Positions 1 through 64,000 of a DNA stretch of 64,000 bases are shown piece after piece; the first letter of the stretch is position 1, and every line of letters starts with the position of its first letter. Position numbers and translations under genes: made by a program. The notes beneath the pieces are model-generated. The model was not told the DNA's origin. It saw only the letters and a program-made list of their open reading frames with translations, and did no database searches. Origin of the DNA: Candidatus Kutchimonas denitrificans (lineage in GTDB: Bacteria > Gemmatimonadota > Gemmatimonadetes > Palauibacterales > KS3-K002); the NCBI GenBank assembly GCA_011774835.1, contig JAACAK010000049.1, forward strand, positions 14,114 through 78,113, in the 5' to 3' direction.

Positions 1-1322
1 ACGTCGCCGCCGTCCATCGCGGCGACGACGGCAAGCTCAGCTTCAGCGAGCCGGCGCTCGTCGAGGAGGTCGCCGTGGTGATGCGGCGGCTGCCCGACGA
101 GCAGCGCCTGACGCGCCTCATCGCGACGGGCCAGGCGACGCCCGAGTCGATGGAGAGCCTCGGCCGTCTGATCGCCGACTTCCATCGCCGGGCCGAGACC
201 TCACCCGAGATCGCGCGCTTCGGATCCCTCGAGGTGGTCGGACACAACTGGGACGAGAACTTCGAGCAAACCGAGCCCTTCATCGGCCGCACGATCGATC
301 CAGAGACCTGGAACCGGACCCGCGACGCGATCGACCGGTTCATGCGGGTCTACGCCCACCTGTTCGAGGAGCGGGTGGCAGCCGGCTGCATCAAGGACTG
401 CCACGGCGACCTGCAGGCCGACGACACCTTCATCGATCCCCGGACCGGTAAGGCCCGGGTGCTCGACTGCATCGAGTTCAACGAGCGCTTCCGCTACTCC
501 GACACGATCTCCGACATCGCGTTCCTCTCGATGGACCTGCGGAACCGCGAGCGGCCCGACCTGGCCCGGGCGTTCCTCGACGCCTACTACGAGGCGTCCC
601 GGGACGAGCGGGTGCCGGCGCTCCTCCGCTTCTACGAGTCCTACCGGGCCTACGTCCGCGGCAAGGTCCGGTCGTTCGTCATCGACCAAGACGGCCCGAC
701 CGATGAGGAGAAGCGGGCCGCGGGTGAAGAGGCACGGCGCTTCTTCGAGCTCTCGCTGGGCGACGCGCTCAAGCTGCGCCCGCGGCTGGTCCTGGTCTGC
801 GGCCTGATGGGCAGCGGCAAGACCCGGCAGTCGGCGGAGCTGGGCCAGCGGGCCGGCGCCCGGGTGCTGCACAGCGACGAGGTCCGCAAGCAGCTGGCCG
901 GGCTCGATCCCAAGCAGGAGCAGAAGGTCCCGTTCGGCGAGGGGATCTACGCGCCGGAGTGGACGGAGCGGACGTACGGGACGCTGCTGGAGGAGGCGCG
1001 GCGCGAGCTGGCCCGGGGCAACTCGATCGTGCTCGACGCCTCGTGGTCGAAGGCGGAGCACCGGGAGCGGGCCCAGGCGATCGCGGAGGCGCGTGAGGCG
1101 ACCTTCGCCATCGTCGAGTGCACGGCGCCGGACGAGACGCTGGCGCGGCGGCTGTCGCGACCGACGCGCACGGTCACCGACGGTCGGATCGAGCTGCTCG
1201 ACGACCAGCGCGCCGCCTACGAACCGCCGGACCAGGAGGAGGCCGACGTTTTCCTTCGCATCGACACGTCGGGCGACCTGGAGAGCACCGCCGAACGGGT
1301 CCACGACTCGCTATTCGACTGA
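1..1322 (+). CDS. Aminoglycoside-phosphotransferase-like kinase fused to a P-loop (AAA_33-type) kinase; 5' end lies outside the window
   Basis: Track ORF 75..1322. The frame stays open back to nt 3 (..GDDGKLSFSEPALVEEVAVVMRRLP). APH-type catalytic loop CHGDLQADD, then Walker A GLMGSGKT about 245 aa in. TGA stop at 1320-1322. Confidence 0.8.
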   Translation, partial: VAAVHRGDDGKLSFSEPALVEEVAVVMRRLPDEQRLTRLIATGQATPESMESLGRLIADFHRRAETSPEIARFGSLEVVGHNWDENFEQTEPFIGRTIDPETWNRTRDAIDRFMRVYAHLFEERVAAGCIKDCHGDLQADDTFIDPRTGKARVLDCIEFNERFRYSDTISDIAFLSMDLRNRERPDLARAFLDAYYEASRDERVPALLRFYESYRAYVRGKVRSFVIDQDGPTDEEKRAAGEEARRFFELSLGDALKLRPRLVLVCGLMGSGKTRQSAELGQRAGARVLHSDEVRKQLAGLDPKQEQKVPFGEGIYAPEWTERTYGTLLEEARRELARGNSIVLDASWSKAEHRERAQAIAEAREATFAIVECTAPDETLARRLSRPTRTVTDGRIELLDDQRAAYEPPDQEEADVFLRIDTSGDLESTAERVHDSLFD

Positions 1323-1354
1323 ATCCCCACCCTCGGAGCGGACGTACGGGAACG

Positions 1355-2584
1355 ATGAGACGACGCCGGACATCCTTCACGACCCGGCTCTTCGTGGTTC
1401 TCTTCCTGCTGTCCGCGGTGCCCTCGGTGGCGCTGCTGGGGCTCGCCACCTGGGGGCTCCGCGATTACGTCGAGCTGGCCCGCGCCGCCGGCCCCTGGAG
1501 CCGGATCGGCGATACCGGCCGCGAGCTGCTGACCGCGATCGACTCCGTCGGCGCCGACAGCGCCGTGGTTGCCGTCGCCGAGGAGCACGAGTCCGAGCTC
1601 TCGCGCTCCTTGGGCCTGGCGCGCCGCTGGGACCTGATCGCCCAGCGCCTGGCCGCCGCGCTGCCCTGGGTGGCTTTGGTCCTGGGCCTTTCCCTCGCCA
1701 TCGTCGCCGCCTGGTCGGCCCGCCAGCTGGCCCGCGGCCTGAGCCGCCCGCTGGACGAGATGGTCGACTGGGCCGAGCGGCTGGCGGCGGAGCGGCCGCT
1801 GCCCGCGCCCAACTCGGATGAGGAGAGCGAGCCACCGGAGTTCTCGACCCTGCGCGCCGCGTTCCGCCAGGCGGCGGAGCGTCTGGCGGAGGGGCGGCGT
1901 CAGGCGCTGGAGGCCGAGCGGCTTCGGGCCGCCAGCGAGATGTCGCGGCGCGTCGCGCACGAGATCAAGAACCCGCTCACGCCGCTCACCCTGGCGGTGC
2001 GCCAGGCGCGTCACTTCATCTCGCGCGGCAAGCACGAGGCGTTGGAGGAACCGTTGCAGGTGATCGCCGAGGAGGCCGAGCGGTTGGACGAGATGGCGAG
2101 AACCTTCGCCCAGTTAGGGCGCCTGCCGGAAGGGCCGACGAGCGAGATCGACCTGGAGGAGATGTTGAGATCGCTGATGGCCAGCGATCTGCCGGATACG
2201 ATCCGCGGCACGGTCGATGCACGCGATGGGGTGCCGCGGGTCCGGGGTCACCTGGAGGCGCTGAACCGGGCCTTCAGAAACCTGCTTGGCAACGCGGTGG
2301 AGGCTCTGGGCGACCGGCCGGACGGCCGGATCGAGGTGACCATCGCGTCTCGAAACGACACGGTGGAGATCGCCATCGCCGACAACGGGCCCGGCATCCC
2401 CGAGGAGGCGGCGGACCGAATCTGGGACCCCGACTTCACCACCCGGCGGCGGGGAACCGGCCTGGGCCTGGCGCTGGTCCGCCAGACGGTCCGGGCGCAC
2501 GGCGGCGACATCGAGCTGGGCCACAGCGAGGAGGGTGCCTGTTTCGTGATTCGATTGCCGAAATCGGCGGAGACCGACGAGTGA
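1355..2584 (+). CDS. Membrane sensor histidine kinase, NtrY-like (2 TM, HAMP-like linker, HisKA, HATPase_c)
   Basis: Track ORF 1118..2584, trimmed to ATG 1355 (MRRRRTSFTTRLFVVLFLLSAVPSVALLG = TM1). H-box RRVAHEIKNPLTPL, N-box NLLGNAVEA, G-boxes DNGPGIP and GTGLGLALV. Confidence 0.88.
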   Translation: MRRRRTSFTTRLFVVLFLLSAVPSVALLGLATWGLRDYVELARAAGPWSRIGDTGRELLTAIDSVGADSAVVAVAEEHESELSRSLGLARRWDLIAQRLAAALPWVALVLGLSLAIVAAWSARQLARGLSRPLDEMVDWAERLAAERPLPAPNSDEESEPPEFSTLRAAFRQAAERLAEGRRQALEAERLRAASEMSRRVAHEIKNPLTPLTLAVRQARHFISRGKHEALEEPLQVIAEEAERLDEMARTFAQLGRLPEGPTSEIDLEEMLRSLMASDLPDTIRGTVDARDGVPRVRGHLEALNRAFRNLLGNAVEALGDRPDGRIEVTIASRNDTVEIAIADNGPGIPEEAADRIWDPDFTTRRRGTGLGLALVRQTVRAHGGDIELGHSEEGACFVIRLPKSAETDE

Positions 2585-4092
2585 GGCGCGGGCTGCTGGC
2601 TCTACCGCTGCTCCTGGTGGCAACCGGGTGCGGGGACGGCGGGGGGAAGACCGAAACGCCGGTCGCGGAGGAGCGCGTCCCCGGCGAGCCGGTGGTGCCG
2701 CGCCGCGAGACGCCGCCGCGGCCCCCGGAGGTCGTGCCCGACTTCCGTTTGCGCCTCGACCCCGGGACGCACCTGGCCGACGCGCGAATCGAACTCGAGC
2801 TCCCCCGCGCCGAACCGATCCACCTGCTGTTCCGCGCCGAGTGGGGCGGTTATCCCGGCCTCGAGTCGCGCCTCGAGAGCCTCGAGGCATGGGGAGCGAC
2901 CGGGCCACTCGATGTCCGGATGAACGCGGGCGAGCTCGGCGCCGGACATCACATCGTGGAGACCGGAGAGTCGGAGCGGGTCACGATCGCCTACCGGATG
3001 CGGCTGCGGCCGCCCAACTCGTCGCTCCTCTACCACCGCGCGTCACAGCTCGGGCCCTCCGGCGGCCACCTGCTGGGCGGCGACCTGCTCCCCCGGGTCT
3101 GGGTCGGCCGGCCGGGGAACGGGGTTCAGCCGGCCCGCATCTGGTTCACCGGGCTGCCGCCGAACTGGCGGGTCGTCAGCCTCGAGTCCCGGTCGGGCAC
3201 GGGGTACGCGATCCAGGACATCATCTACTCGGTCTTCGTCGTCGGTCCGCTCCGCTCGCAGCGGTTGAACGTCGGTCCGCATACCCTGACCGCGGCGATC
3301 TACGGCGACTGGCCGGTGGATGACCGCCGGGTCATCGACGCGACGAACCGCATCGCTGGCAGCCTGCACCGGATCGCCGGCGACGGCTGGACCGCCGGCG
3401 ACTACTTGCTGGGCGCCGGACGGGTGCCCGCCAGGGTCCCCGGCCTCACCACCGGTGGCCAGGTGATCGGGAACTCCGGCATCGTCTACGTGGGTGGCGC
3501 CGGGCCGCCGGAGCTCGAGTTCCGGCACTGGATGTACACCACGGCCCACGAGCTCACTCACTGGTACATCCCAACGAGCTTCGCCTTCGATGGAGCGGCG
3601 CCCCGCTGGTTCGCCGAAGGGTTCACCGACTATTTCGCCCTCAAGATCCTGCTGGCCGGCGGCTTGATCGAGCCCGAAACGTTCCTCGCCGAGGTGGGCG
3701 CCCGGCTGGCGCGCTACCGGACGAGCCCCCAGTTCGGAACCCGCTCCATCGTCGACGCCGAACGCGACTTCTGGGAGGAGGGGACCTACCGGTTCATCTA
3801 CGACGGCGGCGCCTCCGCCGCCTTCCTTCTCGACCTCGGGTTCCAGGACCGGAGCCGTGCCCTCGAGCAGGCCCTCAAACGGGCGCGCCGCGACCCGCCG
3901 GTCACCTCCGCCCGGCTCGTGGCGGCGCTGTCCCACGTGCCCGAGAACGAATGGCTCGAGGCGTGGCTGACCGACGGCGTCGACCCCGATTGGGACGCCC
4001 GGCTGGCACGCTACCAGTTGACGGTGAGCGGTGAAAAGCTGATCCCCCTCGACGACTGGGCGACCGATGCGCTCTCGACGATCCGACCGTAA
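2581..4092 (+). CDS. Zinc metallopeptidase-like lipoprotein (M61/M1-type HExxH..E)
   Basis: The GTG start overlaps the kinase stop (GTGA). Lipobox LLLVATGC. Motif TAHELTHWYIP followed by WFAEGFTDYF, as in M61/M1 gluzincins. Confidence 0.7.
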   Translation: MRRGLLALPLLLVATGCGDGGGKTETPVAEERVPGEPVVPRRETPPRPPEVVPDFRLRLDPGTHLADARIELELPRAEPIHLLFRAEWGGYPGLESRLESLEAWGATGPLDVRMNAGELGAGHHIVETGESERVTIAYRMRLRPPNSSLLYHRASQLGPSGGHLLGGDLLPRVWVGRPGNGVQPARIWFTGLPPNWRVVSLESRSGTGYAIQDIIYSVFVVGPLRSQRLNVGPHTLTAAIYGDWPVDDRRVIDATNRIAGSLHRIAGDGWTAGDYLLGAGRVPARVPGLTTGGQVIGNSGIVYVGGAGPPELEFRHWMYTTAHELTHWYIPTSFAFDGAAPRWFAEGFTDYFALKILLAGGLIEPETFLAEVGARLARYRTSPQFGTRSIVDAERDFWEEGTYRFIYDGGASAAFLLDLGFQDRSRALEQALKRARRDPPVTSARLVAALSHVPENEWLEAWLTDGVDPDWDARLARYQLTVSGEKLIPLDDWATDALSTIRP

Positions 4093-6289
4093 GGTCGGCC
4101 GCCCCGCCCGGCCCATCGTCCGCGCCGCCTTCGCCGCCATCCTCCTGCTGGTGGCCGCACCGGGACTGGCGGCCCAGGACGTTCTGGAGCTGGCGCGCCA
4201 CCGCCACGCCGAGCCCGACACGACCCTCCAGGACTATCGCGCGAGGCTCAACACGCTGGTCAGCGCCGGCTGGGTGTCCGACCCGCTGGCGCGGCCCCGG
4301 CTGATCATCGCCAGCGAACTGGCATCCCGCGTCGCCTGGCGGCAGGCCGGCGGCCTCCAGGTCCGCATGCTGGGACAGCGCTATGTCACGTCGTTCGGCC
4401 GGGATGTGGAGGCCGGCCTCGATTTCGATGAGCCCTGGTTCGTGGCGACGGTGCCCGGCGACAGCTTGCGCCTGCTGGGCGGTATCGAGCTCCCCAACCG
4501 GGCCGCGGTCCACCCCTTCGCTCCGGGTGCCGCACGCTTCTACAGCTACGAGACCGGCGACACGGTGGCGCTCCTCGTTCCCGGCCGGCGCGTCGACCTG
4601 ATCGAGATCCGCGTCACGCCGACCCGGGGCGATGAGTCGCTGGTCGTCGGCTCGCTCTGGGTCGATGCCGCGACCGGCGACATCGGGGCGATGCAGATCC
4701 GCTTCGTCGGCCGCCCGCTCTGGGCCGACGACGACGATCCCGACGGCCAGAAATGGGCGAACCGCATCCTGTCGCTGAGCGCGGACGTGCAGCAGGGGCT
4801 GTGGGAGGCCCGCTACTGGCTGCCGCATCGCCAGGAGCTGGAGCTGATGGTGCGGATCCCCTTCATCGGGAGATTCGCCGTGCCCATCGTCTTCAAGAAC
4901 GAGTTCGGCGCCTACGACATCAACACCGGGCAACCCATCGAATGGCTGTCCCCCGATTCGCTCCGCGTGGCCGCCGAACCGACCGACGACTACGACGAGG
5001 GCGCCACCCTCTCGCTCCGGGTCGGCGAAGAGCCGCGGCGCGTCTCCGGCCCCGATACGGTCCCCGGCGAGCGTCACTTCCCCGAGCGCGACAGGCTCCA
5101 GGTGCGGGCCGGGCCCGCCGAGCGCGGTTGGGAGATCGTCCGGCCGCCCGACGATTCGCTCCTCGCTTACGACGCCTGGGACCGCCCGCTGGAAGAGCCG
5201 GCGTCCCGGCTGACCTTGCCGTCCACCGAGGAGCTGGAGCGACGGGCCCGCAAGCTCTCCAACGAGATCGTGGGCCGCAAGCTCTTCTCCATCCAGTACG
5301 ACCGGCTGCCCGAGTTCCTGCGCTACAACCGCATCGAGGCGCTGGGCCTGGGCCTCGCCGGTCGCTACGACTTGCCGCGCCGTCCCTTCTGGTCGCTGGG
5401 CGCCGGGGTCGGCTTCGGCGTCGCGGACCTGGCCCTCAAGGGCCGGCTCGACCTCCGCTACGACGCGCCCAGAACGCGCCTCGAGCTCGTCGCCTTCAGC
5501 GAGCTGCACCTGACCGGCGCCCCGCTGACCGACGACAAGCGCGCCTACGGCAAATTCCTGCGCGCCTTGTTCCTGGGCCGCGACGACAACGACTACTACC
5601 GGGCCAGCGGGGCCGCCCTCATCGTGGGCCGGCGCTGGGGCCGGTTCGGTGCCCGGCTGGGCGGCGGCTGGGAGGATCACCGGTCGGTGGACAAGAACAC
5701 CGACATCGCCGTCCCGGGCATCTGGCAGGACACCGTATTCCCGCCCAACCCGCCGGCCGACGAAGGCGGCTTCTGGCGCGGCGACATCGCGGCGACCTAC
5801 TACATCGGTGATTGGACTCGACCCACCGATCGGACCGAGTTCACCGTCGGCCTCGACGTCGGCACCGGCGAAGGCTTCGACTACGCGCAGCCCCGGGCCG
5901 GGCTGGAAGGCCGCCTCGACCTCGGCGACGTGATCGCGGTGGCGTTCGACGCCCGGGCCGGGTGGACGGCCGGTACCGCCCCCCTGCAGCGGCTGTGGGG
6001 GATCGGCGGCCTGGAGACGGTCCGCGGATTCACCTACGGCAGCCTGCGCGGCGACTCGTACTGGCACGCCCAGCTCGAGCTGTCACCGCGGCGCAAGCCG
6101 ATCACGCCGGTCCTGTTCGGCGATGTGGGTTGGGCCGGTGAGACGGGCGACTGGCCAAGCTCGCAGGTCGACCCGCTCTGGTCCGCCGGGATCGGCGTCA
6201 GCTACCTGTGGGGCGTCCTCCGCACCGATCTCGTGTTCCCGAAGTTCGACGACGTCTGGTTCGAGTTCTACTTCGCCGGCGCGCTCTAG
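4067..6289 (+). CDS. Omp85-superfamily (bacterial surface antigen/D15-like) outer-membrane beta-barrel protein
   Basis: Signal peptide ..AAFAAILLLVAAPGLAAQD. C-terminal barrel motifs GGLETVRGFTYGSLRGDSYW, LFGDVGWAG and SAGIGVSYLWGVLRTDLVFP. Overlaps the upstream gene by 26 nt; the exact start is uncertain. Confidence 0.7.
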   Translation: MRSRRSDRKVGRPARPIVRAAFAAILLLVAAPGLAAQDVLELARHRHAEPDTTLQDYRARLNTLVSAGWVSDPLARPRLIIASELASRVAWRQAGGLQVRMLGQRYVTSFGRDVEAGLDFDEPWFVATVPGDSLRLLGGIELPNRAAVHPFAPGAARFYSYETGDTVALLVPGRRVDLIEIRVTPTRGDESLVVGSLWVDAATGDIGAMQIRFVGRPLWADDDDPDGQKWANRILSLSADVQQGLWEARYWLPHRQELELMVRIPFIGRFAVPIVFKNEFGAYDINTGQPIEWLSPDSLRVAAEPTDDYDEGATLSLRVGEEPRRVSGPDTVPGERHFPERDRLQVRAGPAERGWEIVRPPDDSLLAYDAWDRPLEEPASRLTLPSTEELERRARKLSNEIVGRKLFSIQYDRLPEFLRYNRIEALGLGLAGRYDLPRRPFWSLGAGVGFGVADLALKGRLDLRYDAPRTRLELVAFSELHLTGAPLTDDKRAYGKFLRALFLGRDDNDYYRASGAALIVGRRWGRFGARLGGGWEDHRSVDKNTDIAVPGIWQDTVFPPNPPADEGGFWRGDIAATYYIGDWTRPTDRTEFTVGLDVGTGEGFDYAQPRAGLEGRLDLGDVIAVAFDARAGWTAGTAPLQRLWGIGGLETVRGFTYGSLRGDSYWHAQLELSPRRKPITPVLFGDVGWAGETGDWPSSQVDPLWSAGIGVSYLWGVLRTDLVFPKFDDVWFEFYFAGAL

Positions 6290-6301
6290 CGCTCCCGTTA
6301 C

Positions 6302-6321
6302 ATGACATGACGTGACGTGAC

Positions 6322-6326
<5 letters not shown>
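6302..6326 (+). repeat. Five tandem RTGAC pentamers (ATGAC ATGAC GTGAC GTGAC ATGAC); the last contains the response-regulator start codon
   Basis: Read directly: c-atgac-atgac-gtgac-gtgac-atgac-ac. The ATG of the last unit is nt 6322. Confidence 0.9.
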
Positions 6327-7665
<1,339 letters not shown>

Positions 7666-7764
7666 TCGTAACGGTCACGCACATCGACGTTTCGAATCGA
7701 CACGGCCCCATGCGGTCCCTCCGCCTCGTTCGGCCTCCTGACAAGGGATCCAGGCCCGACCTTC

Positions 7765-7780
7765 CGGCATCGGGTTTGCG
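7765..7780 (+). promoter_or_regulatory. Candidate sigma-54 (-24/-12) promoter for the downstream barrel gene
   Basis: CGGCATCGGGTTTGCG. GG at 7766-7767 and GC at 7778-7779 are separated by exactly 10 nt, with TTGC at -12. About 46 nt upstream of ATG 7826, directly downstream of a sigma-54 activator gene. Confidence 0.55.
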
Positions 7781-7825
7781 TCGAGACCGATGAACGTCGC
7801 AGTTTCACCCTGCGGAGGATCGAAC

Positions 7826-9517
7826 ATGAAAGCCGCTTTCTCAGCCCTGGTCGCAGCCGTCCTGCTCGCCGGCTTCCAGACCCCTGCCGTCGCCCAGGAT
7901 ACCGTCACCGTGGGCGTCCGCGCACCGCTGGCCGCCGGCGAAGAGCTGCCTCGCAGCGTGGCCGACCGGCTGATCGCCTTCTACAACCGGCCGTCGACTA
8001 TTCGCTTCGGTGGACGTACCCACATCCCCGCCGGCCGCGTCATTGGCGGCGACGTCGGTGTGCTGGCCGGCCCGGTGGACCTGGCAGGCGTCGTGGACGG
8101 CGACCTGCTGCTGATCAACGGCGACATCACGCTGGCGCCCGGCTCCCGGATCCGGGGCGACCTGACGGTGGTGGGCGGCGTCATCATCGGACTCGAGCAG
8201 GGCCAGGTCGATGGTGTGGTCACGACGTACACGGCGATCCTCCGCTATCGACGTGTGGACGGCGGCATCGAGTACCTGGGTTCGCAGCCCCGGACCTATC
8301 AGCCGACGGGTCGCACGCGTCTCCATCTCCCTTCCTGGGAGCTGGGGGAGAGCGAGATCTTCGTCTCCGCCCGTGCTTACAATCGGATCGAGGCGCTTCC
8401 CATCGCCATCGGGCCGCGCATCACCACGGCTGGCCGCAACCCGTTGCGCCTCGAGGCGCTTCTAGTCTATCGGACCATCGGCGGCTTCTCGCCCGACGAC
8501 TCCGATATCGGCTATGAGCTGCGCGCCCGCCAATGGCTCCTCGGCCACCGGACCGTCTGGCTCGAAGCCGGCCTGAGCTCGATCGTCGAACCCATCGAGC
8601 GCTGGCAGATCACCAACCTGGAGAACTCGCTCTCGCTCTTCCTCTTCCGGCGCGATTATCGCGATTACTACGAGCGGGAGGGGTGGTACGGCCTGCTGGG
8701 CTGGCGCTCGAACGGGTTCTTCGGCTCCGTCGAGTTCCGCGACGAGAGCCATCGCGAGCGGGAGACCAACAACGTCTGGACCATCTTCTTCAATAAGGAT
8801 GACGAGCTCCGACCCAACGCCGCCATCGAGGCCGGGGACCTGAACAGCCTCATCTTCACCGTCGGCGTCGACACGCGAACCGACGAGATGTGGCCGCTGT
8901 CCGGCTGGTACAACACGTTCAGCCTCGAACAGGCGGTCGGCGGCAGGCTGGACGGGGTCGAGCAGGACTTCACCCGTTTCTTCCTCGACTTCCGCCGCTA
9001 CTTCCGCGTCAGTCACGGCTCGGTGCTCGCCCTGCGACTCGCCGGGGGCGGACCGTTCGGCGGCGACCGACTGCCCGCACAACGCCAGCACATCATCGGC
9101 GGCGCCGGCTCGCTCCCCGGCTACGACATGCTGGAGTTCGACTGCGGCGCCCGCGGCTCGGCCGATTTCGGTAGCGTGCCCGGCTATGGATGCCAGCGCT
9201 TCACGCTCTTCCAGGCCGAGTACCGCACCAGCCTCGATTTCCATTTCCATTGGGACCACAGCGAAGCGCCACAGGACATCGATTTCTATGGCAACCCGTT
9301 CGCCGTCGATTTTGCTCCGGCCTTCGTCCTCTTCTACGACGCTGGCTCGGCATGGGATACCGATGAGGGCTTCTATGATCACCTCAAGCTCAGCGACAAC
9401 TGGGTAGCAGACATCGGAGCCGGCATCGAGTTCGGTGGACTCGGTCTCTACCTGGCCTATCCGCTCGTCGGACGCAACGACTTGCAGTTCGTCCTGCGGC
9501 TCGACGCCCGCTTCTGA
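7826..9517 (+). CDS. Outer-membrane protein: N-terminal bactofilin-like (polymer-forming, beta-helical) repeat region fused to an Omp85-like barrel
   Basis: Track ORF 7790..9517, trimmed to ATG 7826. This start has GGAGG 7 nt upstream and would lie downstream of the sigma-54 transcription start. Signal peptide MKAAFSALVAAVLLAGFQTPAVAQD. Repeats GDVGVLAGPVDLAGVVDGDLLLINGDITLAPGSRIRGDLTVVGG. C-terminus ..ADIGAGIEFGGLGLYLAYPL..LRLDARF ends in Phe. Confidence 0.75.
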   Translation: MKAAFSALVAAVLLAGFQTPAVAQDTVTVGVRAPLAAGEELPRSVADRLIAFYNRPSTIRFGGRTHIPAGRVIGGDVGVLAGPVDLAGVVDGDLLLINGDITLAPGSRIRGDLTVVGGVIIGLEQGQVDGVVTTYTAILRYRRVDGGIEYLGSQPRTYQPTGRTRLHLPSWELGESEIFVSARAYNRIEALPIAIGPRITTAGRNPLRLEALLVYRTIGGFSPDDSDIGYELRARQWLLGHRTVWLEAGLSSIVEPIERWQITNLENSLSLFLFRRDYRDYYEREGWYGLLGWRSNGFFGSVEFRDESHRERETNNVWTIFFNKDDELRPNAAIEAGDLNSLIFTVGVDTRTDEMWPLSGWYNTFSLEQAVGGRLDGVEQDFTRFFLDFRRYFRVSHGSVLALRLAGGGPFGGDRLPAQRQHIIGGAGSLPGYDMLEFDCGARGSADFGSVPGYGCQRFTLFQAEYRTSLDFHFHWDHSEAPQDIDFYGNPFAVDFAPAFVLFYDAGSAWDTDEGFYDHLKLSDNWVADIGAGIEFGGLGLYLAYPLVGRNDLQFVLRLDARF

Positions 9518-9594
9518 CCGTCGCTGCCCTGGCGCTGTTCGGGGCCGCCGCTCCGGCCGCGGCCCAGGAGCCCCATCTATCCATCTCGCCCGGC

Positions 9595-10137
9595 TTGCCC
9601 GAGAACGGCTGGCGCGCCGCCGTCCGTCCCGTTGACCTGCTCTCCGACTCGGCGCTGATCCGCCCCCTCATCTCCGGCCTGCCGCTCCGCTTCCACTTCG
9701 TGGTCGAGCTCTGGCACGACAAGTTCTTCGCCGACGGGCTGGTCGACCGCGCCACCTGGTCGCTGATCCTCTTCCAGGAGCCCCTCTCCGGCGAGTACCG
9801 GATGACCTACTCCTGGGACCCGCAGGCGGAGGACTGGTTCATCTCGCTGACCGACGCCGCCGCGGCCCTCGAGCGCTGGTACCGCACCCCGTTGCAGGCG
9901 CCGGGGGGCGGCGGCGGCACCTACTACTACGAGGCGAGCCTCGAGGTCGAGATCCTGTCGCTGGGGGACCTGGACGAGCTGGAGCACTGGCTCCGCGGCG
10001 AGGTGGGCAGCGGCGACGAGCCGGGGGGCGGCGGCGTCTTCGGCGCCCTGGGCCGCGGCGTGAAGCGGCTGTTCATCCGGCTGATCGGGCTCTCGGCCCG
10101 CAAGTACGGAGCGCGGAGCGAGCCGTTCCGACCATGA
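9595..10137 (+). CDS. DUF4390-domain protein (start uncertain, probably further upstream)
   Basis: Track ORF with TTG start. Motifs LISGLPLRFHFVVELW and YYYEASLEVEILSLGDLDELEHWL resemble DUF4390, which is typically linked to ntrYX. An in-frame signal-peptide-like sequence lies upstream with no ATG/GTG/TTG. Confidence 0.65.
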   Translation: MPENGWRAAVRPVDLLSDSALIRPLISGLPLRFHFVVELWHDKFFADGLVDRATWSLILFQEPLSGEYRMTYSWDPQAEDWFISLTDAAAALERWYRTPLQAPGGGGGTYYYEASLEVEILSLGDLDELEHWLRGEVGSGDEPGGGGVFGALGRGVKRLFIRLIGLSARKYGARSEPFRP

Positions 10138-10177
10138 AGATCGGTGTGGCGTGTGCTGTGCGTCGGTGTGGGGGAGG

Positions 10178-12595
10178 CTACTCTCTGAGCGCCGCCACCG
10201 GATCCATCCGAGACGCGCGGCGCGCCGGCAGGTAGCTGGCCAGGACGGCGGCCGCCGCCAGAAAGGCCGCAGCCAGCGCCGCGACCATCGGGTCGGTGGG
10301 GCGGACCTCGAACAGGAACGCGTTCAGCACCCGGAGCCCCGCGATCGACGCGGCGAGTCCGAGGGCCAGGCCGATGACGGCGAGCCGCGCCCCGCGGCGC
10401 AGGACCTGCCGAACGACATCCCCCGGCTCCGCCCCGAGCGCCATCCGGATGCTCATCTCGCGAGCCCGAACCGCCACGGCGTGCGCCAGCACGCCGTACA
10501 CGCCAACGGCCGCCAGGGCGATGGCCAGCCCCGCCAGCAGACCCAGCAGGACCGTCCGGAAGCGCGGCACGGCCACCGCGCTGCCGAGCAGTTCGGAGAG
10601 CGTGGCGACCCGCGTCACCGGCTGGTCGGGATCGATCGACCAGACCGCCTCTGTGGCTGGCCGAACGAGGGAGCTCGGTGGCGTCGACGTTTCGAGCAGG
10701 ATCGTCTGGCCCCGGGCCGGCTGTTGGTCGAGCGGCAGGTAAAGCCAGGGCCGGGGCTCGACCTGGGGTCGCTCGTGGCGCACGTCGCCCACGACCCCGA
10801 CCACCGTCCGCCACGGGCGGTCGCTGTCGGCCGTGCCCAGCTTGATGCGCCGGCCGACGGGATCCTCGTCGGGCCAATACTGGTCGGCCATCGCCTCGCT
10901 GATCGCCACGGCCGGCGCGCTCCCCTCGCGGTCCCGTTCGGTCAGAGAGCGCCCGGCCAAGACGGGTATATCCATCACCCTGAAATACGAGGGCGTGACC
11001 ATGCTCCGGTTGACGTTCGTCTCTTCGATCCCCGTCCGGCTCTCCACCTGAGTGGTCCCCGAAGAGGATCCATCCAGCATCGGCACCTGGGCGGCCGCGG
11101 CCACGTCGGTCACGCCGGGGAGCGCGTCGAGCCGTTCGTACAGCGCGTCGTAGAAGCTCGAGACACGCTCCGCCGGGTAGCGAGTCTCCGACAACCTCAA
11201 GCTCACGGTGAGCAGGTTCTCGGATCCGAACCCACGCTCGACCGAACTGAGGCGCACGAAGCTCTTCATCACCACGCCGGCGGCGATCAGCAGCACGAAG
11301 GCGACCGCGATCTCGGAGACGACCAGCGCCTCTTCCGTCCGGTTGCGCTTGCGGCCGCCCGCCGCACCGCGGCCCGCCTCGCGCAACACTTCGGAGATCC
11401 GCGTGCGCACCGCGGCCAGCGCCGGTATGAGGCCGGTGAGTAGCCCGGTCAGCAGTGCGAGGCCGGCGGCGAATATCAGCACGCGATAGTCGATGCCGAT
11501 CTCGTGGGCGCGCGGGATGCCGGGCGGGAAGAAGGCCGTCAGCGGCCCGAGTCCGATCAGCGCGACCAGCACGCCCGCCACGCCTCCGGCGATCGACAGC
11601 ACGACGCTCTCGCTCAACATGTGAACCAGCAGCCGCCCGCGGCCCGCGCCGAGCGCCGCGCGCACCGCCAATTCCCGTTGCCGTTCCGTCGCCCGAACCA
11701 GCAGCAGGTTGGCGATGTTGGCGCAGGCGATGAGCAGGACGAGCCCGACGGCGCCAAGGAACAGGAGCAACGCTGGTCGGACGTCCCCGACGACTTTTTC
11801 TTTATACGATTCGAGACGCACGCCGAACTCGAACTCGGGATTGGCTTCGACGATCCGCTCCGTGACCGCCTCCATCTCCCGCTGGGCCCGTTCGAGGCTC
11901 ACCCCGGGCCGCAGCAGCGCGATCGACCTCAGAAACTGGGTGCCACGCCCCAACTGCCGGTCTTCGTCATCGAATGTGAGCCAATACTGGTGATCCCGGC
12001 CGGGAAAGTGGAATTCCCGAGGCATGACGCCCACGACCGTGTAGCCGCCCTCGTTCAGCTCGATCGTCCGCCCGATGATGCCCGCGTTCGACCCGAACCG
12101 CCGTTGCCACAGCCCGTGGCTGAGTACGACCAGCGGCTCGCCCCCGATACGATCCTCTTCGGGAAGGAAGACCCGGCCCAGCAGCGGCGGCACGCCCAGC
12201 GCCCGAAAAACACCGTACGTCACGCGCGCCCCCGGAATCCGCTCCGGCCGACCGTCGCCGGTCAGGGTCAGCGTCGCGTCGCTGTATACCCCCACCTCCT
12301 CGAAGACGGAGCTCAACTCGAGCCAATCCCGATAGACGGGGAACGATAGCGGGAAGCTGTTCGCGAAGGAGCGCAGAGCGGGGTTCGGCGAATCGAGCCA
12401 GGCCGGGTTGGTCTGGTAGGCCGCCGCCAGACGGTCCGGATTCGCGTAGGGTAGCGGGCTGAACAGCACGCCGTCGGCGACGCTGAAGATCAGGGTGTTG
12501 GCCCCGATGCCCAGCGCCAGCGTCACGACCGCCACCGCGGTGAACGCGGGTCGTCTCAGCAGACTCCGGTACACCCTGGCGAGACCTCGAAACAT
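10178..12595 (-). CDS. ADOP-family duplicated FtsX/MacB-type ABC transporter permease
   Basis: 805 aa. N-terminus MFRGLARVYRSLLRRPAFTAVAVVTLALGIGANTLIFSV. Two MacB periplasmic-domain/FtsX modules. Typical of Acidobacteria and Gemmatimonadetes. Confidence 0.9.
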   Translation of the reverse strand: MFRGLARVYRSLLRRPAFTAVAVVTLALGIGANTLIFSVADGVLFSPLPYANPDRLAAAYQTNPAWLDSPNPALRSFANSFPLSFPVYRDWLELSSVFEEVGVYSDATLTLTGDGRPERIPGARVTYGVFRALGVPPLLGRVFLPEEDRIGGEPLVVLSHGLWQRRFGSNAGIIGRTIELNEGGYTVVGVMPREFHFPGRDHQYWLTFDDEDRQLGRGTQFLRSIALLRPGVSLERAQREMEAVTERIVEANPEFEFGVRLESYKEKVVGDVRPALLLFLGAVGLVLLIACANIANLLLVRATERQRELAVRAALGAGRGRLLVHMLSESVVLSIAGGVAGVLVALIGLGPLTAFFPPGIPRAHEIGIDYRVLIFAAGLALLTGLLTGLIPALAAVRTRISEVLREAGRGAAGGRKRNRTEEALVVSEIAVAFVLLIAAGVVMKSFVRLSSVERGFGSENLLTVSLRLSETRYPAERVSSFYDALYERLDALPGVTDVAAAAQVPMLDGSSSGTTQVESRTGIEETNVNRSMVTPSYFRVMDIPVLAGRSLTERDREGSAPAVAISEAMADQYWPDEDPVGRRIKLGTADSDRPWRTVVGVVGDVRHERPQVEPRPWLYLPLDQQPARGQTILLETSTPPSSLVRPATEAVWSIDPDQPVTRVATLSELLGSAVAVPRFRTVLLGLLAGLAIALAAVGVYGVLAHAVAVRAREMSIRMALGAEPGDVVRQVLRRGARLAVIGLALGLAASIAGLRVLNAFLFEVRPTDPMVAALAAAFLAAAAVLASYLPARRASRMDPVAALRE

Positions 12596-12752
12596 CGTGC
12601 CCCCTGCCCTCTTCGGTACTGGATGACCAGGTATACGAACTTAGACGCCTGGCGGGCCATAGGCGTTGTGGCGCGTCGAGCAGCGGCGGACGGCCGGGGG
12701 GTAGACAGGAGCGGCCCTGCAATGTAACTTATTATAGCAATTTGGGTTACGA

Positions 12753-12776
12753 AGCCCGGGGCAAACCGGGCTTTTT
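12753..12776 (+). terminator. Orphan intrinsic-terminator-like hairpin in the rpsU upstream region
   Basis: AGCCCGG-ggcaaa-CCGGGCT followed by TTTTT. No + strand gene lies upstream. Sits between an AT-rich patch (12721-12750) and rpsU. Confidence 0.55.
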
Positions 12777-12786
12777 CACGCTTACG

Positions 12787-12840
12787 CCTGATCTCCTCCC
12801 CGAACCCGGAGCAGGAGGTACAAGCGAAGATCAGGGGAGG
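12787..12840 (+). promoter_or_regulatory. rpsU 5' leader stem with internal CCUCC / decoy GGAGG next to the real SD
   Basis: CCTGATCT (12787-12794) pairs with AGATCAGG (12828-12835). CCTCC (12795-12799) pairs with GGAGG (12814-12818). The real SD GGAGG is at 12836-12840 and the ATG at 12851. Confidence 0.4.
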
Positions 12841-12850
12841 TGAAGTTCAC

Positions 12851-13048
12851 ATGGTCAAGGTCGTTCTTTCCGAACGAGACAACCTCGATCGCGCCTTGCG
12901 CAAGTTCAGGCGCAAGATGATCCGATCGGGTTTGTTCAAGGACATGCGGCGCAAGCGGTATTACGAGAAGCCGAGCGATCTGCGGCGCAAGAAGGCGAAG
13001 GCGGCGGAGCGTCGTCGACGTCGCCGAGCGCGTCGGCGATCCCGGTAA
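12851..13048 (+). CDS. rpsU: 30S ribosomal protein S21
   Basis: MVKVVLSERDNLDRALRKFRRKMIRSGLFKDMRRKRYYEKPSDLRRKK.. is a canonical bS21 sequence with a basic tail. Confidence 0.95.
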   Translation: MVKVVLSERDNLDRALRKFRRKMIRSGLFKDMRRKRYYEKPSDLRRKKAKAAERRRRRRARRRSR

Positions 13049-13079
13049 GCGGGCGTCGCGAATAGCCCCCTGACAGCAA

Positions 13080-13114
13080 GCCGGCCACCGAGGACCTTTC
13101 GGTGGCCGGCTTTT
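13080..13114 (+). terminator. Rho-independent terminator of rpsU
   Basis: Perfect 12-bp stem GCCGGCCACCGA / TCGGTGGCCGGC, 7-nt loop, then TTTT. Confidence 0.85.
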
Positions 13115-13264
13115 CTATGCGACCCGGGGGACTTAGCTTCGTTGCCGCATTTCGACCGGAAAGGCTCGAGTGCTTCAGTGCCGTTAGTAGGTTGGTGAAT
13201 CGTCCGGTGGCCAACTAACGCACCAACTCACTAACGCACGTATCCATCAATCAGGAGATCGTCC

Positions 13265-16200
13265 ATGATGTCCAACCGTTTCGGCACGGCCGCCCTGGCC
13301 GCGTTGGCGCTGTTCGTCGTCCGCCCCGTCCTCGCCCAGGAGGACTGGGATATCGAGGCCGAGCACGGCCCCGCCACCCTGGTCGAGTTCGAGACCGACG
13401 AGGGGACGTGGATGAACCTCGACGTGAGCCCCGACGGCCGCTGGGTCGTCTTCGAGCTGCTGGGCGACATCTTCCGGGTGCCGATCGCAGGCGGCGCCGC
13501 CGAGCTGCTGTCCGGCGGCGTCTCGTGGGAGCAGCAGCCGCGCTACAGCCCCGACGGGTCGAGGATCGTCTTCGTCAGCGACCGGAACGGGATCGACAAT
13601 CTGTGGCTCATGGACGCGGACGGTTCGAACCGCCGACAGCTGACAGAGCTCACCTCTTCGCTTCCCACCGCACCTTACTGGACGCCGGACGGTGAGTACA
13701 TCGTCGCCAAGCGGCACGTGAAGAACACCCGCTCGCTGGGCGGCGGCGAGCTGTGGATGTTCCACATCCGTGGCGGCTCGGGAGTCAAGCTGGTCGAGAA
13801 GCTGAGCTTCACCTCCGACATGAACGAGCCCGCGGTCTCGCCCGACGGGCGATACGTCTACTACGACTTTACCGGCCCGTTCGATTACAACCGGGACGTC
13901 CACGACGCGATCTTCAACGTCAACCGCTTCGACCGTCAGACCGGCGACATCGAGCCGGTGATCCGCGGCGCGGGCGGCGCGATCCGACCGACGCCGTCGC
14001 CGGACGGGAAGTCGCTGGCGTTCATCCGGCGCGTCGGGCTCGCAACGGTACTCTTCGTACGTGACCTGGCCACGGGGACCGAGCGGTCGGTGTTCGACGG
14101 GCTCGACCGGGACCAGATGGAGACCTGGACCGTGCACGGCGCGTACCCCGCTTACACATGGACGCCCGACTCGGAGCGGATCGTGATCACGTTCGGCGGC
14201 AAGCTGTGGTCGGTGGACGTGGCCACCGGTGAGCCGACGGAGATCCCGTTTCAGGCCCAGCTCAACCAGCGCGTCACCGACGCCCTCCATTTCGACTATC
14301 CGATCTCCGACGACGCCTTCCGCGCCCGGATGATCCGCTGGCCGACGATCACGCCCGACGGCAGGCGACTGGTCTTCCAGGCGGTGGGCCACCTCTACCA
14401 GATGACGCTGCCCGACGGTAGGCCGCAGCGCATCACCGAGCTCGACGCCCTCGAGTACGCGCCGACCCTCTCGCCCGACGGTCGCTGGGTCGCCTTCACG
14501 AGCTGGGATGCCGGCGCCAGCGGCGGCCTGTGGCGGGTGCGGCTGCCCCGCGTCGGGGCGACCGGCAGCCCGGAGCGACTCACGACCGTCCCCGACCAGT
14601 ACGCCAACCCCGCCTACGCGCCCGACGGTTCGACGATCGCCTACCTGCGCGGGAGCGGCCGGGTGAACCGCGGCACCAACCTCGGCTCCGAGTTCTATCT
14701 CGAGATCCGGACGGTGGCCGCCGGCGGCGGCGCCTCGCAGCTGGTGACGACCACGGCGAACCGCGGCGCCAACCGGCGCATGCCGCGGCTGAGCTGGAGC
14801 GCCGACGGCGAACGGCTCCTCTACTCTGAGAGCGCCGACGGGAAGACTTTCCTGACCAGCATCGAGCTGGACGGCAACGGCGAGCGGCGGCTGGCCGCGA
14901 ACGAGAACGCGGAGGAGATGGTGCCGTCGCCGGACGGCCGCTGGGTGGCGTTCAAGGAGCTGCACAACGTCTACGTGGCGCCGCTGCCCGAGGCCGGCGG
15001 TGACCCGCTGACGCTGGAGGCGGCGTCGGCCGGCGTGCCGGTGAAGAAACTGACCCGCTACGGCGGCGACTGGATCGACTGGTCGCCCGACGGTGAGAGC
15101 CTGACCTACGTGTTGGGGCCGACCGTTTACCGTCATGAGCTCGATGTCATCTTCGACGACCAGAACGGATCGGAGCAAGACGGCAACAACATCTTCGCCG
15201 GTGAGATCTTCGGGGTCGAGCTGACCGTCGAAAAGGCGCGGCCGACGGGGGTGGTGGCGCTGACCGGTGCGCGAATCATCACCATGTCCGGGGACCAGAT
15301 CATTGAGGACGGGACGCTGGTGGCGGATGGCCCCCGTATCGCGGCGGTGGGCCCGGCCGACGAAGTCGAGATTCCTGCCGGTGCCCGTGCCATCGACGCG
15401 AGCGGCAAGACGATCATCCCCGGGCTGGTCGACGTCCACGCCCACATGGGCTACGCGGCGCTGGACATCAACCCGGAACGGTTCTGGCCGTATTACGCCA
15501 ACCTGGCGTACGGGGTCACCTCGACACTCGACCCGTCGGCCAGCACGCAGGCCGTGTTCGCCCAGGCCGAGATGGTGGAGGCCGGCCTGATGGTCGGGCC
15601 GCGGATCTACTCCACCGGCTTCGTCCTCTACGGCGCCGAGAACCCGAACAAGGCGGTGGTGACGAGCCTCGAGGACGCCCGCTACCACGTCCGCCGGCAC
15701 AAGGCCCAGGGCGCCACCGCGGTGAAGAGCTACAACCAGCTGCGGCGCGACGTACGCCAGTGGATCATCGAGGCGGCCCGGGAAGAGGAGATCCTGGTCG
15801 TGCCGGAAGGCGGCTCGATGTACCAACAGAACATGACAATGGTGCTGGACGGGCATACCGGCATCGAGCATGCCATTCCGCTGGCGCCGCTCCACCGCGA
15901 CGCGCTGACCCTGATAGGCCGCAGCGCCACCGGATACACCCCGACGCTCATCGTCGGCTACGGCGGCGTCTGGGGCGAGAACTACTGGTACTTCCACGAC
16001 GACGTGTTCGAGGACGAGCGGCTGCTCCGCTTCACCCCGCAGGGCATCCTCGACGCCCGGGCACGCCGGCGAATGGTGGTGCCGGAGGAGGAGTGGAACC
16101 ACTTCGAGCTGGCCCGGGCCGCGAAGGCGATCGTGGATGCCGGCGGCCGCGTTCAGCTGGGCGCCCACGGCCAGCTGCAGGGGCTGGGCGCCCACTGGGA

Positions 16201-16477
16201 GCTCTGGATGCTGGAGCAGGGCGGCATGACGCCCCTGGAGGCGCTGCGCGCCGGGACGTTGTGGGGCGCCGAGTACGCCGGGATCGGAAACGACGTCGGC
16301 TCCCTCGAGCCCGGCAAGCTGGCCGACCTGATCGTCCTCGACGCCAACCCGCTCGACGACATCCGCAACAGCGAGCGGGTCCACATGGTGATGAAGAACG
16401 GGTTCCTGTACGACGAGGACATGAACGAGGTGTGGCCAGAGTCCCGGCCGCGAGGCGAATTCCGCTGGCAGCGATGA
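13265..16477 (+). CDS. Secreted TolB-like beta-propeller + amidohydrolase-family (metal-dependent hydrolase) fusion protein
   Basis: Signal peptide AALAALALFVVRPVLAQE. Repeated SPDG(R/S)..(F/Y) propeller blades. C-terminal amidohydrolase motifs GLVDVHAHMGY and ..PGKLADLIVLDANPL. Confidence 0.88.
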   Translation: MMSNRFGTAALAALALFVVRPVLAQEDWDIEAEHGPATLVEFETDEGTWMNLDVSPDGRWVVFELLGDIFRVPIAGGAAELLSGGVSWEQQPRYSPDGSRIVFVSDRNGIDNLWLMDADGSNRRQLTELTSSLPTAPYWTPDGEYIVAKRHVKNTRSLGGGELWMFHIRGGSGVKLVEKLSFTSDMNEPAVSPDGRYVYYDFTGPFDYNRDVHDAIFNVNRFDRQTGDIEPVIRGAGGAIRPTPSPDGKSLAFIRRVGLATVLFVRDLATGTERSVFDGLDRDQMETWTVHGAYPAYTWTPDSERIVITFGGKLWSVDVATGEPTEIPFQAQLNQRVTDALHFDYPISDDAFRARMIRWPTITPDGRRLVFQAVGHLYQMTLPDGRPQRITELDALEYAPTLSPDGRWVAFTSWDAGASGGLWRVRLPRVGATGSPERLTTVPDQYANPAYAPDGSTIAYLRGSGRVNRGTNLGSEFYLEIRTVAAGGGASQLVTTTANRGANRRMPRLSWSADGERLLYSESADGKTFLTSIELDGNGERRLAANENAEEMVPSPDGRWVAFKELHNVYVAPLPEAGGDPLTLEAASAGVPVKKLTRYGGDWIDWSPDGESLTYVLGPTVYRHELDVIFDDQNGSEQDGNNIFAGEIFGVELTVEKARPTGVVALTGARIITMSGDQIIEDGTLVADGPRIAAVGPADEVEIPAGARAIDASGKTIIPGLVDVHAHMGYAALDINPERFWPYYANLAYGVTSTLDPSASTQAVFAQAEMVEAGLMVGPRIYSTGFVLYGAENPNKAVVTSLEDARYHVRRHKAQGATAVKSYNQLRRDVRQWIIEAAREEEILVVPEGGSMYQQNMTMVLDGHTGIEHAIPLAPLHRDALTLIGRSATGYTPTLIVGYGGVWGENYWYFHDDVFEDERLLRFTPQGILDARARRRMVVPEEEWNHFELARAAKAIVDAGGRVQLGAHGQLQGLGAHWELWMLEQGGMTPLEALRAGTLWGAEYAGIGNDVGSLEPGKLADLIVLDANPLDDIRNSERVHMVMKNGFLYDEDMNEVWPESRPRGEFRWQR

Positions 16478-16502
16478 ACTCCGCCACAGGATCGATTGGG
16501 CA

Positions 16503-16598
16503 GGTGAACATCGAACATCCGACGTCCAACGTCCAACATCGAACGGAGCTGACAACCTTCAACGTTGGACGTTGGATGTTGGACGTTGGATGTTCACC
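16503..16598. repeat. Inverted arrays of heptamer repeats (CAACRTC x5-6 facing TTGGAYG x5-6) forming a ~45-bp imperfect hairpin
   Basis: Read directly: GGTGAACATC-GAACATC-CGACGTC-CAACGTC-CAACATC-GAACG ... AACG-TTGGACG-TTGGATG-TTGGACG-TTGGATG-TTCACC. The outer 10 bp are perfectly complementary. Confidence 0.85.
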
Positions 16599-17250
16599 CG
16601 CCGCCATCTTGATGCTGGCAACATCCCTCGCAGCCCAAGCAACCGACCCGATCGTGCGCGCCGGCTTCGGCGACGGCTGGGAGACGCGCTGGGAAGAAGT
16701 CCAACTGGATCAACGCGTCAACCGCTTCGAGCCAATCCGCGAGGATGGCCGACCCGTGCTCCGCGTCGAGAGCGACGGTTCCGCCTCGGCCCTATCCTAC
16801 ATGCTGGAGCTGGCGCCCGAGACGGTCGGTGCCATCTCCTGGTCCTGGAAAGTCGAGTCGGCCATCGGCCATGATCGCAGCGAGCGCGAGAAGGCCGGCG
16901 ACGATTACGCCGCTCGCTTCTTTGTCATCTTCGACGATGAGCCGTTCAGCCGGGGGGCACGGGCCATCTGTTACGTCTGGGCGGGCGCCGAGCCGGTGAG
17001 GGCCACGTTTCGCAACCCCTACATCTCCGAAGTGGCGACGATTGTCCTGCAGTCCGGCGACGACCGGGCTGGCGTCTGGATAACCGAAGAGCGCGACGTG
17101 CTGGCCGACTATGTCGCCGCCTTCGACGAGCGGCCGGAGCGCATCACCGGCGTCGCGGTCATGGTCGATACCGACGACACCGGGACCCACGCCACGGCCT
17201 GGTTCGGCGAGGTCCGGGTCTGGCCGCGGGAAGCCGCGGACGGCAACTGA
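16576..17250 (+). CDS. DUF3047-domain protein (secreted)
   Basis: C-terminal part of track ORF 15760..17250, trimmed to ATG 16576 (MLDVGCSPAAILMLATSLAAQA). An alternative ATG is at 16612. Motifs RFEPIREDGRPVLRVESDGSASAL and DDYAARFFVIFD. The start lies inside the right arm of the repeat. Confidence 0.7.
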   Translation: MLDVGCSPAAILMLATSLAAQATDPIVRAGFGDGWETRWEEVQLDQRVNRFEPIREDGRPVLRVESDGSASALSYMLELAPETVGAISWSWKVESAIGHDRSEREKAGDDYAARFFVIFDDEPFSRGARAICYVWAGAEPVRATFRNPYISEVATIVLQSGDDRAGVWITEERDVLADYVAAFDERPERITGVAVMVDTDDTGTHATAWFGEVRVWPREAADGN

Positions 17251-17273
17251 CGTACGAACGCAGAGGCAGGCTC

Positions 17274-18182
17274 ATGAACCGACCCGTCGTGGTCCTCACC
17301 AGCTTGCTGATCGGGTCCGCACCCGCTGTCTCGATCGGCACCGGCCAGCTGTTCGCCCAAACCGACCAGCGGCCTCGAACGGTGGTGCTCACGAACGACG
17401 ACGGCATCGAGGCGGAAGGGCTGCTGGCCCTGGCACGCGCCTTCGCTCCGGTCGCACGGGTTTACGTGATCGCGCCGCTGGAGAGCCGGAGCGCCAGCAC
17501 CAACTACACCTCGGCCGTCGCGGCACGGGCGCTCGAGGTCCAGCGCGTCGAGCTCGGCGACGGGATCATCGCCTACGGCGTCGACGGCTATCCGGCCGAC
17601 GCGGTCACCTGGGCGATACGCGGGCTGCTGGCCGATGAGCCGCCGGACCTGGTGATATCGGGCGTCAACACCGGACCGAACCTGACCGGCGATTGGGCCC
17701 TCTCGGGCACCGTCGGCGCCGCGCGTGCCGCCGCCTTCTTCGGTGTACCCGCCATCGCCGTTTCCGGCTGGAGTCCCGACCACCCCGAGACGCTCGAGGC
17801 TCTGGCAAGCTGGCTGGTCGAGCTCGCCGGCAGCGACCTGGTCCGCAGCCTCGAGCCAGGGCGCTATCTGACCGTGAGCGTGCCCCGGGTCGCCGCGCCC
17901 GAGATCGAGGGTGTCGCCATCGCTTCTCGCAGCCCGCGTAATTGGCGGATCGACATGGAACGGAGCCCCGACGGGGTCGGGCCTGGACGCGAGCGCTGGA
18001 GTCTGCGGTTCACACCGCTCGAGCTCTCGGAGCCGGTGGGTAGTGATCTCTACTACTACAAGCGGAACGTCATCGCCATCGTACCGATGGAGGTGGACGA
18101 GATCGATTGGGCACTCTTCGAAGAGCTGTTGGGAGCCTCGAGCCAGCTGCCAGCCTGGCCGGCGGCCCGGCCCTCGCGTTAG
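17274..18182 (+). CDS. surE: 5'/3'-nucleotidase SurE family protein with an N-terminal signal-like extension
   Basis: VVLTNDDGIEAEGL, GVDGYPADAV and SGVNTGPNLTGDWALSGTVGAARAAAFFGVPAIAVS are SurE signatures. Confidence 0.85.
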   Translation: MNRPVVVLTSLLIGSAPAVSIGTGQLFAQTDQRPRTVVLTNDDGIEAEGLLALARAFAPVARVYVIAPLESRSASTNYTSAVAARALEVQRVELGDGIIAYGVDGYPADAVTWAIRGLLADEPPDLVISGVNTGPNLTGDWALSGTVGAARAAAFFGVPAIAVSGWSPDHPETLEALASWLVELAGSDLVRSLEPGRYLTVSVPRVAAPEIEGVAIASRSPRNWRIDMERSPDGVGPGRERWSLRFTPLELSEPVGSDLYYYKRNVIAIVPMEVDEIDWALFEELLGASSQLPAWPAARPSR

Positions 18183-18398
18183 GCGTCCTCAGCCGCCTCG
18201 AAACCGAACGGGCCGCCGCCACGTAAGAATGGAAAGACAGGGGGTAGAACCATGCTGAGGCTACTGAGACCGATTCTACGGATCATCGTCAAGATTCTGG
18301 AGTGGATCGAGCGCAAGATCTAGGAGTCCTTCCCCACCTTGCGCCGCCTAACGCCGCATCTTCTTTCTCCAGTCGACAGACCGGACACCAGCTGCGCG

Positions 18399-18420
18399 CC
18401 CCGGCCTTATGCGGCCGGGG
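18399..18420. terminator. GC-rich hairpin between convergent genes (no U-tract)
   Basis: CCCCGGCC-ttatgc-GGCCGGGG, 11 nt downstream of the minus-strand oxidoreductase stop. Confidence 0.35.
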
Positions 18421-18430
18421 AAGAGCGCGC

Positions 18431-19801
18431 CTACTCCAGCTTGTAGCGGTCCAGCTTCATCACCATCGATTGCAGCCCTTCGGCCAGCGTCGGATGAACG
18501 GTCTGCGCGTCGACGAGCGCCCGGGCCGGGGCACCCGCCATCATCAGCATCAGAAAGACATGGATCAGCTCGCCCGCTTCATAGCCGACGATCGAGGCGC
18601 CCAGCACGCGCTCGCTCTTCGGGTCGATCAGAACTTTCATGGTGCCGGCCCGCTCGTCGGTCTCGATCGCCCGGGCGATGTGGCCGAACGGCATCGAGGC
18701 GGCCTCGTATTCGATCCCTCGCTCCTTCGCCTCGCGCTCGGTCAGCCCGACCTGCGCGATCTGCGGGTCGGTGAACACGGTGCTCGGGGTAATGCGGCCT
18801 TCGCGTCCCCCCTCCCGGCCCTCCATCAGGATCTCGTACAGGATCCGATGATCGTCCCAGGAGGCGTGGGTGAACTGGGGGCCGCCGGTACAGTCGCCTA
18901 ACGCGTAGACGCCGGCGGCGCTGGTTCGGAACGAGTCATCGACCTCGATGTTGCCGCGCTCGTCCAGCTCGATCCCGGCGGCGTCGCACCCAAGGTCGTC
19001 GGTGTTGGGGACGCGGCCGGTCGCCACCAGCAGGTGCGATCCGCGGGCCTCCGCGCCGCCCGTGCAGTGCACGGTGATCGATCCCTTCGCTGCTTCGACC
19101 TCTGTGGCCTCGCTGCCCAGCACCAGCTCGATCCCCTCCTCGCGGAAGACGTTTTCGATCGCCTCCGAAGCCTCTACGTCCTCGCGCGGGACCAGATGGT
19201 CGGACCGCTGCATGATGGTGACGTCCGAGCCGAAGCGCCGGAACATCTGGCCGAACTCGCAGGCGATATAGCCGCCGCCGATGATCAGCAGGTGGTCGGG
19301 AAGCTGCCGCACTTCCATGATGGTTTCGTTGTCGAGCCAGTCGACGGAATCCAGACCCTTTATCGGCGGCGCGCTGGGTCGAGCGCCGACGTTGACGATC
19401 ACGATGTCGGCGCTGTGCCGGTCGCCGGCCACCTCGATCTCGCGCTCGCCGACGAACCGGGCCGCGCCCTCGATCAGCGTCAGGTCGTCGCCGGCCCGTT
19501 CCAGTCGCTTGCCCACACCGCTCCGCCACTGATCCACGATCTCGTTCTTTCGGTCCACCACCGCGGCGAGGTCGACTCCGACGTCCGCGGCCTTCACGCC
19601 CAGTCGGTCGGCGCTCCGCGCCACATGCGCCGCCCGGGCGCTGGCCACCATCGTCTTGGTGGGCGTGCATCCCACGTTCACGCACGAGCCACCGAGATGT
19701 CCCTTCTCCACGATGATCACCCGCTTGCCGGCTTCGGTGAGTCGGGCGGCCAGCGGCACACCGGCCTGCCCGGTCCCGATGACGATCACATCAACCTTCA
19801 T
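18431..19801 (-). CDS. FAD-dependent pyridine nucleotide-disulfide oxidoreductase (mercuric-reductase/RclA-like core; not a bona fide MerA)
   Basis: Trimmed to ATG 19801 (GGAGGAGCGG upstream). GTGQAGVP dinucleotide fold, redox-active GGSCVNVGCTPTK, dimerisation-domain HPTLAEG. Lacks the C-terminal Cys pair and NmerA domain of MerA. Confidence 0.85.
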   Translation of the reverse strand: MKVDVIVIGTGQAGVPLAARLTEAGKRVIIVEKGHLGGSCVNVGCTPTKTMVASARAAHVARSADRLGVKAADVGVDLAAVVDRKNEIVDQWRSGVGKRLERAGDDLTLIEGAARFVGEREIEVAGDRHSADIVIVNVGARPSAPPIKGLDSVDWLDNETIMEVRQLPDHLLIIGGGYIACEFGQMFRRFGSDVTIMQRSDHLVPREDVEASEAIENVFREEGIELVLGSEATEVEAAKGSITVHCTGGAEARGSHLLVATGRVPNTDDLGCDAAGIELDERGNIEVDDSFRTSAAGVYALGDCTGGPQFTHASWDDHRILYEILMEGREGGREGRITPSTVFTDPQIAQVGLTEREAKERGIEYEAASMPFGHIARAIETDERAGTMKVLIDPKSERVLGASIVGYEAGELIHVFLMLMMAGAPARALVDAQTVHPTLAEGLQSMVMKLDRYKLE

Positions 19802-19939
19802 CCGCTCCTCCGTTAGCTTCGGTCGCTCCAGCTGGTATCGCTTGCATGGTTGATCGGTCAGTATCGAACATCGGCGAACGTCGAGCAAGCGGTCCGACTT
19901 GGCCTGCGACCCATCGAGGCGCTAGCTTGGCACACCCCG

Positions 19940-20701
19940 ATGATGACGATTGGAGACCCCGTAGTCGAACTGCGCGGCGTCGGCCTGAGGCTGGACGGCG
20001 AAAAGGAGATCGTCTCCGATCTCGACTTCGACGTCCGCCCCGGCGAGCTGGTCGTGCTGCTTGGCCGCAGCGGGTCTGGCAAGACGACGACGCTCAAGCT
20101 CATCAATCGACTGCTTCTCCCTACCAGCGGTTCGGTGCTGGTGGAGGGAGTGGCGACGACCGATTGGGAACCGACGCGACTGCGTCGCCGGATCGGGTAC
20201 GTGATCCAGGATGTGGGGCTCTTCCCCCACTTCACCATCGAGCGCAACGTCGGCCTGGTGCCGACCCTCGAGGGGTGGGAGGCGGAGCGGGTGCGGGAGC
20301 GGGTCCGCGAGTTGCTCGACCTGGTGGGTCTCGACCCAAGCGTCTTCGCCGAGCGCTATCCGGCTCAGTTATCCGGCGGCCAGCGACAGCGCGTCGGCGT
20401 GGCCCGAGCTCTGGCCGCCGACCCGCCGCTCCTGCTGATGGATGAACCGTTCGGCGCCCTCGACCCGCTGACCCGACTCGAGCTGCAGCGTGAGCTGGCG
20501 CGGCTCCAGGACCGCCTGAACAAGAGCATCGTGTTCGTCACCCACGACATCCGCGAGGCGATGCTGCTCGCGACGCGGATCGCTCTTTTCCAGGATGGCG
20601 AGCTCGTTTTCATCGGCGGCCCGCAGGAGTTCCTCGACTCGGACGAGCCGGAGGCGATGGCGTTCGTACGCGCGCTCCAGGACACCGACGCCGTCCGCTG
20701 A
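19940..20701 (+). CDS. ABC transporter ATP-binding protein (osmoprotectant/choline-glycine betaine Opu type)
   Basis: Trimmed to ATG 19940 (MMTIGDPVVELRGV). Walker A GRSGSGKTT, signature LSGGQRQRV, Walker B LLLMDEPF. Confidence 0.88.
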   Translation: MMTIGDPVVELRGVGLRLDGEKEIVSDLDFDVRPGELVVLLGRSGSGKTTTLKLINRLLLPTSGSVLVEGVATTDWEPTRLRRRIGYVIQDVGLFPHFTIERNVGLVPTLEGWEAERVRERVRELLDLVGLDPSVFAERYPAQLSGGQRQRVGVARALAADPPLLLMDEPFGALDPLTRLELQRELARLQDRLNKSIVFVTHDIREAMLLATRIALFQDGELVFIGGPQEFLDSDEPEAMAFVRALQDTDAVR

Positions 20702-20727
20702 TAAGCACCACGAACCGGATACCGGCT

Positions 20728-21390
20728 ATGCAGCTACTCGAGTTCCTGTCACGCAACAAGGCGGAGTTCTTTACGCTGCTCGGCGAGCATCTGATGCTGG
20801 TGGGCGTGTCGATCGGGGTCGCCCTCGCGGTCGGCATCCCGCTGGGCGTGATCCTCACCCGGCGGCCTCAGCTGAGCCCGCCGATCCTGGGGCTCGCCAA
20901 CATATTCCAGACGATCCCCAGCCTGGCGCTCTTCGGCTTTCTGATCCCGATCCCGTTCATCGGCGGAATCGGGGCGCGCACCGCCATCGTCGCGCTGGTG
21001 CTTTACGCGCTGCTGCCGATCATCCGCAACACCTACGCCGGGATCCAGGGGGTCGACCCGGCGGTGCGGGAGGCGGGCCGCGGCATGGGGATGACCGACC
21101 GGCAACTGCTCTTCATGGTCGAGATCCCGCTGGCGTTCGGCGTCATCCTGGCGGGCGTGCGGGTAGCCACGGTGATCGGCGTGGGAATCGCCACCATCGC
21201 CGCGGCCATCGGGGCGGGCGGACTGGGCGTCTTCATCTTCCGCGGTGTGGCCACGGTCAACAACACGCTCATCCTGGCGGGGGCTCTGCCGGCGGCGCTC
21301 ATGGCGCTGGCGGTCGACTTCCTGCTGGGCCGGCTCGAACGCCGTTACGCGCCGGGCGGCGCCGGCCTGGCGCAGACCAGACCGGCATGA
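20728..21390 (+). CDS. ABC transporter permease (Opu/ProW-type, BPD_transp_1)
   Basis: 220 aa, 5-6 TM. EAGRGMGMTDRQLLFMVEIPLA matches the EAA loop of binding-protein-dependent permeases. Confidence 0.88.
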   Translation: MQLLEFLSRNKAEFFTLLGEHLMLVGVSIGVALAVGIPLGVILTRRPQLSPPILGLANIFQTIPSLALFGFLIPIPFIGGIGARTAIVALVLYALLPIIRNTYAGIQGVDPAVREAGRGMGMTDRQLLFMVEIPLAFGVILAGVRVATVIGVGIATIAAAIGAGGLGVFIFRGVATVNNTLILAGALPAALMALAVDFLLGRLERRYAPGGAGLAQTRPA

Positions 21391-22280
21391 GCGACGCCCG
21401 CTGGCCGTTCGTTCTGGCCCTGGCGGCCCTCGCCGCTTGCGGTGGCACCGACCGGGTCGTTGTCGTATCGAAGAACTTCACCGAGCAGACGATACTGGCG
21501 GAGCTGGTCGCGCAGCAGCTCGAGCGGCGCACCGAGCTGGCAGTGGAGCGGCGGTTCTTCCTCGGCGGCACTTTCGTCTGCCACCGGGCGCTGGTCTCCG
21601 GCGAAGCCGACATCTACGTCGAGTACACCGGCACCGCGCTGACGGCGATCCTGGAGAAGCCGCCGCTCAACGACCCGGAAGCGGTCTACGACACGGTCAG
21701 TCGAGTCTACGGCGAACGGTTCGATCTCGTCTGGGGCGAGCCGTTGGGCTTCGATAATACCTTCGCGATCCTGGTCCGCGGCGACGACGCCCGCCGCCTG
21801 GGGCTGGAGACGATCAGCGATGTCGCCGCCTACACCCCGGACTGGCGGGCGGGCTTCGGCTACGAGTTCATGGAGCGCGAGGACGGGTTTCCCGGCCTGG
21901 CCGAGGCCTACGGCCTCGAGTTCGCCGAGCCGTCCCGCACCATGGACCTGGGCCTCACCTATCGGGCGCTGGCCGACGGGCAGGTCGACCTCATCGCCGG
22001 CAACTCGACCGACGGTCTGATCGCGGCACTGGACCTGGTCCAGCTGGAGGACGACCGGTCGTACTTTCCGCCCTACGAGGCGGCGCCGGTGATCGGGGCC
22101 GAGCTGCTGAGTCGGAATCCCGAAATCGAAGCGGCGCTCGATGAGCTCGGAGGTCGCATCTCCGATGACGAGATGCGGCGGCTCAACTATCTTGTCGACG
22201 TGGAGCATCGCGACCTGGCGGCCGTCGTCCGAGCCTGGCTGGAGGAGAATGTCCCGTCCACCGCTGGAGCCGACCGCTGA
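21387..22280 (+). CDS. Osmoprotectant (glycine betaine/choline)-binding lipoprotein, OpuAC-family SBP
   Basis: The ATG overlaps the permease stop (ATGA). Lipobox LAALAACGG. Motifs SKNFTEQTILAEL, DIYVEYTGTAL and GNSTDGLI. Confidence 0.85.
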   Translation: MSDARWPFVLALAALAACGGTDRVVVVSKNFTEQTILAELVAQQLERRTELAVERRFFLGGTFVCHRALVSGEADIYVEYTGTALTAILEKPPLNDPEAVYDTVSRVYGERFDLVWGEPLGFDNTFAILVRGDDARRLGLETISDVAAYTPDWRAGFGYEFMEREDGFPGLAEAYGLEFAEPSRTMDLGLTYRALADGQVDLIAGNSTDGLIAALDLVQLEDDRSYFPPYEAAPVIGAELLSRNPEIEAALDELGGRISDDEMRRLNYLVDVEHRDLAAVVRAWLEENVPSTAGADR

Positions 22281-22791
22281 CTCCGATCGATCGTGCGCCG
22301 TGACCGAGACCGATTCGACCAACGCGCTTCACCCCAACGTCGTCATCGCCTGGCGGGTCAGCGGCCTGTTGAGCGCGGCCGTGTGGACGGTCGTGGTTGG
22401 CCTGACCGAGCTGTTCGTCATCGTACCTAACTGGCGCGTCATCGTCTTTCCCGGCGCGCCCACCGCGGCCGCCGCCGTCCTCGCCTTCGCCCTCGCGCTG
22501 ACCTGGCCCACGTTGCGCTACCGCTTCTGGCGCTGGCAGGTTCGGACCGACCGCGTGCTGATCGAGAAGGGCGTGATCTGGCGTTCGCGCTCCTTGATCC
22601 CCCGCGTACGCATCCAGCACGTCGACACCCGGACATCGCCGCTACAGCGCTGGCTGGGGCTCGCCTCGCTGGTGATCTTCACCGCGGGCACGCGCGGTGC
22701 CGACGTCGAGATCCCCGGCCTCGCCGCCGACGACGCGGTTCGGCTGCGCGATGAGTTGGCGCGCCTCGAGGAGATCGATGAGCGGACCTGA
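22249..22791 (+). CDS. YdbS-like membrane protein with bacterial PH (bPH_2) domain
   Basis: Two TM helices, then RYRFWRWQVRTDRVLIEKGVIWRSRSLIPRVRIQHVDTRTSPLQRWLGLASLVIFTAG. Start chosen at ATG 22249; alternatives exist. Confidence 0.75.
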   Translation: MSRPPLEPTADSDRSCAVTETDSTNALHPNVVIAWRVSGLLSAAVWTVVVGLTELFVIVPNWRVIVFPGAPTAAAAVLAFALALTWPTLRYRFWRWQVRTDRVLIEKGVIWRSRSLIPRVRIQHVDTRTSPLQRWLGLASLVIFTAGTRGADVEIPGLAADDAVRLRDELARLEEIDERT

Positions 22792-24295
22792 CCCGACGGG
22801 CTGGCGGCGGCTGCACCCCGTCACACCGCTCTTCCGATCGCTGCAGCTGCTCTACGGCTACGCGATCGGCGTGCTGGCCGCCTCGCTCAGCGTCGGCCTT
22901 TCCCTCGCCTTCATCATCGGGTTCGGCGTCCTGATCGCGGGCTGGGCCGTGCTCTCCTACCTGCGCTTCAGCTATCGGGTGGACGAGGAGGGGCTGGTGG
23001 TCAAGCACGGCGTTCTGATGCGGCAGCGGCGGGTGATCCCGAAATCACGCATCCAGAACGTCGACCTGCGCTCCGGCCTCCTGCAGCAGCTGTTCGGCGT
23101 GGCGACGGCCCGGATCGAGACCGCCGGCGGCGGCGGCAGCGAAGCGTCGCTTCACGTGGTCGGGCACGAGGAGGGCGTCCGACTGCGGAACGCGCTGGTC
23201 GGGCGTTTCAGCGACTTCGCGGCGGCGCCCGTCGCCGGGGAGAGCGAAGCCGAAGCCCGGTCGCGGCTCGACACATCGGAGCGCCAGGTCGGGTTGCTCG
23301 ACCTGGTCATCGCCGGTGCCACGTCGAACCGGGCCGGCGTGCTGGTCGGGGCGCTGCTGGGGCTCGATTACGTGTTCGGTGTCGTGCCGACCGACTGGCT
23401 GCTCAGGCGCGTCATGCCGCCCGAGCTGCTGGCGCCGGAGACCGCCGCGAACGCGCTGGTCGAGGCGGCGGGGCGCGACCTGAGCGCGTTCCTCGTCGGC
23501 CTCGCGGCGCTGACGATCTTCTTCGGCGTCGCCGGCTGGGGGCTATCGATCCTGATGAGCGTGGTCCGCTACTTCGGGTTCACGCTGCGCCGGATCGGCG
23601 GCGAGCTCCAGGTGAGCTACGGCCTGTTCACGCGTCGTGAGAAGGGGCTCCGCCGCAGCCGGGTCCAGAACGTCCAGATCGAGGAGCCCATCCTGCGACG
23701 CTGGCTGGGCCTCGCCACCGTGAAGGTGCAGACGGCGGGCTACGGCCCGGAGCTGAAGGCCGACGAGCGGATGGAGGTCCTGGCACCGATCGCCAAGCGC
23801 CGCGAGATGGCCGCCTATGTCCAGGAGGTCTTTCCCGATCTCGACCCGTCATCGATCGACTGGCGGCCATCTCATCCACGGGCGCGTCGCCGCATGTTCC
23901 TCCGGCGCGCCGCCGTCATCGTTCTGGTCGTCGCCGTCCTCTCGATCATCAGCCTGCACGCCCTGCTCCTGCTGCTGGCGCTGGCGCCCGCTTGGCTGTT
24001 GGCGCACGCTCATTACCGTCACCTGGGTCACGCGCGCTCGGGCTCCTTCGTGCTGACCCGCGAGGGACTGTGGACGCGCCGCAGCTACATCGTCCCGGTT
24101 CGCAAGATCCAGGCGCTCCACTTCCGGCAGACGCCTTTCCAGCGACGGCTCCGGATCGGAACGCTCACCGTCGAGACGGCGGGGAACCCGCTGGACTGGC
24201 ACGCGCCCCGGACCATCGATCTGGGACTGGACTATGGACGCGAGCTTCAGGCGAAGCTGGGGACGGAAGTCACGGCGACGGGCCTCGTCTTCTAG
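22778..24295 (+). CDS. YdbT-like membrane protein with three bPH_2 domains
   Basis: Trimmed to ATG 22778. Three repeats of the ..R..IP..RIQNV....(L/F)(L/F)QR..G(L/V)ATV...TAG pattern. Overlaps the ydbS-like gene by 14 nt. Confidence 0.8.
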   Translation: MSGPDPTGWRRLHPVTPLFRSLQLLYGYAIGVLAASLSVGLSLAFIIGFGVLIAGWAVLSYLRFSYRVDEEGLVVKHGVLMRQRRVIPKSRIQNVDLRSGLLQQLFGVATARIETAGGGGSEASLHVVGHEEGVRLRNALVGRFSDFAAAPVAGESEAEARSRLDTSERQVGLLDLVIAGATSNRAGVLVGALLGLDYVFGVVPTDWLLRRVMPPELLAPETAANALVEAAGRDLSAFLVGLAALTIFFGVAGWGLSILMSVVRYFGFTLRRIGGELQVSYGLFTRREKGLRRSRVQNVQIEEPILRRWLGLATVKVQTAGYGPELKADERMEVLAPIAKRREMAAYVQEVFPDLDPSSIDWRPSHPRARRRMFLRRAAVIVLVVAVLSIISLHALLLLLALAPAWLLAHAHYRHLGHARSGSFVLTREGLWTRRSYIVPVRKIQALHFRQTPFQRRLRIGTLTVETAGNPLDWHAPRTIDLGLDYGRELQAKLGTEVTATGLVF

Positions 24296-24411
24296 TGGGA
24301 ATCCCCAAATCGTCTTCGACAATTCGGAGAGACTGAAGATTCTCGAAATCAGAATCCCGACCTCAAATTCCAAATCCCAATTCCCAACTCCCGGAATTCC
24401 GAATTCCGATC
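24296..24411 (+). repeat. Intergenic repeat element, copy A: GAATCCCC + conserved core + AAWTCCC heptamer run
   Basis: Fills the whole convergent gap. The 19-nt core CTTCGACAATTCGGAGAGA (24314-24332) is identical to 33729-33747. Followed by aaattcc-aaatccc-aattccc-aactccc-ggaattcc-gaattcc. Confidence 0.8.
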
Positions 24412-25086
24412 TCAGGATTCCCTCTCCACATCCGGGTGCCGGATCATCTTGCCTTCCACCAGGTAAACGACGTCTTCACCGATGTTCGTCGCCAGGTCGG
24501 CGATCCGCTCGATATTGCGGCCGACGAGGATGAACGACAGCGCGGTGCCGATCTTCGTCGGCGACTCCATCATCATCGTGATCGCCGACCGCAGGTGCGA
24601 CTCGTGTAGCTGATCGACCCGGTCGTCACGCGCCGTCACATCCCGAGCCTTGGCGACGTCGTGCTGGACGAACGCGTCGAGCACGTCGCGCAGCATCCCC
24701 TGTGCTATGACCGCCGCTTCCGAGAGCTCGATGGGAAGTGCCCAGTCGGAATCCCGCTCGATGAGTCGCTCCGCCGTCTCCGCGATGTTCACCGCGTGAT
24801 CGCCGATCCGCTCCAGGTCGTTGTTGATCTTCAGCACCGCGACCAGCCGTCTCAAGTCACCTGCCATCGGCTGCTGCAACGCCATCAGCTCGACGCACTC
24901 CTCCTCGATCTCGACTTCGGTCGCGTCGATCTCGCGGTCCCCCATGATGACGGCTTCGGCCTTGTTGGCGTCTCGCTCGCTCAACGCCTCGAGGGCCGTC
25001 TCCATCAATCCCTCGATCATGCGCGACATGGCCACCAGACGTCCCGTCAGGTCGTCGAGTCTGCTCTCGAAGTGCGCTCGGGTCAT
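24412..25086 (-). CDS. phoU: Phosphate signalling complex protein PhoU
   Basis: 224 aa. Duplicated PhoU motif (..NNDLERIGDHAVNIAE.. and ..GRNIERIADLATNIGE..). Last gene of the pst operon. Confidence 0.95.
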   Translation of the reverse strand: MTRAHFESRLDDLTGRLVAMSRMIEGLMETALEALSERDANKAEAVIMGDREIDATEVEIEEECVELMALQQPMAGDLRRLVAVLKINNDLERIGDHAVNIAETAERLIERDSDWALPIELSEAAVIAQGMLRDVLDAFVQHDVAKARDVTARDDRVDQLHESHLRSAITMMMESPTKIGTALSFILVGRNIERIADLATNIGEDVVYLVEGKMIRHPDVERES

Positions 25087-25101
25087 CGCTCGTCGGCCCC
25101 T

Positions 25102-26013
25102 TTATCCGAAGCGGCCGGTGATGTACGCCTCGGTGCGATCGTCGCTCGGCCCCGTGAAGATCTTCTGCGTATCAGCATATTCGATCAGGCGACCCAGGTT
25201 CATGAACGCGGTGTAGTCCGCGACCCGCGCCGCCTGCTGCATGTTGTGGGTCACGATGACGATCGTGTAGTCCTCCTTCAGCTCCTGCATCAGCTCTTCG
25301 ATTCGACCGGTCGCGATCGGATCCAGGGCGCTCGCCGGCTCGTCCATCAGGATCACCTCCGGCTCCACCGCCAGCGCGCGCGCGATGCACAGCCGCTGCT
25401 GCTGGCCGCCCGACAGCCCCAGCGCGCTGTCCTTCAGCCGGTCCTTCACCTCGTCCCACAGCGCCGCACCGCGGATCGCCGCTTCCACCCGCTCGGCGAT
25501 GTCGCCCTGATAGCGGTTGATGCGCAGGCCGAAAGCGACGTTCTCGAACACCGACTTGGGGAACGGGTTCGGCTTCTGAAAGACCATGCCAATGCGGCGG
25601 CGCACCTCCACCGGGTCGACCTCCGGCGCGTACAGGTCCTCGCCGTTGAACAGGACCTCTCCCTCGCACCACGCCGACGGGATGACATCGTTCATGCGGT
25701 TGAAGACACGGAGCAGCGTGCTCTTGCCGCTCCCCGACGGGCCGATCAGCGCCGTTATATGGTGGCGTGGGATCGTCAGCGAGATGCCGTGGATGACCTT
25801 CGTTTCGCCATAAGAGATGTCGAGCTTGCGTGTCTCCAGCACCGGGCCATCGTGAACCATGATGTTCCGAGGGTCGCCCTGCAGCTCCGCCTCGCTGAGC
25901 GAGGCGCCCGACTCACCGAGACCCAATCGCTGCATCGCGGTCCGCTCGGGTTTCGCCTCGTTTGCTGCGGATTTCCCCATCTCGACCTCGGCCACGCTCT
26001 CTCGCTGACTCAT
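25102..26013 (-). CDS. pstB: Phosphate ABC transporter ATP-binding protein PstB
   Basis: Track ORF 25102..26568, trimmed to ATG 26013, which overlaps the pstA stop (ATGA). [35 protein letters not shown]. About 45 aa of N-terminal extension remains; later starts are possible. Confidence 0.9.
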
Positions 26014-26897
26014 ACCTGTTTCTTCAGCTTGTTCCGCAGGATGATCGCCAACGCGTTCATCGATAGCAAGACGACCAGCAGAACGATGATCGCCGCCGCC
26101 GCCAGCTCGTGGAACCCTTCCTGCGGACGGCTCGCCCAGTTGAAGATCTGGATCGGCAGCACCGTGAACTCGTCCAGCGGCGATTCCGGCGTGAACGCGA
26201 TGAAGGTCAGCGCACCGATCATGATCAGCGGCGCCGTTTCGCCGATCGCCCGGGACAGCGACAGGATCATCCCGGTGAGGATCCCCGGAAACGCCATCGG
26301 CAGCACCAGCCGCTGCAGCGTCTGCCATTTCGTCGCCCCGATCCCGTAACCGGCCTCGCGGATCGACGGCGGCACGGCCCGGATCGCTTCCTGCGACGAG
26401 ATGATCACCACCGGTAGGATCAGCAGCGCCAGCGTCGCCGCGCCCGCCACCACGCTGCGTCCCAGGGCCAGGCCCCTGACGAAGACCGCCAATCCCAGCA
26501 CGCCGTACACGATCGACGGCACGCCCGCCAGGTTCGCGATGTTCGTCTCGATCACTCGGGTCAGCCACGAGCGTGGCGCGTACTCCTCCAGGTAGATCGC
26601 GGCGCCCACCCCCAGCGGGAACGAGAACAGCGCGGTGAAGCCCACCACCCAGAGCGTCCCGTAAAGCGCCGACTTGATCCCGGCCCGGGCGGGGAAGCGG
26701 GACGGGTAGCTGTTCAGGAAATCGAGGGACAGACGACCGGCGCCCTGCCGCAAGATGTCGAACAGCAAGATCGCCAGCAGCACCACGCCCAGCGTCGTCG
26801 CCGCGAAGCAGAGCCAGAGGAACACGCGGCCGAAGGCGCGCCGCTTGCCCAGCTCCGGGACGAAGGTGTCGGTCGAGCCCCGTTCCGACCCGCTCAC
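26010..26897 (-). CDS. pstA: Phosphate ABC transporter permease PstA
   Basis: Track ORF 26010..27677, trimmed to GTG 26897, which overlaps the pstC stop (GTGA). [29 protein letters not shown] is the PstA EAA loop. Confidence 0.9.
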
Positions 26898-27832
26898 TCG
26901 TACACCTCCCGGAAGCGCTTCAGCACGGCGCGGCTCAGTATGTTGAGCGACAGCGTGATGACGAACAGCAGCAGACCCACGGCGAAGATCGTCCTGTACT
27001 CGATGCTGCCGAACGGCGTGTCGCCCAGGCTCACCTGGACGATGTACGCCGTCATCGTCTGAATGCTCTCCAGCGGGTTGAGCGTCAGCTTGGGTGTGGC
27101 GCCCGCCGCCAGCGTCACCGCCATCGTCTCGCCGATCGCGCGGGAGATCGCCAGGATGAACGAGGCGATGATGCCCGACAGGGACGCCGGAACCACGACC
27201 CGGGTAACCGTTTCGTACTTCGTCGCTCCCAATCCGAGCGATGCTTCGCGCAGCGACCTCGGCACCGAGCGCAGCGCGTCCTCCGACAGCGAGGCCACCA
27301 TCGGGATGATCATGATCCCCACCACGATCGCCGCGCTGGCCGCGTTGAACACCCCGGTACTCGGTAGGATCGTCCGGATGACCGGCGTGATGAACGTCAG
27401 CGCGAAGTAGCCGTAGACCACCGTCGGCACCCCAGCCAGCACCTCCAGCACCGGCTTCAAAATGCTGCGCGCCCGATCGGGCGCGTACTCCGCCAGGTAG
27501 ATCGCGGCCGACAGCCCGACCGGCAGCGCGATCAGTGACGCACCCACGGCCACCAGGAACGAGCCTGCGACCAGGGGTAGCACACCGAAATGTTGAGGCC
27601 TGAAGAGCGGGGTCCAGCGGGTGCCGGTCAGAAACTCCCAGGGCGAGACCTCGGCGAAGAAGCCGATCGATTCCCACACCAGCACGATGACGATGCCCGC
27701 CGTGGTCAGTATCGAGACGAGCCCGCAGGCGAGCAGCAATCCACGGATGCCGCGCTCGCGCCAGGCCCGACCCTTCGACAACGCCAGTGAGTGCCGGCCC
27801 GCGACGTTGCCCAGCTCGGATGTCGTCGTCAC
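26894..27832 (-). CDS. pstC: Phosphate ABC transporter permease PstC
   Basis: 312 aa. [44 protein letters not shown]. Confidence 0.92.
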
Positions 27833-28788
27833 GGCGTGACTCGCTCGATGTCCTGCAGCGCCCTCACGTAATCCCCCGCCGGCATCGGCACGTAACCCAC
27901 TTCCGCCGCCATCGCGCCCGCCTCGGCCAGGTAATAGCGTAAGAACCGCACCACTTCCTCGCGGATCAATTCGCTCTCGTCAACGTAAAGGAAGAGCGGT
28001 CGCGTCAACGGGTAGGAGCCGGAAGCGACCGTCTCCCGATTGGGGAGGATACACCCGGCGCCCGCGTCGACGGCGACGAGCTTCAGCAGGTCCGGGCTCT
28101 CCACGTAGTACGCGTGGCCGAAGTAGCCCAGCGCGCCGGGGTCGCCGGTGACGCCGAATACCAGCACGTTGTCGTCTTCGCTGGCGGCGTAATCAGCGCG
28201 GCTCGCGTCTTCTTCACCGACGATCGTTTCGGTGAAATAGTCGAACGAGCCCGAATCGATCCCCGGCCCATAAAGCGACATCTCGAGGTCCGGCCATTCC
28301 GGCCGCACCTGACTCCAACTCTCGATATCGCTCCCGGGTTCCCAAATCCGCTTCAGGTCCTCCACGGTCAGGCAGTCGACGAAATCGTTGGCCGGATTGA
28401 CCACCACCGAAAGTCCGTCCAGGGCGACCGGGAACTCCAGCGGCTCCACCCCGTTCGTCCGGCAGCGCGCCTGCTCCGCCGGTTTGATTCGCCGTGACGC
28501 ATCGGCCAGCTCGGCTTCGGCGGCACAGAATTTCTTGAATCCGCCACCCGTCCCCGACACGCCCACCGCGACCCGGATGCGCCGGTGCTCGGCCTGGAAC
28601 TGTTCGACCACCGCCTCGGTGACCGGATACACCGTGCTGGAGCCATCGATGTGAATGCTCCCCTCCACACCGCCGCCGGCATCGCCGCCGGCGCAGCCGA
28701 CGAGGGCGTGGAGAATCGCGCCGAAGAGCAGGGTGGCCTTCGTCGGCATGAGAATCGACCGATATCCGGTCCGGCTCAAGTCTTTCAT
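27829..28788 (-). CDS. pstS: Phosphate-binding lipoprotein PstS
   Basis: [24 protein letters not shown] and lipobox ALVGC. The longest ORF starts at 28788. ATG 28749 ([19 protein letters not shown]) gives a better lipoprotein signal and fits the upstream promoter geometry. Confidence 0.9.
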
Positions 28789-28824
28789 GGCTGGCGCAAG
28801 CTATCGTAAAGGTAGGGCGACATG

Positions 28825-28853
28825 ATGACGGACTCGTAACGATAGTGTAACGG
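28825..28853 (-). promoter_or_regulatory. Candidate Pho box: three 7-nt direct repeats at exact 11-bp spacing upstream of pstS
   Basis: Minus strand reads CCGTTAC-acta-TCGTTAC-gagt-CCGTCAT. On the + strand the units start at 28825, 28836 and 28847. A -10-like TACGAT (28803-28808) lies 16 nt downstream. Confidence 0.5.
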
Positions 28854-29022
28854 ACGCCGCCTCGATCTTACCTGCCCCGACGGGCTGGAGCAAGAATCGA
28901 GAGCTTTCGCTGGCGAAGCCTCGACGCGTTGATCGGAACGCCCCGTCGTGGCACCTTAATGGACATCCCCATGGGCTGTGGGCTACTCCCAGTCGTGCCG
29001 GGCAACGAAACGAGAGTGTTAG

Positions 29023-29496
29023 GTGGCAAACCTGAGACAGGTTTTGCGCGAGATTCATGAACGATCGCTATGGCAGATCTTCGTCTTCTATATCATCCTG
29101 TCAACGGTGGTCTATGAGGTCAGCGTGGCCATCGCCAACCGCAGGGACCTGCCGGAAACGTTCTCCATCGGCGCCCTGGTCCTGATCATCATCGGCCTTC
29201 CGATCGTCATGACGACCGCCATCGTGCAGAACGGGATACCGGCGCTCGGGCGATCCGAGCCGACCGTCGTCCTCAAGGGTGAAGACGAGGAGGAAGGCGA
29301 TCTCGAGATCGAAGCGCGGCTCAGACGAAGCGGCGTCCAGCGCATCTTCACCTGGCGCAACGCCATAATGGGCGGCGTCGCCGCCTTTACGCTCTGGGCC
29401 CTGGCCGCGTTCGGTTGGCTGCTCCTGGCTGGCGACCTGGTCAAGGGCGCACAGGAATCCCAGAACCGCCCCCCGGCGGTCGAAGCCGAGCCGTAA
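29023..29496 (+). CDS. Hypothetical membrane protein (3 predicted TM helices, acidic loop)
   Basis: Track ORF with GTG start. Hydrophobic segments WQIFVFYIILSTVVYEV, IGALVLIIIGLPIVMTTAIV and GGVAAFTLWALAAFGWLLLAG. No family recognised. Confidence 0.5.
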   Translation: MANLRQVLREIHERSLWQIFVFYIILSTVVYEVSVAIANRRDLPETFSIGALVLIIIGLPIVMTTAIVQNGIPALGRSEPTVVLKGEDEEEGDLEIEARLRRSGVQRIFTWRNAIMGGVAAFTLWALAAFGWLLLAGDLVKGAQESQNRPPAVEAEP

Positions 29497-29574
29497 GCCG
29501 GGGTTGTGCACCACCAGGGCGGCCTGCAATATGCCGCCGTCGCCAGGCCACCGTAAACCGAGCCCCGGACCCGG

Positions 29575-31881
29575 ATGATCTTTCCCCTGCTCGCCATCGC
29601 GCTGTTTCTCACGACGACCTGGCCCGATGGACGGCCTGTCAGCGTGGAGCAGTTCTTCACCGTCCGACACATCGAAGCCGTCGAGCTGTCGCCCGACGGC
29701 CGTTCCGTCGCCTTCCTGACCCGTGAACCGGAGCCGGACGGCGGAGTGACCCGGGTTCTCTATTTGCATGAGTCGGGTCAGACGAGAGCACCGGCGCCAC
29801 GGTTCGGAGGGGTACGCTCGATCCGCTGGTCACCGGACGGCGAGTGGCTGGCCTTCCTGGCTCCGCCGCCCGGCGCGTCCGGCGACTCGCTGGCCGCCGT
29901 GTGGGCGGTTCCGCCGTTCGGCGGCGAGCCGATCCGGCTTTCCCCCGATACGGGTGCCGTGATCGACTACGACTGGGGGCCCGAGGCCTCGATGTACCTG
30001 CTGATCAGAGAACCCGGCGCCGAGGGTGCCGCTTTGTGGCACAACGAAGCGCTGGCCGCCGACTCGGCGGAACGCGTATGGGTGGGCGACCCGGGGATCC
30101 GCGAGATCGCCGTCAGCCCGAACGGACGCGCGATCGTTTACAGCAGCAACGGGAGCGGCGCAACGAGCGATGCCCTCGACTATGACCTATGGCTGCTCGA
30201 TCTCCCGTCGCTGAATCCACGTCGCCTGACGAGCCGTGCCGGCCCCGAGGTGGCCCCGGTCTGGTCGCCTGATGGTGAGTCGGTCGTTTTTCGCGCGCTC
30301 CAGGAGCCGCGGCTCATCGATTCGCAGACCGAGATCTTCATCGTGGCCACCGCCAGCGGTGCGCTTCGTAATCTGACCGAGGCTTTCGATCGCTCCGTGC
30401 TCGAGCATCGCTGGCCGACGGCCGGCGATCTCTTGTTCAGGGCAGCGGTCGGAACCTATACGCACCTCTTCGTCTGGCGGAGCAGCGGCGCCGTCGAGTT
30501 GCTTCGGGGCGGCCCGTTCAACTACGGCCCGTTCGACACCGACGCGGTGGGCTCGACGATCTACGCGGGGCGCGAGTCGGCGGACGCGGTACCGGAGCTG
30601 TGGCGCCTCCGGGGGTCGGACGCCGAGCGGCTCTCGCAGATCAATTCGGCCGCCGACGAATGGACGCTCGCCCGCCAGGCGGTCATCGAGTGGACCTCCA
30701 CCGATGGCCTAGCCATCGAGGGCCTGCTCGTCTTTCCCGCCGACTTCGTGGAGGGTCGGCGTTATCCGTTGGTCGCCATCCCCAGCGGCGGCCCTGGCGC
30801 CCGATTCCGTAACGTTGTTGCGGAACCCAATGGCTCGCAGCTGTTCGCGACCCAGGGGTACGCGGTGCTGATGCCGAACGCCCGGGGCAGTCTCGGCTAC
30901 GGCGAAGGCTTCCTCACCATGCCGCGAGCCGATCTGGCCGGCGGCGAGCTGGTCGATCTCCTGGCCGGGATCGATTACCTGGTCGAGCTCGGGATCGCCG
31001 ATTCGACGCGGCTCGCCGTGCTCGGTGACGGCTACGGCGGTTACGCAACGATGCGAGCGGTGACACGGACGGCCCGCTTTCGGGCAGCGGTAGCCAGCTT
31101 CGGCCTGGCGGAAACCGGCGGTTACGTCCACAACGCCGCCGCCGGCGTTCCTCCCGCGGTACAGGCGGCCGCCGCCCTCGAGGGCCAGAGCTATGTGAGC
31201 TCGCCGCCGCGTTCGGCGCAGCGCGTTTCCACACCGCTCCTCTTCATCGAGGCGCCCGCCGCGGCGGGGACGCTGCTCGAGCGCGCGCGCCAGATGCATC
31301 GATCGCTCGCCGACATGGGGCGCCCCACAGGTTACATCGATCTGGAAGCCGGATCGACCGCCGGTGCGCATCTTGGCGTGGACGCGTTCTTCGCGCGGCT
31401 GCGCTGGGTCGACCGATACGTCCGACTGGACGGGGCCGATGCCTTCCGCTTCTATCGACCCGAGGAATGGGCGCCGGGGCCGGCCGGCTGGCAGCTGCAA
31501 GTCACCGCGCTGGAAACCCGGACCAGCTATACGGGAGTCGCGCCGACCCGAGGACGCTACCTTGAAGTCGCCATCGACTTCCGAGTCGACCCGGATTCCC
31601 AGGGTCGACCCGCCCGCCCTCTGCGGATCGATCCGCTGAGCGCGATCGCGTTGCTGGAACCCGATGGCGAGCAGCTCTCGGCGGCCGGCATCGTGACCGA
31701 AGTCTTCGGGCGCGTGACACTTTCGAGCGACAGCGCCGTGGTCGTCCCGCTCCAACCCGCACGCGGCGCGGACGCCGCCGCGATCAAGCTGGCGTTCGAC
31801 ATCCCCACGGGACCCGCCCAATACCGTCTTCGCGTGGCCGGATTCGCTCCGGTGCGCATCTGGATAGGACAGGAGCGATAA
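29575..31881 (+). CDS. S9 (prolyl oligopeptidase/DPP)-family homologue with TolB-like propeller, degenerate catalytic triad and an extra C-terminal domain
   Basis: Propeller blades (SPDG..VAF, WSPDGEWLAF, WSPDGESVVF). Alpha/beta-hydrolase part NARGSLGYGEGF, but the nucleophile elbow reads GDGYGG instead of GGSYGG. Confidence 0.8.
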   Translation: MIFPLLAIALFLTTTWPDGRPVSVEQFFTVRHIEAVELSPDGRSVAFLTREPEPDGGVTRVLYLHESGQTRAPAPRFGGVRSIRWSPDGEWLAFLAPPPGASGDSLAAVWAVPPFGGEPIRLSPDTGAVIDYDWGPEASMYLLIREPGAEGAALWHNEALAADSAERVWVGDPGIREIAVSPNGRAIVYSSNGSGATSDALDYDLWLLDLPSLNPRRLTSRAGPEVAPVWSPDGESVVFRALQEPRLIDSQTEIFIVATASGALRNLTEAFDRSVLEHRWPTAGDLLFRAAVGTYTHLFVWRSSGAVELLRGGPFNYGPFDTDAVGSTIYAGRESADAVPELWRLRGSDAERLSQINSAADEWTLARQAVIEWTSTDGLAIEGLLVFPADFVEGRRYPLVAIPSGGPGARFRNVVAEPNGSQLFATQGYAVLMPNARGSLGYGEGFLTMPRADLAGGELVDLLAGIDYLVELGIADSTRLAVLGDGYGGYATMRAVTRTARFRAAVASFGLAETGGYVHNAAAGVPPAVQAAAALEGQSYVSSPPRSAQRVSTPLLFIEAPAAAGTLLERARQMHRSLADMGRPTGYIDLEAGSTAGAHLGVDAFFARLRWVDRYVRLDGADAFRFYRPEEWAPGPAGWQLQVTALETRTSYTGVAPTRGRYLEVAIDFRVDPDSQGRPARPLRIDPLSAIALLEPDGEQLSAAGIVTEVFGRVTLSSDSAVVVPLQPARGADAAAIKLAFDIPTGPAQYRLRVAGFAPVRIWIGQER

Positions 31882-31886
31882 TCGCC

Positions 31887-33482
31887 TTGAAGCTATCACG
31901 GAGCAGGATCACGATACTGATTCTGGCGGGGTTCATCGTCGCCGCTCTCGCTCTGCTCCCACTCTATCCTGAGCAGGGCAGCGACGTCCTCCAATTCATC
32001 CTCCAGTTCATCCAGAAGCAGAACGGGCATTACGGCTTCTGGTCGGTCATGCCGCCGGCCGTGGCGATCATCCTCGCGTTCCTGACCCGCGAGGTGATCA
32101 GCTCTCTGTTCATCGGCATCGCCCTGGGCGGCGTGATCAGCGGCGACCTGAACATCGTGACCGGTTTCCTGATCCCGTCGATCGGCAGCGAGAGCTACGC
32201 GCTCATCCTGCTGGTGTACCTCTGGTCGCTGGGCGGCCTGATCGGCCTATGGACGCGAACCGGCGGCGCCCAGACCTTCGCTCTCTGGGCCGGCCGTCTC
32301 ATCGTGGTCGGCCCCCGGTCCGCGAAGTTCTTCGCCTGGCTGATGGGCATCATCTTCCACCAGGGCGGAACGATCAGCACCGTGCTCACCGGCACCACGG
32401 TGCGTCCCATCTGCGACCGTCACCGCATCTCCCACGAGGAGACGTCGTATATCGTCGACTCCACCGCCTCGCCCGCCGCCACTCTGATACCGTTCAACGT
32501 CTGGCCCATCTACGTGGGCGGCCTGGTGGTCGGCACCGTTCCGTTCCTGGGCACCACGTCGGAGGCGATCGGGTACTTCTTCAAGGCGCTCCCGTTCAAC
32601 TTCTACGCCTGGTTCGCCATCATCTTCACCCTGCTCTTCTCCCTCGAACTGCTCCCGTTCATGCCGGGCCGGCTGTGGGGTCACGTGCCGCTGGTCGTCG
32701 GTCGCAAGATGTCGAACGCGATTCGCCGCGCCCGCGCCACCGGCGAGCTGGATCGAGAGGACGCCAGCCCACTCACCTCGAAGGAGCTGACCGAGGTCCG
32801 CGTCGCGCCCGATTACAACGCCGGACTGATCGATTTCTTCGGGCCGATGGGCACGCTGCTCGGCGTTGCGATCATCCCGTACCTGTACACCTTCTTCGTC
32901 CTGCGCTCCGATCAGCCGACCCTGCTCATCGCCGAGGCCTTTGTCCTGGCTGTGCTGGCCGGCATGGCCATCGCGCTCTGGAAGGGAATGTCGCTCGAGG
33001 CGACGATCGGCGCCTTCGTCGATGGCTGCAAAGGCGTCACCATCGGCGCCATCGTCCTCGCTCTCGCCGTCACCCTGAAGAGCGTCGCCGACGCCGTCGG
33101 AACGGCCGCCTATATCGTGGAGGTCAGCTCAGGCTTCCTGACGCCGGTGATCGTCCCAGCCGCCTTCCTGCTGCTTTGCATGCTCATCGCCTTCTCCACC
33201 GGCACCTCCTGGGGCACCTACGCCGTCGTCTTCCCCGTCGCCATGCCCCTCGCCTACTCGGTCAGCCAGGACCCTTTCTTCCTGCTCCTCTGCTTCGGGG
33301 CCGTGACCGGCGGCAGCGTGTTCGGCGATCAGTGCTCTCCGATCTCCGACACCACCATCCTCTCATCGCTGGCCACCGGCGCCGACCTGATGGATCACGT
33401 CTATACCCAGATACCACTGGCCCTCACCGCAGCGGGACTGGGGGCGGTCGTGTACACGCTCCTGGCCGCCTTCGCCGTGTGA
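31887..33482 (+). CDS. Na+/H+ antiporter NhaC-family membrane transporter
   Basis: 531 aa, about 12 TM. N-terminal ..GFWSVMPPAVAIILAFLTREVISSLFIGIALGG and C-terminal ..GDQCSPISDTTILSS are typical of NhaC-family proteins. TTG start. Confidence 0.8.
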   Translation: MKLSRSRITILILAGFIVAALALLPLYPEQGSDVLQFILQFIQKQNGHYGFWSVMPPAVAIILAFLTREVISSLFIGIALGGVISGDLNIVTGFLIPSIGSESYALILLVYLWSLGGLIGLWTRTGGAQTFALWAGRLIVVGPRSAKFFAWLMGIIFHQGGTISTVLTGTTVRPICDRHRISHEETSYIVDSTASPAATLIPFNVWPIYVGGLVVGTVPFLGTTSEAIGYFFKALPFNFYAWFAIIFTLLFSLELLPFMPGRLWGHVPLVVGRKMSNAIRRARATGELDREDASPLTSKELTEVRVAPDYNAGLIDFFGPMGTLLGVAIIPYLYTFFVLRSDQPTLLIAEAFVLAVLAGMAIALWKGMSLEATIGAFVDGCKGVTIGAIVLALAVTLKSVADAVGTAAYIVEVSSGFLTPVIVPAAFLLLCMLIAFSTGTSWGTYAVVFPVAMPLAYSVSQDPFFLLLCFGAVTGGSVFGDQCSPISDTTILSSLATGADLMDHVYTQIPLALTAAGLGAVVYTLLAAFAV

Positions 33483-33800
33483 GGGGAATCTGCAATCCCG
33501 AGTTCGGGGATTTCAGTTCGGGGAATCGCAACTCGGAGTTCACAGCTGGGGATTCTGAGGTCGGGATTCTGATTTGGGGAAGACCGAGTTCTCCCCGAAT
33601 TGCTGAAGTGGATTCGGGGATTCGGGGGTTCGGGGATTCGGGCAACTACGAAGTGATGCCATAGCGGTGCGGCTCGCTGATGCTTTCCTACCTCCCCGAA
33701 TTACCGAATCCCCGAATCCCCGAGTCAGCTTCGACAATTCGGAGAGAACTGGAACTTCCCCAAGTTGGAATCCCGATATCCGACTTCAATATTCCCAAGA
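33483..33800 (+). repeat. Intergenic repeat region: ~14-nt and 8-nt GGGGATTC-type tandem arrays, an inverted GGGGATTC/GAATCCCC pair, and copy B of the conserved-core element
   Basis: Read directly. 33500-33585: agttcggggatttc-like units. 33611-33643: GGGGATTC-GGGGGTTC-GGGGATTC, facing 33695-33724 CCGAATCC-CCGAATCC-CCGAG. Core at 33729-33747. Confidence 0.8.
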
Positions 33801-33886
33801 CCAACCGACTGTCGAGTCTCGTCGTTGTACTGTATTCTTGAAACGTTCGCTAACGACCGCGATCAAACCGTCTCCGGGGGTGTCCG

Positions 33887-34750
33887 ATGGCCCGGCCGTA
33901 CCTGCTTTTCGTGCTCTTACTCGCCGTCTCGTTCGGCTCGATCCCCGCGGCTCGGCCGGCTGGCGCCCAGCAGGCAGAACACGAGACGATCCGCATCGAC
34001 GACGGCGTGTACATGTTTCGGTACCGATCACACAATTCGATGTTCATCGTCACCGGTGAGGGCGTGATCGCCTTCGATCCGATATCGGTCGAGGCGGCCC
34101 GTCTGTACAAAGAGGAGATCGCCAGGATCACATCACAGCCGGTCCGACTCATCGTCTACAGTCACCACCACGCCGACCACATCACCGGCGCGGCAGAGCT
34201 CGCGTCCGGCGTGCCGATCGTCGCCCACGAGATATGCTACGAGCGACTCGCGGCCGAGCCGAGCCCGGACATTCTATTGCCCACCCGCACCTTCACCGAC
34301 CGCATGACGCTGCACATGGGAGGCAAGGTGGTTCGGTTCCTCTACCTGGGACGCAATCACAGCGACAATTCGATCGTCGCGCATCTCCCGGATCAGGGCC
34401 TCATCTTCGCCGTCGATTTCGTCGCCAACGATCGGGTGGCTTACCGCGACCTGCCTGGATTCTACCTACCTGACCTCTGGCTCTCGCTCGAACGGCTCCA
34501 GCAAATCGACTACCACACGGCGGTCTTCGGACACGGCGAGCCAGGCGGCAAGTCCGACGTCTACGAGCAGATCGCCTACTGGACGGACCTGCGCCGCGTG
34601 GTCGAGTCGCTGATCCGAGCCGGATTGTCGGAAGACGAGGCGGTGGAGGCGATCGAGCTTCCCGCCTACGAGGATTGGGGCGGTTACGACGAGTGGTTCA
34701 AGATGAACGCCCGCGTCGTCTACCGATACTACGCGGACCGACGACAATAG
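33887..34750 (+). CDS. Secreted MBL-fold metallo-hydrolase
   Basis: Signal peptide MARPYLLFVLLLAVSFGSIPAARPAGAQQ. Metal motif YSHHHADHITG, and a later GHGEPG. Confidence 0.85.
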   Translation: MARPYLLFVLLLAVSFGSIPAARPAGAQQAEHETIRIDDGVYMFRYRSHNSMFIVTGEGVIAFDPISVEAARLYKEEIARITSQPVRLIVYSHHHADHITGAAELASGVPIVAHEICYERLAAEPSPDILLPTRTFTDRMTLHMGGKVVRFLYLGRNHSDNSIVAHLPDQGLIFAVDFVANDRVAYRDLPGFYLPDLWLSLERLQQIDYHTAVFGHGEPGGKSDVYEQIAYWTDLRRVVESLIRAGLSEDEAVEAIELPAYEDWGGYDEWFKMNARVVYRYYADRRQ

Positions 34751-34761
34751 TGACATGACAG

Positions 34762-35832
34762 ATGGCGCACGTCACGCTGCGTGAGCTGACCAAGCAATTC
34801 GAGGATACCGTCGCCGTCGCCGACCTCGACCTCGAGATCGGCGACGGCGAGTTCGTGGTGCTGGTCGGGCCGTCGGGCTCCGGCAAGACCACCGCGCTCC
34901 GCCTGGTCGCCGGGCTGGAGCGGCCGACCCGGGGCTCGATCCGGATCGGTGATCGCGACGTCACCGAGGTACCGCCCCGGGACCGCGACATCGCCATGGT
35001 GTTCCAGAACTACGCGCTCTACCCGCACATGAGCGTGTACGAGAACATGGCGTTCGGCCTTCAGGTTCGTCGCTTCCGCAAGCGCGACATCGACGCCCGG
35101 GTGCGCGAGGCCGCTGACATCCTCGGCATCACGAACCTTTTGGGCCGCAAGCCCGGCCAGCTGTCCGGCGGCCAGCGACAGCGCACGGCGCTCGGCCGCT
35201 CGATCGTCCGCCAGCCCGAGGTCTTCCTGTTCGACGAGCCGCTATCCAACCTGGACGCCGGTCTCCGTGTCGGCATGCGGGCCGAGCTGTCGCAGCTGCA
35301 TCGCCGACTCCAGGCCACGATCCTTTACGTCACCCACGATCAGGTGGAAGCGATGACGATGGGCGAGCGGATAGCGATCATGAACGAGGGGCGGCTGCAG
35401 CAGTGCGCCGAGCCGCTGGAGGTGTATCGACGGCCCGCCAACCGATTCGTCGCCAGCTTCATCGGCTCGCCGGCGATGAACTTCTTTTCTGGGACCCTCG
35501 AGGAAGCGGACGGTCGCTGGCTGTTCAAGGGCGAGTCGTTCCAGCTCGCGTTGAACGCCGCGGGTCGACCGGCGACGGCCGAAGCCACGCTGGGCGTCCG
35601 GCCGGAAGATCTCGCGCTGGGTGACCACGGGGCGTTCAGCGCGCTGGTCCGGGTCGTGGAACCGATCGGCAGCGAAAAATACGTGCACCTGGAGACGCCC
35701 GATCGCGCCCGGGTCGTCGCCCGAGTAACGGCCGATCGCAGCGTGGCCGTGGACGAGCGGGTCTGCGTCGATATCCCGGCGGCCCGGGCGCATCTGTTCC
35801 GAGAAGACACAGGCGAGCGCATCGGGCCATGA
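34762..35832 (+). CDS. Sugar ABC transporter ATP-binding protein (MalK/UgpC/MsiK type)
   Basis: GPSGSGKTT, LSGGQRQRTALGRSIV, FLFDEPLSNLD. The C-terminal regulatory/TOBE-like domain is present. Confidence 0.92.
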   Translation: MAHVTLRELTKQFEDTVAVADLDLEIGDGEFVVLVGPSGSGKTTALRLVAGLERPTRGSIRIGDRDVTEVPPRDRDIAMVFQNYALYPHMSVYENMAFGLQVRRFRKRDIDARVREAADILGITNLLGRKPGQLSGGQRQRTALGRSIVRQPEVFLFDEPLSNLDAGLRVGMRAELSQLHRRLQATILYVTHDQVEAMTMGERIAIMNEGRLQQCAEPLEVYRRPANRFVASFIGSPAMNFFSGTLEEADGRWLFKGESFQLALNAAGRPATAEATLGVRPEDLALGDHGAFSALVRVVEPIGSEKYVHLETPDRARVVARVTADRSVAVDERVCVDIPAARAHLFREDTGERIGP

Positions 35833-37118
35833 CGGCGTGGCGGACCCTGGTCACGTTCACGCTGGTCGCCAGTGCCTGCGCGGAGGGCACTGACGAGCGT
35901 ACGGTTCTGCGGGTCATGGCGTGGGCGGGTCCGGACGAGCGGGCGATCGAGCAGCGCATACTCGATCGATTCAGCGAGGCGCGGCCGGGGATCGAGATCG
36001 AGTTCGAGTCGATCTCCGCCAACTACCGCGAACGTCTGCTGACCTCGATCGTCGCCGGCACACCACCCGATGTGGCCCTCCTCGACAACGGCTCGTTCGG
36101 CGCCGCCCCTTTCATCGCCCGCGATCTGCTGGTCAACGTCGCGGCCTACCTGGATCGAGTGGGTGTCGATACGTCGGCCTACTACTCCGAGGTGCTCGAC
36201 ATCTTTCGCCGACCCGCAGGCCTCTACGCATTTCCGAAGGACTTCAACCCGATCGTCGTCTACCTCAACGTCGGCCTGTTCGAGCGGGCCAGCGTTCCGC
36301 TACCCGATTGGGACTGGACATGGCAGGACTTCGAGCGGATCGCCGTCCGATTGACCCGCGACACCGACGGCGACGGCCGCAACGAGAGCTGGGGTACCCT
36401 GGTGCGCCGCAACTTTTATCTCTGGCAGCCGTGGGTGTGGGCGGCGGGCGGCGACGTCCTGGGACCGGAAGGCCGGCAGGCCACCGGGTACCTCAACAGC
36501 CCGGAGACCGAGACGGCGATCCGGTTCCTGACCGACCTGGTGACCGAACATCGCGTGGTCCCCAGCGTCGATGTCCGTCGGCAGTCGACGGGGCTGGAGC
36601 GCAACTTCTTCCTTACAGGTCGGATCGGGATGATCTGGAGCGGTCACTGGTGGCTGCCGAGGATTCGGCGCTACATCGAGGAGGGCCGCGTCCGGGTGGC
36701 CGTATTGCCTCTGCCCCGTTACGACGGGCGCGATCCCGTGACCGTGATCTACGCCGCAGGCTGGGCCGTACCGCACAACACGCGGCACAAGAAGCTGGCC
36801 GTCGAGCTGGCCGCCCATCTCTCTTCGGCCCAATCGCAGCGCGAGCGGGCCGAGTACGGGTTGGCCATCCCGTCGATCAGGGCGGTACACGACAGCATCG
36901 CGGCGGCCGATCCGTACGGCCTCGAGCAGGCGTTCCTTCAGGCCACCCGGCACGGTCGCATGTCGTGGGGCTCGACGGTGGAGGAATGGGCCCACGTCGA
37001 GGTGCAGCTGCCCGACATCTTCGATCGGGTGATCTTCGAGGACGAGCCGATTCACCGGGTGACCACCGACATCGCCGAACGCATCGACCGCATCCTGGCG
37101 GCTCGAGGCACCCGCTGA
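35829..37118 (+). CDS. Extracellular solute-binding protein (family 1, carbohydrate type) lipoprotein
   Basis: The start overlaps the ATPase stop. Lipobox-like TLVASAC. Overall SBP_bac_1-like sequence (..ERLLTSIVAGTPPDVALLDNG.., ..FPKDFNPIVVYLN..). Confidence 0.82.
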   Translation: MTAWRTLVTFTLVASACAEGTDERTVLRVMAWAGPDERAIEQRILDRFSEARPGIEIEFESISANYRERLLTSIVAGTPPDVALLDNGSFGAAPFIARDLLVNVAAYLDRVGVDTSAYYSEVLDIFRRPAGLYAFPKDFNPIVVYLNVGLFERASVPLPDWDWTWQDFERIAVRLTRDTDGDGRNESWGTLVRRNFYLWQPWVWAAGGDVLGPEGRQATGYLNSPETETAIRFLTDLVTEHRVVPSVDVRRQSTGLERNFFLTGRIGMIWSGHWWLPRIRRYIEEGRVRVAVLPLPRYDGRDPVTVIYAAGWAVPHNTRHKKLAVELAAHLSSAQSQRERAEYGLAIPSIRAVHDSIAAADPYGLEQAFLQATRHGRMSWGSTVEEWAHVEVQLPDIFDRVIFEDEPIHRVTTDIAERIDRILAARGTR

Positions 37119-37128
37119 GGTTCCTCCC

Positions 37129-39285
37129 TTGAATCGGCTCCGTCCCGCATTTGTCCTGCTCGTCGCCGCACCGGCCCTCGCCTTCGCCGTCCTGAGTACG
37201 GGCATCGTAATACAGAGCCGCGCCGCCCTCGAACCCGAGCTCGACCAGAGCGCCGCACGCCGGGCCCTCGAGTACGTGCGCTGGGAGCGGAGCCAGCGTC
37301 TGGCCGAGCTGCGCGCGGCGACCGGGTCGCTGGGCTCGCAAATCGCCCCCCTCGACATCGCGCGCTACGCCGTCTATGACCGTGCCGGCCGGACGATCGA
37401 GCGGTTTCCCGGCGACGCTCCGCTTCTGTCGCTGGAGCCCGGCACACCGCAGACTGAAGCGATGCTCGCCGCCGCGCGCCGCAGCCAGGCGGTCGTCGAC
37501 TTCGTAACCTTCGACGGCGCGCCAGCCTGGCTGGCCTATCTTCCCCGCGACGGCGGCATCGCCGTCGTTCAGCGCCGGGTCGACCCGTCGACCCTCACAC
37601 GGTTCGAGACCGCGACCGGCTACACCCTGGCCCTCTACCACGGCCGTCGTCGGGCTCTGGCCGGCGATGAGGACTTCGGCGCCAGGCTGCCCGGCACGTT
37701 CGTCGACTCGCTGGCGAGCCTCGATCGCGCTCTCAGCCTCGACGCCGACCGTAGGGCCGCCGCCCCCCTCAAGGACTTCGACGACTGGGACGCCATCGGG
37801 GCCGTGGTCGTGGCCGCGACCGCCTCTGCCCCGGCGCTGCCGCCGCTGCCCCTGCTGCCGGTCAGCGCCATCTGGCTGGCGGCAGCGTTCACCGTCGTCG
37901 CGTTGGGCTGGGTGACGCTCCGGCGTCACCCCGGGATCCTCGCCACGCCGCTGCGTCGCGCTTTCGTCATCGCCCTCATCCCACCGGCGCTGGCCGCCGC
38001 CTGGGCCGCCGGCGCCGACGCCCGGCTCTCCGCTCGGACCACCGATGCGGCCCTCGACCTCGGCGCACGGGTCCTATCGCTGGTGCCGCGGCCAGGCCAG
38101 CTCCCGGTCGAGCGGAGCGCCGAGCTGGCAGGGGCCGACGTGGCCGTGGTTCGGGCTCAGGGCGTTGTGGCCAGCGATCCCGAGCTCGGCGCCGCGACCG
38201 ATCGGGTCAGGGGTGACCCGATGGGGCGGGTGCGAGTGTCGGGGCAGAGGCTGGCCTACAGGGTGGTGAGCGAGGAGGGACCGCCGCTTCTGCTCCTCAC
38301 TCCCCCGCTGGAGGACGCCCGGAAGACCGCGCTCTTCTGGCTGGCGGGCCTCTACGGCGCACTCGCCGCGGCGATCCTCGTCTACGCCAGCCACGCCCGG
38401 GCCGCCGGCAACGCCATCGAGCTCCGCGAGGCGCGCACCGCCTGGACCTTTCTGTCGCCTTCGCTCGTCCTGCTCCTCGTCTTCTCGGCGGCCCCGCTGC
38501 TCTTCGCCTTCTACCTCAGCTTCCACCGCTGGAACCTGGTCGAGCCGGCGAAGCCGTTCGTCGGATTCGAGCACTACCTCACGCTGGCGGGCGACGGACT
38601 GTTCTGGAACGCGGCGAAGAACACCGCCGTCTATTCGCTCTACGTGCCGGCCACGATGGTCTGCGCGCTTGCCGTCGCCATCCTGCTCAACCGGCGGATC
38701 CGCGGAGTCGCGCTCCTGCGGGCGATCTTCTTCCTGCCCTACATCACGAGCTTCGTGGCCATATCGATCGTCTGGCAGTGGATGTACGATCCCGACTTCG
38801 GGCTCTTCAACTGGCTGCTGGGCCTGGTGGGGTTGGGCCCGTTCCCGTGGCTGAACAGTCCCGCCACAGCACTCCTGGCGCTGATCGTTCTGGCGGTATG
38901 GATACACATCGGCTTCCAGATGATCATCTTCCTGGCCGGACTGCAGGCCATACCGAACGAGCTTTACGAGGCGGCGATGATCGACGGGGCCGGACCCTGG
39001 CGCCGGTTCTGGCGCATCACGTTGCCGCTGCTTCGGCCCACGACGTTCTTTGTCCTGGTCACCTCGATCATCGGCTCCTTTCAGGTGTTCACCTTCGTCT
39101 ACGTGATGACCGAGGGCGGCCCGCTCCACGCCACCGACGTGATCGTCTACCACATCTACCAGAACGCCTGGCAGTTCCTGCGCATGGGGTACGCCTCCGC
39201 GATGAGCTGGATCCTGTTCGCGGTCATCTTCGCGATCACGCTGGCCCAGTTCCGGTTTCTGGGCAGAAGGGTAGCGCCAAGCTGA
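37129..39285 (+). CDS. Sugar ABC permease (MalF/UgpA type) carrying a ~435-aa N-terminal membrane/periplasmic extension
   Basis: The C-terminal ~280 aa form a classic permease (..AGLQAIPNELYEAAMIDGAGPWRRFWRITLPLLRP..). The N-terminal 435 aa have about 4 TM segments flanking two soluble regions, with no family recognised. TTG start. Confidence 0.8.
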   Translation: MNRLRPAFVLLVAAPALAFAVLSTGIVIQSRAALEPELDQSAARRALEYVRWERSQRLAELRAATGSLGSQIAPLDIARYAVYDRAGRTIERFPGDAPLLSLEPGTPQTEAMLAAARRSQAVVDFVTFDGAPAWLAYLPRDGGIAVVQRRVDPSTLTRFETATGYTLALYHGRRRALAGDEDFGARLPGTFVDSLASLDRALSLDADRRAAAPLKDFDDWDAIGAVVVAATASAPALPPLPLLPVSAIWLAAAFTVVALGWVTLRRHPGILATPLRRAFVIALIPPALAAAWAAGADARLSARTTDAALDLGARVLSLVPRPGQLPVERSAELAGADVAVVRAQGVVASDPELGAATDRVRGDPMGRVRVSGQRLAYRVVSEEGPPLLLLTPPLEDARKTALFWLAGLYGALAAAILVYASHARAAGNAIELREARTAWTFLSPSLVLLLVFSAAPLLFAFYLSFHRWNLVEPAKPFVGFEHYLTLAGDGLFWNAAKNTAVYSLYVPATMVCALAVAILLNRRIRGVALLRAIFFLPYITSFVAISIVWQWMYDPDFGLFNWLLGLVGLGPFPWLNSPATALLALIVLAVWIHIGFQMIIFLAGLQAIPNELYEAAMIDGAGPWRRFWRITLPLLRPTTFFVLVTSIIGSFQVFTFVYVMTEGGPLHATDVIVYHIYQNAWQFLRMGYASAMSWILFAVIFAITLAQFRFLGRRVAPS

Positions 39286-40133
39286 TGAGCGACGCCGCCG
39301 CCGCGTCCGTCGCGCGACGCCGCGCCGTCAACGCCGCCACTTACGGCGCGGCGGTCCTCCTCGGCATCTCGATGCTGGTGCCGTTCCTCTGGATGATCTC
39401 CACGTCGCTGATGGACGAGTTCGAGGTCTTCCAGTTTCCCCCACGCCTGATCCCGGCGGACCCCGTCTGGAGCAATTACCCGAACGCCCTGACCGCCGCG
39501 CCGTTCGGCCGCTTCTTCCTCAACTCGGCCGTCATGTCGCTGTTCATCGTCGCCGGTCACCTGTTCACCGCGGCCACCGCCGGCTACGCTTTCGCCCGAC
39601 TCCGCTTCCCCGGCCGCGATCGCGTATTCATCCTCTTCCTCGCCAATTTGATGGTGCCTGTCATCGTTCTGCTCATCCCGCGCTTCCTGCTGGTGGGCGC
39701 GCTGGGCTGGGTGGACACCTACATGGGGCTCATCGTCACCGAGCTGGTGAGCGTGTGGGGGATCTTCCTGATGCGCCAGTACTTCCTGTCGATCCCCCGC
39801 GATCTCGAGGACGCCGCCCGCATCGACGGCGCCAGTGAATGGCAGATCTTCTGGAAGGTGGCCCTGCCGCTCGCCCGACCGGCGCTGGCCACGGTGGCGC
39901 TCTTCTCTTTCGTCGAAACCTGGAAAAGCTTTCTCTGGCCCCTGATCGTCACCCGCTCGATGGCGATGCGCCCGGTCGAGGTCGGGATCGCCGCTTTCCA
40001 CGGCCTCTACTTCAGCAACTGGCCCTATCAGATGGCCGCCGCTGTCGTCGCCGTTGTTCCCATACTTTTGCTCTTCCTGTTCACCCAACGTTACTTCGTA
40101 CGCGGGATCCAACTGGCGGGACTAAAGGGCTGA
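39285..40133 (+). CDS. Sugar ABC permease (MalG/UgpE type)
   Basis: Trimmed from track ORF 38778..40133 to ATG 39285 (TGATG overlap with the upstream stop). EAA loop LEDAARIDGASEWQIFWKVALPLARP. Confidence 0.9.
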   Translation: MSDAAAASVARRRAVNAATYGAAVLLGISMLVPFLWMISTSLMDEFEVFQFPPRLIPADPVWSNYPNALTAAPFGRFFLNSAVMSLFIVAGHLFTAATAGYAFARLRFPGRDRVFILFLANLMVPVIVLLIPRFLLVGALGWVDTYMGLIVTELVSVWGIFLMRQYFLSIPRDLEDAARIDGASEWQIFWKVALPLARPALATVALFSFVETWKSFLWPLIVTRSMAMRPVEVGIAAFHGLYFSNWPYQMAAAVVAVVPILLLFLFTQRYFVRGIQLAGLKG

Positions 40134-40209
40134 CCGGCTGTTCCCACCCGCGGCGTGGTGGTACATTCGGCGCGGATGACCTTTCACGACCTGCTGCCCG
40201 TTCGCTCGT

Positions 40210-41319
40210 ATGGCTGAGCCGCTGACGATCGTCGAGGTCACGGGCCGCCTCGGGATCGGCGGCGTCGAGACCCACGTCAGCCGACTGGCCCGGGGGCTCA
40301 TGGGCCGCGGCCACCGGGTCGTGCTGCTGACCCGGGATCCCGGCGTCTACGGCGACGAGGCCAAAGACGCCGGCGCCGACCTCATGGTCGTTCCGTTCAA
40401 CCGCAGCGGATTGCCGCAGGCCGTCGAGCTGCTCCTGCCGATCGAGCCGGACATCGTCCACGCCCACAACTATCGCGCCGCTCGCTTCGGCGCGCCCCTG
40501 GCTCGAGCCCTCGAGCGGCCCTACCTGATGACCGTGCACGGACCGCGGCCGTGGTGGAAGCGGATCTTCTTCGACGGATGGAGCAACACGATCCTCACCG
40601 TCAGCGAGGCGGACAAGGATCACATCGTCGGCCCGTTCGGTGTGTCGGCCGACCGGATCGAGGTCGGGTTCCTCGGTGTGGATACCGAGGAGTTTAGACC
40701 AGGGCTCGACACGGCGGGGTTGCGAGCCGATTGGGACGTCCCGGACGACCGCCCGCTCATCCTCAACGTCAGTCGGTTCACACATCGGAAGGCGCGCCCG
40801 GCCCTGACGCTGATCGAGGCATTGCCGGCGGTTCGAGAAGAGATCCCCGGCACCTGTGCTGTACTGGTCGGCACGGGTGACGAGCTGGACCGGATGCATG
40901 CCGCGGCCGAGGAGGGGAACCGTCGGTTGCGGGAGCGCGCGACTGTAGTGGCCGGGCCGCGCACCGACATTCCCAGGGTGATGAACGCCGCCGATGTCGT
41001 CGTCGCCACCGCCACCACCGCCACCGAGGCACTCGCTGCGGCGGCGCCCACGATCGCTTACGGCCGAACCGGCTACTTCGGTATCGTCACGCCCGACAAC
41101 TTCGAGCGCGCCCGGGCGCTCTGCTTCGCCGACCACGGACGGCTGCCCGCCGCCAGGCCCGAGACCTTCGCGGCGGACCTGGTCGCGTTATTGCGCGATC
41201 CGGCGGCGGCTCGTCGCGCCGCCGCCGAGGCCCGAAACATCATCGCCACGAACTACAGCGTCGAGCGCATGGTGGACCACGTCGAGAGCGTCTACCGCCG
41301 CCTGATCGAGTCCGGATGA
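40210..41319 (+). CDS. Glycosyltransferase family 4 (GT-B)
   Basis: N-terminal GGVETHVSRLARGLMGRGHRV. GT4-type architecture of 369 aa. Confidence 0.8.
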   Translation: MAEPLTIVEVTGRLGIGGVETHVSRLARGLMGRGHRVVLLTRDPGVYGDEAKDAGADLMVVPFNRSGLPQAVELLLPIEPDIVHAHNYRAARFGAPLARALERPYLMTVHGPRPWWKRIFFDGWSNTILTVSEADKDHIVGPFGVSADRIEVGFLGVDTEEFRPGLDTAGLRADWDVPDDRPLILNVSRFTHRKARPALTLIEALPAVREEIPGTCAVLVGTGDELDRMHAAAEEGNRRLRERATVVAGPRTDIPRVMNAADVVVATATTATEALAAAAPTIAYGRTGYFGIVTPDNFERARALCFADHGRLPAARPETFAADLVALLRDPAAARRAAAEARNIIATNYSVERMVDHVESVYRRLIESG

Positions 41320-42434
41320 TGAGGCTGCTCGCGGTCAACTCGACCCGCATCTGGGGCGGTGCCGAGGCCTGGTTCGAGACGTTCTGCACCCGGATGGCGG
41401 AGCGCAGCCACGAGATCACGCTGGTGTGCCATCCCGACAGCGAGCTGCGCCGGCGCCTGTCTGGCGACTCGCGGTTGCGCATCGCGCCGATCGCTATTCG
41501 CGCCGAAATCAATTACTTCCGCTCGCTGCAGCTCGCCCGTGTCCTACGTGACGCGCGGCCCGATGTGCTCATCGGTTCGCGGCCCAAAGACGTGAAGCTC
41601 AGCGCCGTCGCCTCGTGGTTCGCCGGACCTGTCCCTATCTTGCACATCAAGCACTACGGCGAACCGCTGAAGAACCGACTTGATTTTCGATTCTTTTGGA
41701 CGCGCGAGGTCACGGCGATGGTGGTTTTGTCAGCCCAAGCGCTGAACCGGCTGCGACATGATGCGCCCTGGCTTGGTGACACGCCGATCGAAGTGATCCA
41801 CAACGGGGTAGACACCGAAGAGTTCAGTCCGAAACCCGAGGCTCGCGAGAGGGCGCGCGCCGAGCTCGGAATCCCGCACGACGTGTTCGTGGTGAGTTTC
41901 CACGGCCGCCTGGCGCCACCCAAGCGCGTCGACCTTGTCGTCCGTGCAATCGCAACGGCCGCCGAACGGACACCGATTTACGGATTGATCATCGGCGACG
42001 GACCCGAAGGCCCCTCGCTGCGTAAGCTCGCTGATGTTCTGGATGCTCAGGTTATATTCGCCGGCTTTCGCGACGACGCCTCCATGCTGCTACCCGCCGC
42101 AGACGTGGAAATCACGATGTCGGAGATCGAGGGAGCGGTGCCGCTGGCCGTGCTCGAGGCGATGGCCTGCGGCCTGCCCGTCATTGCCAGCCACACGACC
42201 AGCCACCCCGAGGTCCTGGAAGGAGGCGTTAACGGCCTGCTGGTGGAGCCGGGCGTGCCCGAAGGTGCCGCGGCCGCCATGCTTCAGCTAGCCCGGGACC
42301 CGCAAGCGCGGGCCGCGATGGGCGCGGCCGCCCGCAGCCACGCGGTGCAGCATTTCGAGGTGGCGATGATGATCGACCGCTACGAATCGCTGCTCGAAAG
42401 GCTGGTGCAGGCTCGGGCCGATCGCGCCCGTTGA
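41316..42434 (+). CDS. Glycosyltransferase family 4 (GT-B)
   Basis: The ATG overlaps the upstream stop (ATGA). C-terminal E..(E/G)..P...LEAMA.G.PV(I/V)A motif: SEIEGAVPLAVLEAMACGLPVIAS. Confidence 0.82.
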   Translation: MMRLLAVNSTRIWGGAEAWFETFCTRMAERSHEITLVCHPDSELRRRLSGDSRLRIAPIAIRAEINYFRSLQLARVLRDARPDVLIGSRPKDVKLSAVASWFAGPVPILHIKHYGEPLKNRLDFRFFWTREVTAMVVLSAQALNRLRHDAPWLGDTPIEVIHNGVDTEEFSPKPEARERARAELGIPHDVFVVSFHGRLAPPKRVDLVVRAIATAAERTPIYGLIIGDGPEGPSLRKLADVLDAQVIFAGFRDDASMLLPAADVEITMSEIEGAVPLAVLEAMACGLPVIASHTTSHPEVLEGGVNGLLVEPGVPEGAAAAMLQLARDPQARAAMGAAARSHAVQHFEVAMMIDRYESLLERLVQARADRAR

Positions 42435-42481
42435 GCCGCGGCCTCACCGGCCCCCGGCACACTCCACCTCATCGCCGCTGC

Positions 42482-42895
42482 TCAGCCGGGCTTACGGCGT
42501 CCCCGTTGCCGCGAACGGGCCTGGCAAGGACCAGTGATGGCGCAGGCCAGCAGGGACTGGGCGAGCTCGAGGGAGAACCAGCGCGTGAACGCGTATTCAA
42601 AAATGAACGTGTTCTCGAACACCTCGCCTTCATCATCGCGAAGCAATCGGGCTCTGAAGTCCGATCTCACCTTCCGGTCGACGTAGGCGTGCTCGGTGAC
42701 CAGTGGGTCGATAAAGACACCGCGCGACGTTTCATGAACCGCCGCGGTTCGCCCCGCTGTCAGCGAATCGTGCGTCGGATTTCCAGTTGTGGCGACACTC
42801 GTGGGGTCGGCCATCTGTCCGCGGACCGAGCCTGGAGTCAGGAAGAAGACCAGCAATAGCGACAGCCCGTAAGATCGAGTGTTTGTTTCTGTCAT
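42482..42895 (-). CDS. Short secreted hypothetical protein; possibly the N-terminal remnant of an outer-membrane channel (MetA/phenol-degradation-like)
   Basis: Trimmed to ATG 42895 (GGGAGG 7 nt upstream). Signal peptide SYGLSLLLVFFLTPGSVRGQ. ..EHAYVDRKVRSDF..FENTFIFEYAFTRWFSLEL, then an odd basic tail. Local GC is visibly lower. Confidence 0.4.
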   Translation of the reverse strand: MTETNTRSYGLSLLLVFFLTPGSVRGQMADPTSVATTGNPTHDSLTAGRTAAVHETSRGVFIDPLVTEHAYVDRKVRSDFRARLLRDDEGEVFENTFIFEYAFTRWFSLELAQSLLACAITGPCQARSRQRGRRKPG

Positions 42896-43047
42896 ACGAA
42901 CCTCCCGGCGTCGTAACACCTGTAAACGTATTCGCAGGACGACGGCCAGCTTCGTAGCCGTCGAGCGCGTCTTCGCTTGTTCGAATCGTGTCGCCGCTGC
43001 CGGAAGCGCGAGCGACCCGCTCGCGCCCACCGCAGCGGCCAGGCGTC

Positions 43048-43467
43048 TCAACCGGCAGGTCGAGGAGGACGGTCCAGCTCGCGAGCACGCGGGATCCGTC
43101 GGATGACATCCGTCGGGAGCTCGGAGCGTCGCCGCCGCCGATACCAGAGCGGGAGGATGCGGCTCGCGGAAGGGAGTCCGATTCCGCTGAGAGCGACCTG
43201 GATCAGCTCATCGGGCAGGGAGTTTTCCGAACACGGACAGCTGCAGGCCGACCCATCGCCGTGCCGCGCCGTGTCGATACGAACGGGTGTGCTTCCGGTT
43301 TCGTAGTGATGAGGGCACCCGGCGGAAAGAAGGCTGGAATGCGCCCGGGTGCGGCAGAACAGATCGGCGGCGTGGAAGGTCTGGATCAGCAGTACGGGGA
43401 GGAGCAGGCAGAGGCAAAGCGCCTTCCACCCGCGTGAAACACCACGATAGCGAGTCCACTTCGGCAT
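43048..43467 (-). CDS. Cys/His-rich hypothetical secreted protein
   Basis: Track ORF. Signal-like WKALCLCLLLPVLLIQTFHA. Motifs CPHHYETG, HGDGSACSCPCSE and an Arg-rich tail. Third codon positions are moderately GC-biased. No family recognised. Confidence 0.4.
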   Translation of the reverse strand: MPKWTRYRGVSRGWKALCLCLLLPVLLIQTFHAADLFCRTRAHSSLLSAGCPHHYETGSTPVRIDTARHGDGSACSCPCSENSLPDELIQVALSGIGLPSASRILPLWYRRRRRSELPTDVIRRIPRARELDRPPRPAG

Positions 43468-43582
43468 CGATGGTTGGGGCCGTTCGATGCGATTTGATCG
43501 GGTTCTCTAGCGTCTTGGCAACTTAAACCTGTGGATGGACCCGGACTCACGCAACGGCCGGCGGTCAACGCCACCCGGATCG

Positions 43583-44704
43583 CTAGAGATGGGCTCCTTG
43601 CACGTACGTGGAGACAGCGCGCTCGAGCTTCTCCACGACCATCTCCACGGTGATCCGGCTCATCCCATCGGGACGGTACTCCATGTTGATGGGGTAGTCC
43701 TCGCCGGCGTGGCGCGCGTAGCCGTCCACGACCAGATCTTCGTACTTGCGATACGGGCCGGTTCGCTTCGGGTTGGTGAATCCGTACAGGCCCACCACGG
43801 GCGTCTCGAGCGCCCGGGCGATGTGGAGGGGGCCGGTGTCGGGGCTCACCAGCAGGTCGCTGCCGTCGATCAGATACGTCAGCCGCCGCAGATCATCACC
43901 CAGCTCGTTGAGCGGCGCCGCCCGGGTGGCGCCCAGCACCGCTTCAGCCGCCTGCCGTTCGCCGGCCGATGGACCGCCGACGATCACGACCGTGAAGCCG
44001 AAATCGCTCTCGATGATCTCCAGCAGGCGGGCGTAGCGCTCCGCCGGCCAGTCCTTGCGCGGTTTGCTGCTGCCCAGCACCACCGCGCAGACCGGCCGCT
44101 CGATCGACTCGAAGAACCGACGCTGAGCCTCGCGCTCTTCGGCGGTGATGACGATCCCCCACTCCGGCGGATCGTGGGGCACGTCGAGATAATCGAGGAA
44201 CTCGAAGTACTGGTCCTGTACGTGCTGGTTGGGATGCGGCGGTATGCGGTGGGTGGTGAACAGCCAGTTCAGGTCCCGGGCCCGGCGGCGGTCGAAGCCG
44301 AGCTTCACGGGCGCCGAGGCGAACCACGTCAGCAGGCCCGCTTTGAAATAGACCTGCAGACCGATCACCAGGTCGAACTCGCGCCGCCGCAGCTCACGCC
44401 GCGTCTCGACGAAAGCACCGATCCCCTTCAGCCCGCGTCGGCGTTCGAACACGATGAACTCATCGATCGCCGGGTGGTTGTGAACGAGCCGGTGCGGTAC
44501 GGGCTGGATCACCCAGGTCAGCCTGACGCCCGGAACGCCGCGGCGCAACGCGTTGGCGACCGGCAACACGTGGACCGCATCACCGATGGCGCTGAGCATG
44601 ATGATCGCCACCCTCGGTTCCGGTTTCGCACGCAGATCGATTTCCGACACGAGCCCCTGGGCCCTCCTTACGCTGGCGGGTCTCTTCGACAGCCCTCGTG
44701 GCAC
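43583..44704 (-). CDS. Glycosyltransferase family 9 (heptosyltransferase-like)
   Basis: VAIIMLSAIGDAVHVLPVANAL (GT9 N-terminal motif), ..LLVSPDTGPLHIARALETPVVGLYG.. (GT9 C-terminal motif). Confidence 0.88.
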   Translation of the reverse strand: MPRGLSKRPASVRRAQGLVSEIDLRAKPEPRVAIIMLSAIGDAVHVLPVANALRRGVPGVRLTWVIQPVPHRLVHNHPAIDEFIVFERRRGLKGIGAFVETRRELRRREFDLVIGLQVYFKAGLLTWFASAPVKLGFDRRRARDLNWLFTTHRIPPHPNQHVQDQYFEFLDYLDVPHDPPEWGIVITAEEREAQRRFFESIERPVCAVVLGSSKPRKDWPAERYARLLEIIESDFGFTVVIVGGPSAGERQAAEAVLGATRAAPLNELGDDLRRLTYLIDGSDLLVSPDTGPLHIARALETPVVGLYGFTNPKRTGPYRKYEDLVVDGYARHAGEDYPINMEYRPDGMSRITVEMVVEKLERAVSTYVQGAHL

Positions 44705-44850
44705 CCGGACGATTCATGAGAATCGCACGGGGAGCCGGCAGAACGCCGAACTCCGCGCTCGCGCATGACACTTGGAGCATGCGTAAGGTCCACGGTTCGG
44801 TCCTCAGGTCAAGACTGGGGCCAGGTCGGAGAGGCTTTCGACAGGTGAGT

Positions 44851-44877
44851 CCGGAGACGACTCGATGGCGTCTCCGG
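44851..44877 (-). terminator. Hairpin downstream of the methyltransferase gene (no U-tract)
   Basis: CCGGAGACG-(9 nt)-CGTCTCCGG, 26 nt past the stop at 44903. Confidence 0.3.
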
Positions 44878-44902
44878 CGCTGTCATCGTGGGAGGACTCC
44901 CG

Positions 44903-45580
44903 TCAGTCGGGTAGCTTGCGGTAGAGGGCGTTCACCGTCACGCGCTGGCCCACATCGGTCGGCGTCACCACGGTCCCGCTGGCCACGATCGGAGCCAGCC
45001 CCCGGCGGTTCATTTCGGCGTCGAGCTCGGCCGATTCCAGCAGGTAGAGCGGGCCCGCATCGGCCCCCTCGTAGACGTGCGCTTCGCCGGGCGCCCGGGT
45101 CAATCCTTCGCCGGTCGGATCGGTGCCGGGAGCGAAGTTCGCCACCAGCATGAGGCCGTCTTCGCTCAGAACGCGCGTCGACTCGGCCAGCGCCCGGTCC
45201 CACATCTCGCGGCTCGTCGCGGTGTGGAAGATCCCCAACGCGACCACCAGGTCGAACGATCGGTCGGCGAAGTCGCGCAGGTCTTCCATACGCCCGATCC
45301 GAACCCTGCGCTCGGCTTCGGCGACGCCCGCGATCATCGATACGCGTTCCCGTGTTCTCTCGACCATCGCCGCTGACGCGTCCAGCGCGAAAAAGTCGAA
45401 GCCGCGCTCCGCCAGCACGACCGTGTTGCGGCCGCCGGCGCACCCCAGATCCAGGACGCGAACCGCGCCTGGCGTCGAGTATCCCTCCAGCAGCCTCAGC
45501 AGCCGGCGGTCCGGCTCGCGATCCGCGAAATTCTCGACCCGCTCCGCTCGCTCCCAGAAAGGCTTCGAGCTCTCGTTCAT
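44903..45580 (-). CDS. Class I SAM-dependent methyltransferase
   Basis: Motif I VLDLGCAGGRN, followed by FDLVVALGIFHT and LSEDGLMLVANF. Confidence 0.85.
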   Translation of the reverse strand: MNESSKPFWERAERVENFADREPDRRLLRLLEGYSTPGAVRVLDLGCAGGRNTVVLAERGFDFFALDASAAMVERTRERVSMIAGVAEAERRVRIGRMEDLRDFADRSFDLVVALGIFHTATSREMWDRALAESTRVLSEDGLMLVANFAPGTDPTGEGLTRAPGEAHVYEGADAGPLYLLESAELDAEMNRRGLAPIVASGTVVTPTDVGQRVTVNALYRKLPD

Positions 45581-45645
45581 GTCCGGTCAGCGGGTCAGGC
45601 GCGCCCGTGCGGTTCGCGGGGGTGCGTAAAGGTCATCAGGCGCGG

Positions 45646-46110
45646 TCAGCGGACCAGTGTGCGGACGGGGTACGACAGGCAGCTGACCGAGCTGTCGATG
45701 CAGAAGTCGATGTCGCCCTGGAAGTCGCCGCTGTGCGCCGCAAAGGCGGCGAACTCCACGACCGCCTCTTCACCGGCGGCTATCGGTATATCGAACGAGT
45801 AGCTCAACGTGTTGTCGATAGGAACGTGCATCGCATCCTTGAACGGCGGCTCAGAGCTCTCGATGACGATACCGTTAAGATACTCGTCTGCGATGTCCAG
45901 ATCCACGAGCGTGCGGCGCTTCCCGGCACCGTTCCACACCCGGACGACTATGGTGAACCGCTCGCCCTGCGATACCTCCAGCGGCGCCTCGATGGCGACC
46001 TCGACGTCGCCGGGTTCCCTCACCATGTAGCCGATGCAGAACAGCCCCGCGATCACGGCGACTACCACCGCCACGCATCCAATTCCGATGTTTCTTCCGA
46101 CGTTGGACAC
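45646..46110 (-). CDS. Hypothetical membrane-anchored protein (single N-terminal TM, beta-rich ectodomain)
   Basis: GTG start with AGGAGG upstream. TM segment IGIGCVAVVVAVIAGLFCIGY. No family recognised. Confidence 0.55.
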   Translation of the reverse strand: MSNVGRNIGIGCVAVVVAVIAGLFCIGYMVREPGDVEVAIEAPLEVSQGERFTIVVRVWNGAGKRRTLVDLDIADEYLNGIVIESSEPPFKDAMHVPIDNTLSYSFDIPIAAGEEAVVEFAAFAAHSGDFQGDIDFCIDSSVSCLSYPVRTLVR

Positions 46111-46246
46111 GACGCCTCCTGTCGATTTCTGGGAAAGGCGGGGGCGGCTGCACTGCCGAGGAGGGGGTCCGGGCGTCCGGCGACGCCCGCGACATGCTTC
46201 TGGTATACCCGATCTTGTGCTGGAGGTGCCCCTGGACCGCGGGGCC

Positions 46247-47203
46247 TCAATCGCCGCCCAGGCGCCAGGCGACGGCGCGGTAGAGCAGCGGGATCATGAC
46301 CTCGTGATGACCGGCGATGTGGATGCCGCGACCGCCGGTCTGGACCGGCCGGCCGATCACGTTCATCTCGGGCCGGTAGTGGCGGATCATGTCGAGGTTC
46401 ACGGCGGTGAAATCGTTGACCTCGTTCCCCAGGTTGCGCGCCAACGTGAGCGCCTTGAGAAAGACTTCGGGCAGGATCACCGCGCTCCCCAGGTTCAGCA
46501 CCACACCGCCATCGCCCAGGTCCGTCAGCGACTCGATCAGCACCCTGAAGTCGGTGAACGAGGTCTCGCCCAGGGCCGCACCGCGGCACGACGGATGCTG
46601 GTGCACGATCTCGGCGCCCACCGCCACGTGAACGCTCACCGGCACGTCGGCCTCGTAGGCGGCGACCAGCAGGCTGACATCGGCGTGCGCCGCGCCCGAC
46701 TCGAGCAGCGAGCGCGCGAGCGCCTCGCCCATCCCCCACCCCTCCAGCTGGCCGCGCTGGAAGGCGTCGTTCATCTCCTGACCCGTCTCGTCGACCATGC
46801 CGAAGGTCGCATCGGCGAGGTTCTCCGCCACGTCTTCCGACGTCTGGCCGAAGCGGGCGATCTCGTAGTCGTGGATCGCCGTCGCCCCGTTCATCGCCAG
46901 ATGAGTGATGACCTTCCTCTGCAGCAGATCGGTCAGCAGCGGCGAGCAGCCGGTCTTGACCACGTGACCACCGAGCATGAAGACCACCGCACGGCCTGCC
47001 CGATGCGCGGCGACGATGGCGTCGGCCACCGCCCGCAGGTCACGGGCGGCCAGGACATCGGGCATGTCGCTCAGCGGATCGGCAGCGAAGCCATTCCAGT
47101 CGGGCCGCGCGGCGAACTGCTCGATCGATACCTTGTTCGCTCTGTTCGCGAACGGGATCGTACGCGCCCGGCTCAAGTCGGCAGCACGGTATTTCGAAGT
47201 CAT
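46247..47203 (-). CDS. Deoxyhypusine-synthase-like (DHS-like NAD-binding fold) family protein
   Basis: ..VVFMLGGHVVKTGCSPLLTDLLQRKVITHLAMNGATAIHDYEIA.. resembles the DHS family core (..TGAN..HD..). Assigned from memory of the family pattern only. Confidence 0.5.
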   Translation of the reverse strand: MTSKYRAADLSRARTIPFANRANKVSIEQFAARPDWNGFAADPLSDMPDVLAARDLRAVADAIVAAHRAGRAVVFMLGGHVVKTGCSPLLTDLLQRKVITHLAMNGATAIHDYEIARFGQTSEDVAENLADATFGMVDETGQEMNDAFQRGQLEGWGMGEALARSLLESGAAHADVSLLVAAYEADVPVSVHVAVGAEIVHQHPSCRGAALGETSFTDFRVLIESLTDLGDGGVVLNLGSAVILPEVFLKALTLARNLGNEVNDFTAVNLDMIRHYRPEMNVIGRPVQTGGRGIHIAGHHEVMIPLLYRAVAWRLGGD

Positions 47204-47207
47204 GACC

Positions 47208-47549
47208 TCATCGGCTTCGCAGGTAGGTGATCAGGCCAACGACCACGACGAGGCCGAGGAGCACCGCCGGGATCGCTGTCACATCGCCCGGCTCCGGTTG
47301 GGTTCGCGATAGGTACAGAGCGAAGACCCCGATGGCGATCAGTAGCGCGACGCCCGAAGCCATGGCGACAGCGCGACCGGCCGTGCTTTTCGTCGTATCG
47401 CTCCGCGTCAGCCGCAGCGCCTGACGCACATCGTCATCGGTCGCTCCGCTCTGGCGCTGGTATTCTCGGATCACCGACGTCAGCCGCTCGCTCAGCTCGC
47501 GCACGCGCGGCGAGTCCGATGAGCCTGGTACGAGTGGCACGAAACTCAT
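47208..47549 (-). CDS. Hypothetical membrane protein (2 TM)
   Basis: Track ORF. Its stop lies 4 nt upstream of the next gene's start. TM segments AVAMASGVALLIAIGVFALYL and IPAVLLGLVVVVGLITYL. Confidence 0.55.
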   Translation of the reverse strand: MSFVPLVPGSSDSPRVRELSERLTSVIREYQRQSGATDDDVRQALRLTRSDTTKSTAGRAVAMASGVALLIAIGVFALYLSRTQPEPGDVTAIPAVLLGLVVVVGLITYLRSR

Positions 47550-47811
47550 GACGACCTCTGCTGTCCGAACTTCCCCTGCCCACCAAGCCTGAGGACTTAG
47601 AAGACAAGAAAGATGTCACAACGGCTTGCCTGATGCCAGCGCCGCCGCCGGCATCAGGCAATGAACCGGCTACTCCTCCTTCAGACCCAGCTTCAGAATG
47701 ACGACCTCGTAGAGCCGCTCCGGCGGCGGCAATTCGCCGTCCTCGACAAGACCCAACTGGGCGAGGTTTGTCCGCCGAGTACGCCGGTGCCTATAATGCG
47801 GATCAGCCAAC

Positions 47812-48111
47812 ATGAGTCAATTCGCGATGGCGTCGACGAGCTCAGAGGATGATCCAGACCGCGCCGTGAACTCACGTTCCCGGCGTTTCAGTGTCGTATC
47901 CATCTGCGTGCTCGCCGCTCTCGCGCCGCCAGGCGCGGCGACCGGCCAGGAGGACGGCGTGCCGCCGATCCCGACGGGTATCCCGGTGCTGCTGATCGGG
48001 ATCCTCAAAGAGCCGCCGCCTGGGGTCGCTCGCGTTTTCAGGGTGAGGACCGAGATCGGGCCCGACACCGATGTGGTGCTCGAGATGGGACGCAGCTCAC
48101 CTCGGGAGTGA
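47812..48111 (+). CDS. Hypothetical small secreted protein (weak call)
   Basis: Track ORF that exactly fills the gap between a TATAAT box (47792-47797) and the DinB-like gene. Signal-like FSVVSICVLAALAPPGAATGQ. GC3-rich. No homology recognised. Confidence 0.35.
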   Translation: MSQFAMASTSSEDDPDRAVNSRSRRFSVVSICVLAALAPPGAATGQEDGVPPIPTGIPVLLIGILKEPPPGVARVFRVRTEIGPDTDVVLEMGRSSPRE

Positions 48112-48130
48112 TCGACAGGAGGCCAGAGGT

Positions 48131-48649
48131 ATGTGGCAGCAGATACCATGGATCGAGCGCAAGTTCAGCTTCGATTTCCCCACCGGGCTGTACCCCGAGA
48201 TCATCGTCAGGCTCGCTGGAACACCGGCACGGCTCCGAGAGTTCACCGCGGAGCTGCCGAGCCGCACCCTGGTAAAGCGTCAAGACGACAGCTGGTCGAT
48301 CCAGGAGAACGTCGGGCACCTGCTCGACCTGGAGGACCTGTTCGATGGCCGACTCGACGACTACCAGTCCGGGTCCGATGAGCTGCGGCCCGCCGATATG
48401 TCGAACCGGGCGACGGAGGCGGCGGGCCACAACGACCGGCCCATCGAGGAGCTGCTGCGCGAGTTTCGGCGCCGCCGCGAGGCGATCGTCGAGCGGCTCG
48501 AGGGGTTGCCGCCCGAGGCGTTCGGGCGCTCGGCCTTTCACGCGCGCTTGAGCCTGCAGAAGCGGCTGGTCGACACCTGCTACTTCTTCGCCGAACACGA
48601 CGACCACCACATCGCTCGTATCGTCGACCTCATTCACGAGCACGCGTGA
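48131..48649 (+). CDS. DinB-family (DinB_2/DUF664-like) metal-dependent protein
   Basis: Trimmed to ATG 48131 (AGGAGG upstream). ..WSIQENVGHLLDLE.. and C-terminal ..FFAEHDDHHIARI.. give the His triad pattern of DinB-fold proteins. Confidence 0.75.
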   Translation: MWQQIPWIERKFSFDFPTGLYPEIIVRLAGTPARLREFTAELPSRTLVKRQDDSWSIQENVGHLLDLEDLFDGRLDDYQSGSDELRPADMSNRATEAAGHNDRPIEELLREFRRRREAIVERLEGLPPEAFGRSAFHARLSLQKRLVDTCYFFAEHDDHHIARIVDLIHEHA

Positions 48650-48655
48650 GGCCGG

Positions 48656-49210
48656 CTACCACGACTGGGTGCCAGGTTCACCCTTCCAGGGGCCAATGAT
48701 CTCCCACGTGACCCAGCCGCCGTAGAAATCGCCGCCCTGCGGCTTCACTCGCTCGCCGTCCACGTAGCATTCGACCCGGCCCGGATAGAACGAGACGTGG
48801 CCGGCGATGGCCTCATAGCCGGCCCACGGCTCCGGGTAGCCCCAGGCCGCCTCGGACACCTCGGTATCTCCCACCCACACCGACCAGTACCTGGCCCGTC
48901 CCTTCCACTCGCAGAGCGAGGAGCGGTCCGCCGGCTCGAGGTGCTCCATGCGGACGTCGTCGGGCGGCAGATAGAAGGCCGGCGGACTGGCGGTCTCCAG
49001 AACCCGGAACGTGTTCCGCGTTTCGGCGATACTGGTTCCGGCGCAAACAACTCGCACGAGCCGCGCATCGGGCTCGACCCGGGGCGGCCGCGGATAGTCC
49101 CACACCGATTCCTGCCCCGGCCCGGGCTCCTCGGCGAAGTCGGGCCGGCGGTCCCCCCTGTAGTTCCACTTCTCTCGCAAGCGCTGGATGCCGGGTGGCA
49201 GATCGTTCAT
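48656..49210 (-). CDS. DUF427-domain protein
   Basis: ..ETASPPAFYLPPDDV..CEWKGRARYWSV..AWGYPEP..HVSFYP matches the DUF427 pattern. Confidence 0.75.
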   Translation of the reverse strand: MNDLPPGIQRLREKWNYRGDRRPDFAEEPGPGQESVWDYPRPPRVEPDARLVRVVCAGTSIAETRNTFRVLETASPPAFYLPPDDVRMEHLEPADRSSLCEWKGRARYWSVWVGDTEVSEAAWGYPEPWAGYEAIAGHVSFYPGRVECYVDGERVKPQGGDFYGGWVTWEIIGPWKGEPGTQSW

Positions 49211-49304
49211 GATTCATGCTCTCCTGCTCGTCGGCCCGGGCGTCTGGGAATCACACGACGCGACCGGTGGACGCTCCGCAGCCTGTCTCGATGCGTGTCC
49301 CGAG

Positions 49305-49312
49305 ATTATAAT
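49305..49312. promoter_or_regulatory. Palindromic ATTATAAT box in the divergent DUF427/glycosidase intergenic region (possible -10 on both strands)
   Basis: ATTATAAT is its own reverse complement and contains TATAAT on each strand. It is the only AT-rich octamer in this 183-nt gap. Confidence 0.3.
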
Positions 49313-49393
49313 CAGCCCGACCGAGGACAAAACCCGCGCGGCCACATCCCATCTCGACTGACCGGACGCCATCGTTCGGGGAGCTTGCCCAAG

Positions 49394-52024
49394 ATGCTGA
49401 GAACCACACTGCTGGCGCTCGTTCCCATGGCCATGATGCCCTGGACCGGGGTCGACGTCCGGGCGCAGGGCGTGCCCAAGTTCGACATCGAGGTCAGCTC
49501 GATCCAGCTGGAGGGCATCGCCCGGCCCGGCGTCTACCTGGGTGGCGTGGGCCGCGAGGCCGCGTTCTTCGGCGCCGAGACCGGCGCCTTCGAAGCGTGG
49601 GCCTGGCCGGTGAAACTGCTCCACGATTTCGAGCTGAGCTTCAAGATCCCCGACTACAGCGAGCCCATACCGGGCGCCAGCGTCGCCCGGCGCGTTATCG
49701 TGCGGCCCGAGCTCCAGACCGTGGTCTACTCGCACGCCACGTTCACGGTGAAGCAGCACATCCTGGTCCCGCTCCACGAACCGGGGGTCATCGTGCTGCT
49801 CGATGTCGACGCGGTCCGCCCGCTGGAGATCGTCGCCTCGTTCCACGCCGACCTCGACCTCATGTGGCCGGCGGGAATCGGCGGCCAGTACGCTTTCTGG
49901 TGGGCGGACCGAAATCGCTTCCTGCTCTCCGAGAGCCGCCGCGAATACAACGGATACGTCGGGTCACCGTTCGCCCACGAAGGCTCGACCCATCCGGCCC
50001 ATGCGGCGCCCGACGCACCGTCGGTCTTCAGGGTCACCGTCGATGACGAAGTCGTGAGCTCGCGCTTCATCCCGATCGTCATCGCGGGCGGCGTCATGCC
50101 GCGCGATTCACTCGAACTCATCTACGAGCGACTGCTCGGGGACGCCGAGGCCTACTATAAGGAGCGGCTCGAGCACGGCCGCCACCTCCGCGAGGACCTC
50201 GCGTCGGTCCAGACGCCCGATACGATCCTCGATCTGGCGCTCGAGTGGGCAAAGGTGAACCTGGACGGCTCGCTCGCCTGCAACCCCGATCTGGGCTGCG
50301 GCATGGTCGCCGGCTACGGGCCGTCGGGTCGCGGCCGTCGGCCGGGCTTCGGCTGGTTTTTCGGCGGCGACGCCTCGATCAACGCCCTGGGGATCACCCC
50401 CTACGGCGATTTCGATCTCGTCCGCGCGGGGCTCGACTTCCAGCGACGCAACCGTCGGGACGACGGAAAGATGCCCCACGAGGTCACCCAGTCGGCGATG
50501 CGGACGCGGAAGGACTGGTTCACCGAGTTCCCTTACGCGTACTACCACGCCGACACCACCCCGTACTGGCTCGTCGCGCTCTGGAGCTACTGGTTGCAGT
50601 CCGCCGATACCGCCTTCGTCCGCGACAGCTGGGAGGGCGTCCGGGCGGCCTATGACTGGTGCGTGGAGCACGACAGCGACGGTGATCGGATCGTCGACAA
50701 CACCGCCGGCGGCCTGGGGGCTATCGAGGTGGGCGGACTGGGCGAGTCGCTGCACCAGGACATCTACCTGGCGGCGGTATCGGTCCAGAGCCTGCGCGCC
50801 GTCTCCGAGCTGGCCGGGGCGCTGGGCGCCAGCGAACTGGCCGCTGAGGCCGATCGCTACTATGAGGAAGCGCGGACAAACTTCCAGCGCGAGTATTACG
50901 TCGAAGACCTCGATGCTTACGCCTTTGGCATCCTGCAGGGCGGCCACACCAACCCGGCGATGACGGTCTGGCCGGCCACCGCTGGGTCGTTCGGGCTGCT
51001 CGAGCCCCGGCACGCCCGGAGGAACCTCGACGCCTTCGCCTCCCACCGTATGGCCACCGATTGGGGGACGCGCATCCTGTCCAGCGAGCACGAGCTGTAC
51101 GACCCGCTCCACTACAACAACGGGGCGGTTTGGGGGTTCGTCACCGGCTTCGCCGGCTGGGCGCTCTTCAACTACGATCGGCCACACGCCGGCTTCGCGG
51201 CGCTCTGGGCCAACGCCCGATCGACCTTCTATGACGCGCTGGGCCGAAACCCGGAGCTGCAGTCCGGCGCTTTTCGGCGCACCCTGGACACCACGGTGCC
51301 GCACCAGTTCTTCGCGACCAGCATGATTCCGACACCGCTCCTCCGCGGCCTCTTCGGCCTGGAGGCGGACGCGCCGCGTGCAACGCTCGCCTTCGCCCCG
51401 CGCTTGCCCGCCGACTGGAACTGGGCGAAGGTGCGGAACTACCCGGTGGGCGAGGATCGGGTCGACATCGAGATTTACAGCAACGTGAGGCTTCGCACCG
51501 ACGCCGACGGCGACACGGCACGACTGTTTCAAGCAAACTTCCGGCCCGGCAAACAGGATAGCCGACTTCGAGTGCGCTTCGCGCCGCGCCTCCCGCCGGG
51601 ATCGGAGGTCGTCCGGATCGAGGTGGACCGGGAAGCCGTCGAATTCGAGCAGTCCCGCGGCCGTCACGCCACCGGCGTGAGCCTCGACGCCATCGAGGCG
51701 ACCCACGGCGCCTCCGTCGACGTCTGGTATCGACCCGGTGTCGCCGTGGCGCCGCGCCGGCCGCGGCCCCTGGAGGGGGAAGCGTCCGACGACGTGAGGA
51801 TCATCGACTACAGCTACGACGGCGAGGACGGCGTGTACACGCTCCGCGTCGAGGGGCGCGCCGGACGGACCTATACGATCCAGCTGATCAGCACGGCGGA
51901 CGCGCCCCGGGACGTCCGCGGCGCGCAGCTGAGCGAAGCCGGGGCGGGCCGCTACATTCTGACCGTAGCCATCGATGAGGACGCCGGGTGGCACGCTCGC
52001 GAGATCCGCTTCCGCAAACCGTAG
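49394..52024 (+). CDS. Secreted (alpha/alpha)6-barrel glycosidase-like protein (glycogen-debranching/amylo-alpha-1,6-glucosidase GDE_C-like)
   Basis: Track ORF 48797..52024, trimmed to ATG 49394 (signal MLRTTLLALVPMAMMPWTGVDVRAQG). Core AGYGPSGRGRRPGFGWFFGGDASINAL, DDGKMPHE, TTPYWL, DGDRIVDN, YNNGAVWGF. Confidence 0.75.
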   Translation: MLRTTLLALVPMAMMPWTGVDVRAQGVPKFDIEVSSIQLEGIARPGVYLGGVGREAAFFGAETGAFEAWAWPVKLLHDFELSFKIPDYSEPIPGASVARRVIVRPELQTVVYSHATFTVKQHILVPLHEPGVIVLLDVDAVRPLEIVASFHADLDLMWPAGIGGQYAFWWADRNRFLLSESRREYNGYVGSPFAHEGSTHPAHAAPDAPSVFRVTVDDEVVSSRFIPIVIAGGVMPRDSLELIYERLLGDAEAYYKERLEHGRHLREDLASVQTPDTILDLALEWAKVNLDGSLACNPDLGCGMVAGYGPSGRGRRPGFGWFFGGDASINALGITPYGDFDLVRAGLDFQRRNRRDDGKMPHEVTQSAMRTRKDWFTEFPYAYYHADTTPYWLVALWSYWLQSADTAFVRDSWEGVRAAYDWCVEHDSDGDRIVDNTAGGLGAIEVGGLGESLHQDIYLAAVSVQSLRAVSELAGALGASELAAEADRYYEEARTNFQREYYVEDLDAYAFGILQGGHTNPAMTVWPATAGSFGLLEPRHARRNLDAFASHRMATDWGTRILSSEHELYDPLHYNNGAVWGFVTGFAGWALFNYDRPHAGFAALWANARSTFYDALGRNPELQSGAFRRTLDTTVPHQFFATSMIPTPLLRGLFGLEADAPRATLAFAPRLPADWNWAKVRNYPVGEDRVDIEIYSNVRLRTDADGDTARLFQANFRPGKQDSRLRVRFAPRLPPGSEVVRIEVDREAVEFEQSRGRHATGVSLDAIEATHGASVDVWYRPGVAVAPRRPRPLEGEASDDVRIIDYSYDGEDGVYTLRVEGRAGRTYTIQLISTADAPRDVRGAQLSEAGAGRYILTVAIDEDAGWHAREIRFRKP

Positions 52025-52035
52025 AGAGGTTGACG

Positions 52036-52572
52036 ATGCCGTCCGAACACCAGCGACCCGACTTCGACCACTACTTCATGGGACTCGCCATGGCGGTGCG
52101 GCAGCGCGCCAACTGCGTGGGCAGCAAGGTGGGTGCCGTGATCGTCAAGGGCCACCGCGTCCTCTCCACGGGCTACAACGGGACGCCGTCGAAAATGAAG
52201 AACTGTCTGGAGGGCGGCTGCGAGCGGTGCGCCAACCCGGAACGCTACGAGTCGGGCAAGGGGTACGACGTCTGCATCTGCGTGCACGCGGAGCAGAACG
52301 GGCTGCTCGCCGCCGCTCGCTTCGGGATCTCGGTCGAGGGCGGCACGATCTACACGACGATGAGGCCCTGCTTCGGCTGCACCAAGGAGCTGCTCCAGGC
52401 CGGCGTCGAGCGGGTCGTCTACATCCACGACTGGGGACACCCGGATCCCTACCACCAGGCCGAGTACGAGCGCCTCCAGGCGCGGTTTCCCGGCGGCATC
52501 AACCAGCTGGCCATGGAGGACCCGGACGCCGACTGGGCCTTGCCGAAGAAAAAGAAGAAGAGCTCCGGTTGA
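52036..52572 (+). CDS. dCMP deaminase / ComEB-type cytidine-deoxycytidylate deaminase
   Basis: Trimmed to ATG 52036. Zinc motifs CVHAEQNG and PCFGCTKEL. Confidence 0.9.
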   Translation: MPSEHQRPDFDHYFMGLAMAVRQRANCVGSKVGAVIVKGHRVLSTGYNGTPSKMKNCLEGGCERCANPERYESGKGYDVCICVHAEQNGLLAAARFGISVEGGTIYTTMRPCFGCTKELLQAGVERVVYIHDWGHPDPYHQAEYERLQARFPGGINQLAMEDPDADWALPKKKKKSSG

Positions 52573-52616
52573 CGAGCCGGTCGTTCGACCCCTCGGCCGC
52601 GCCACGGCGGTGGCCT

Positions 52617-53927
52617 TCAGCGCCCCTTGCCAGCCTCGATCTCTCGAAGGACTTGCAGCACGGTGCGGGTCAACGCGGCGCCCAATCGGTCCTCCGCCTC
52701 GCTCCGCGCCGCTTCCGGGCTGGCGCCCAGGCCACGGCTCGTCGGAAGATCCACGGTCCGCTCCGGCGACTGGACCGAAGCCCACGCGTACGCCTCGTAG
52801 AGCTCCCCCACCCGCTGGGCCGGGTCGACGCTGCACGCGATGGAAAAGTGCGTCACCCCGGACGCCCGGCTGACCACGGTCACGCCCGACGCCTGGAGGC
52901 GCTGGCGGAGCGTATCTACGGCGCGACGACACGGGCGGCCGTTGTCCAGTGACACGCGAGCGGTCAGTGGAGAAGCGAGCTTCGCCGTATCGCCGTGCTC
53001 GAGCAGGGCATCCAGCGCCACGGCCAGCCGGCCGGCCGCACGGGGGAGTTGTTCGCGATAGCGGCTGACGTCGGGACGCACGATCACCCGCCCCGCCCCG
53101 GCATCAACGGGTCCCAGGCGACAGACCGCCAGGCCAGCGTCGTCGGTTCGGGCCGAAACCGTCTCCGAGTCCCGGGTACAGCGCACCGGCACGCCGGCGG
53201 CGGCGACCGAATCGTACGTCGCATCGACCCACGCCACGACATCGGTCTTCGGGTTCCGCTCGACCACACGGGCCGATAGGCGAAGAGGCCCGACCAGCTC
53301 GTCGGCCACCCCTTCCAAACGCTCCAGATGCGCATCGTGCCCCAGGTTGCGGGGTACGGCCACCTCACCCGCGACATCGATCAAGCGGCTCATCGCCTCG
53401 CCCCAGCGACCCTCGGCGGCCAGAAGGCTCAGCTGAAGTGCCGCACCGTCCACGCGCCGCTGCGCTTCCAACGTCGTCGCCTCAATCCGCGCCCTTTCCG
53501 CCTCCGCCGCCTCCCGGGGGTAGGCGTAGAGCACGCTCACGTAATACGAACGACCCCGATCCGCCTTCCGGACCTCGTAGTAGGTGTGGGTGCGGCGGCC
53601 CTCGTTCAGGAACCGCTCGGCATACCGGTAAGCGCCGGCGCTCGCCGCCCGCGTCCGCTCGCTTTGCCCGCGGGGCACATACGCCGAGAAACGGGTGCCG
53701 ACCCACGCGGCCACGCCGCTCAGCGCGTCGGCCCGCGCGCAGTTCACCCCCTCCTCATAGCTCGCCAGATCGGAGCAGACCCCGACGAAGTACATCGAGT
53801 CACGCGCCGCCGGCGTGACCTCGATCCAGGCGGGCCGCTCGGGTGCGGAGCGCTCGATGATCGCGCTCCCGCACCCGCCGACTGAGAACACCACCCAGAT
53901 CGACAGCGCTGTCGCTCGATGTCTCAT
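52617..53927 (-). CDS. Hypothetical lipoprotein with LPP20-like N-terminal module
   Basis: Lipobox VFSVGGCG. ..ERPAWIEVTPAARDSMYFVGV...ARADALSGVAAWV.. matches the LPP20-like pattern. The start overlaps the upstream gene's stop. Confidence 0.6.
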   Translation of the reverse strand: MRHRATALSIWVVFSVGGCGSAIIERSAPERPAWIEVTPAARDSMYFVGVCSDLASYEEGVNCARADALSGVAAWVGTRFSAYVPRGQSERTRAASAGAYRYAERFLNEGRRTHTYYEVRKADRGRSYYVSVLYAYPREAAEAERARIEATTLEAQRRVDGAALQLSLLAAEGRWGEAMSRLIDVAGEVAVPRNLGHDAHLERLEGVADELVGPLRLSARVVERNPKTDVVAWVDATYDSVAAAGVPVRCTRDSETVSARTDDAGLAVCRLGPVDAGAGRVIVRPDVSRYREQLPRAAGRLAVALDALLEHGDTAKLASPLTARVSLDNGRPCRRAVDTLRQRLQASGVTVVSRASGVTHFSIACSVDPAQRVGELYEAYAWASVQSPERTVDLPTSRGLGASPEAARSEAEDRLGAALTRTVLQVLREIEAGKGR

Positions 53928-54541
53928 CCTTTCTTCTCGATCTCGTTCAGGCGAGCGATACTCTCGTCGATGAACTCTCGCAGGCTGGAATTCCCCTGGC
54001 GCCTGGCGCGCTTCCCGAGCTCCTCCAGAGCTCGAATCTGGGCCCGTCTGTATTCGTCCCCGGAGATATGGAGCAGAACGAACGTGTTGTAACGGTATTC
54101 GACGCCGTATGCCGTCTTCGTCGCCACCTTCTCGTAGTACCGTTCTTCCTTCCCTGAATCGATCTCCTTGACCACCAGCTCCTGATAGGTTCGACCGTAT
54201 CCCTGGATCTCGCTCTTGCCGCCGACCTCGGACGTCTGCACCAGCCAGCTCCAGATCCCCAGCACGCGCTCCCCCAGCTCCTGCAGCGCCTCCGCCTTCG
54301 CCATGCGGAAGCCCAGCGCGTAGTCGGTGTACCCCTCCTCGCCACCGGAGAAGTACTTGTAGCCGTCCCGGTCCTCGGGGAGCCGTAGGGTCCAGTCCGG
54401 GCGATTCGTGTCGCTCCGCTCGACCACCACCTGCGTCCCAACGGGCGACTCGTCCAATCGCTGCTCGGCCTTTGGGCCGCCACAGGCATACGACCCGAGG
54501 AGAGCCGTTACGGCAAGATGCCTCAGGGCGTTTCTCCGCAT
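53924..54541 (-). CDS. LPP20-family-like lipoprotein
   Basis: Lipobox LLGSYACGG. ..NRPDWTLRLPEDRDGYKYFSGG...AKAEALQELGERV.. GGAGG lies 9 nt upstream of the ATG. Confidence 0.65.
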   Translation of the reverse strand: MRRNALRHLAVTALLGSYACGGPKAEQRLDESPVGTQVVVERSDTNRPDWTLRLPEDRDGYKYFSGGEEGYTDYALGFRMAKAEALQELGERVLGIWSWLVQTSEVGGKSEIQGYGRTYQELVVKEIDSGKEERYYEKVATKTAYGVEYRYNTFVLLHISGDEYRRAQIRALEELGKRARRQGNSSLREFIDESIARLNEIEKKG

Positions 54542-54629
54542 GCGTTGGACCTCCGAGGGCGGGTGCGCTCGCTCTATGCTCGTACTGGGACGGGCCGTTC
54601 TCTCAGTTCATGCTCTTCGCGTCACTACG

Positions 54630-54658
54630 ATAATACGCGGCAGATCGATTCGGACCAA
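54630..54658 (-). promoter_or_regulatory. Candidate sigma-70-type promoter of the lipoprotein pair
   Basis: Minus strand TTGGTC (54658-54653), 17 nt, TATTAT (54635-54630). About 90 nt upstream of ATG 54541. Confidence 0.35.
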
Positions 54659-54663
54659 TCTAC

Positions 54664-54824
54664 CCGACCCGGTCGAGGCGGAAACGGAAGCCGGCCAGGA
54701 GCAGATCCAGTGCGCCATCGATCGGGCGATCCTCGCCGCCGGCCTGCAGGGCTTCGGCGAGGCCCGCAACAAGGGCGGCCCGCAGCTCCTCAAGAGCAAC
54801 GCCTTCACCGAGCACGGTATGTGA
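54664..54824 (+). pseudogene. Orphan 3' fragment of a PilX-like paralogue
   Basis: Translates to ..PDPVEAETEAGQEQIQCAIDRAILAAGLQGFGEARNKGGPQLLKSNAFTEHGM*, compared with the C-terminus of 55042..56394 (..QCAVDRAILAAGLEDFGQVTNKGGLQLLKFHAFREGM*). No matching N-terminal part lies upstream. Confidence 0.6.
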
Positions 54825-54975
54825 TCTCGGCGACCTTTGAGAGACCCGGGTTCAGAAGGGCGAAAATAAAGATTTTGTCCAGGAGCCGGTCAATCTGACC
54901 GAACAGGGACGCCCGGCTACGCCTGGTAAACAACCTAACGTCATGTAAGTAAAGGGCTTAGGCGCTTCGGCCCGC

Positions 54976-54991
54976 TGGCACGTGCTGTGCA
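54976..54991 (+). promoter_or_regulatory. Sigma-54 (-24/-12) promoter of the PilX-like gene
   Basis: TGGCACGtgctGTGCA, against the consensus TGGCACG-N4-TTGCW (one mismatch). GG at 54977-54978 and GC at 54989-54990 are 10 nt apart. About 50 nt upstream of GTG 55042. Confidence 0.7.
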
Positions 54992-55041
54992 TTCTAGCTG
55001 GCCGCGGGAGAGCGGGCAAAAGAGCCTTCACGGAGGCGGTA

Positions 55042-56394
55042 GTGATAGACGGCACGGATAGACTGACACAATCGAGTGCGAGGATCCGACCATCCCGGGA
55101 AGCCGGGTTCGTGGTCCCGCTCGTGCTGCTGGCCCTGGTCATCCTGAACATCCTGGCGGTGGGCGCGCTGTTGACGGCGGGCGATGAGTTCGACGCATCG
55201 CGGGCCATGTACGAGTCGTCGAGCGCGTTCTACGCGGCGGAAGCCGGACTGCAGAAGATCTTCGCCGAAGCGGACAGCAACGTGAAGGTTCAGCTGGACG
55301 GCCTGGCGGCCGGAGACAGCCTGGACCTCGGCTGGCAGACGCTGGCGGGGGGCATGAGCTATCGCGGCTTGATCTACCGGTGGGACGACGACGGGCCGCC
55401 GCAGTACGAGCTGGTCGTGGAGGGCCGGGGCGCCGGTCCGCGGGGCGGCAAGCGGACGCTGAGCTTCGCCATGACGTCCGGCCCCAAGAGCGGCTACCGC
55501 CTGGGTCAGTGCTGCGACGCGGCGGCGACGGTCCGCGGCATAGTGGATATCAACGATGCATCGTCGATCAGCGGCTTCGACCAGCACCCGCCGGGCTGGG
55601 AGACGACGGACGCCTGCAACGCGGAGGGCGAGGACCGGGCGGGCCTCATCCATCAGGACACCACGCTGCTGAATAGGGAAGACAGCGAGTCGATCATCGA
55701 GGGCGATCCGTCAATAATCGAGGATCCAACCCTCAACGATTCGAGCTTCAACTGGTTCAACGGGCTCACCTGGGACTCGCTGAAGGCGAGCGCGCAGTTC
55801 TCGATCGGGACACCCGGCACGGCAACGAAGCTGGACCCCAGTCAAGTGTACCCTCGCTACACGATCGACATGACGACGGGCGAGACCATCTGCGACACCA
55901 GCCACCCGCTCAACTGGGGCTCGAAGGATCCCAACGATCCCTGCTTCGACCACTTCCCGCTGATCGTGACCTACGGTGACCTGGACCTCGAGGGCGGCAT
56001 GTACGGCCAGGCCATCCTGCTGGCCGACACGGCGACCTTCGTGAACGAATACGGCGAGACCATCACCGGCGGCAGCGAGATCGACATCGAGGAAGGCACC
56101 GAGCTGAACGGCGTCATCCTCGGTCGCGGCTGCGTCGAGATCCAGGAGAATGCCGTCTTCCACGGCGGCATCTTCGTCGACGGGAACTACTGGACCGGCG
56201 GCTACCCGGGGATGGGCAGCCTCCTCTGCGAACCCGACGCACCGCTGGACGTGAACCGCGGCAGCACGGCCCAATACAGCCAGTGCGCCGTCGATCGGGC
56301 GATCCTCGCCGCCGGCCTCGAGGATTTTGGCCAGGTGACGAACAAGGGTGGCCTGCAGCTCCTCAAGTTCCACGCCTTCCGAGAGGGCATGTAG
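55042..56394 (+). CDS. PilX-N-domain-like (pseudopilin-like) secreted/membrane-anchored protein
   Basis: Track ORF 54982..56394, whose start lies inside the sigma-54 promoter. Trimmed to GTG 55042 (GGAGG 5 nt upstream). N-terminus ..REAGFVVPLVLLALVILNILAVGALLTAGDEFDASRAMYESSSAFYAAEAGLQ is PilX_N-like. Confidence 0.7.
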   Translation: MIDGTDRLTQSSARIRPSREAGFVVPLVLLALVILNILAVGALLTAGDEFDASRAMYESSSAFYAAEAGLQKIFAEADSNVKVQLDGLAAGDSLDLGWQTLAGGMSYRGLIYRWDDDGPPQYELVVEGRGAGPRGGKRTLSFAMTSGPKSGYRLGQCCDAAATVRGIVDINDASSISGFDQHPPGWETTDACNAEGEDRAGLIHQDTTLLNREDSESIIEGDPSIIEDPTLNDSSFNWFNGLTWDSLKASAQFSIGTPGTATKLDPSQVYPRYTIDMTTGETICDTSHPLNWGSKDPNDPCFDHFPLIVTYGDLDLEGGMYGQAILLADTATFVNEYGETITGGSEIDIEEGTELNGVILGRGCVEIQENAVFHGGIFVDGNYWTGGYPGMGSLLCEPDAPLDVNRGSTAQYSQCAVDRAILAAGLEDFGQVTNKGGLQLLKFHAFREGM

Positions 56395-56408
56395 CGCGAA
56401 GCGGGGTC

Positions 56409-56433
56409 GAGCGGGGCGCACCGAGCCCCGCTC
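56409..56433. terminator. GC-rich hairpin between convergent genes (no U-tract)
   Basis: GAGCGGGGC-gcaccga-GCCCCGCTC, 15 nt after the PilX-like stop. Confidence 0.4.
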
Positions 56434-56482
56434 ACCTCGCCCCAGTCGCCGTCCTAACCTCTGCGGAAGCCCTCAAGCGAGA

Positions 56483-59107
56483 TCAACCCCAGCCCGACTC
56501 CACGAGAGCCAGTATTGTTAGCGCGGTCGACCACGCCTGGTCGGCGGTCACGCCGATGCTGCGGGGCTCGTCGCCGTGAAGGACCTCGGGCCAGGCGCCC
56601 AGCGAGTGGATCCTGTACAGCCCCGCCAGCCCCTCGGCGTGGCGCCCGGCCGATTCGGCCCGAGCCGCCCGGGCCTCGGCCAGGCTCACCCACCCGGTGA
56701 ACAGCGGCCAGATCGAGCCGCCATGGTAGGCATCGGGCCGATAGTCGGGATCGGAGCGGGGGAGCAGCCGCACGCCCCAGGGCGCCGTGAAGTCGTCCGA
56801 CGCGACCCGGTCGAGCCACGACTCGCAGCGTTCCGCCCGTACCGCGCCCAGCAGCAAGGGAACCGCGGTCATCGCGGTCTCGGCCGTGTTGAGCGACCCG
56901 TCGGCTCTGCGTCCGTGCGCGTAACGGCCGGCGATGGGGTCGAAGAAGGAGAGCTCCAGGCTGGCCCGTGCGGCGGCCGCCCGGTAAGCGATCTCGCCGG
57001 CGAGCTCGGCGTGACCGAGGGACCGGGCGGCCGTCTCGAGCTCGCTCAGCGCCGCCGTCCACACGCCCGCCAGGTAGAGCGAAACGTGGTGGCCGCCAAG
57101 GCGGCCGAACTCGATCCAGCCGTGACCGACCCCGGTGTTCTCGATCAGCCCGTCGCCGTCGCTGTCGGTGGTGAGGCAAAACCGGTAGGCCTTCACGATC
57201 CGCGGCCACTCACGATCGAGGGTCTCCCGGTCACCCGTGGCCAGCAGATAGCGAGCGGCCAAAAGCAAATAGAGCGGGGTGGAATCGGCCGCATCGTAGT
57301 GCACCACGCCGCTGGTCGTGCATTCGTGGGGGATCTGGCCCGTCAGGTCCTGGTGGCGACCGAGGAACTCGAGGACCTCCCGAACCGCGTCGGCCTGGCC
57401 GACGGCCAAACATGCGAGCGCCGTCCAGCAGGCATCCCGTCCGAAGTACCAGCCGTAACCGGGCCGCCCATCGCCGAAGGCGCCCGGCCCCGATCTTCCA
57501 TATCCGGCGACCAGCGACGTGCCGACTCCCGGAACCGTGACACGATAGGTGGACAATCGCCACTTCGCCCACTCCAGCGCCGCCGCCACCTCCGGATCAC
57601 CCTTCACCGGTCCGGCCCGCGCCTCGCGCTGCAGGCGCCGCGCCTCCAACCGTTCCGCCCTCCAGGCCGCCGCCGCTGCCCGCGACGCGGGAAGCTCTTC
57701 GGCCCTGGTCGAAGCCAGCAACAGAAAACGGACCGGACCGGAAATCTCCAGCTCGGCCTCCAGCCGGACCCGGCTCCGGCCACTGTCCGAAGCGTCCACG
57801 ACCCTCAGCTCCGCCGGTGCCGGGTCGATCCGCAGCCCCAGCCACTCGCCGGTCTCCGCCTGCACCCCCACCGCGCCATCCGCCAGCCGGTACGACAACC
57901 GCCCGGTCGCCTCTGGCGGATACGGCCACATCGGACGCAGGTCCCCCTCGGTGCTCCAGGCGACCCGCACCGCCCCATCGGTGGGCGCCAACTCGAGAAG
58001 CAAGGCCGGCTGGGACGGCGCTACGGTCGTGCGCTCCACGAGCCCTCGACCATCGACGGTCATCTTGCGGGTGATCACGCCTGGCTCGATGCGGAACCAC
58101 GTCGCCACAACATCGTTGCGGTCCCTCCCCTGCAGCCGCCAGCGGCTGACGGCCCGGAACGGATGGAACCACACCTCCTCCGGTCCGCTCCGCTCCGACC
58201 CGGCCAGCAGGGCACGGGCGCCCGCCAGAGTGAATTCCACGTCGGAGGCCGCACGCTCCAGCGCCAGCTCGCCTTCATCCGTCTCGAACGCGTCGCCCGG
58301 CTCGAGCTCCGGCGGAAGCGGCACCGCGCTGTCGGGCTCCAGGCCAGCCACGGGGCGACGCCACGCGCCGCCCAGCAATCGGGCCCGGCCCCCGTTCGGC
58401 GCGACGCGGTAGAGCGCGTTCGAGATCAGACACTCGAGGTGGGGCCGATAGCGGGATGAGCGGGCACCGAAGTTGACGTAGCCGCCGATGCACAGCGCCC
58501 AACCGTCGCCGACCATGTACTCCCAGGCCAGCCGCCGCTCCGGGTTCATCGAGATGTACGAGCGCTCGACCGCGATGACCCGGCCCCGCAGCGGCCAGAC
58601 TTCATCCGCATAGCCCCAACGGACGAAGCGCTCGCCCGCCTTCGGCGACCAGAGATAGACCCCGCTGCCCAGACCCTCGAACAGCGGATGGCCCCGGAAG
58701 CTCTGCAGTCCCCGAATCCGATGGACCTGGCTGAAGCTCTCCGCCGCCTCGTCCGCGGCGTCCGGGCTCCAGGGCCCCTCGTGCTTGTCGTTCGGCCCGA
58801 TCTCCTCCCAGCCCAGCGCGACGGGCAAGCCCGCCGCGGCCAGCGTGGCCAGCGCTCCACCGCCGGCCCGGACGTGGGCGTCCAGCGCCAGCCGGATCGA
58901 ATCCCGCAGCCGCGGCGGCTCGACCCAGTGGAACCAGACCACGGCCTCCGGACCCTCCAACGCCTGGGGGAGATCGGACAACGGAACGCAGCGCACATCG
59001 AACGACGTCTGCTCTTCCAGCCAGACCCGAGCGGCCGACGTCTCCCGGGACGCGCCGGCGTCCGGCAGGACGAAGAGGATCTTCAGGCTCTCCCGCATAC
59101 GCTCCAC
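56483..59107 (-). CDS. Amylo-alpha-1,6-glucosidase/glycogen-debranching-enzyme-like (GDE_C) protein with an N-terminal ThuA/GATase1-like region
   Basis: VAGYGRSGPGAFGDGRPGYGWYFGRDACW, GQIPHE, DSTPLYLLLAARY, DGDGLIEN, YHGGSIWPLFTGW, ADQAWSTA. Confidence 0.82.
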   Translation of the reverse strand: MERMRESLKILFVLPDAGASRETSAARVWLEEQTSFDVRCVPLSDLPQALEGPEAVVWFHWVEPPRLRDSIRLALDAHVRAGGGALATLAAAGLPVALGWEEIGPNDKHEGPWSPDAADEAAESFSQVHRIRGLQSFRGHPLFEGLGSGVYLWSPKAGERFVRWGYADEVWPLRGRVIAVERSYISMNPERRLAWEYMVGDGWALCIGGYVNFGARSSRYRPHLECLISNALYRVAPNGGRARLLGGAWRRPVAGLEPDSAVPLPPELEPGDAFETDEGELALERAASDVEFTLAGARALLAGSERSGPEEVWFHPFRAVSRWRLQGRDRNDVVATWFRIEPGVITRKMTVDGRGLVERTTVAPSQPALLLELAPTDGAVRVAWSTEGDLRPMWPYPPEATGRLSYRLADGAVGVQAETGEWLGLRIDPAPAELRVVDASDSGRSRVRLEAELEISGPVRFLLLASTRAEELPASRAAAAAWRAERLEARRLQREARAGPVKGDPEVAAALEWAKWRLSTYRVTVPGVGTSLVAGYGRSGPGAFGDGRPGYGWYFGRDACWTALACLAVGQADAVREVLEFLGRHQDLTGQIPHECTTSGVVHYDAADSTPLYLLLAARYLLATGDRETLDREWPRIVKAYRFCLTTDSDGDGLIENTGVGHGWIEFGRLGGHHVSLYLAGVWTAALSELETAARSLGHAELAGEIAYRAAAARASLELSFFDPIAGRYAHGRRADGSLNTAETAMTAVPLLLGAVRAERCESWLDRVASDDFTAPWGVRLLPRSDPDYRPDAYHGGSIWPLFTGWVSLAEARAARAESAGRHAEGLAGLYRIHSLGAWPEVLHGDEPRSIGVTADQAWSTALTILALVESGWG

Positions 59108-59444
59108 CCGTGTGGCCTTAGGTCATCTCATCTCATTATACCGCCGCAGGGCCCGGCGCGCCGCAGGGATAGGGTGGGACCACGACAGACACCGGGGCCG
59201 GCGTCGGCGCTGACGGCCAGCGTAACAAAACTGTTACCGGCATGTCTTTCGACCAAATCTCGCGAGCCAGCACGCGGGATCACGTATCGAAGTGATTGTC
59301 CGACAACAGGATCGGGCCGAACCAACCCGATGGTCCAGACCGAATTTCGCCGTAATCTTCGTACCGCCACTAGGGAGCCGCTCGCCCTCGCTTACGGGTG
59401 GGGATCGGCCCGACTACATTCGTGACCCGATGGCAAGGAGGTCA

Positions 59445-59963
59445 ATGACAGTGACAGCCGTTACCGTTCTTGGCGTCGGCAACGTCATCCTCGGCGACGA
59501 CGCCTTCGGCCCCCAGGTCGTTCGCCGGTTGCAGGCGTTCTACCGGTTCGACCCCGGGGTCGCTCTGGTCGACACGACGGCCACGCGTCTCGAAGTCAGC
59601 CCCGGGCGCACGCGCTGATCCTGGTCAAGACCCTCGAGGCGGAAGGCGAGCCCGGCGAGCTGCGCCTCTTCCGTCCAGAGGAGCTGTTCGACCCACCCGA
59701 GCAGCCGGGCCGGGTCTTGGGCGAGAGCGTTGTCGCCTTCTTCGAGTACAGCGAGCTCGCGATGTCGGAATTGCTCGTCGTGGGTGTCATACCCCGGACA
59801 ACTCGAAGGCAGTTCGGGATGAGCGCGGAAATCCGCGCCGCCGTGCCGCGCGCCGCGGACCAGGTCCGTGCTCGAGCTCCTGCGCCTCGGTTTCCCGCCC
59901 CGCCGTTCGTGGACCCTATCGGCTCCAGAGTTCTCCCAGGACCAGCTCGGTGGCGGCAGCTAG
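59445..59963 (+). pseudogene. Hydrogenase maturation protease (HyaD/HybD/HoxM family) pseudogene with two compensating frameshifts
   Basis: AAGGAGG + ATG 59445: MTVTAVTVLGVGNVILGDDAFGPQVV.. runs to TGA 59616. Continues in the -1 frame (..HALILVKTLEAEGEPGELRLF..LLVVGVIPRTT..FGMSAEIRAAVPRAADQV), then returns to the first frame at about 59868 (VLELLRLGFPP..*). Confidence 0.65.
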
Positions 59964-60041
59964 AACCCTCACTCCAGACATGAGAATACCTGGCACCACC
60001 AACGGGTGAATGCCAGGTATCGCCGTGAAAAAGGTCCGCCG

Positions 60042-60551
60042 TCAGTGACGGGAGTAGACTTGCGTCCGGCCCTCTTCGTCGAACGTCAGGACGTTGTACC
60101 GGTCCTTCCGACCGCTCGGACTCTCCATCCCCGGTGAACCCGCCGGCATCCCCGGCACCGTCAGCCCCACGAAGTCCGGCCTCTCTTCGAGAAGCCGCCG
60201 GATGTCAGCCGCCGGCACGTGCCCTTCGATCACGTAGCCATCGACCAGCGCCGTATGGCACCCGGCGAGCTCCTCGTCCAGGCCGTAGCGCTGCTTCGTA
60301 CCCCTCAGCTCGGCCGAGCTGACGTCCACCGGGTCGACCGTGAACCCCTCGCTGCGCAGGTGACCCACCCACGCCTCGCAACAGCCTCAAGTCGGTGTCT
60401 TGTAGACCGTCACCACAGGACCGCTATCCAGGTTCGCGTCCGGCGCCCCTTCCCCTCCCAACAGCAGGGCCCCGGCGACCACGCCGACACCCACCAGGGC
60501 ACCGGCGGCCAGGATCGCTTTCAGTTCCTTTCCCACTCGTCGCACCTCCAT
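60042..60551 (-). CDS. CopG/DUF411-family metal-binding protein interrupted by one in-frame TGA at the first Cys of CxCC (candidate selenoprotein, or nonsense pseudogene)
   Basis: ATG 60551 (or GTG 60536 with GGAGG upstream) ..AILAAGALVGVGVVAGALLL..PVVTVYKTPT-TGA(60389-60387)-GCCEAWVGHLRSEGF..CHTALVDGYVIEGHVPAADIRRLL..GLTVPGMPAGSPGME.. 510 nt in one frame with no other stop. Confidence 0.6.
60353..60380 (-). other. SECIS-like hairpin 6 nt downstream of the in-frame UGA
   Basis: UGCGAGG-CGUGGGUGGGUCA-CCUGCGCA forms a 7-bp stem with one bulged G, extendable by G-C/G-U pairs. The G-rich apical loop starts 17 nt after the UGA. Confidence 0.4.
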
Positions 60552-60710
60552 ATGCGCGGCTGATCGTCGATCTCGTTTCGGCGAATCTCGAGGGCACGGC
60601 CAGTGGATGCAAGCGGCCCTTGCCGAAGAAAACCCGAAACCCTATACTGGATCCTCGGCGACCCGGCCTGGCGCCGCTCGCCCGAGCCTGACAGCCGGCC
60701 AAGGAGGCGC

Positions 60711-61766
60711 ATGATCAGCTTGCCCGTTCGCGGCCGCGGGGCCTCCCACAACCCCGCCAACCGCTTCGAACCCATAGAGATCGTTCGTGACCGCTGGGAG
60801 GATCCCGAGGACCCGGCGCCCCGGACCCAGCTGTTCTGGGATACGAGCCGGACGATCATAGCGCGCAACGCGAGCCCCGACGTGGGGTTCGAAACCAGCG
60901 TGAACCCCTATCGCGGCTGCGAGCACGGGTGTGTCTACTGCTACGCCCGGCCGTACCACGAGTACCTCGGTCTGTCGGCGGGCCTGGATTTCGAGACGAA
61001 GATCTTCGTCAAAGAGGACGCGCCTCGGCTGCTCCGCGAAGCGCTGATGAAGCCGAGCTGGACGCCGCAGACGCTGGCGCTCTCCGGCGTCACCGATCCC
61101 TACCAGCCGGCGGAGCGACGACTCCAGATCACCCGCGGCTGCCTGGAAGTGCTGGCCGACTTCCGAAACCCGACCGCGGTGGTGACCAAGAACCACCTGG
61201 TCACCCGGGACATCGATCATCTGGGGGAACTGGCTCGGTTCGGCGCAGCGGCGGTGACGATATCGATCACCACGCTGGACGACGATCTGCAGCGGCGGAT
61301 GGAGCCCCGGGCCTCGAGTCCCGCTCGACGACTCGACGTCATCGCCCGGCTGAGCACCGCCGGCATTCCCGTCGGCGTCAACCTGGCCCCGGTCGTGCCG
61401 GGCCTCACCGACCACGAGCTACCTCGCATCCTGGAGGCCGCCGCCGAAGCCGGTGCCAGGCGGGCCGGTTATCTGCTCCTGCGTCTGCCTTACGGCGTGA
61501 AGGACCTCTTCCAGAGCTGGCTCGAGGGGCACTTTCCCGACCGCAAGGAGAAGGTGCTGGCGCGTCTCCGGTCGCTCCGCGGCGGCCGGCTCAACGACCC
61601 GCGGTTTGGAAAGCGGCATCGGGGCGAGGGTCCCTTCGCCGCTCAGATCGCCAACCTCTTCCGCATCACCTGTCGTCGGCTGGGCCTGAACCGCGAGCCG
61701 CTTCACCTGTCCGCCGAATCCTTTCGACGGCGCCCGCGCGGGGTGCAGTTGCGGCTGTTCGACTGA
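60711..61766 (+). CDS. PA0069-family radical SAM protein
   Basis: Trimmed to ATG 60711 (AAGGAGG upstream). RGRGASHNPANRFE N-terminus and CEHGCVYCYARPYH (CX3CX2C) cluster motif. Confidence 0.88.
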   Translation: MISLPVRGRGASHNPANRFEPIEIVRDRWEDPEDPAPRTQLFWDTSRTIIARNASPDVGFETSVNPYRGCEHGCVYCYARPYHEYLGLSAGLDFETKIFVKEDAPRLLREALMKPSWTPQTLALSGVTDPYQPAERRLQITRGCLEVLADFRNPTAVVTKNHLVTRDIDHLGELARFGAAAVTISITTLDDDLQRRMEPRASSPARRLDVIARLSTAGIPVGVNLAPVVPGLTDHELPRILEAAAEAGARRAGYLLLRLPYGVKDLFQSWLEGHFPDRKEKVLARLRSLRGGRLNDPRFGKRHRGEGPFAAQIANLFRITCRRLGLNREPLHLSAESFRRRPRGVQLRLFD

Positions 61767-62133
61767 CCGCCTGGCCTCGAACGCCCCAAACTGTGCCGCC
61801 GGGCCCGCCATGTGGTCCCGCGGCCGCGGGCCGGGGGCGGGTCGACAGGCGGAATCGGTAAACATATGGCGGAAAGGGTCCGAAGCTTCGGAACACAAGT
61901 CGTTGTCGGACAACAAACTGGATGCTCAGCGCCCGGACCGTTCCTAAAACGACCTCCCGAAGAAATAGTTCGGTCGGGAACCCTCTTCGGGCATGCCCAT
62001 TGCCCCAAGGGAAGGGTGCGGGCCCGGGACGCCCGTCACGAGGTCCGCCACAACTCCAACGCATCGAGGGCCGAGAGCGCGCGCGCCTCCAGAGGTCAAA
62101 AGCCCACTCAGAGCGTCCGCTCTCGGTCCCTCG

Positions 62134-64000
62134 TCACAGCTCGACCCGCAGCGGTTCCCCGACAGCCGAATCCGCGGTCCGCTCGCCGTCCACGGACACA
62201 GCGAACCGTCCCGCATCGATTTCGATCTCGATCCGCCGACCGCGGAAGGGGAGTTCCGAGAGGCGCAGCGAGTCGAGTTCGAACGGGAAGGGGTCGACGA
62301 CAAACCTATCACCGCCCAACGGCCGGAATCCCGCCACGTATTTGACCAGCAGGTCGACGACCCAGGAGTGCTGGTAGTCGTCGAACCCGCGGTAGAGAGA
62401 GGGGCGGCCGGTGTCCGGGCTGTAATGTTCGTAGCAGTTGGGCCGCCCGAGGTCGCCGTCGTGAAACATCATACGAACGAACTTTCGGACGAGCTCGACG
62501 ACGCGCTCGCGGAGACCCGGGTCTTGGCGGATCGCCGCCGTCGCCAGCGCCTCCACGATGTGCGAGTTGGTCATCGGCCAGACCCGGCCGTTCCACGGGC
62601 AGTTGTGCCGTTTCCCCTTCCATTCAGCGTCCGGACTGTAGTAAGGGTCATCGGCGCTGGTCGAGGGGACGGGATAGACGGTCCAGAACTCCGCCGGGTT
62701 GAGCAGGTGGGCGCGCAGCCCTTCGACGTGGTCGGCGTCGGCCAGGTCGGTGAAGTACGGGTAGAAGCAGACCGCCGCTTTGACCCCGGTTCGACGCATT
62801 GTGCGCGGGTCGACATCGGAGAACATGCCGGTCTCGCCGTCCCACATCAGATCGCGGATCGCGGTGCCGGTCCGGTCGGCGGCGGCGGTCCAGCGACCCG
62901 CGGCGGAGCCGTCGTCGATCCGCGCGGCGATCTCGGCCAGAGCCCGCTGCAGCCGATAAGCGTAGACCGTCGCGTCGATGCCCTTCAACCGGATGAGGTT
63001 ACCCCAGGTCTCGCTGTCCGCCTCGGGGCTCACCGCCATGTAGCGGCTCATGTACTCCTGACCGGTCTCGTAGTGATCGATCACGTCGTAGAGGCCGCTC
63101 TCCTCACGGTCACGCTGCCGATCGAGCCACTCGGCATAGCGCGACAGCGGCTCGTAGACCGCGCGCAGGTAGGCGTCGTCCGGGTGTACCCGATCGACGG
63201 CCAGAACGGCGTCGCCCCAATTCGCGAAGTAGAAGTCGGTGTGCGCCAGGTGGTTCACGTAGATGCGCCCGTGGAGCTGGCCGCTCTCCTTCTGGTGCGC
63301 GAGGATGTTGAGGAGGCAGCCGCGCGCTCGGTCCGGCTGGGAAAGCCAGCGGGTTTCCCGAGCTTGGCATTGCGCGCTATAGGCGATGGGCACGTGGAAG
63401 TAGCCGGTCCCCTCGCAGCAGCCGGGGTAGACATGGTTGCCGATGCCCCCCTCGTGGCTGCAGAGATTCAACCCGTACCAGCGGTAGTACCAGAAGCGCT
63501 CGAAGAATTTGTCCGAACAGTCGAGGCCGGGCACGCCATCCAGGAAGCGACTCCAACTGGCACGGCTCGCCGCTCCGGGCTCGGCCCCCGGCGCCGGACG
63601 CCGGGGCTCGGCCCGCCGCTTGGGCGGCGCATGCCCCCGGATGACCGTCGCCAGGGGGCTGCTCATCTGCGGAGCGGGCAGCCCGGTGGGCCGCAGACGC
63701 GCCTGGGCTCTCAGCGTGGCCGTGCCCCGGGCCGGAACGCTGACCGGGGTGGCCACGGCGGCGTAGAGCACGCCCCGCGGACTCACCCCGTCGACCTGCA
63801 CCGCCGTCACCGGCCCACGTCGCCACTTGTCTGGAAAAGGGGTGAGCTCCCAGCGCGGGCCGTCGGCAACGCCTTCTGACAGCAGCGCACTGCCGGCCAC
63901 TCCGCCGTCGGGCGCCTCCAAAGTCACCTGCACCGCCAGCCGGTGCACGTGCCGGTCCTGCAGCGTGTGGCTGAACGACACCGAGCCCGCCGCCGCCTGG
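62134..64000 (-). CDS. GH63-like (MGH1/trehalase-like) (alpha/alpha)6 glycoside hydrolase; N-terminus runs off the window
   Basis: ..LHGRIYVNH..FYFANWGDA..YETGQEY..KGIDATVYAY..WDGETGMFSD..FYPYFT..YWRGRVW-type CPWNGRVWPMTNSHIVEAL. The frame stays open past GTG 63981 to nt 64000. Confidence 0.8.
   Translation of the reverse strand, partial: QAAAGSVSFSHTLQDRHVHRLAVQVTLEAPDGGVAGSALLSEGVADGPRWELTPFPDKWRRGPVTAVQVDGVSPRGVLYAAVATPVSVPARGTATLRAQARLRPTGLPAPQMSSPLATVIRGHAPPKRRAEPRRPAPGAEPGAASRASWSRFLDGVPGLDCSDKFFERFWYYRWYGLNLCSHEGGIGNHVYPGCCEGTGYFHVPIAYSAQCQARETRWLSQPDRARGCLLNILAHQKESGQLHGRIYVNHLAHTDFYFANWGDAVLAVDRVHPDDAYLRAVYEPLSRYAEWLDRQRDREESGLYDVIDHYETGQEYMSRYMAVSPEADSETWGNLIRLKGIDATVYAYRLQRALAEIAARIDDGSAAGRWTAAADRTGTAIRDLMWDGETGMFSDVDPRTMRRTGVKAAVCFYPYFTDLADADHVEGLRAHLLNPAEFWTVYPVPSTSADDPYYSPDAEWKGKRHNCPWNGRVWPMTNSHIVEALATAAIRQDPGLRERVVELVRKFVRMMFHDGDLGRPNCYEHYSPDTGRPSLYRGFDDYQHSWVVDLLVKYVAGFRPLGGDRFVVDPFPFELDSLRLSELPFRGRRIEIEIDAGRFAVSVDGERTADSAVGEPLRVEL

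Follow-up and report, generated by a model that had tools for sequence, protein, structure and literature searches.

A family of gene-end hairpin repeats with one copy that carries a PF05635 four-helix-bundle gene

Introduction

Palindromic MITEs of bacteria, such as Correia/NEMIS, ERIC/IRU and the Rickettsia palindromic elements, are 100-250 bp long, show dyad symmetry over nearly their whole length and lie between genes, where they are often co-transcribed and sometimes run into coding ends. The repeat family described here resembles them in size, dyad symmetry, intergenic site and reach into coding ends. It differs in that no target duplication was seen, in that its apparent parent has no transposase, and in its arrays of short words and its hypervariable loop. 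REPINs are non-autonomous inverted doublets. A genome has several families of them, and each family goes with a single gene that lies between its repeats and encodes a real transposase, RAYT (Bertels and Rainey 2011, PMC3116915). With REPINs the present family shares the hairpin-forming inverted doublets and the singlets that resemble their decay products (here 22 pairs and 21 solo or decayed arms). However, the REPIN unit is an imperfect REP palindrome of 20-40 nt, whereas the present arm is ~100 nt long and non-palindromic, and the gene linked to REPINs encodes a Y1 transposase, whereas the gene linked here belongs to PF05635 and no Y1 gene was found in the genome.

The IVSs of 23S rRNA that contain an S23p ORF, as in Leptospira and Coxiella, have terminal inverted repeats that form a long stem; they are suspected of being selfish or mobile, and no transposase or function is known for them (PMC4990558). 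The likeness to the present family lies in one gene-carrying copy, on contig C123, in which a PF05635 ORF is enclosed by terminal inverted repeats that pair into a long stem; the copies with which this study began have no ORF. In contrast to the IVSs, which sit in helix 25 or 45 of the 23S gene, the present family lies behind the stop codons of protein genes and not in rRNA, its arms consist in part of tandem 7-8-nt words, and many of its copies are gene-less. Excision by RNase III is a trait of the IVSs and, for the present family, would be a predicted step.

Tandem heptamers of the GGGAATC and GGGGAYT types in Xanthomonas and Nostoc are often arranged close to stop codons as convergent inverted pairs (Rehm et al. 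2015, PMC4692102), and the paper that describes them connects them neither with mobile elements nor with a gene (PMC4692102). Like them, the present family has G-rich tandem words of 7-8 nt in inverted pairs, a few tens of nucleotides from stop codons or overlapping the ends of ORFs. In the present family, however, the words make up just a portion of the arm, which is longer and includes a unique 60-nt module, and a cognate PF05635 gene is present; the preference of the heptamers for four units, as G-quadruplex tracts, is not seen in the present arms.

Avd of the diversity-generating retroelements (bAvd, PDB 4DWL) is related to PF05635, and PF05635-like four-helix bundles of the Avd type are pentamers that bind nucleic acid (PMC10053308). 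The likeness to these retroelements lies in the protein family, the PF05635-like four-helix bundle. In the present genome, in contrast, no reverse transcriptase was found, and the gene-carrying cassette, ~640 bp long and set among unrelated neighbours, has no pair of template and variable repeats.

Results

Copies A and B belong to a large family of inverted arms

The window analysed here is a stretch of 64,000 nt (positions 14114-78113 of contig C105) from a genome assembly of 3.76 Mb in 149 contigs, with 66.6% GC and a completeness of 86.6%. A sequence-only reading of the window had described two intergenic copies, A and B, that share the 19-nt core CTTCGACAATTCGGAGAGA, and both occurrences (24314-24332 and 33729-33747) are found in the sequence. 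Alignment of the copies confirms the word GAATCCCC at 7 nt 5' of the core in each, the identity of 30 of the 34 nt from that word to the end of the core, and the + strand orientation of both. The 1-nt indel that the reading placed between the core and GAATCCCGA is real, but the distances are 19 nt in copy A and 20 nt in copy B, not 20 and 21. Copy A had been located correctly: it lies directly 3' of the TAG stop (24293-24295) of a bPH_2 (YdbT-like) gene and spans the gap to the convergent PhoU gene. Copy B has a Na+/H+ antiporter gene before it and a metallo-beta-lactamase-fold gene after it.

The similarity between the copies is far above chance expectation, and as a resemblance it stands; as a picture of two copies it was an understatement. 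Counting copies in the genome, as had been proposed, gave far more than two: blastn finds ~51 loci, and with an nhmmer model built from the arm, 65 arms in the 3.76 Mb reach E < 1e-15. A repeat search of the window further revealed an inverted copy of the arm at 33554-33652, overlooked in the earlier reading, that pairs with copy B, so that the two form one long palindrome, here called element B, with copy B on its right. The palindrome has 99-nt arms that are 78% complementary and separated by 32 nt, and it folds with a free energy of -154 kcal/mol (z = -12.5). Copy A alone gives a fold on par with shuffled sequence (z = -0.40). The features of the two loci, by window position, are as follows.

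24296-24414, + strand: copy A, a truncated solo arm (nhmmer E = 2e-23 at C105:38384-38505, which is window 24271-24392; alignment to other arms). It retains one GAATCCCC word, the unique module from the core (24314-24332) through AGAATCCCGA (24351-24360), and a long, degenerate outer (A/T)TCCC run.
24412-24423, - strand: last codons and stop of PhoU (…HPDV-ERES and stop), inside the terminal GGGAATCC word of copy A, as read from the sequence.
33483-33553, - strand: outer zone of the element B left arm, degenerate GGGGAAT/GGGGATT words directly 3' of the antiporter TGA stop.
33554-33639, - strand: left arm of element B, the unique module and four GGGGATTC words (nhmmer C105:47639-47778, E = 8e-35).
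33640-33697, + strand: centre of element B, with box a GGGCAACTACGAAGTG (33640-33655), a unique loop of ~29 nt (33656-33684) and box b TTCCTACCTCCCC (33685-33697).
33698-33800, + strand: right arm of element B, which is copy B, with CCCCGAAT words, the core (33729-33747), GGAATCCCGA (33767-33776) and a short outer zone (nhmmer C105:47779-47925, E = 5e-37).

Copy A has no inner word array, no centre and no partner arm. Element B is a complete gene-less hairpin and copy A is half of one in a state of decay, a single arm that breaks off within its word array; together they are one instance of a repeat family that is undescribed but of a broadly known kind. Plasmid and phage records contain no similar sequence, and the window contains no rRNA.

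Across the genome, the arms are arranged as 22 inverted pairs and 21 solo or decayed arms, and the pairs form hairpins of 230-280 nt with folding energies of -120 to -190 kcal/mol. The arm is ~100 nt long and not itself palindromic. From the centre outwards it consists of an inner box, two to four tandem CCCCGAAT words, the ~60-nt non-repetitive module GAATCCGCTTCGACAATTCGGAGAGAACTCGAACTTCCCCAAATCAGAATCCCGA and a variable, degenerate (A/T)TCCC run. The module, which holds the 19-nt core, is the best-conserved part. The 98-nt arm consensus has a GC content of 56%, compared with 66% in the loops and 66.6% in the genome. The family as a whole is one of non-coding, many-copy, inverted-repeat elements.

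The arms lie directly behind stop codons

Every copy in the genome lies between protein genes. The position of the copies relative to gene ends was quantified with a home-made codon-bias gene caller, which is crude and covers 85% of the genome. Convergent spacers hold 21 of the 44 classifiable loci, against an expectation of 14.3% by count (p = 1e-7); if intergenic length is used instead of count, 18% of insertions would be expected there. Tandem spacers hold 20 of the 44 (71.2% expected by count) and divergent spacers 3 (14.4% expected by count). A facing stop codon is found no more than 30 nt from the outer end of 37 of the 65 arms, compared with 5.4% of random intergenic points, and TAG makes up 21 of 41 adjoining stop codons (31% genome-wide, p = 0.005). 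Neighbouring ORFs often extend into the terminal words and end there, with TAG joined to GGAATC and TGA joined to TGGGA as recurrent junctions, and the end words TGATGGGA and TAGGGAATC are frequently the last codons and stop of the adjoining gene. The solo arms are also one-sided: at least 12 come from the side next to the stop codon and only 2 from the opposite side. The copies land or survive almost only directly 3' of stop codons.

One copy carries a PF05635 gene

In one pair, at C123:141752-141882 (- strand) and 142261-142389 (+ strand), the arms are ~380 nt apart instead of the usual ~55 nt and pair as an inverted repeat of 92 nt (93%). They enclose an intact ORF of 128 aa, giving a cassette of ~640 bp (C123:141752-142389). 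The encoded protein passes the PF05635 cut-off with E = 1e-12, scores 73 bits with TIGR02436 'four helix bundle protein', where the cut-off is 24, and matches PDB 2RLD (E = 2e-9). No arm is closer to the family consensus than the left arm of this cassette (96%), and the right arm stands at 93%. The cassette is placed between unrelated genes, just 3' of a canonical terminator. It is the only one of the 22 pairs of this arm family in the genome to carry a gene, and nowhere in the genome do the arms surround anything bigger than its ~390-nt gene. No relatives of its protein were found in viral contigs.

The centres of the 21 gene-less pairs are 50-65 nt long and, once oriented, share one layout of fixed polarity: GGGGAAAGACGAAGTG, then 20-36 variable nucleotides, then (GCCGC)CACTTCCNACCTCCCC. 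The gene-carrying copy, read in the orientation of its gene, runs …GGGGGATGAGTG (start)…gene…TAG-CCGCCACTTGCCTATCTCCCC. From this shared layout, the two boxes therefore correspond to the regions that adjoin the start and stop codons, and one gene-less copy, on contig C130, still reads GGGGAAAGATGAGGTGA. To judge by these layouts, the gene-less copies look like deletion derivatives of the cassette. The variable nucleotides between the boxes behave differently from the arms: loop similarity is at chance level (0.54, compared with 0.49 after shuffling), against an identity of 83% among the arms, a combination that simple copy-and-decay does not predict, and the arms could be kept alike by selection or gene conversion.

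Other origins of the centre were considered and rejected. A built-in terminator or an extension of the palindrome was rejected because the loop shows no self-complementarity beyond that of shuffled sequences (mean z = -0.01). An origin as a leftover of the gene, or as DNA captured from the genome, was rejected as well, the centres having no significant match to the C123 gene or elsewhere (one borderline 18-nt hit from 21 queries).

The gene-plus-arms design recurs in this genome, its relatives and other phyla

Inverted arrays of short tandem words flank each of the six PF05635 genes of the genome, and the vocabulary differs from gene to gene: GTGCGTTA; GGTGTGCG; GTAGTGG; CCCCGAAT; an AT-rich set; and GAACATC/CAACGTC. 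Each vocabulary occurs at 11-21 loci in the genome, of which one or two are at the gene itself and the rest are gene-less, several of them hairpins; a hairpin in the window at 16499-16602 belongs to the GAACATC family. The source genome (G000) was compared with three relatives, the congener G001 and the genomes G002 and G015, in which nearly all of 16 PF05635 genes show the same gene-plus-arms design. The CCCCGAAT cassette of G002 has short arms (GAATTCTCGAA…GGGGAATCGGGG…), which are also present there as short gene-less pairs. In a tree of the proteins from the four genomes, the clades follow the flank vocabulary, with support values of 95/94 for the CCCCGAAT type, 97/95 for GAACATC and 100/99 for CGACAGC.

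Further afield, a profile of the subfamily detects at least 575 relatives in Gemmatimonadota, Planctomycetota, Verrucomicrobiota, Bacteroidota, Acidobacteriota and others. An inverted repeat of at least 30 bits hugs the gene in 62% of the 73 relatives with both flanks available, compared with 0.7% of 150 small control genes. No transposase was found beside the gene-plus-arms cassettes, either for the six vocabularies of the genome or in the other phyla. Relatives of the cassette occupy a conserved site in G001 and G015, so the gene-bearing form looks resident more than mobile.

Element sites differ between related species

The whole arm is confined to the genus (73-82% identity), and another genus has the octamer array only. 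A look-up for close strains by exact protein identity gave no record. About 79 kb of C105 is syntenic with contig C22 of G001, and at none of the five element sites in this stretch do both species have the same family. Two of the five spacers hold different families in G000 and G001, including the YdbT/PhoU spacer that contains copy A; two are filled in G000 only, including that of element B, where synteny breaks off at window position 33488 in the left outer zone; and one is filled in G001 only. In the comparison with G002, at least 10 of 17 informative element sites lack the family in G000, which has two clean empty sites (C133:2697-2711 and C147:7770-7810), and two sites are common to both genomes. 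The first common site lies 3' of a tRNA gene and its terminator, and holds a long solo arm in G000 and a short pair in G002, both of which begin at the same TTGGGAAT. At the second (C22:4623), the normal pair of G002 is replaced in G000 by a chimera of a left arm with GTAGTGG words and a CCCCGAAT right arm. The comparisons with G001 and G002 thus indicate that elements come, go and displace each other at favoured spots behind genes. Neither copy A nor copy B is a device dedicated to its neighbouring genes.

Discussion

We consider it likely that the family consists of MITE-like, non-autonomous, gene-less derivatives of a foldback cassette of the IVS type. The parent cassette would comprise two inverted arms of ~100-130 nt around a ~390-nt gene for a four-helix-bundle protein of PF05635/TIGR02436 (S23p/Avd-like), and the gene-less copies would have a 50-65-nt centre in place of the gene, with the boxes that adjoin its start and stop retained. 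The protein, as a presumed pentamer, may recognise the tandem words or arms of its own family, which are candidate binding sites (a protein-binding site was among the roles named in the sequence-only reading), and in doing so may allow gene-less copies to spread in trans while replication or repair enzymes of the host do the chemistry; to our knowledge, PF05635 proteins have no catalytic activity. By analogy with the stems of 23S IVSs, the long stem, transcribed as a 3' tail, would be cut by RNase III. A copying route through reverse transcription, suggested by the kinship with Avd and the one-sided loss of arms, was rejected on the lack of any PF00078 (reverse transcriptase) match in the 86.6%-complete genome. 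A placement of PF05635 in the HEPN RNase superfamily was considered and dropped, as a survey of HEPN proteins makes no mention of PF05635.

In our judgement it is unlikely that the family is an RNA element of gene 3' ends that the host selects for its usefulness, whether as a terminator (bidirectional or without a U tract), as a stabiliser of 3' ends against exonucleases or as a source of 3'-UTR small RNAs. Such an element would fit the tight placement behind stop codons with enrichment between convergent genes, the very stable fold of element B and the much better conservation of the arms than of the loops, and the GGGAATC repeats of Xanthomonas, which occupy the same position, are mostly transcribed (PMC4692102). 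However, compensatory changes between the arms do not rise above random pairing: the two arms of one element are no more alike than arms of different elements, sharing 64 deviations from the consensus compared with 63.9 ± 6.3 in random pairings. The conserved RNA structure that the sequence-only reading had envisaged finds no support in this result, nor in copy A, which has no significant fold. About a third of the loci, copy A among them, are solo arms that are unable to fold. No promoters or terminators of consensus type worth noting were found within the elements, and a T-run terminator signature is absent. The elements are not conserved orthologously either, the same spacers in congeners holding other families or nothing. 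Finally, as that reading had recommended, the whole window was searched against Rfam, and no described RNA family was matched at gathering score; with relaxed thresholds, element B returned only noise from eukaryotic miRNA hairpins (29 bits against a gathering score of 90) and copy A nothing.

It is distinctly improbable that the hairpins came first, with the PF05635 gene a passenger that homes into hairpin loops and the gene-carrying copy a parasitised hairpin instead of the parent. The presence of the gene in a single pair would be in keeping with this order of events, as would the location of 23S rRNA IVSs at helix tips, in the loops of helices 25 and 45 (PMC4990558). Yet protein clades and flank vocabularies co-diverge over the four genomes, every PF05635 gene examined has arms of its own, and the gene-less centres retain boxes that match the surroundings of the gene's start and stop.

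The sequence-only reading had also named a REP/MITE-like element among its candidate roles, and this proposal holds in part. The family is MITE-like in being dispersed, placed at gene ends and gained and lost between related species, and it has the terminal inverted repeats, small size and lack of an ORF of a MITE; the REP or REPIN part fails, with no Y1/RAYT gene found in the genome and a gene-carrying copy that encodes a four-helix-bundle PF05635 protein and not a transposase. In our view it is very improbable that the family is a standard MITE whose DDE or other transposase is encoded outside it (for example on an IS copy missing from the assembly, on a plasmid or in a contig gap), with the PF05635 gene as cargo. 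Features that would suit such an element are the inverted termini, the small size, the high copy number and the sites that are empty in a congener, and an assembly that is 86.6% complete in 149 contigs leaves room for the enzyme. Against it, no MITE parent with the same termini and a transposase was found in the genome, where the sole gene-carrying copy encodes the PF05635 protein and no arms enclose anything beyond the 390-nt gene, and the gene-plus-arms design recurs with six vocabularies and across phyla without an adjoining transposase. Target-site duplications and sharp termini were not seen either, the outer zone being made of variable, degenerate words; the two comparisons of empty and filled junctions are too diverged to show duplications.

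A chromosomal DNA-structure element, in which the G-rich (GGGGATTC)n arrays form G-quadruplexes or bind a nucleoid protein and so act on DNA and not RNA, is highly implausible. Related GGGAATC words form G-quadruplexes in vitro (PMC4692102), and each arm has two to four tandem GGGGATTC words, with outer words that are GGGAATC-like. Many of the words are broken, however (GGTG, GGAG): uninterrupted CCCC tracts number two in 26 arms, three in 23 and one in 12, and four uninterrupted C4/G4 tracts occur in only 2 of the 65 arms. A G-quadruplex logic was rejected on the rarity of such four-tract arrays. The best-conserved part of the arm is, moreover, the non-repetitive 60-nt module. Least credible of all is a REPIN-type element mobilised by RAYT (a Y1 transposase). 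Such an element would share the hairpin-forming inverted doublets, and also the presence in one genome of several families that each belong to a single flanked gene, as in REPIN-RAYT systems (PMC3116915). Yet PF01797 (Y1/RAYT) has 0 matches in the 86.6%-complete genome, whereas 6 of 14 control genomes give matches; nor do the arms have the form of short REP palindromes, and the flanked gene encodes a four-helix bundle.

Taking the gene-less derivatives of an IVS-type cassette as the preferred reading, a wider generalisation can be put forward tentatively, as possible but doubtful. Hairpin repeats with tandem words and PF05635 genes might together be one widespread and unrecognised class of mobile element without a conventional transposase, in which each pentamer would read its own words and promote the copying of gene-less hairpins behind stop codons. 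The 23S IVSs would then be a special case and the Xanthomonas and cyanobacterial heptamers satellites, and the chance-level loop and the favoured survival of the stop-side arm would be footprints of polar copying that rebuilds the centre at each event. The present locus and its genome bring together three decades-old puzzles: the role of the S23p/IVS protein, the spread of the 23S IVSs and the nature of the abundant tandem 7-8-nt repeats at bacterial gene ends. The tie between a repeat family and IVS-protein cassettes is unusual and testable, and a genome with six pairs of protein and words, each with gene-less satellites, is a system suited to tests of binding and mobilisation.

The elements also alter the genes that they adjoin. 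The C-terminus of PhoU reads HPDV-ERES before its stop here, within the GGGAATCC word of copy A, compared with HPDV-QEQ before the stop in the congener G001, where it lies inside a different hairpin. As the repeats rewrite the last codons and stops of ordinary genes such as PhoU and break assemblies, annotation pipelines should recognise them.

Gene ends within the repeats

The final codons and stop codon of the PhoU gene (window 24412-24423) lie within the terminal word of copy A, the truncated solo arm in the convergent bPH_2 (YdbT-like)/PhoU spacer, and the protein ends in HPDV-ERES*. The PhoU ortholog of the congener G001 ends in HPDV-QEQ*, within another word hairpin. Gene ends are rewritten by the repeats.

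The spacer is convergent in both genomes, and in G001 (contig C22; locus L020, 3304-3385) it is occupied by an unrelated hairpin with the words GGTGGNT / CCTACCA. The families also differ between the genomes at a second common spacer (C105:8576-8663 in the window's own genome, G000, versus G001:C22:45168-45268).

A hairpin at window 16499-16602, whose 45-nt arms are made up of the words GAACATC/CAACGTC, carries no gene and belongs to a second family; the PF05635 gene of that family is located at C131:43120-43410. The stop codon of a 1070-aa gene (13265-16477) is found 22 nt before this hairpin and the start of the next gene adjoins it; the signal peptide of the latter looks shorter than that of its G001 ortholog.

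Sites shared with G002 and an internally deleted member

Directly downstream of a tRNA gene and its terminator, the elements at G000 C112:20186-20311 (L144) and at the corresponding site of the related genome G002 (L134) start at an identical TTGGGAAT in both species, with a long arm in G000 and a short form in G002. The long arm resembles a short one with an additional module of ~55 nt. The G000 element at C22:4623-4800 (L145) is chimeric, combining a GTAGTGG-word left arm with a CCCCGAAT-family right arm, and the matching G002 site (L137, 2711-2857) carries a normal short pair.

A shortened family member is present at G000 C131:34562-34652. Here, the outer part of the left arm is fused directly to the right-arm core, a junction indicating that both word arrays and the centre were lost by internal deletion.

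PF05635 cassettes

An in-frame TGA occurs in one of the six PF05635 genes in G000 (C1:21648-21965, L011). This gene is probably a pseudogene; alternatively, it is possibly a recoded gene. Its GTGCGTTA word arrays are retained on either side. Immediately upstream of the gene-carrying cassette on C123, and on the same strand as its gene, is the following feature:

L147 764-789 (C123), minus strand, canonical intrinsic terminator, GGGGCCCGGCGAGTTCGTCGGGCCCC + TTTTCTTT

A TTGTTGAGGG…GATGATGG box is situated outside the upstream arm in several cassettes from different genomes.

Follow-up and report, generated by a model that had tools for sequence, protein, structure and literature searches.

Does the TGA codon that interrupts a gene of the CopG/DUF411 copper protein family, at the place of a conserved cysteine, end this gene or encode selenocysteine (Sec)? 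The gene lies in the 64-kb window, i.e. the whole stretch of 64,000 nucleotides of DNA that was analysed. Translation gives a single frame of 169 codons on the minus strand (60551..60042), from ATG 60551 to a stop codon at 60044-60042, with exactly one internal stop, the TGA at 60389-60387, in the context ..VVTVYKTPT-TGA-GCCEAWVGHL... The 510 nt of the gene contain no frameshift and no stop besides this internal TGA, as stated in a first-pass annotation, which had described two intact halves on either side of a lone TGA. That annotation had also placed the start at ATG 60551. The frame is indeed open from there, but a GTG at 60536, preceded by a GGAGG, may be the true start. An automatic ORF caller cuts the gene into two pieces, 60387..60551 (54 aa) and 60042..60368 (108 aa, GTG start), and the public protein record P0001 corresponds exactly to the 108-aa downstream piece, i.e. 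to a truncated gene. TGA is an ordinary terminator locally, ending 24 of the 41 coding-like ORFs of the window. The main features of the locus are as follows.

60042..60551, minus strand: complete CopG/DUF411 gene read through the UGA, 169 codons, stop TGA 60044-60042 (frame translation, Pfam and PDB matches).
60536, minus strand: possible alternative start GTG, 8 nt after GGAGG 60549-60545 (deduced from the sequence).
60387..60389, minus strand: in-frame TGA, the proposed codon for Sec55, at the aligned position of the first Cys in the C-x-C-C motif of CopG.
60378..60389, minus strand: U-G-C-C motif, residues 55-58, also readable as UxxC (alignment, PDB match and model).
60126..60269, minus strand: core DUF411 Pfam match, residues 95-142, including C98-H99, H111 and M135-x6-M142.
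60026..60051, minus strand: terminator-like hairpin that overlaps the stop codon and precedes a T-run (consensus scan only).

The terminator-like hairpin suggests that the gene may be monocistronic.

Family membership of the read-through product is clear. It matches Pfam DUF411 (PF04214) with 94.9 bits for a cut-off of 27 (E=2.3e-27) and, by sequence, the Pseudomonas aeruginosa CopG structures 6WIS/6WJE of the PDB (E=4.9e-30). Of the C-x-C-C motif, positions 2-4 (G-C-C) are present, and a TGA takes the place of TGY at position 1; when aligned with 21 Cys-form homologues and with 6WIS, the TGA falls on the first Cys, as initially claimed. Three further motifs, M135-x6-M142, C98-H99 and E109-G-H-V-P113, are invariant or nearly so in the alignment, the first corresponding to M120-x6-M127 of CutG, the copper-ligand motif of CopG/CutG. 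An AF2 model of the protein has a pLDDT above 90 across residues 45-169, and a Foldseek comparison superposes it on 6WJE/6WIS (E=2e-15, TM 0.90, rmsd 1.6 Å). In this model U55 is in the β1-α1 loop and C57 begins helix α1; Sec55 is thus predicted to cap helix α1 at its N-terminus, where thioredoxin-fold UxxC/CxxC motifs have their attacking Cys.

The first-pass annotation had proposed to ask whether orthologues have Cys, TGA or decay at this codon. This codon is TGA in two orthologues, L001 (76% identity) and L002 (73%), each intact on either side of it, and a JGI contig has an identical ORF layout. Species-representative genomes were scanned with the pattern [FY]K-x3-TGA-GCC-x2-W. Among the 120 species-representative loci listed, at least about 100 are intact DUF411 genes with TGA (hereafter TGA-forms), 98 of which have at least 100 open codons downstream of the TGA. 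Carriers belong to at least six phyla and include Acidobacteriota/Vicinamibacterales, Gemmatimonadota, Chloroflexota, Rokubacteria, Burkholderiales and others. They are all MAGs. The recurrence of TGA in about 100 independent species far exceeds chance. We consider it highly probable that the gene encodes a periplasmic or outward-facing membrane-anchored CopG-family copper protein in which Sec replaces the first Cys of C-x-C-C. The UxCC selenoprotein proposed at first pass is thus supported, by the TGA of the orthologues, by nearest relatives that are TGA-forms, and by a hairpin fitting the bacterial SECIS (bSECIS) model.

This hairpin lies just downstream of the TGA, inside the coding region.

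60354..60374, minus strand: apical SECIS-like hairpin, GCGUGGGUG-GGU-CACCUGCGC, with a perfect 9-bp stem and a 3-nt loop at 60365-60363 starting with GG (dG -12.3 kcal/mol).
60341..60389, minus strand: extended predicted structure, from the UGA through lower stems that are weakly supported (65% of cells paired).

The apical loop begins 21 nt after the UGA, and outer pairs extend back to the UGA. The hairpin reported at first pass is real and of bSECIS geometry, but the distance of 17 nt given for its loop is corrected to 21 nt. The minimum free energy (MFE) is -32.8 kcal/mol for 66 nt (z = -2.6 relative to dinucleotide shuffles), and -25.4 kcal/mol for 57 nt, compared to -18.5 ± 2.8 for synonymous recodings of the same gene (p about 0.01). 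The bSECIS consensus model comprises an apical loop of 3-9 nt on a stem of 4-16 bp, a G in the first two loop positions, a distance of 16-37 nt from the UGA and an MFE of -7.5 kcal/mol or less (PMC13188914). The window hairpin is within this model on all four counts, with its GGU loop, 9 bp, 21 nt and -12.3 (hairpin) or -25.4 (57 nt) kcal/mol.

Comparison of TGA-forms with Cys-forms indicates that the structure goes with the TGA. A strict (no-bulge) version of the bSECIS model was passed by 45 of the 98 TGA-forms and by 2 of 100 Cys-forms. Perfect stems averaged 7.3 bp among TGA-forms, compared to 5.1 bp among Cys-forms (p = 2e-18), and the difference held when peptide context and GC content were matched (7.7 versus 5.2 bp). 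G was found within the first two loop positions in 84% of TGA-forms, versus 48% of Cys-forms, and the loop was at 17-21 nt from the UGA in the family. These specific measures of the hairpin were far more discriminating than the MFE over 54 nt relative to synonymous recoding, for which the difference was significant but weak (z of -0.51 for TGA-forms and -0.17 for Cys-forms). The folding check suggested at first pass thus returned a stable structure, enriched in TGA-forms over Cys-forms.

Does the hairpin also leave a trace in the way these sequences evolve? Within clades, hairpin codons showed extra synonymous conservation of +0.15 in TGA-forms (6 of 6 clades), versus +0.02 in Cys clades. Family-wide, synonymous sites showed no excess of conservation in hairpin codons (0.51 vs 0.49); a signal confined to within clades fits the existence of several hairpin classes. 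Leu +10, whose codon forms the 3' arm, is conserved in 93-94% of TGA-forms and in 44% of Cys-forms. In L002, compensatory changes convert GCG/CGC into CAG/CUG in the stem. Within the window's hairpin class, a set selected on invariant inner pairs, double changes were found at six pairs, compared to 3.4 in shuffles (0/500). Since the inner 5 pairs are invariant, formal covariation is no more than moderate. The hairpin thus shows signs of selection at the RNA level: co-variation, which the first pass had named as a check, is visible in L002 and in the double changes, and synonymous change is suppressed within clades, though the family-wide synonymous test was null. The W-V-x-H-L peptide, encoded with GC-rich codon usage, already accounts for part of the stem, and the hairpin is also present in some Cys-forms: the stem reaches 7 bp or more in 17% of them, and the two closest ones, L244 and L245, keep 6-7 bp at the same site. 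Rfam gave no family at gathering threshold in the window, and a permissive scan of 60200-60600 returned only noise.

We propose that the residue inserted would be Sec, and not another amino acid, and that the hairpin would be recognised by SelB. An improbable alternative is that the UGA is read through as a standard amino acid, by a near-cognate tRNA (Trp, Cys, Arg) or by other recoding, with stimulation by the hairpin. Generic read-through can be stimulated by structures downstream, a similar hairpin persists in some Cys-forms as just mentioned, and no Sec machinery turned up in the DNA that was searched. Pfam annotation of 37 ORFs revealed no selA, selB or selD in the 64-kb window, and a search of the window and of 106 orthologue loci gave no tRNA-Sec. 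The selC gene is rarely linked to selenoprotein genes, so that absence of tRNA-Sec from the window and the orthologue loci is uninformative. A tblastn search of 1.76 Mb of orthologue flanks with approximate E. coli SelA, SelB and SelD queries gave only a weak GTPase match, in a Cys-form locus. Against non-Sec read-through, the position recoded is precisely that of an invariant metal/redox Cys, forming a classic Sec/Cys pair, and the hairpin has the specific bSECIS geometry, with its G-containing loop and its spacing of 17-21 nt. Such read-through is also inefficient, and its long retention would be unlikely when one mutation to TGC or TGT would mend the codon. Finally, in one TGA-form genome (L042), a DUF3179 gene with its own UGA, at a UxxC motif, and its own hairpin lies 3 kb from the DUF411 TGA-form and adjoins a P-type ATPase gene. 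DUF3179 is an already catalogued family of predicted selenoproteins (PMC13188914).

This DUF3179 gene adds to what a scan for in-frame TGA returned. The scan of the loci gave 63 candidates, mostly DUF411 itself or arginine/serine-rich antisense frames; one putative further in-frame-TGA gene was found in L019, and no other selenoprotein gene in the 64-kb window. A candidate in L081 was discarded as a stop/start overlap of two ABC-transporter genes. Likewise, a second in-frame TGA of the window, at 48647-48649, was considered as part of a large, formate dehydrogenase-like selenoprotein and rejected: a DinB_2 gene ends there, and a separate glycoside-hydrolase gene follows in the same frame.

A second possibility, very unlikely in our view, is that the UGA is a true stop that ends a short N-terminal peptide, and that the C-terminal domain is made by re-initiation, e.g. 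at GTG 60368, as a cytoplasmic DUF411 protein with only two motif residues. Restart codons are often at hand: the window has a GTG 18 nt after the TGA, and an in-frame NTG occurs within 15 codons after it in 68 of the 98 TGA-forms. However, 30% of TGA-forms have no possible restart codon in these 15 codons. The position of the export signal also bears on this point.

60453..60551, minus strand: export signal or membrane anchor at the N-terminus (residues 1-33), with basic residues followed by AILAAGALVGVGVVAGALLLGG, upstream of the UGA.

The N-terminus of the window protein combines a basic n-region with a 22-residue hydrophobic stretch, a predicted export signal according to hydropathy (mean Kyte-Doolittle value of 2.6 in a 13-residue window) and to the AF2 model, where residues 6-22 form a helix. 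An in-frame start and a hydrophobic signal are found upstream of the TGA in 96% of TGA-forms, versus 0-1% for other frames, and in 90% of Cys-forms. In these 96% of TGA-forms the catalytic domain is downstream of the TGA and the export signal upstream, so that read-through would be needed for a working protein; re-initiation would part the signal from the domain. The V-Y-K-S/T-P-T residues (strand β1) just before the TGA are conserved as in Cys-forms or more, and a re-initiated product would be devoid of β1 and of the first motif residue, both parts of a fold that matches CopG with an rmsd of 1.6 Å.

The gene might also be a pseudogene of this genome, produced by a recent TGC-to-TGA nonsense mutation. 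One base change suffices, gene callers and the public record truncate the gene, and the window is devoid of Sec machinery. However, the same TGA is present in the about 100 species and at least six phyla reported above, between halves that are intact and under protein-level conservation, and the 510 nt are otherwise open. Moreover, the proteins nearest to that of the window, at 69-76% identity, are all TGA-forms, and Cys-forms reach about 59-66% at best; close relatives with TGC and identical flanks, which would have spoken for a mutation, were not found. In 98% of cases the nearest neighbour of a TGA-form is another TGA-form, and TGA-forms make taxon-coherent clades down to roughly 50-60% identity, from which it follows that the TGA codon was kept through long divergence. 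As far as sequence comparison can tell, a nonsense mutation is effectively refuted by the species-representative scan, and we regard it as extremely improbable. A base-call or assembly error at 60387, with which the window by itself is compatible, has a negligible probability and appears effectively refuted by the presence of TGA at this codon in independent assemblies from differing studies and platforms (Logan, JGI, NCBI MAGs and closed long-read chromosomes, among which those of Vicinamibacterales OY759970.1, OY760734.1, OZ220736.1, OZ253576.1 and OY760136.1).

Returning to Sec insertion, expression of the gene would proceed as follows. The ribosome would arrive at the UGA (60389-60387), where the hairpin 21 nt downstream would recruit SelB with Sec-tRNA(Sec); Sec would be inserted and translation would continue into the thioredoxin-like domain. 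Export of the full-length chain would rely on its N-terminal signal, which is translated ahead of the UGA. After folding, Sec55, capping the N-terminus of helix α1, would form a copper site with C57, C58 and M135/M142. By homology with P. aeruginosa CopG, this site would bind a multinuclear Cu cluster and interconvert Cu(I) and Cu(II). To our knowledge, binding of a tetranuclear Cu cluster, together with an oxidoreductase activity on Cu(I)/Cu(II), has been described for P. aeruginosa CopG only (cited in PMC7558416 and PMC8456105). The copper role of the TGA-form protein is accordingly a proposal by homology, and copper binding and a functional advantage of selenium are both putative. As a ligand or redox centre, a selenolate should be softer and more nucleophilic than a thiolate, with a lower pKa. 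Within the family, a copper cluster has been solved, as far as we know, for CopG only.

Several known systems can be compared to this protein. With CopG/CutG (PF04214; 6WIS/6WJE) it shares sequence family, fold, N-terminal export signal, the position of x-G-C-C, the Met-x6-Met pair and the C-H and E-G-H-V-P motifs, and it differs by a first motif Cys that is TGA-encoded (Sec, as proposed). Carriers of TGA-forms are mainly Acidobacteriota, Gemmatimonadota and Chloroflexota, and not Proteobacteria as for Cys-forms of CopG/CutG. With thioredoxin-fold UxxC selenoproteins (Sec-thioredoxin, glutaredoxin, DsbA-like and Prx-like, among others; Table 1 of PMC13188914) it would share a Sec in place of the N-terminal, helix-capping Cys of a CxxC-type motif, and it shares a SECIS-like hairpin immediately downstream in the coding region, as well as abundant Cys homologues. 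Unlike them, it has an extra Cys in its U-G-C-C motif, and the motif of its Cys homologue ligates a copper cluster, beyond disulfide cycling. Predicted metal-handling selenoproteins (DUF3179 UxxC/T, E1-E2 cation ATPase UxxC, CopZ-like GxUC/CU, SO_0444 Cu/Zn efflux UxC, YHS-domain GxU and MerT-like) also have Sec at a putative soft-metal-binding Cys, but belong to other folds and families, none with a Cys homologue whose multinuclear copper cluster is solved. Sec is a ligand of Mo or W in formate dehydrogenase and of Ni in [NiFeSe] hydrogenase (PMC1088965). Direct ligation of a redox-active metal centre by Sec, proposed here for the CopG form, would be common to all three, but here it would concern copper, and a small thioredoxin-like protein of the periplasm.

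The Sec-metal pairings we know of in nature involve Mo, W and Ni, and we know of no natural Cu-selenolate protein site. A more daring hypothesis, which we put forward tentatively and hold to be possible but somewhat doubtful, is that Sec55 is the bridging selenolate of a multinuclear Cu cluster. Such a copper-selenium site would be the first in a natural protein. Sec-forms would then be a distinct, long-lived CopG subfamily, largely uncoupled from cop/cus operons and with a housekeeping role in the periplasm, as Cu(I)/Cu(II) redox buffer or copper-thiol oxidoreductase, in abundant, mostly uncultured phyla of soil, groundwater and sludge (Vicinamibacterales, Gemmatimonadota, Chloroflexota and Rokubacteria). 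If true, this subfamily links the selenium and copper cycles in these habitats.

A 2026 catalogue lists 119 prokaryotic selenoprotein families (PMC13188914). DUF411/CopG is absent from it, as well as from NCBIfam and from the literature searched, which agrees with the first-pass statement that it is missing from the selenoprotein families described so far; for Gemmatimonadota, Acidobacteriota and Chloroflexota, our literature search found nothing phylum-specific about the Sec trait. From their sequences, TGA-forms look like a widespread selenium-containing family missing from the current catalogue. They would extend the prokaryotic selenoproteome by a family present in at least about 100 species and six or more phyla, carried by dominant, poorly cultured soil and groundwater lineages whose use of selenium is little documented. 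All public records of TGA-form genes that were examined are truncated to 108 aa or less; annotation pipelines thus mis-call the whole subfamily, and a family model would fix this. TGA-forms also provide about 100 new examples of bacterial SECIS, from phyla outside the usual training sets and in at least three hairpin classes, and a natural Sec variant of CopG would allow a direct experiment on the role of selenium in a copper site.

Cys-forms of CopG/CutG are often inside cop/cus/multicopper-oxidase clusters, whereas TGA-forms mostly are not. No cop or cus genes were found in the 64 kb of the window when copper-resistance genes (copA, cusCBA, multicopper oxidase) were looked for, no gene neighbourhood is conserved among TGA-forms beyond lineage-local synteny, and only 8 of the 98 TGA-forms are near a CPx P-type ATPase gene. 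In the CopG/DUF411 family, linkage to cop/cus genes is frequent, yet not required for membership. The neighbours of the DUF411 gene in the window encode a radical SAM protein and GH116-like hydrolases.

The DUF411 gene of the window is a single frame of 169 codons on the minus strand, from an ATG at 60551 to a stop at 60044-60042, interrupted solely by a TGA at 60389-60387 (..GPVVTVYKTPT-TGA-GCCEAWVGHLRSEGF..). The mechanical ORF list cuts this frame into two pieces of 54 and 108 aa, and the public protein record P0001 (108 aa) corresponds to the one downstream of the TGA only. With a Cys put in at the TGA, the protein matches Pfam DUF411 (94.9 bits for a cut-off of 27), and residues 47-81 also match glutaredoxin, though weakly and below threshold; no model of NCBIfam release 20 (June 2026) matches it. 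In an alignment of 21 full-length homologues, the TGA falls on the first Cys of the block V-Y-K-(S/T)-P-T-C-G-C-C-x-x-W, whose K, CC pair and W do not vary. Residues 47-167 align with P. aeruginosa CopG (PDB 6WIS/6WJE, E = 4.9e-30), the TGA lying opposite the first Cys of C-G-C-C. Both the frame with its single TGA and the CopG/DUF411 identity, proposed in the first-pass annotation from the sequence alone, are thus borne out.

The AlphaFold model (pLDDT > 90 from residue 45) superposes on CopG with a TM of 0.90 and an rmsd of 1.6 A; the next structure matches, thioredoxins and glutaredoxins, are much weaker. Its layout (beta1, 46-51; loop T-P-T-U-G, 52-56; helix alpha1 from C57) would have residue 55 cap the helix, where the attacking Cys of a thioredoxin-fold CxxC sits; U-G-C-C can also be read as UxxC. 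Two papers that cite the original work, PMC7558416 and PMC8456105, describe CopG-like proteins as periplasmic, with a tetranuclear copper cluster bound via CxCC and two methionines and an oxidoreductase activity on Cu(I)/Cu(II), and as aiding copper resistance under anaerobic conditions. The window protein has a Met-x6-Met pair (M135, M142).

We then asked how widely the TGA is conserved. Four of the top 120 database homologues are exactly 108 aa long. For two of these, L001 (76% identity) and L002 (73%), the DNA reads ..VYKTPT-TGA-GCCEAW.. and ..VYKTPT-TGA-GCCEQW.., with frames intact on both sides and neighbouring radical-SAM or GH116-like genes in common with the window; a third, on a JGI contig, agrees in its ORF layout. 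The DNA pattern TWY-AAR-N9-TGA-GGN-TGY-TGY-N6-TGG was then run against one genome per GTDB species. Of the 120 matches listed (L003-L122), at least about 100 are intact DUF411 genes with TGA at this codon (TGA-forms), followed by 110-117 open codons with C-H-T, E-G-H-V-P and P-G-M-P-x-G-S-P-G-M; the other 20 or so, in short ORFs, plainly match by chance. Carriers among the matches listed are about 37 Acidobacteriota/Vicinamibacterales, 21 Gemmatimonadota, 19 Chloroflexota, 6 Rokubacteria/Methylomirabilota, 6 Burkholderiales, and one each of Myxococcota, Binatia, Nitrospinaceae, Tectomicrobia, Verrucomicrobiia, Desulfuromonadales and Pseudomonadales. All genuine TGA-forms listed are from MAGs, and cultured isolates in the list are chance pattern matches only. 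All public protein records of TGA-forms seen are truncated. The same TGA in L001, L002 and at least about 100 species, with frames intact, effectively rules out a mutation or sequencing error. TGA otherwise keeps its normal stop role, closing 24 of 41 coding-like ORFs in the window. One Vicinamibacterales contig, CBDBMZ010000003.1, holds two separate TGA-form genes 4.3 Mb apart (L065 and L099).

Upstream of the TGA, 96% of TGA-forms have a start codon in frame and a hydrophobic segment, signal or anchor, versus 0-1% in the other two frames; 90% of homologues with TGY at this codon (Cys-forms) have them at the equivalent place. The UGA therefore splits the export signal and strand beta1 from the rest of the domain, and in 30% of TGA-forms the next 15 codons offer none at which translation could restart. 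Function requires read-through of the UGA.

The bacterial SECIS consensus has a loop of 3-9 nt with a G in its two opening positions, a stem of 4-16 bp, a UGA-to-loop distance of 16-37 nt and an MFE <= -7.5 kcal/mol (PMC13188914). The hairpin of the window, GCGUGGGUG-GGU-CACCUGCGC at 60374-60354 on the minus strand, with outer pairs extending to the UGA, agrees on all four counts (loop GGU, 9 bp, 21 nt, -12.3 kcal/mol for the hairpin alone), in line with the SECIS-type geometry proposed in the first reading. Since such a stem could be partly a passive outcome of W-V-x-H-L in GC-rich codons, we collected a matched control with the same DNA pattern but TGY for TGA, comprising 100 true Cys-form genes from metagenomes.

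Hairpin features of TGA-forms and Cys-forms
Best perfect stem, mean: TGA-forms 7.3 bp; Cys-forms 5.1 bp; p = 2e-18
Stem >= 7 bp: TGA-forms 76%; Cys-forms 17%
Loop start: TGA-forms mostly +20 to +24; Cys-forms scattered
G in first two loop positions: TGA-forms 84%; Cys-forms 48%
Mean stem, GCCxxW[VI]xHL context and GC >= 0.62: TGA-forms 7.7 bp; Cys-forms 5.2 bp
Strict bSECIS model passed: TGA-forms 45/98; Cys-forms 2/100
z versus within-gene synonymous recoding: TGA-forms -0.51 (p = 1e-4); Cys-forms -0.17 (p = 0.06)
Extra synonymous identity, hairpin codons, within clades: TGA-forms +0.15 (6/6 clades); Cys-forms +0.02
Leu at +10 (CUN pairs with Trp UGG): TGA-forms 93-94%; Cys-forms 44%

The native 57-nt sequence of the window folds at -25.4 kcal/mol, versus -18.5 +/- 2.8 for synonymous recodings (p about 0.01), and synonymous identity in its own clade is 0.92 in hairpin codons versus 0.66 elsewhere; family-wide, no excess of synonymous conservation was found at the hairpin. 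At least three hairpin classes of differing sequences, with 3-nt, 7-nt and 9-nt loops, occupy the same place. In the window's class, formal covariation is no more than moderate, since the inner pairs are invariant; double changes affect 6 pairs (3.4 in shuffles; 0/500), and the share of paired cells is 73.6%, versus 40-48% when the partner is slid. In the two closest Cys-forms (L244, 366-863; L245, 1501-2001; about 65% identity) the SECIS position still has a stem of 6-7 bp and a loop containing G, which may be left over from a Sec ancestor or simply result from the W-V-E-H-L codons; a syntenic Cys-form has no stem there.

In a joint, crude NJ tree of TGA-forms and the 100 Cys-forms, the nearest neighbour of 98% of TGA-forms is another TGA-form, TGA-forms group in taxonomically coherent clades, and about 10 Sec/Cys switches are enough to explain the tree. 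The window protein clusters with Gemmatimonadota MAGs (L110 at 69%), which share its downstream GH116-like gene; its best Cys-form relatives are at 59-66% identity. One full-length DUF411 gene (L123, 3524-4000; P0002, JGI 3300041079) has TTA (Leu) exactly where relatives have TGA, and keeps a SECIS-like hairpin. A single base separates TTA, a codon seldom used in GC-rich genomes, from TGA; this is either a Sec-form derivative or a base-call error.

Taken together, the conserved TGA, the signal upstream and the hairpin as compared with the Cys control support the first-pass proposal of a selenoprotein in a CopG homologue, the window site being a conserved Sec-type recoding site in a predicted CopG-family copper protein. 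It is of the same kind as thioredoxin-fold UxxC selenoproteins, which likewise have Cys homologues and a coding-region SECIS. As anticipated, DUF411/CopG is not among described selenoprotein families in the literature searched, the 119-family catalogue or NCBIfam: no main text searched brings DUF411 or COG3019 together with a selenoprotein, matches for CopG and selenocysteine were not relevant, the catalogue of May 2026, with its 119 prokaryotic families, lists nothing under DUF411, PF04214, CopG or UxCC (PMC13188914), and DUF411/CopG is likewise missing from the BSepDB, deep-Sep, Sargasso Sea and GOS papers. This appears to be a widespread predicted selenoprotein family, uncatalogued so far.

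No copper genes and no Sec machinery were found in the 64-kb window. A divergent radical-SAM gene neighbours DUF411, as do GH116/MGH1-like hydrolases, and the rest of the window includes ABC transporters, a Pst/PhoU system and regulators. Cys-form loci are near P1B-ATPases, multicopper oxidases, CusA/B/C and regulators (roughly 5-10% each), of which TGA-form loci share only the CPx P-type ATPase (8/98). L001, L110 and the Cys-form locus L246 likewise carry a GH116-like gene next to DUF411. The window has three paralogous genes of this type within a span of 16 kb:
48650-52024, plus strand, GH116/MGH1-like gene
56483-59107, minus strand, GH116/MGH1-like gene
62134-63981, minus strand, GH116/MGH1-like gene
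An apparent in-frame TGA at 48647-48649 (frame 48047-52024, plus strand) was rejected, being the stop of a DinB_2-family gene whose frame coincidentally stays open into the next, hydrolase gene. A terminator-like hairpin overlaps the DUF411 stop codon, and just downstream is a perfect 10-bp inverted repeat, ATACCTGGCA / TGCCAGGTAT (60011-60020 and 59986-59995, 15 nt apart).

Other in-frame TGA codons were found in carriers. In L042 (Vicinamibacterales MAG CAYZKQ010000163.1), a DUF3179 gene (PF11376, E = 3.6e-86) 3 kb from the TGA-form DUF411 has a TGA at W-U-P-L-C with its own downstream hairpin, and directly precedes an ATPase gene:
about 3030-4013, reverse-complement orientation, DUF3179 gene
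about 4016-6194, reverse-complement orientation, CPx-type P-type ATPase gene
DUF3179 with UxxC/T is already catalogued as a predicted selenoprotein family (PMC13188914), and this gene is therefore independent evidence of Sec decoding in at least one carrier; with the ATPase and DUF411 it could form a small Sec-rich metal-handling cluster. In L019 (Rokubacteria MAG JACPCW010000027.1, reverse-complement), a BNR / Sortilin-Vps10 / F510_1955-like beta-propeller ORF has an in-frame TGA at about 3948 (..NPDCF-U-GWKMVGG..), with a hairpin GUGGGC-GGUCU-GCCCAC about 12-18 nt downstream, and may be a further undescribed selenoprotein candidate. In L007 (Vicinamibacterales OY759970.1), an in-frame TGA at about 4089 lies inside the conserved motif ..S-x-x-G-A-x-G-L-M-Q-L-M-P.. 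of an SLT-type lytic transglycosylase, in no Cys context, and is probably an error or a pseudogene.
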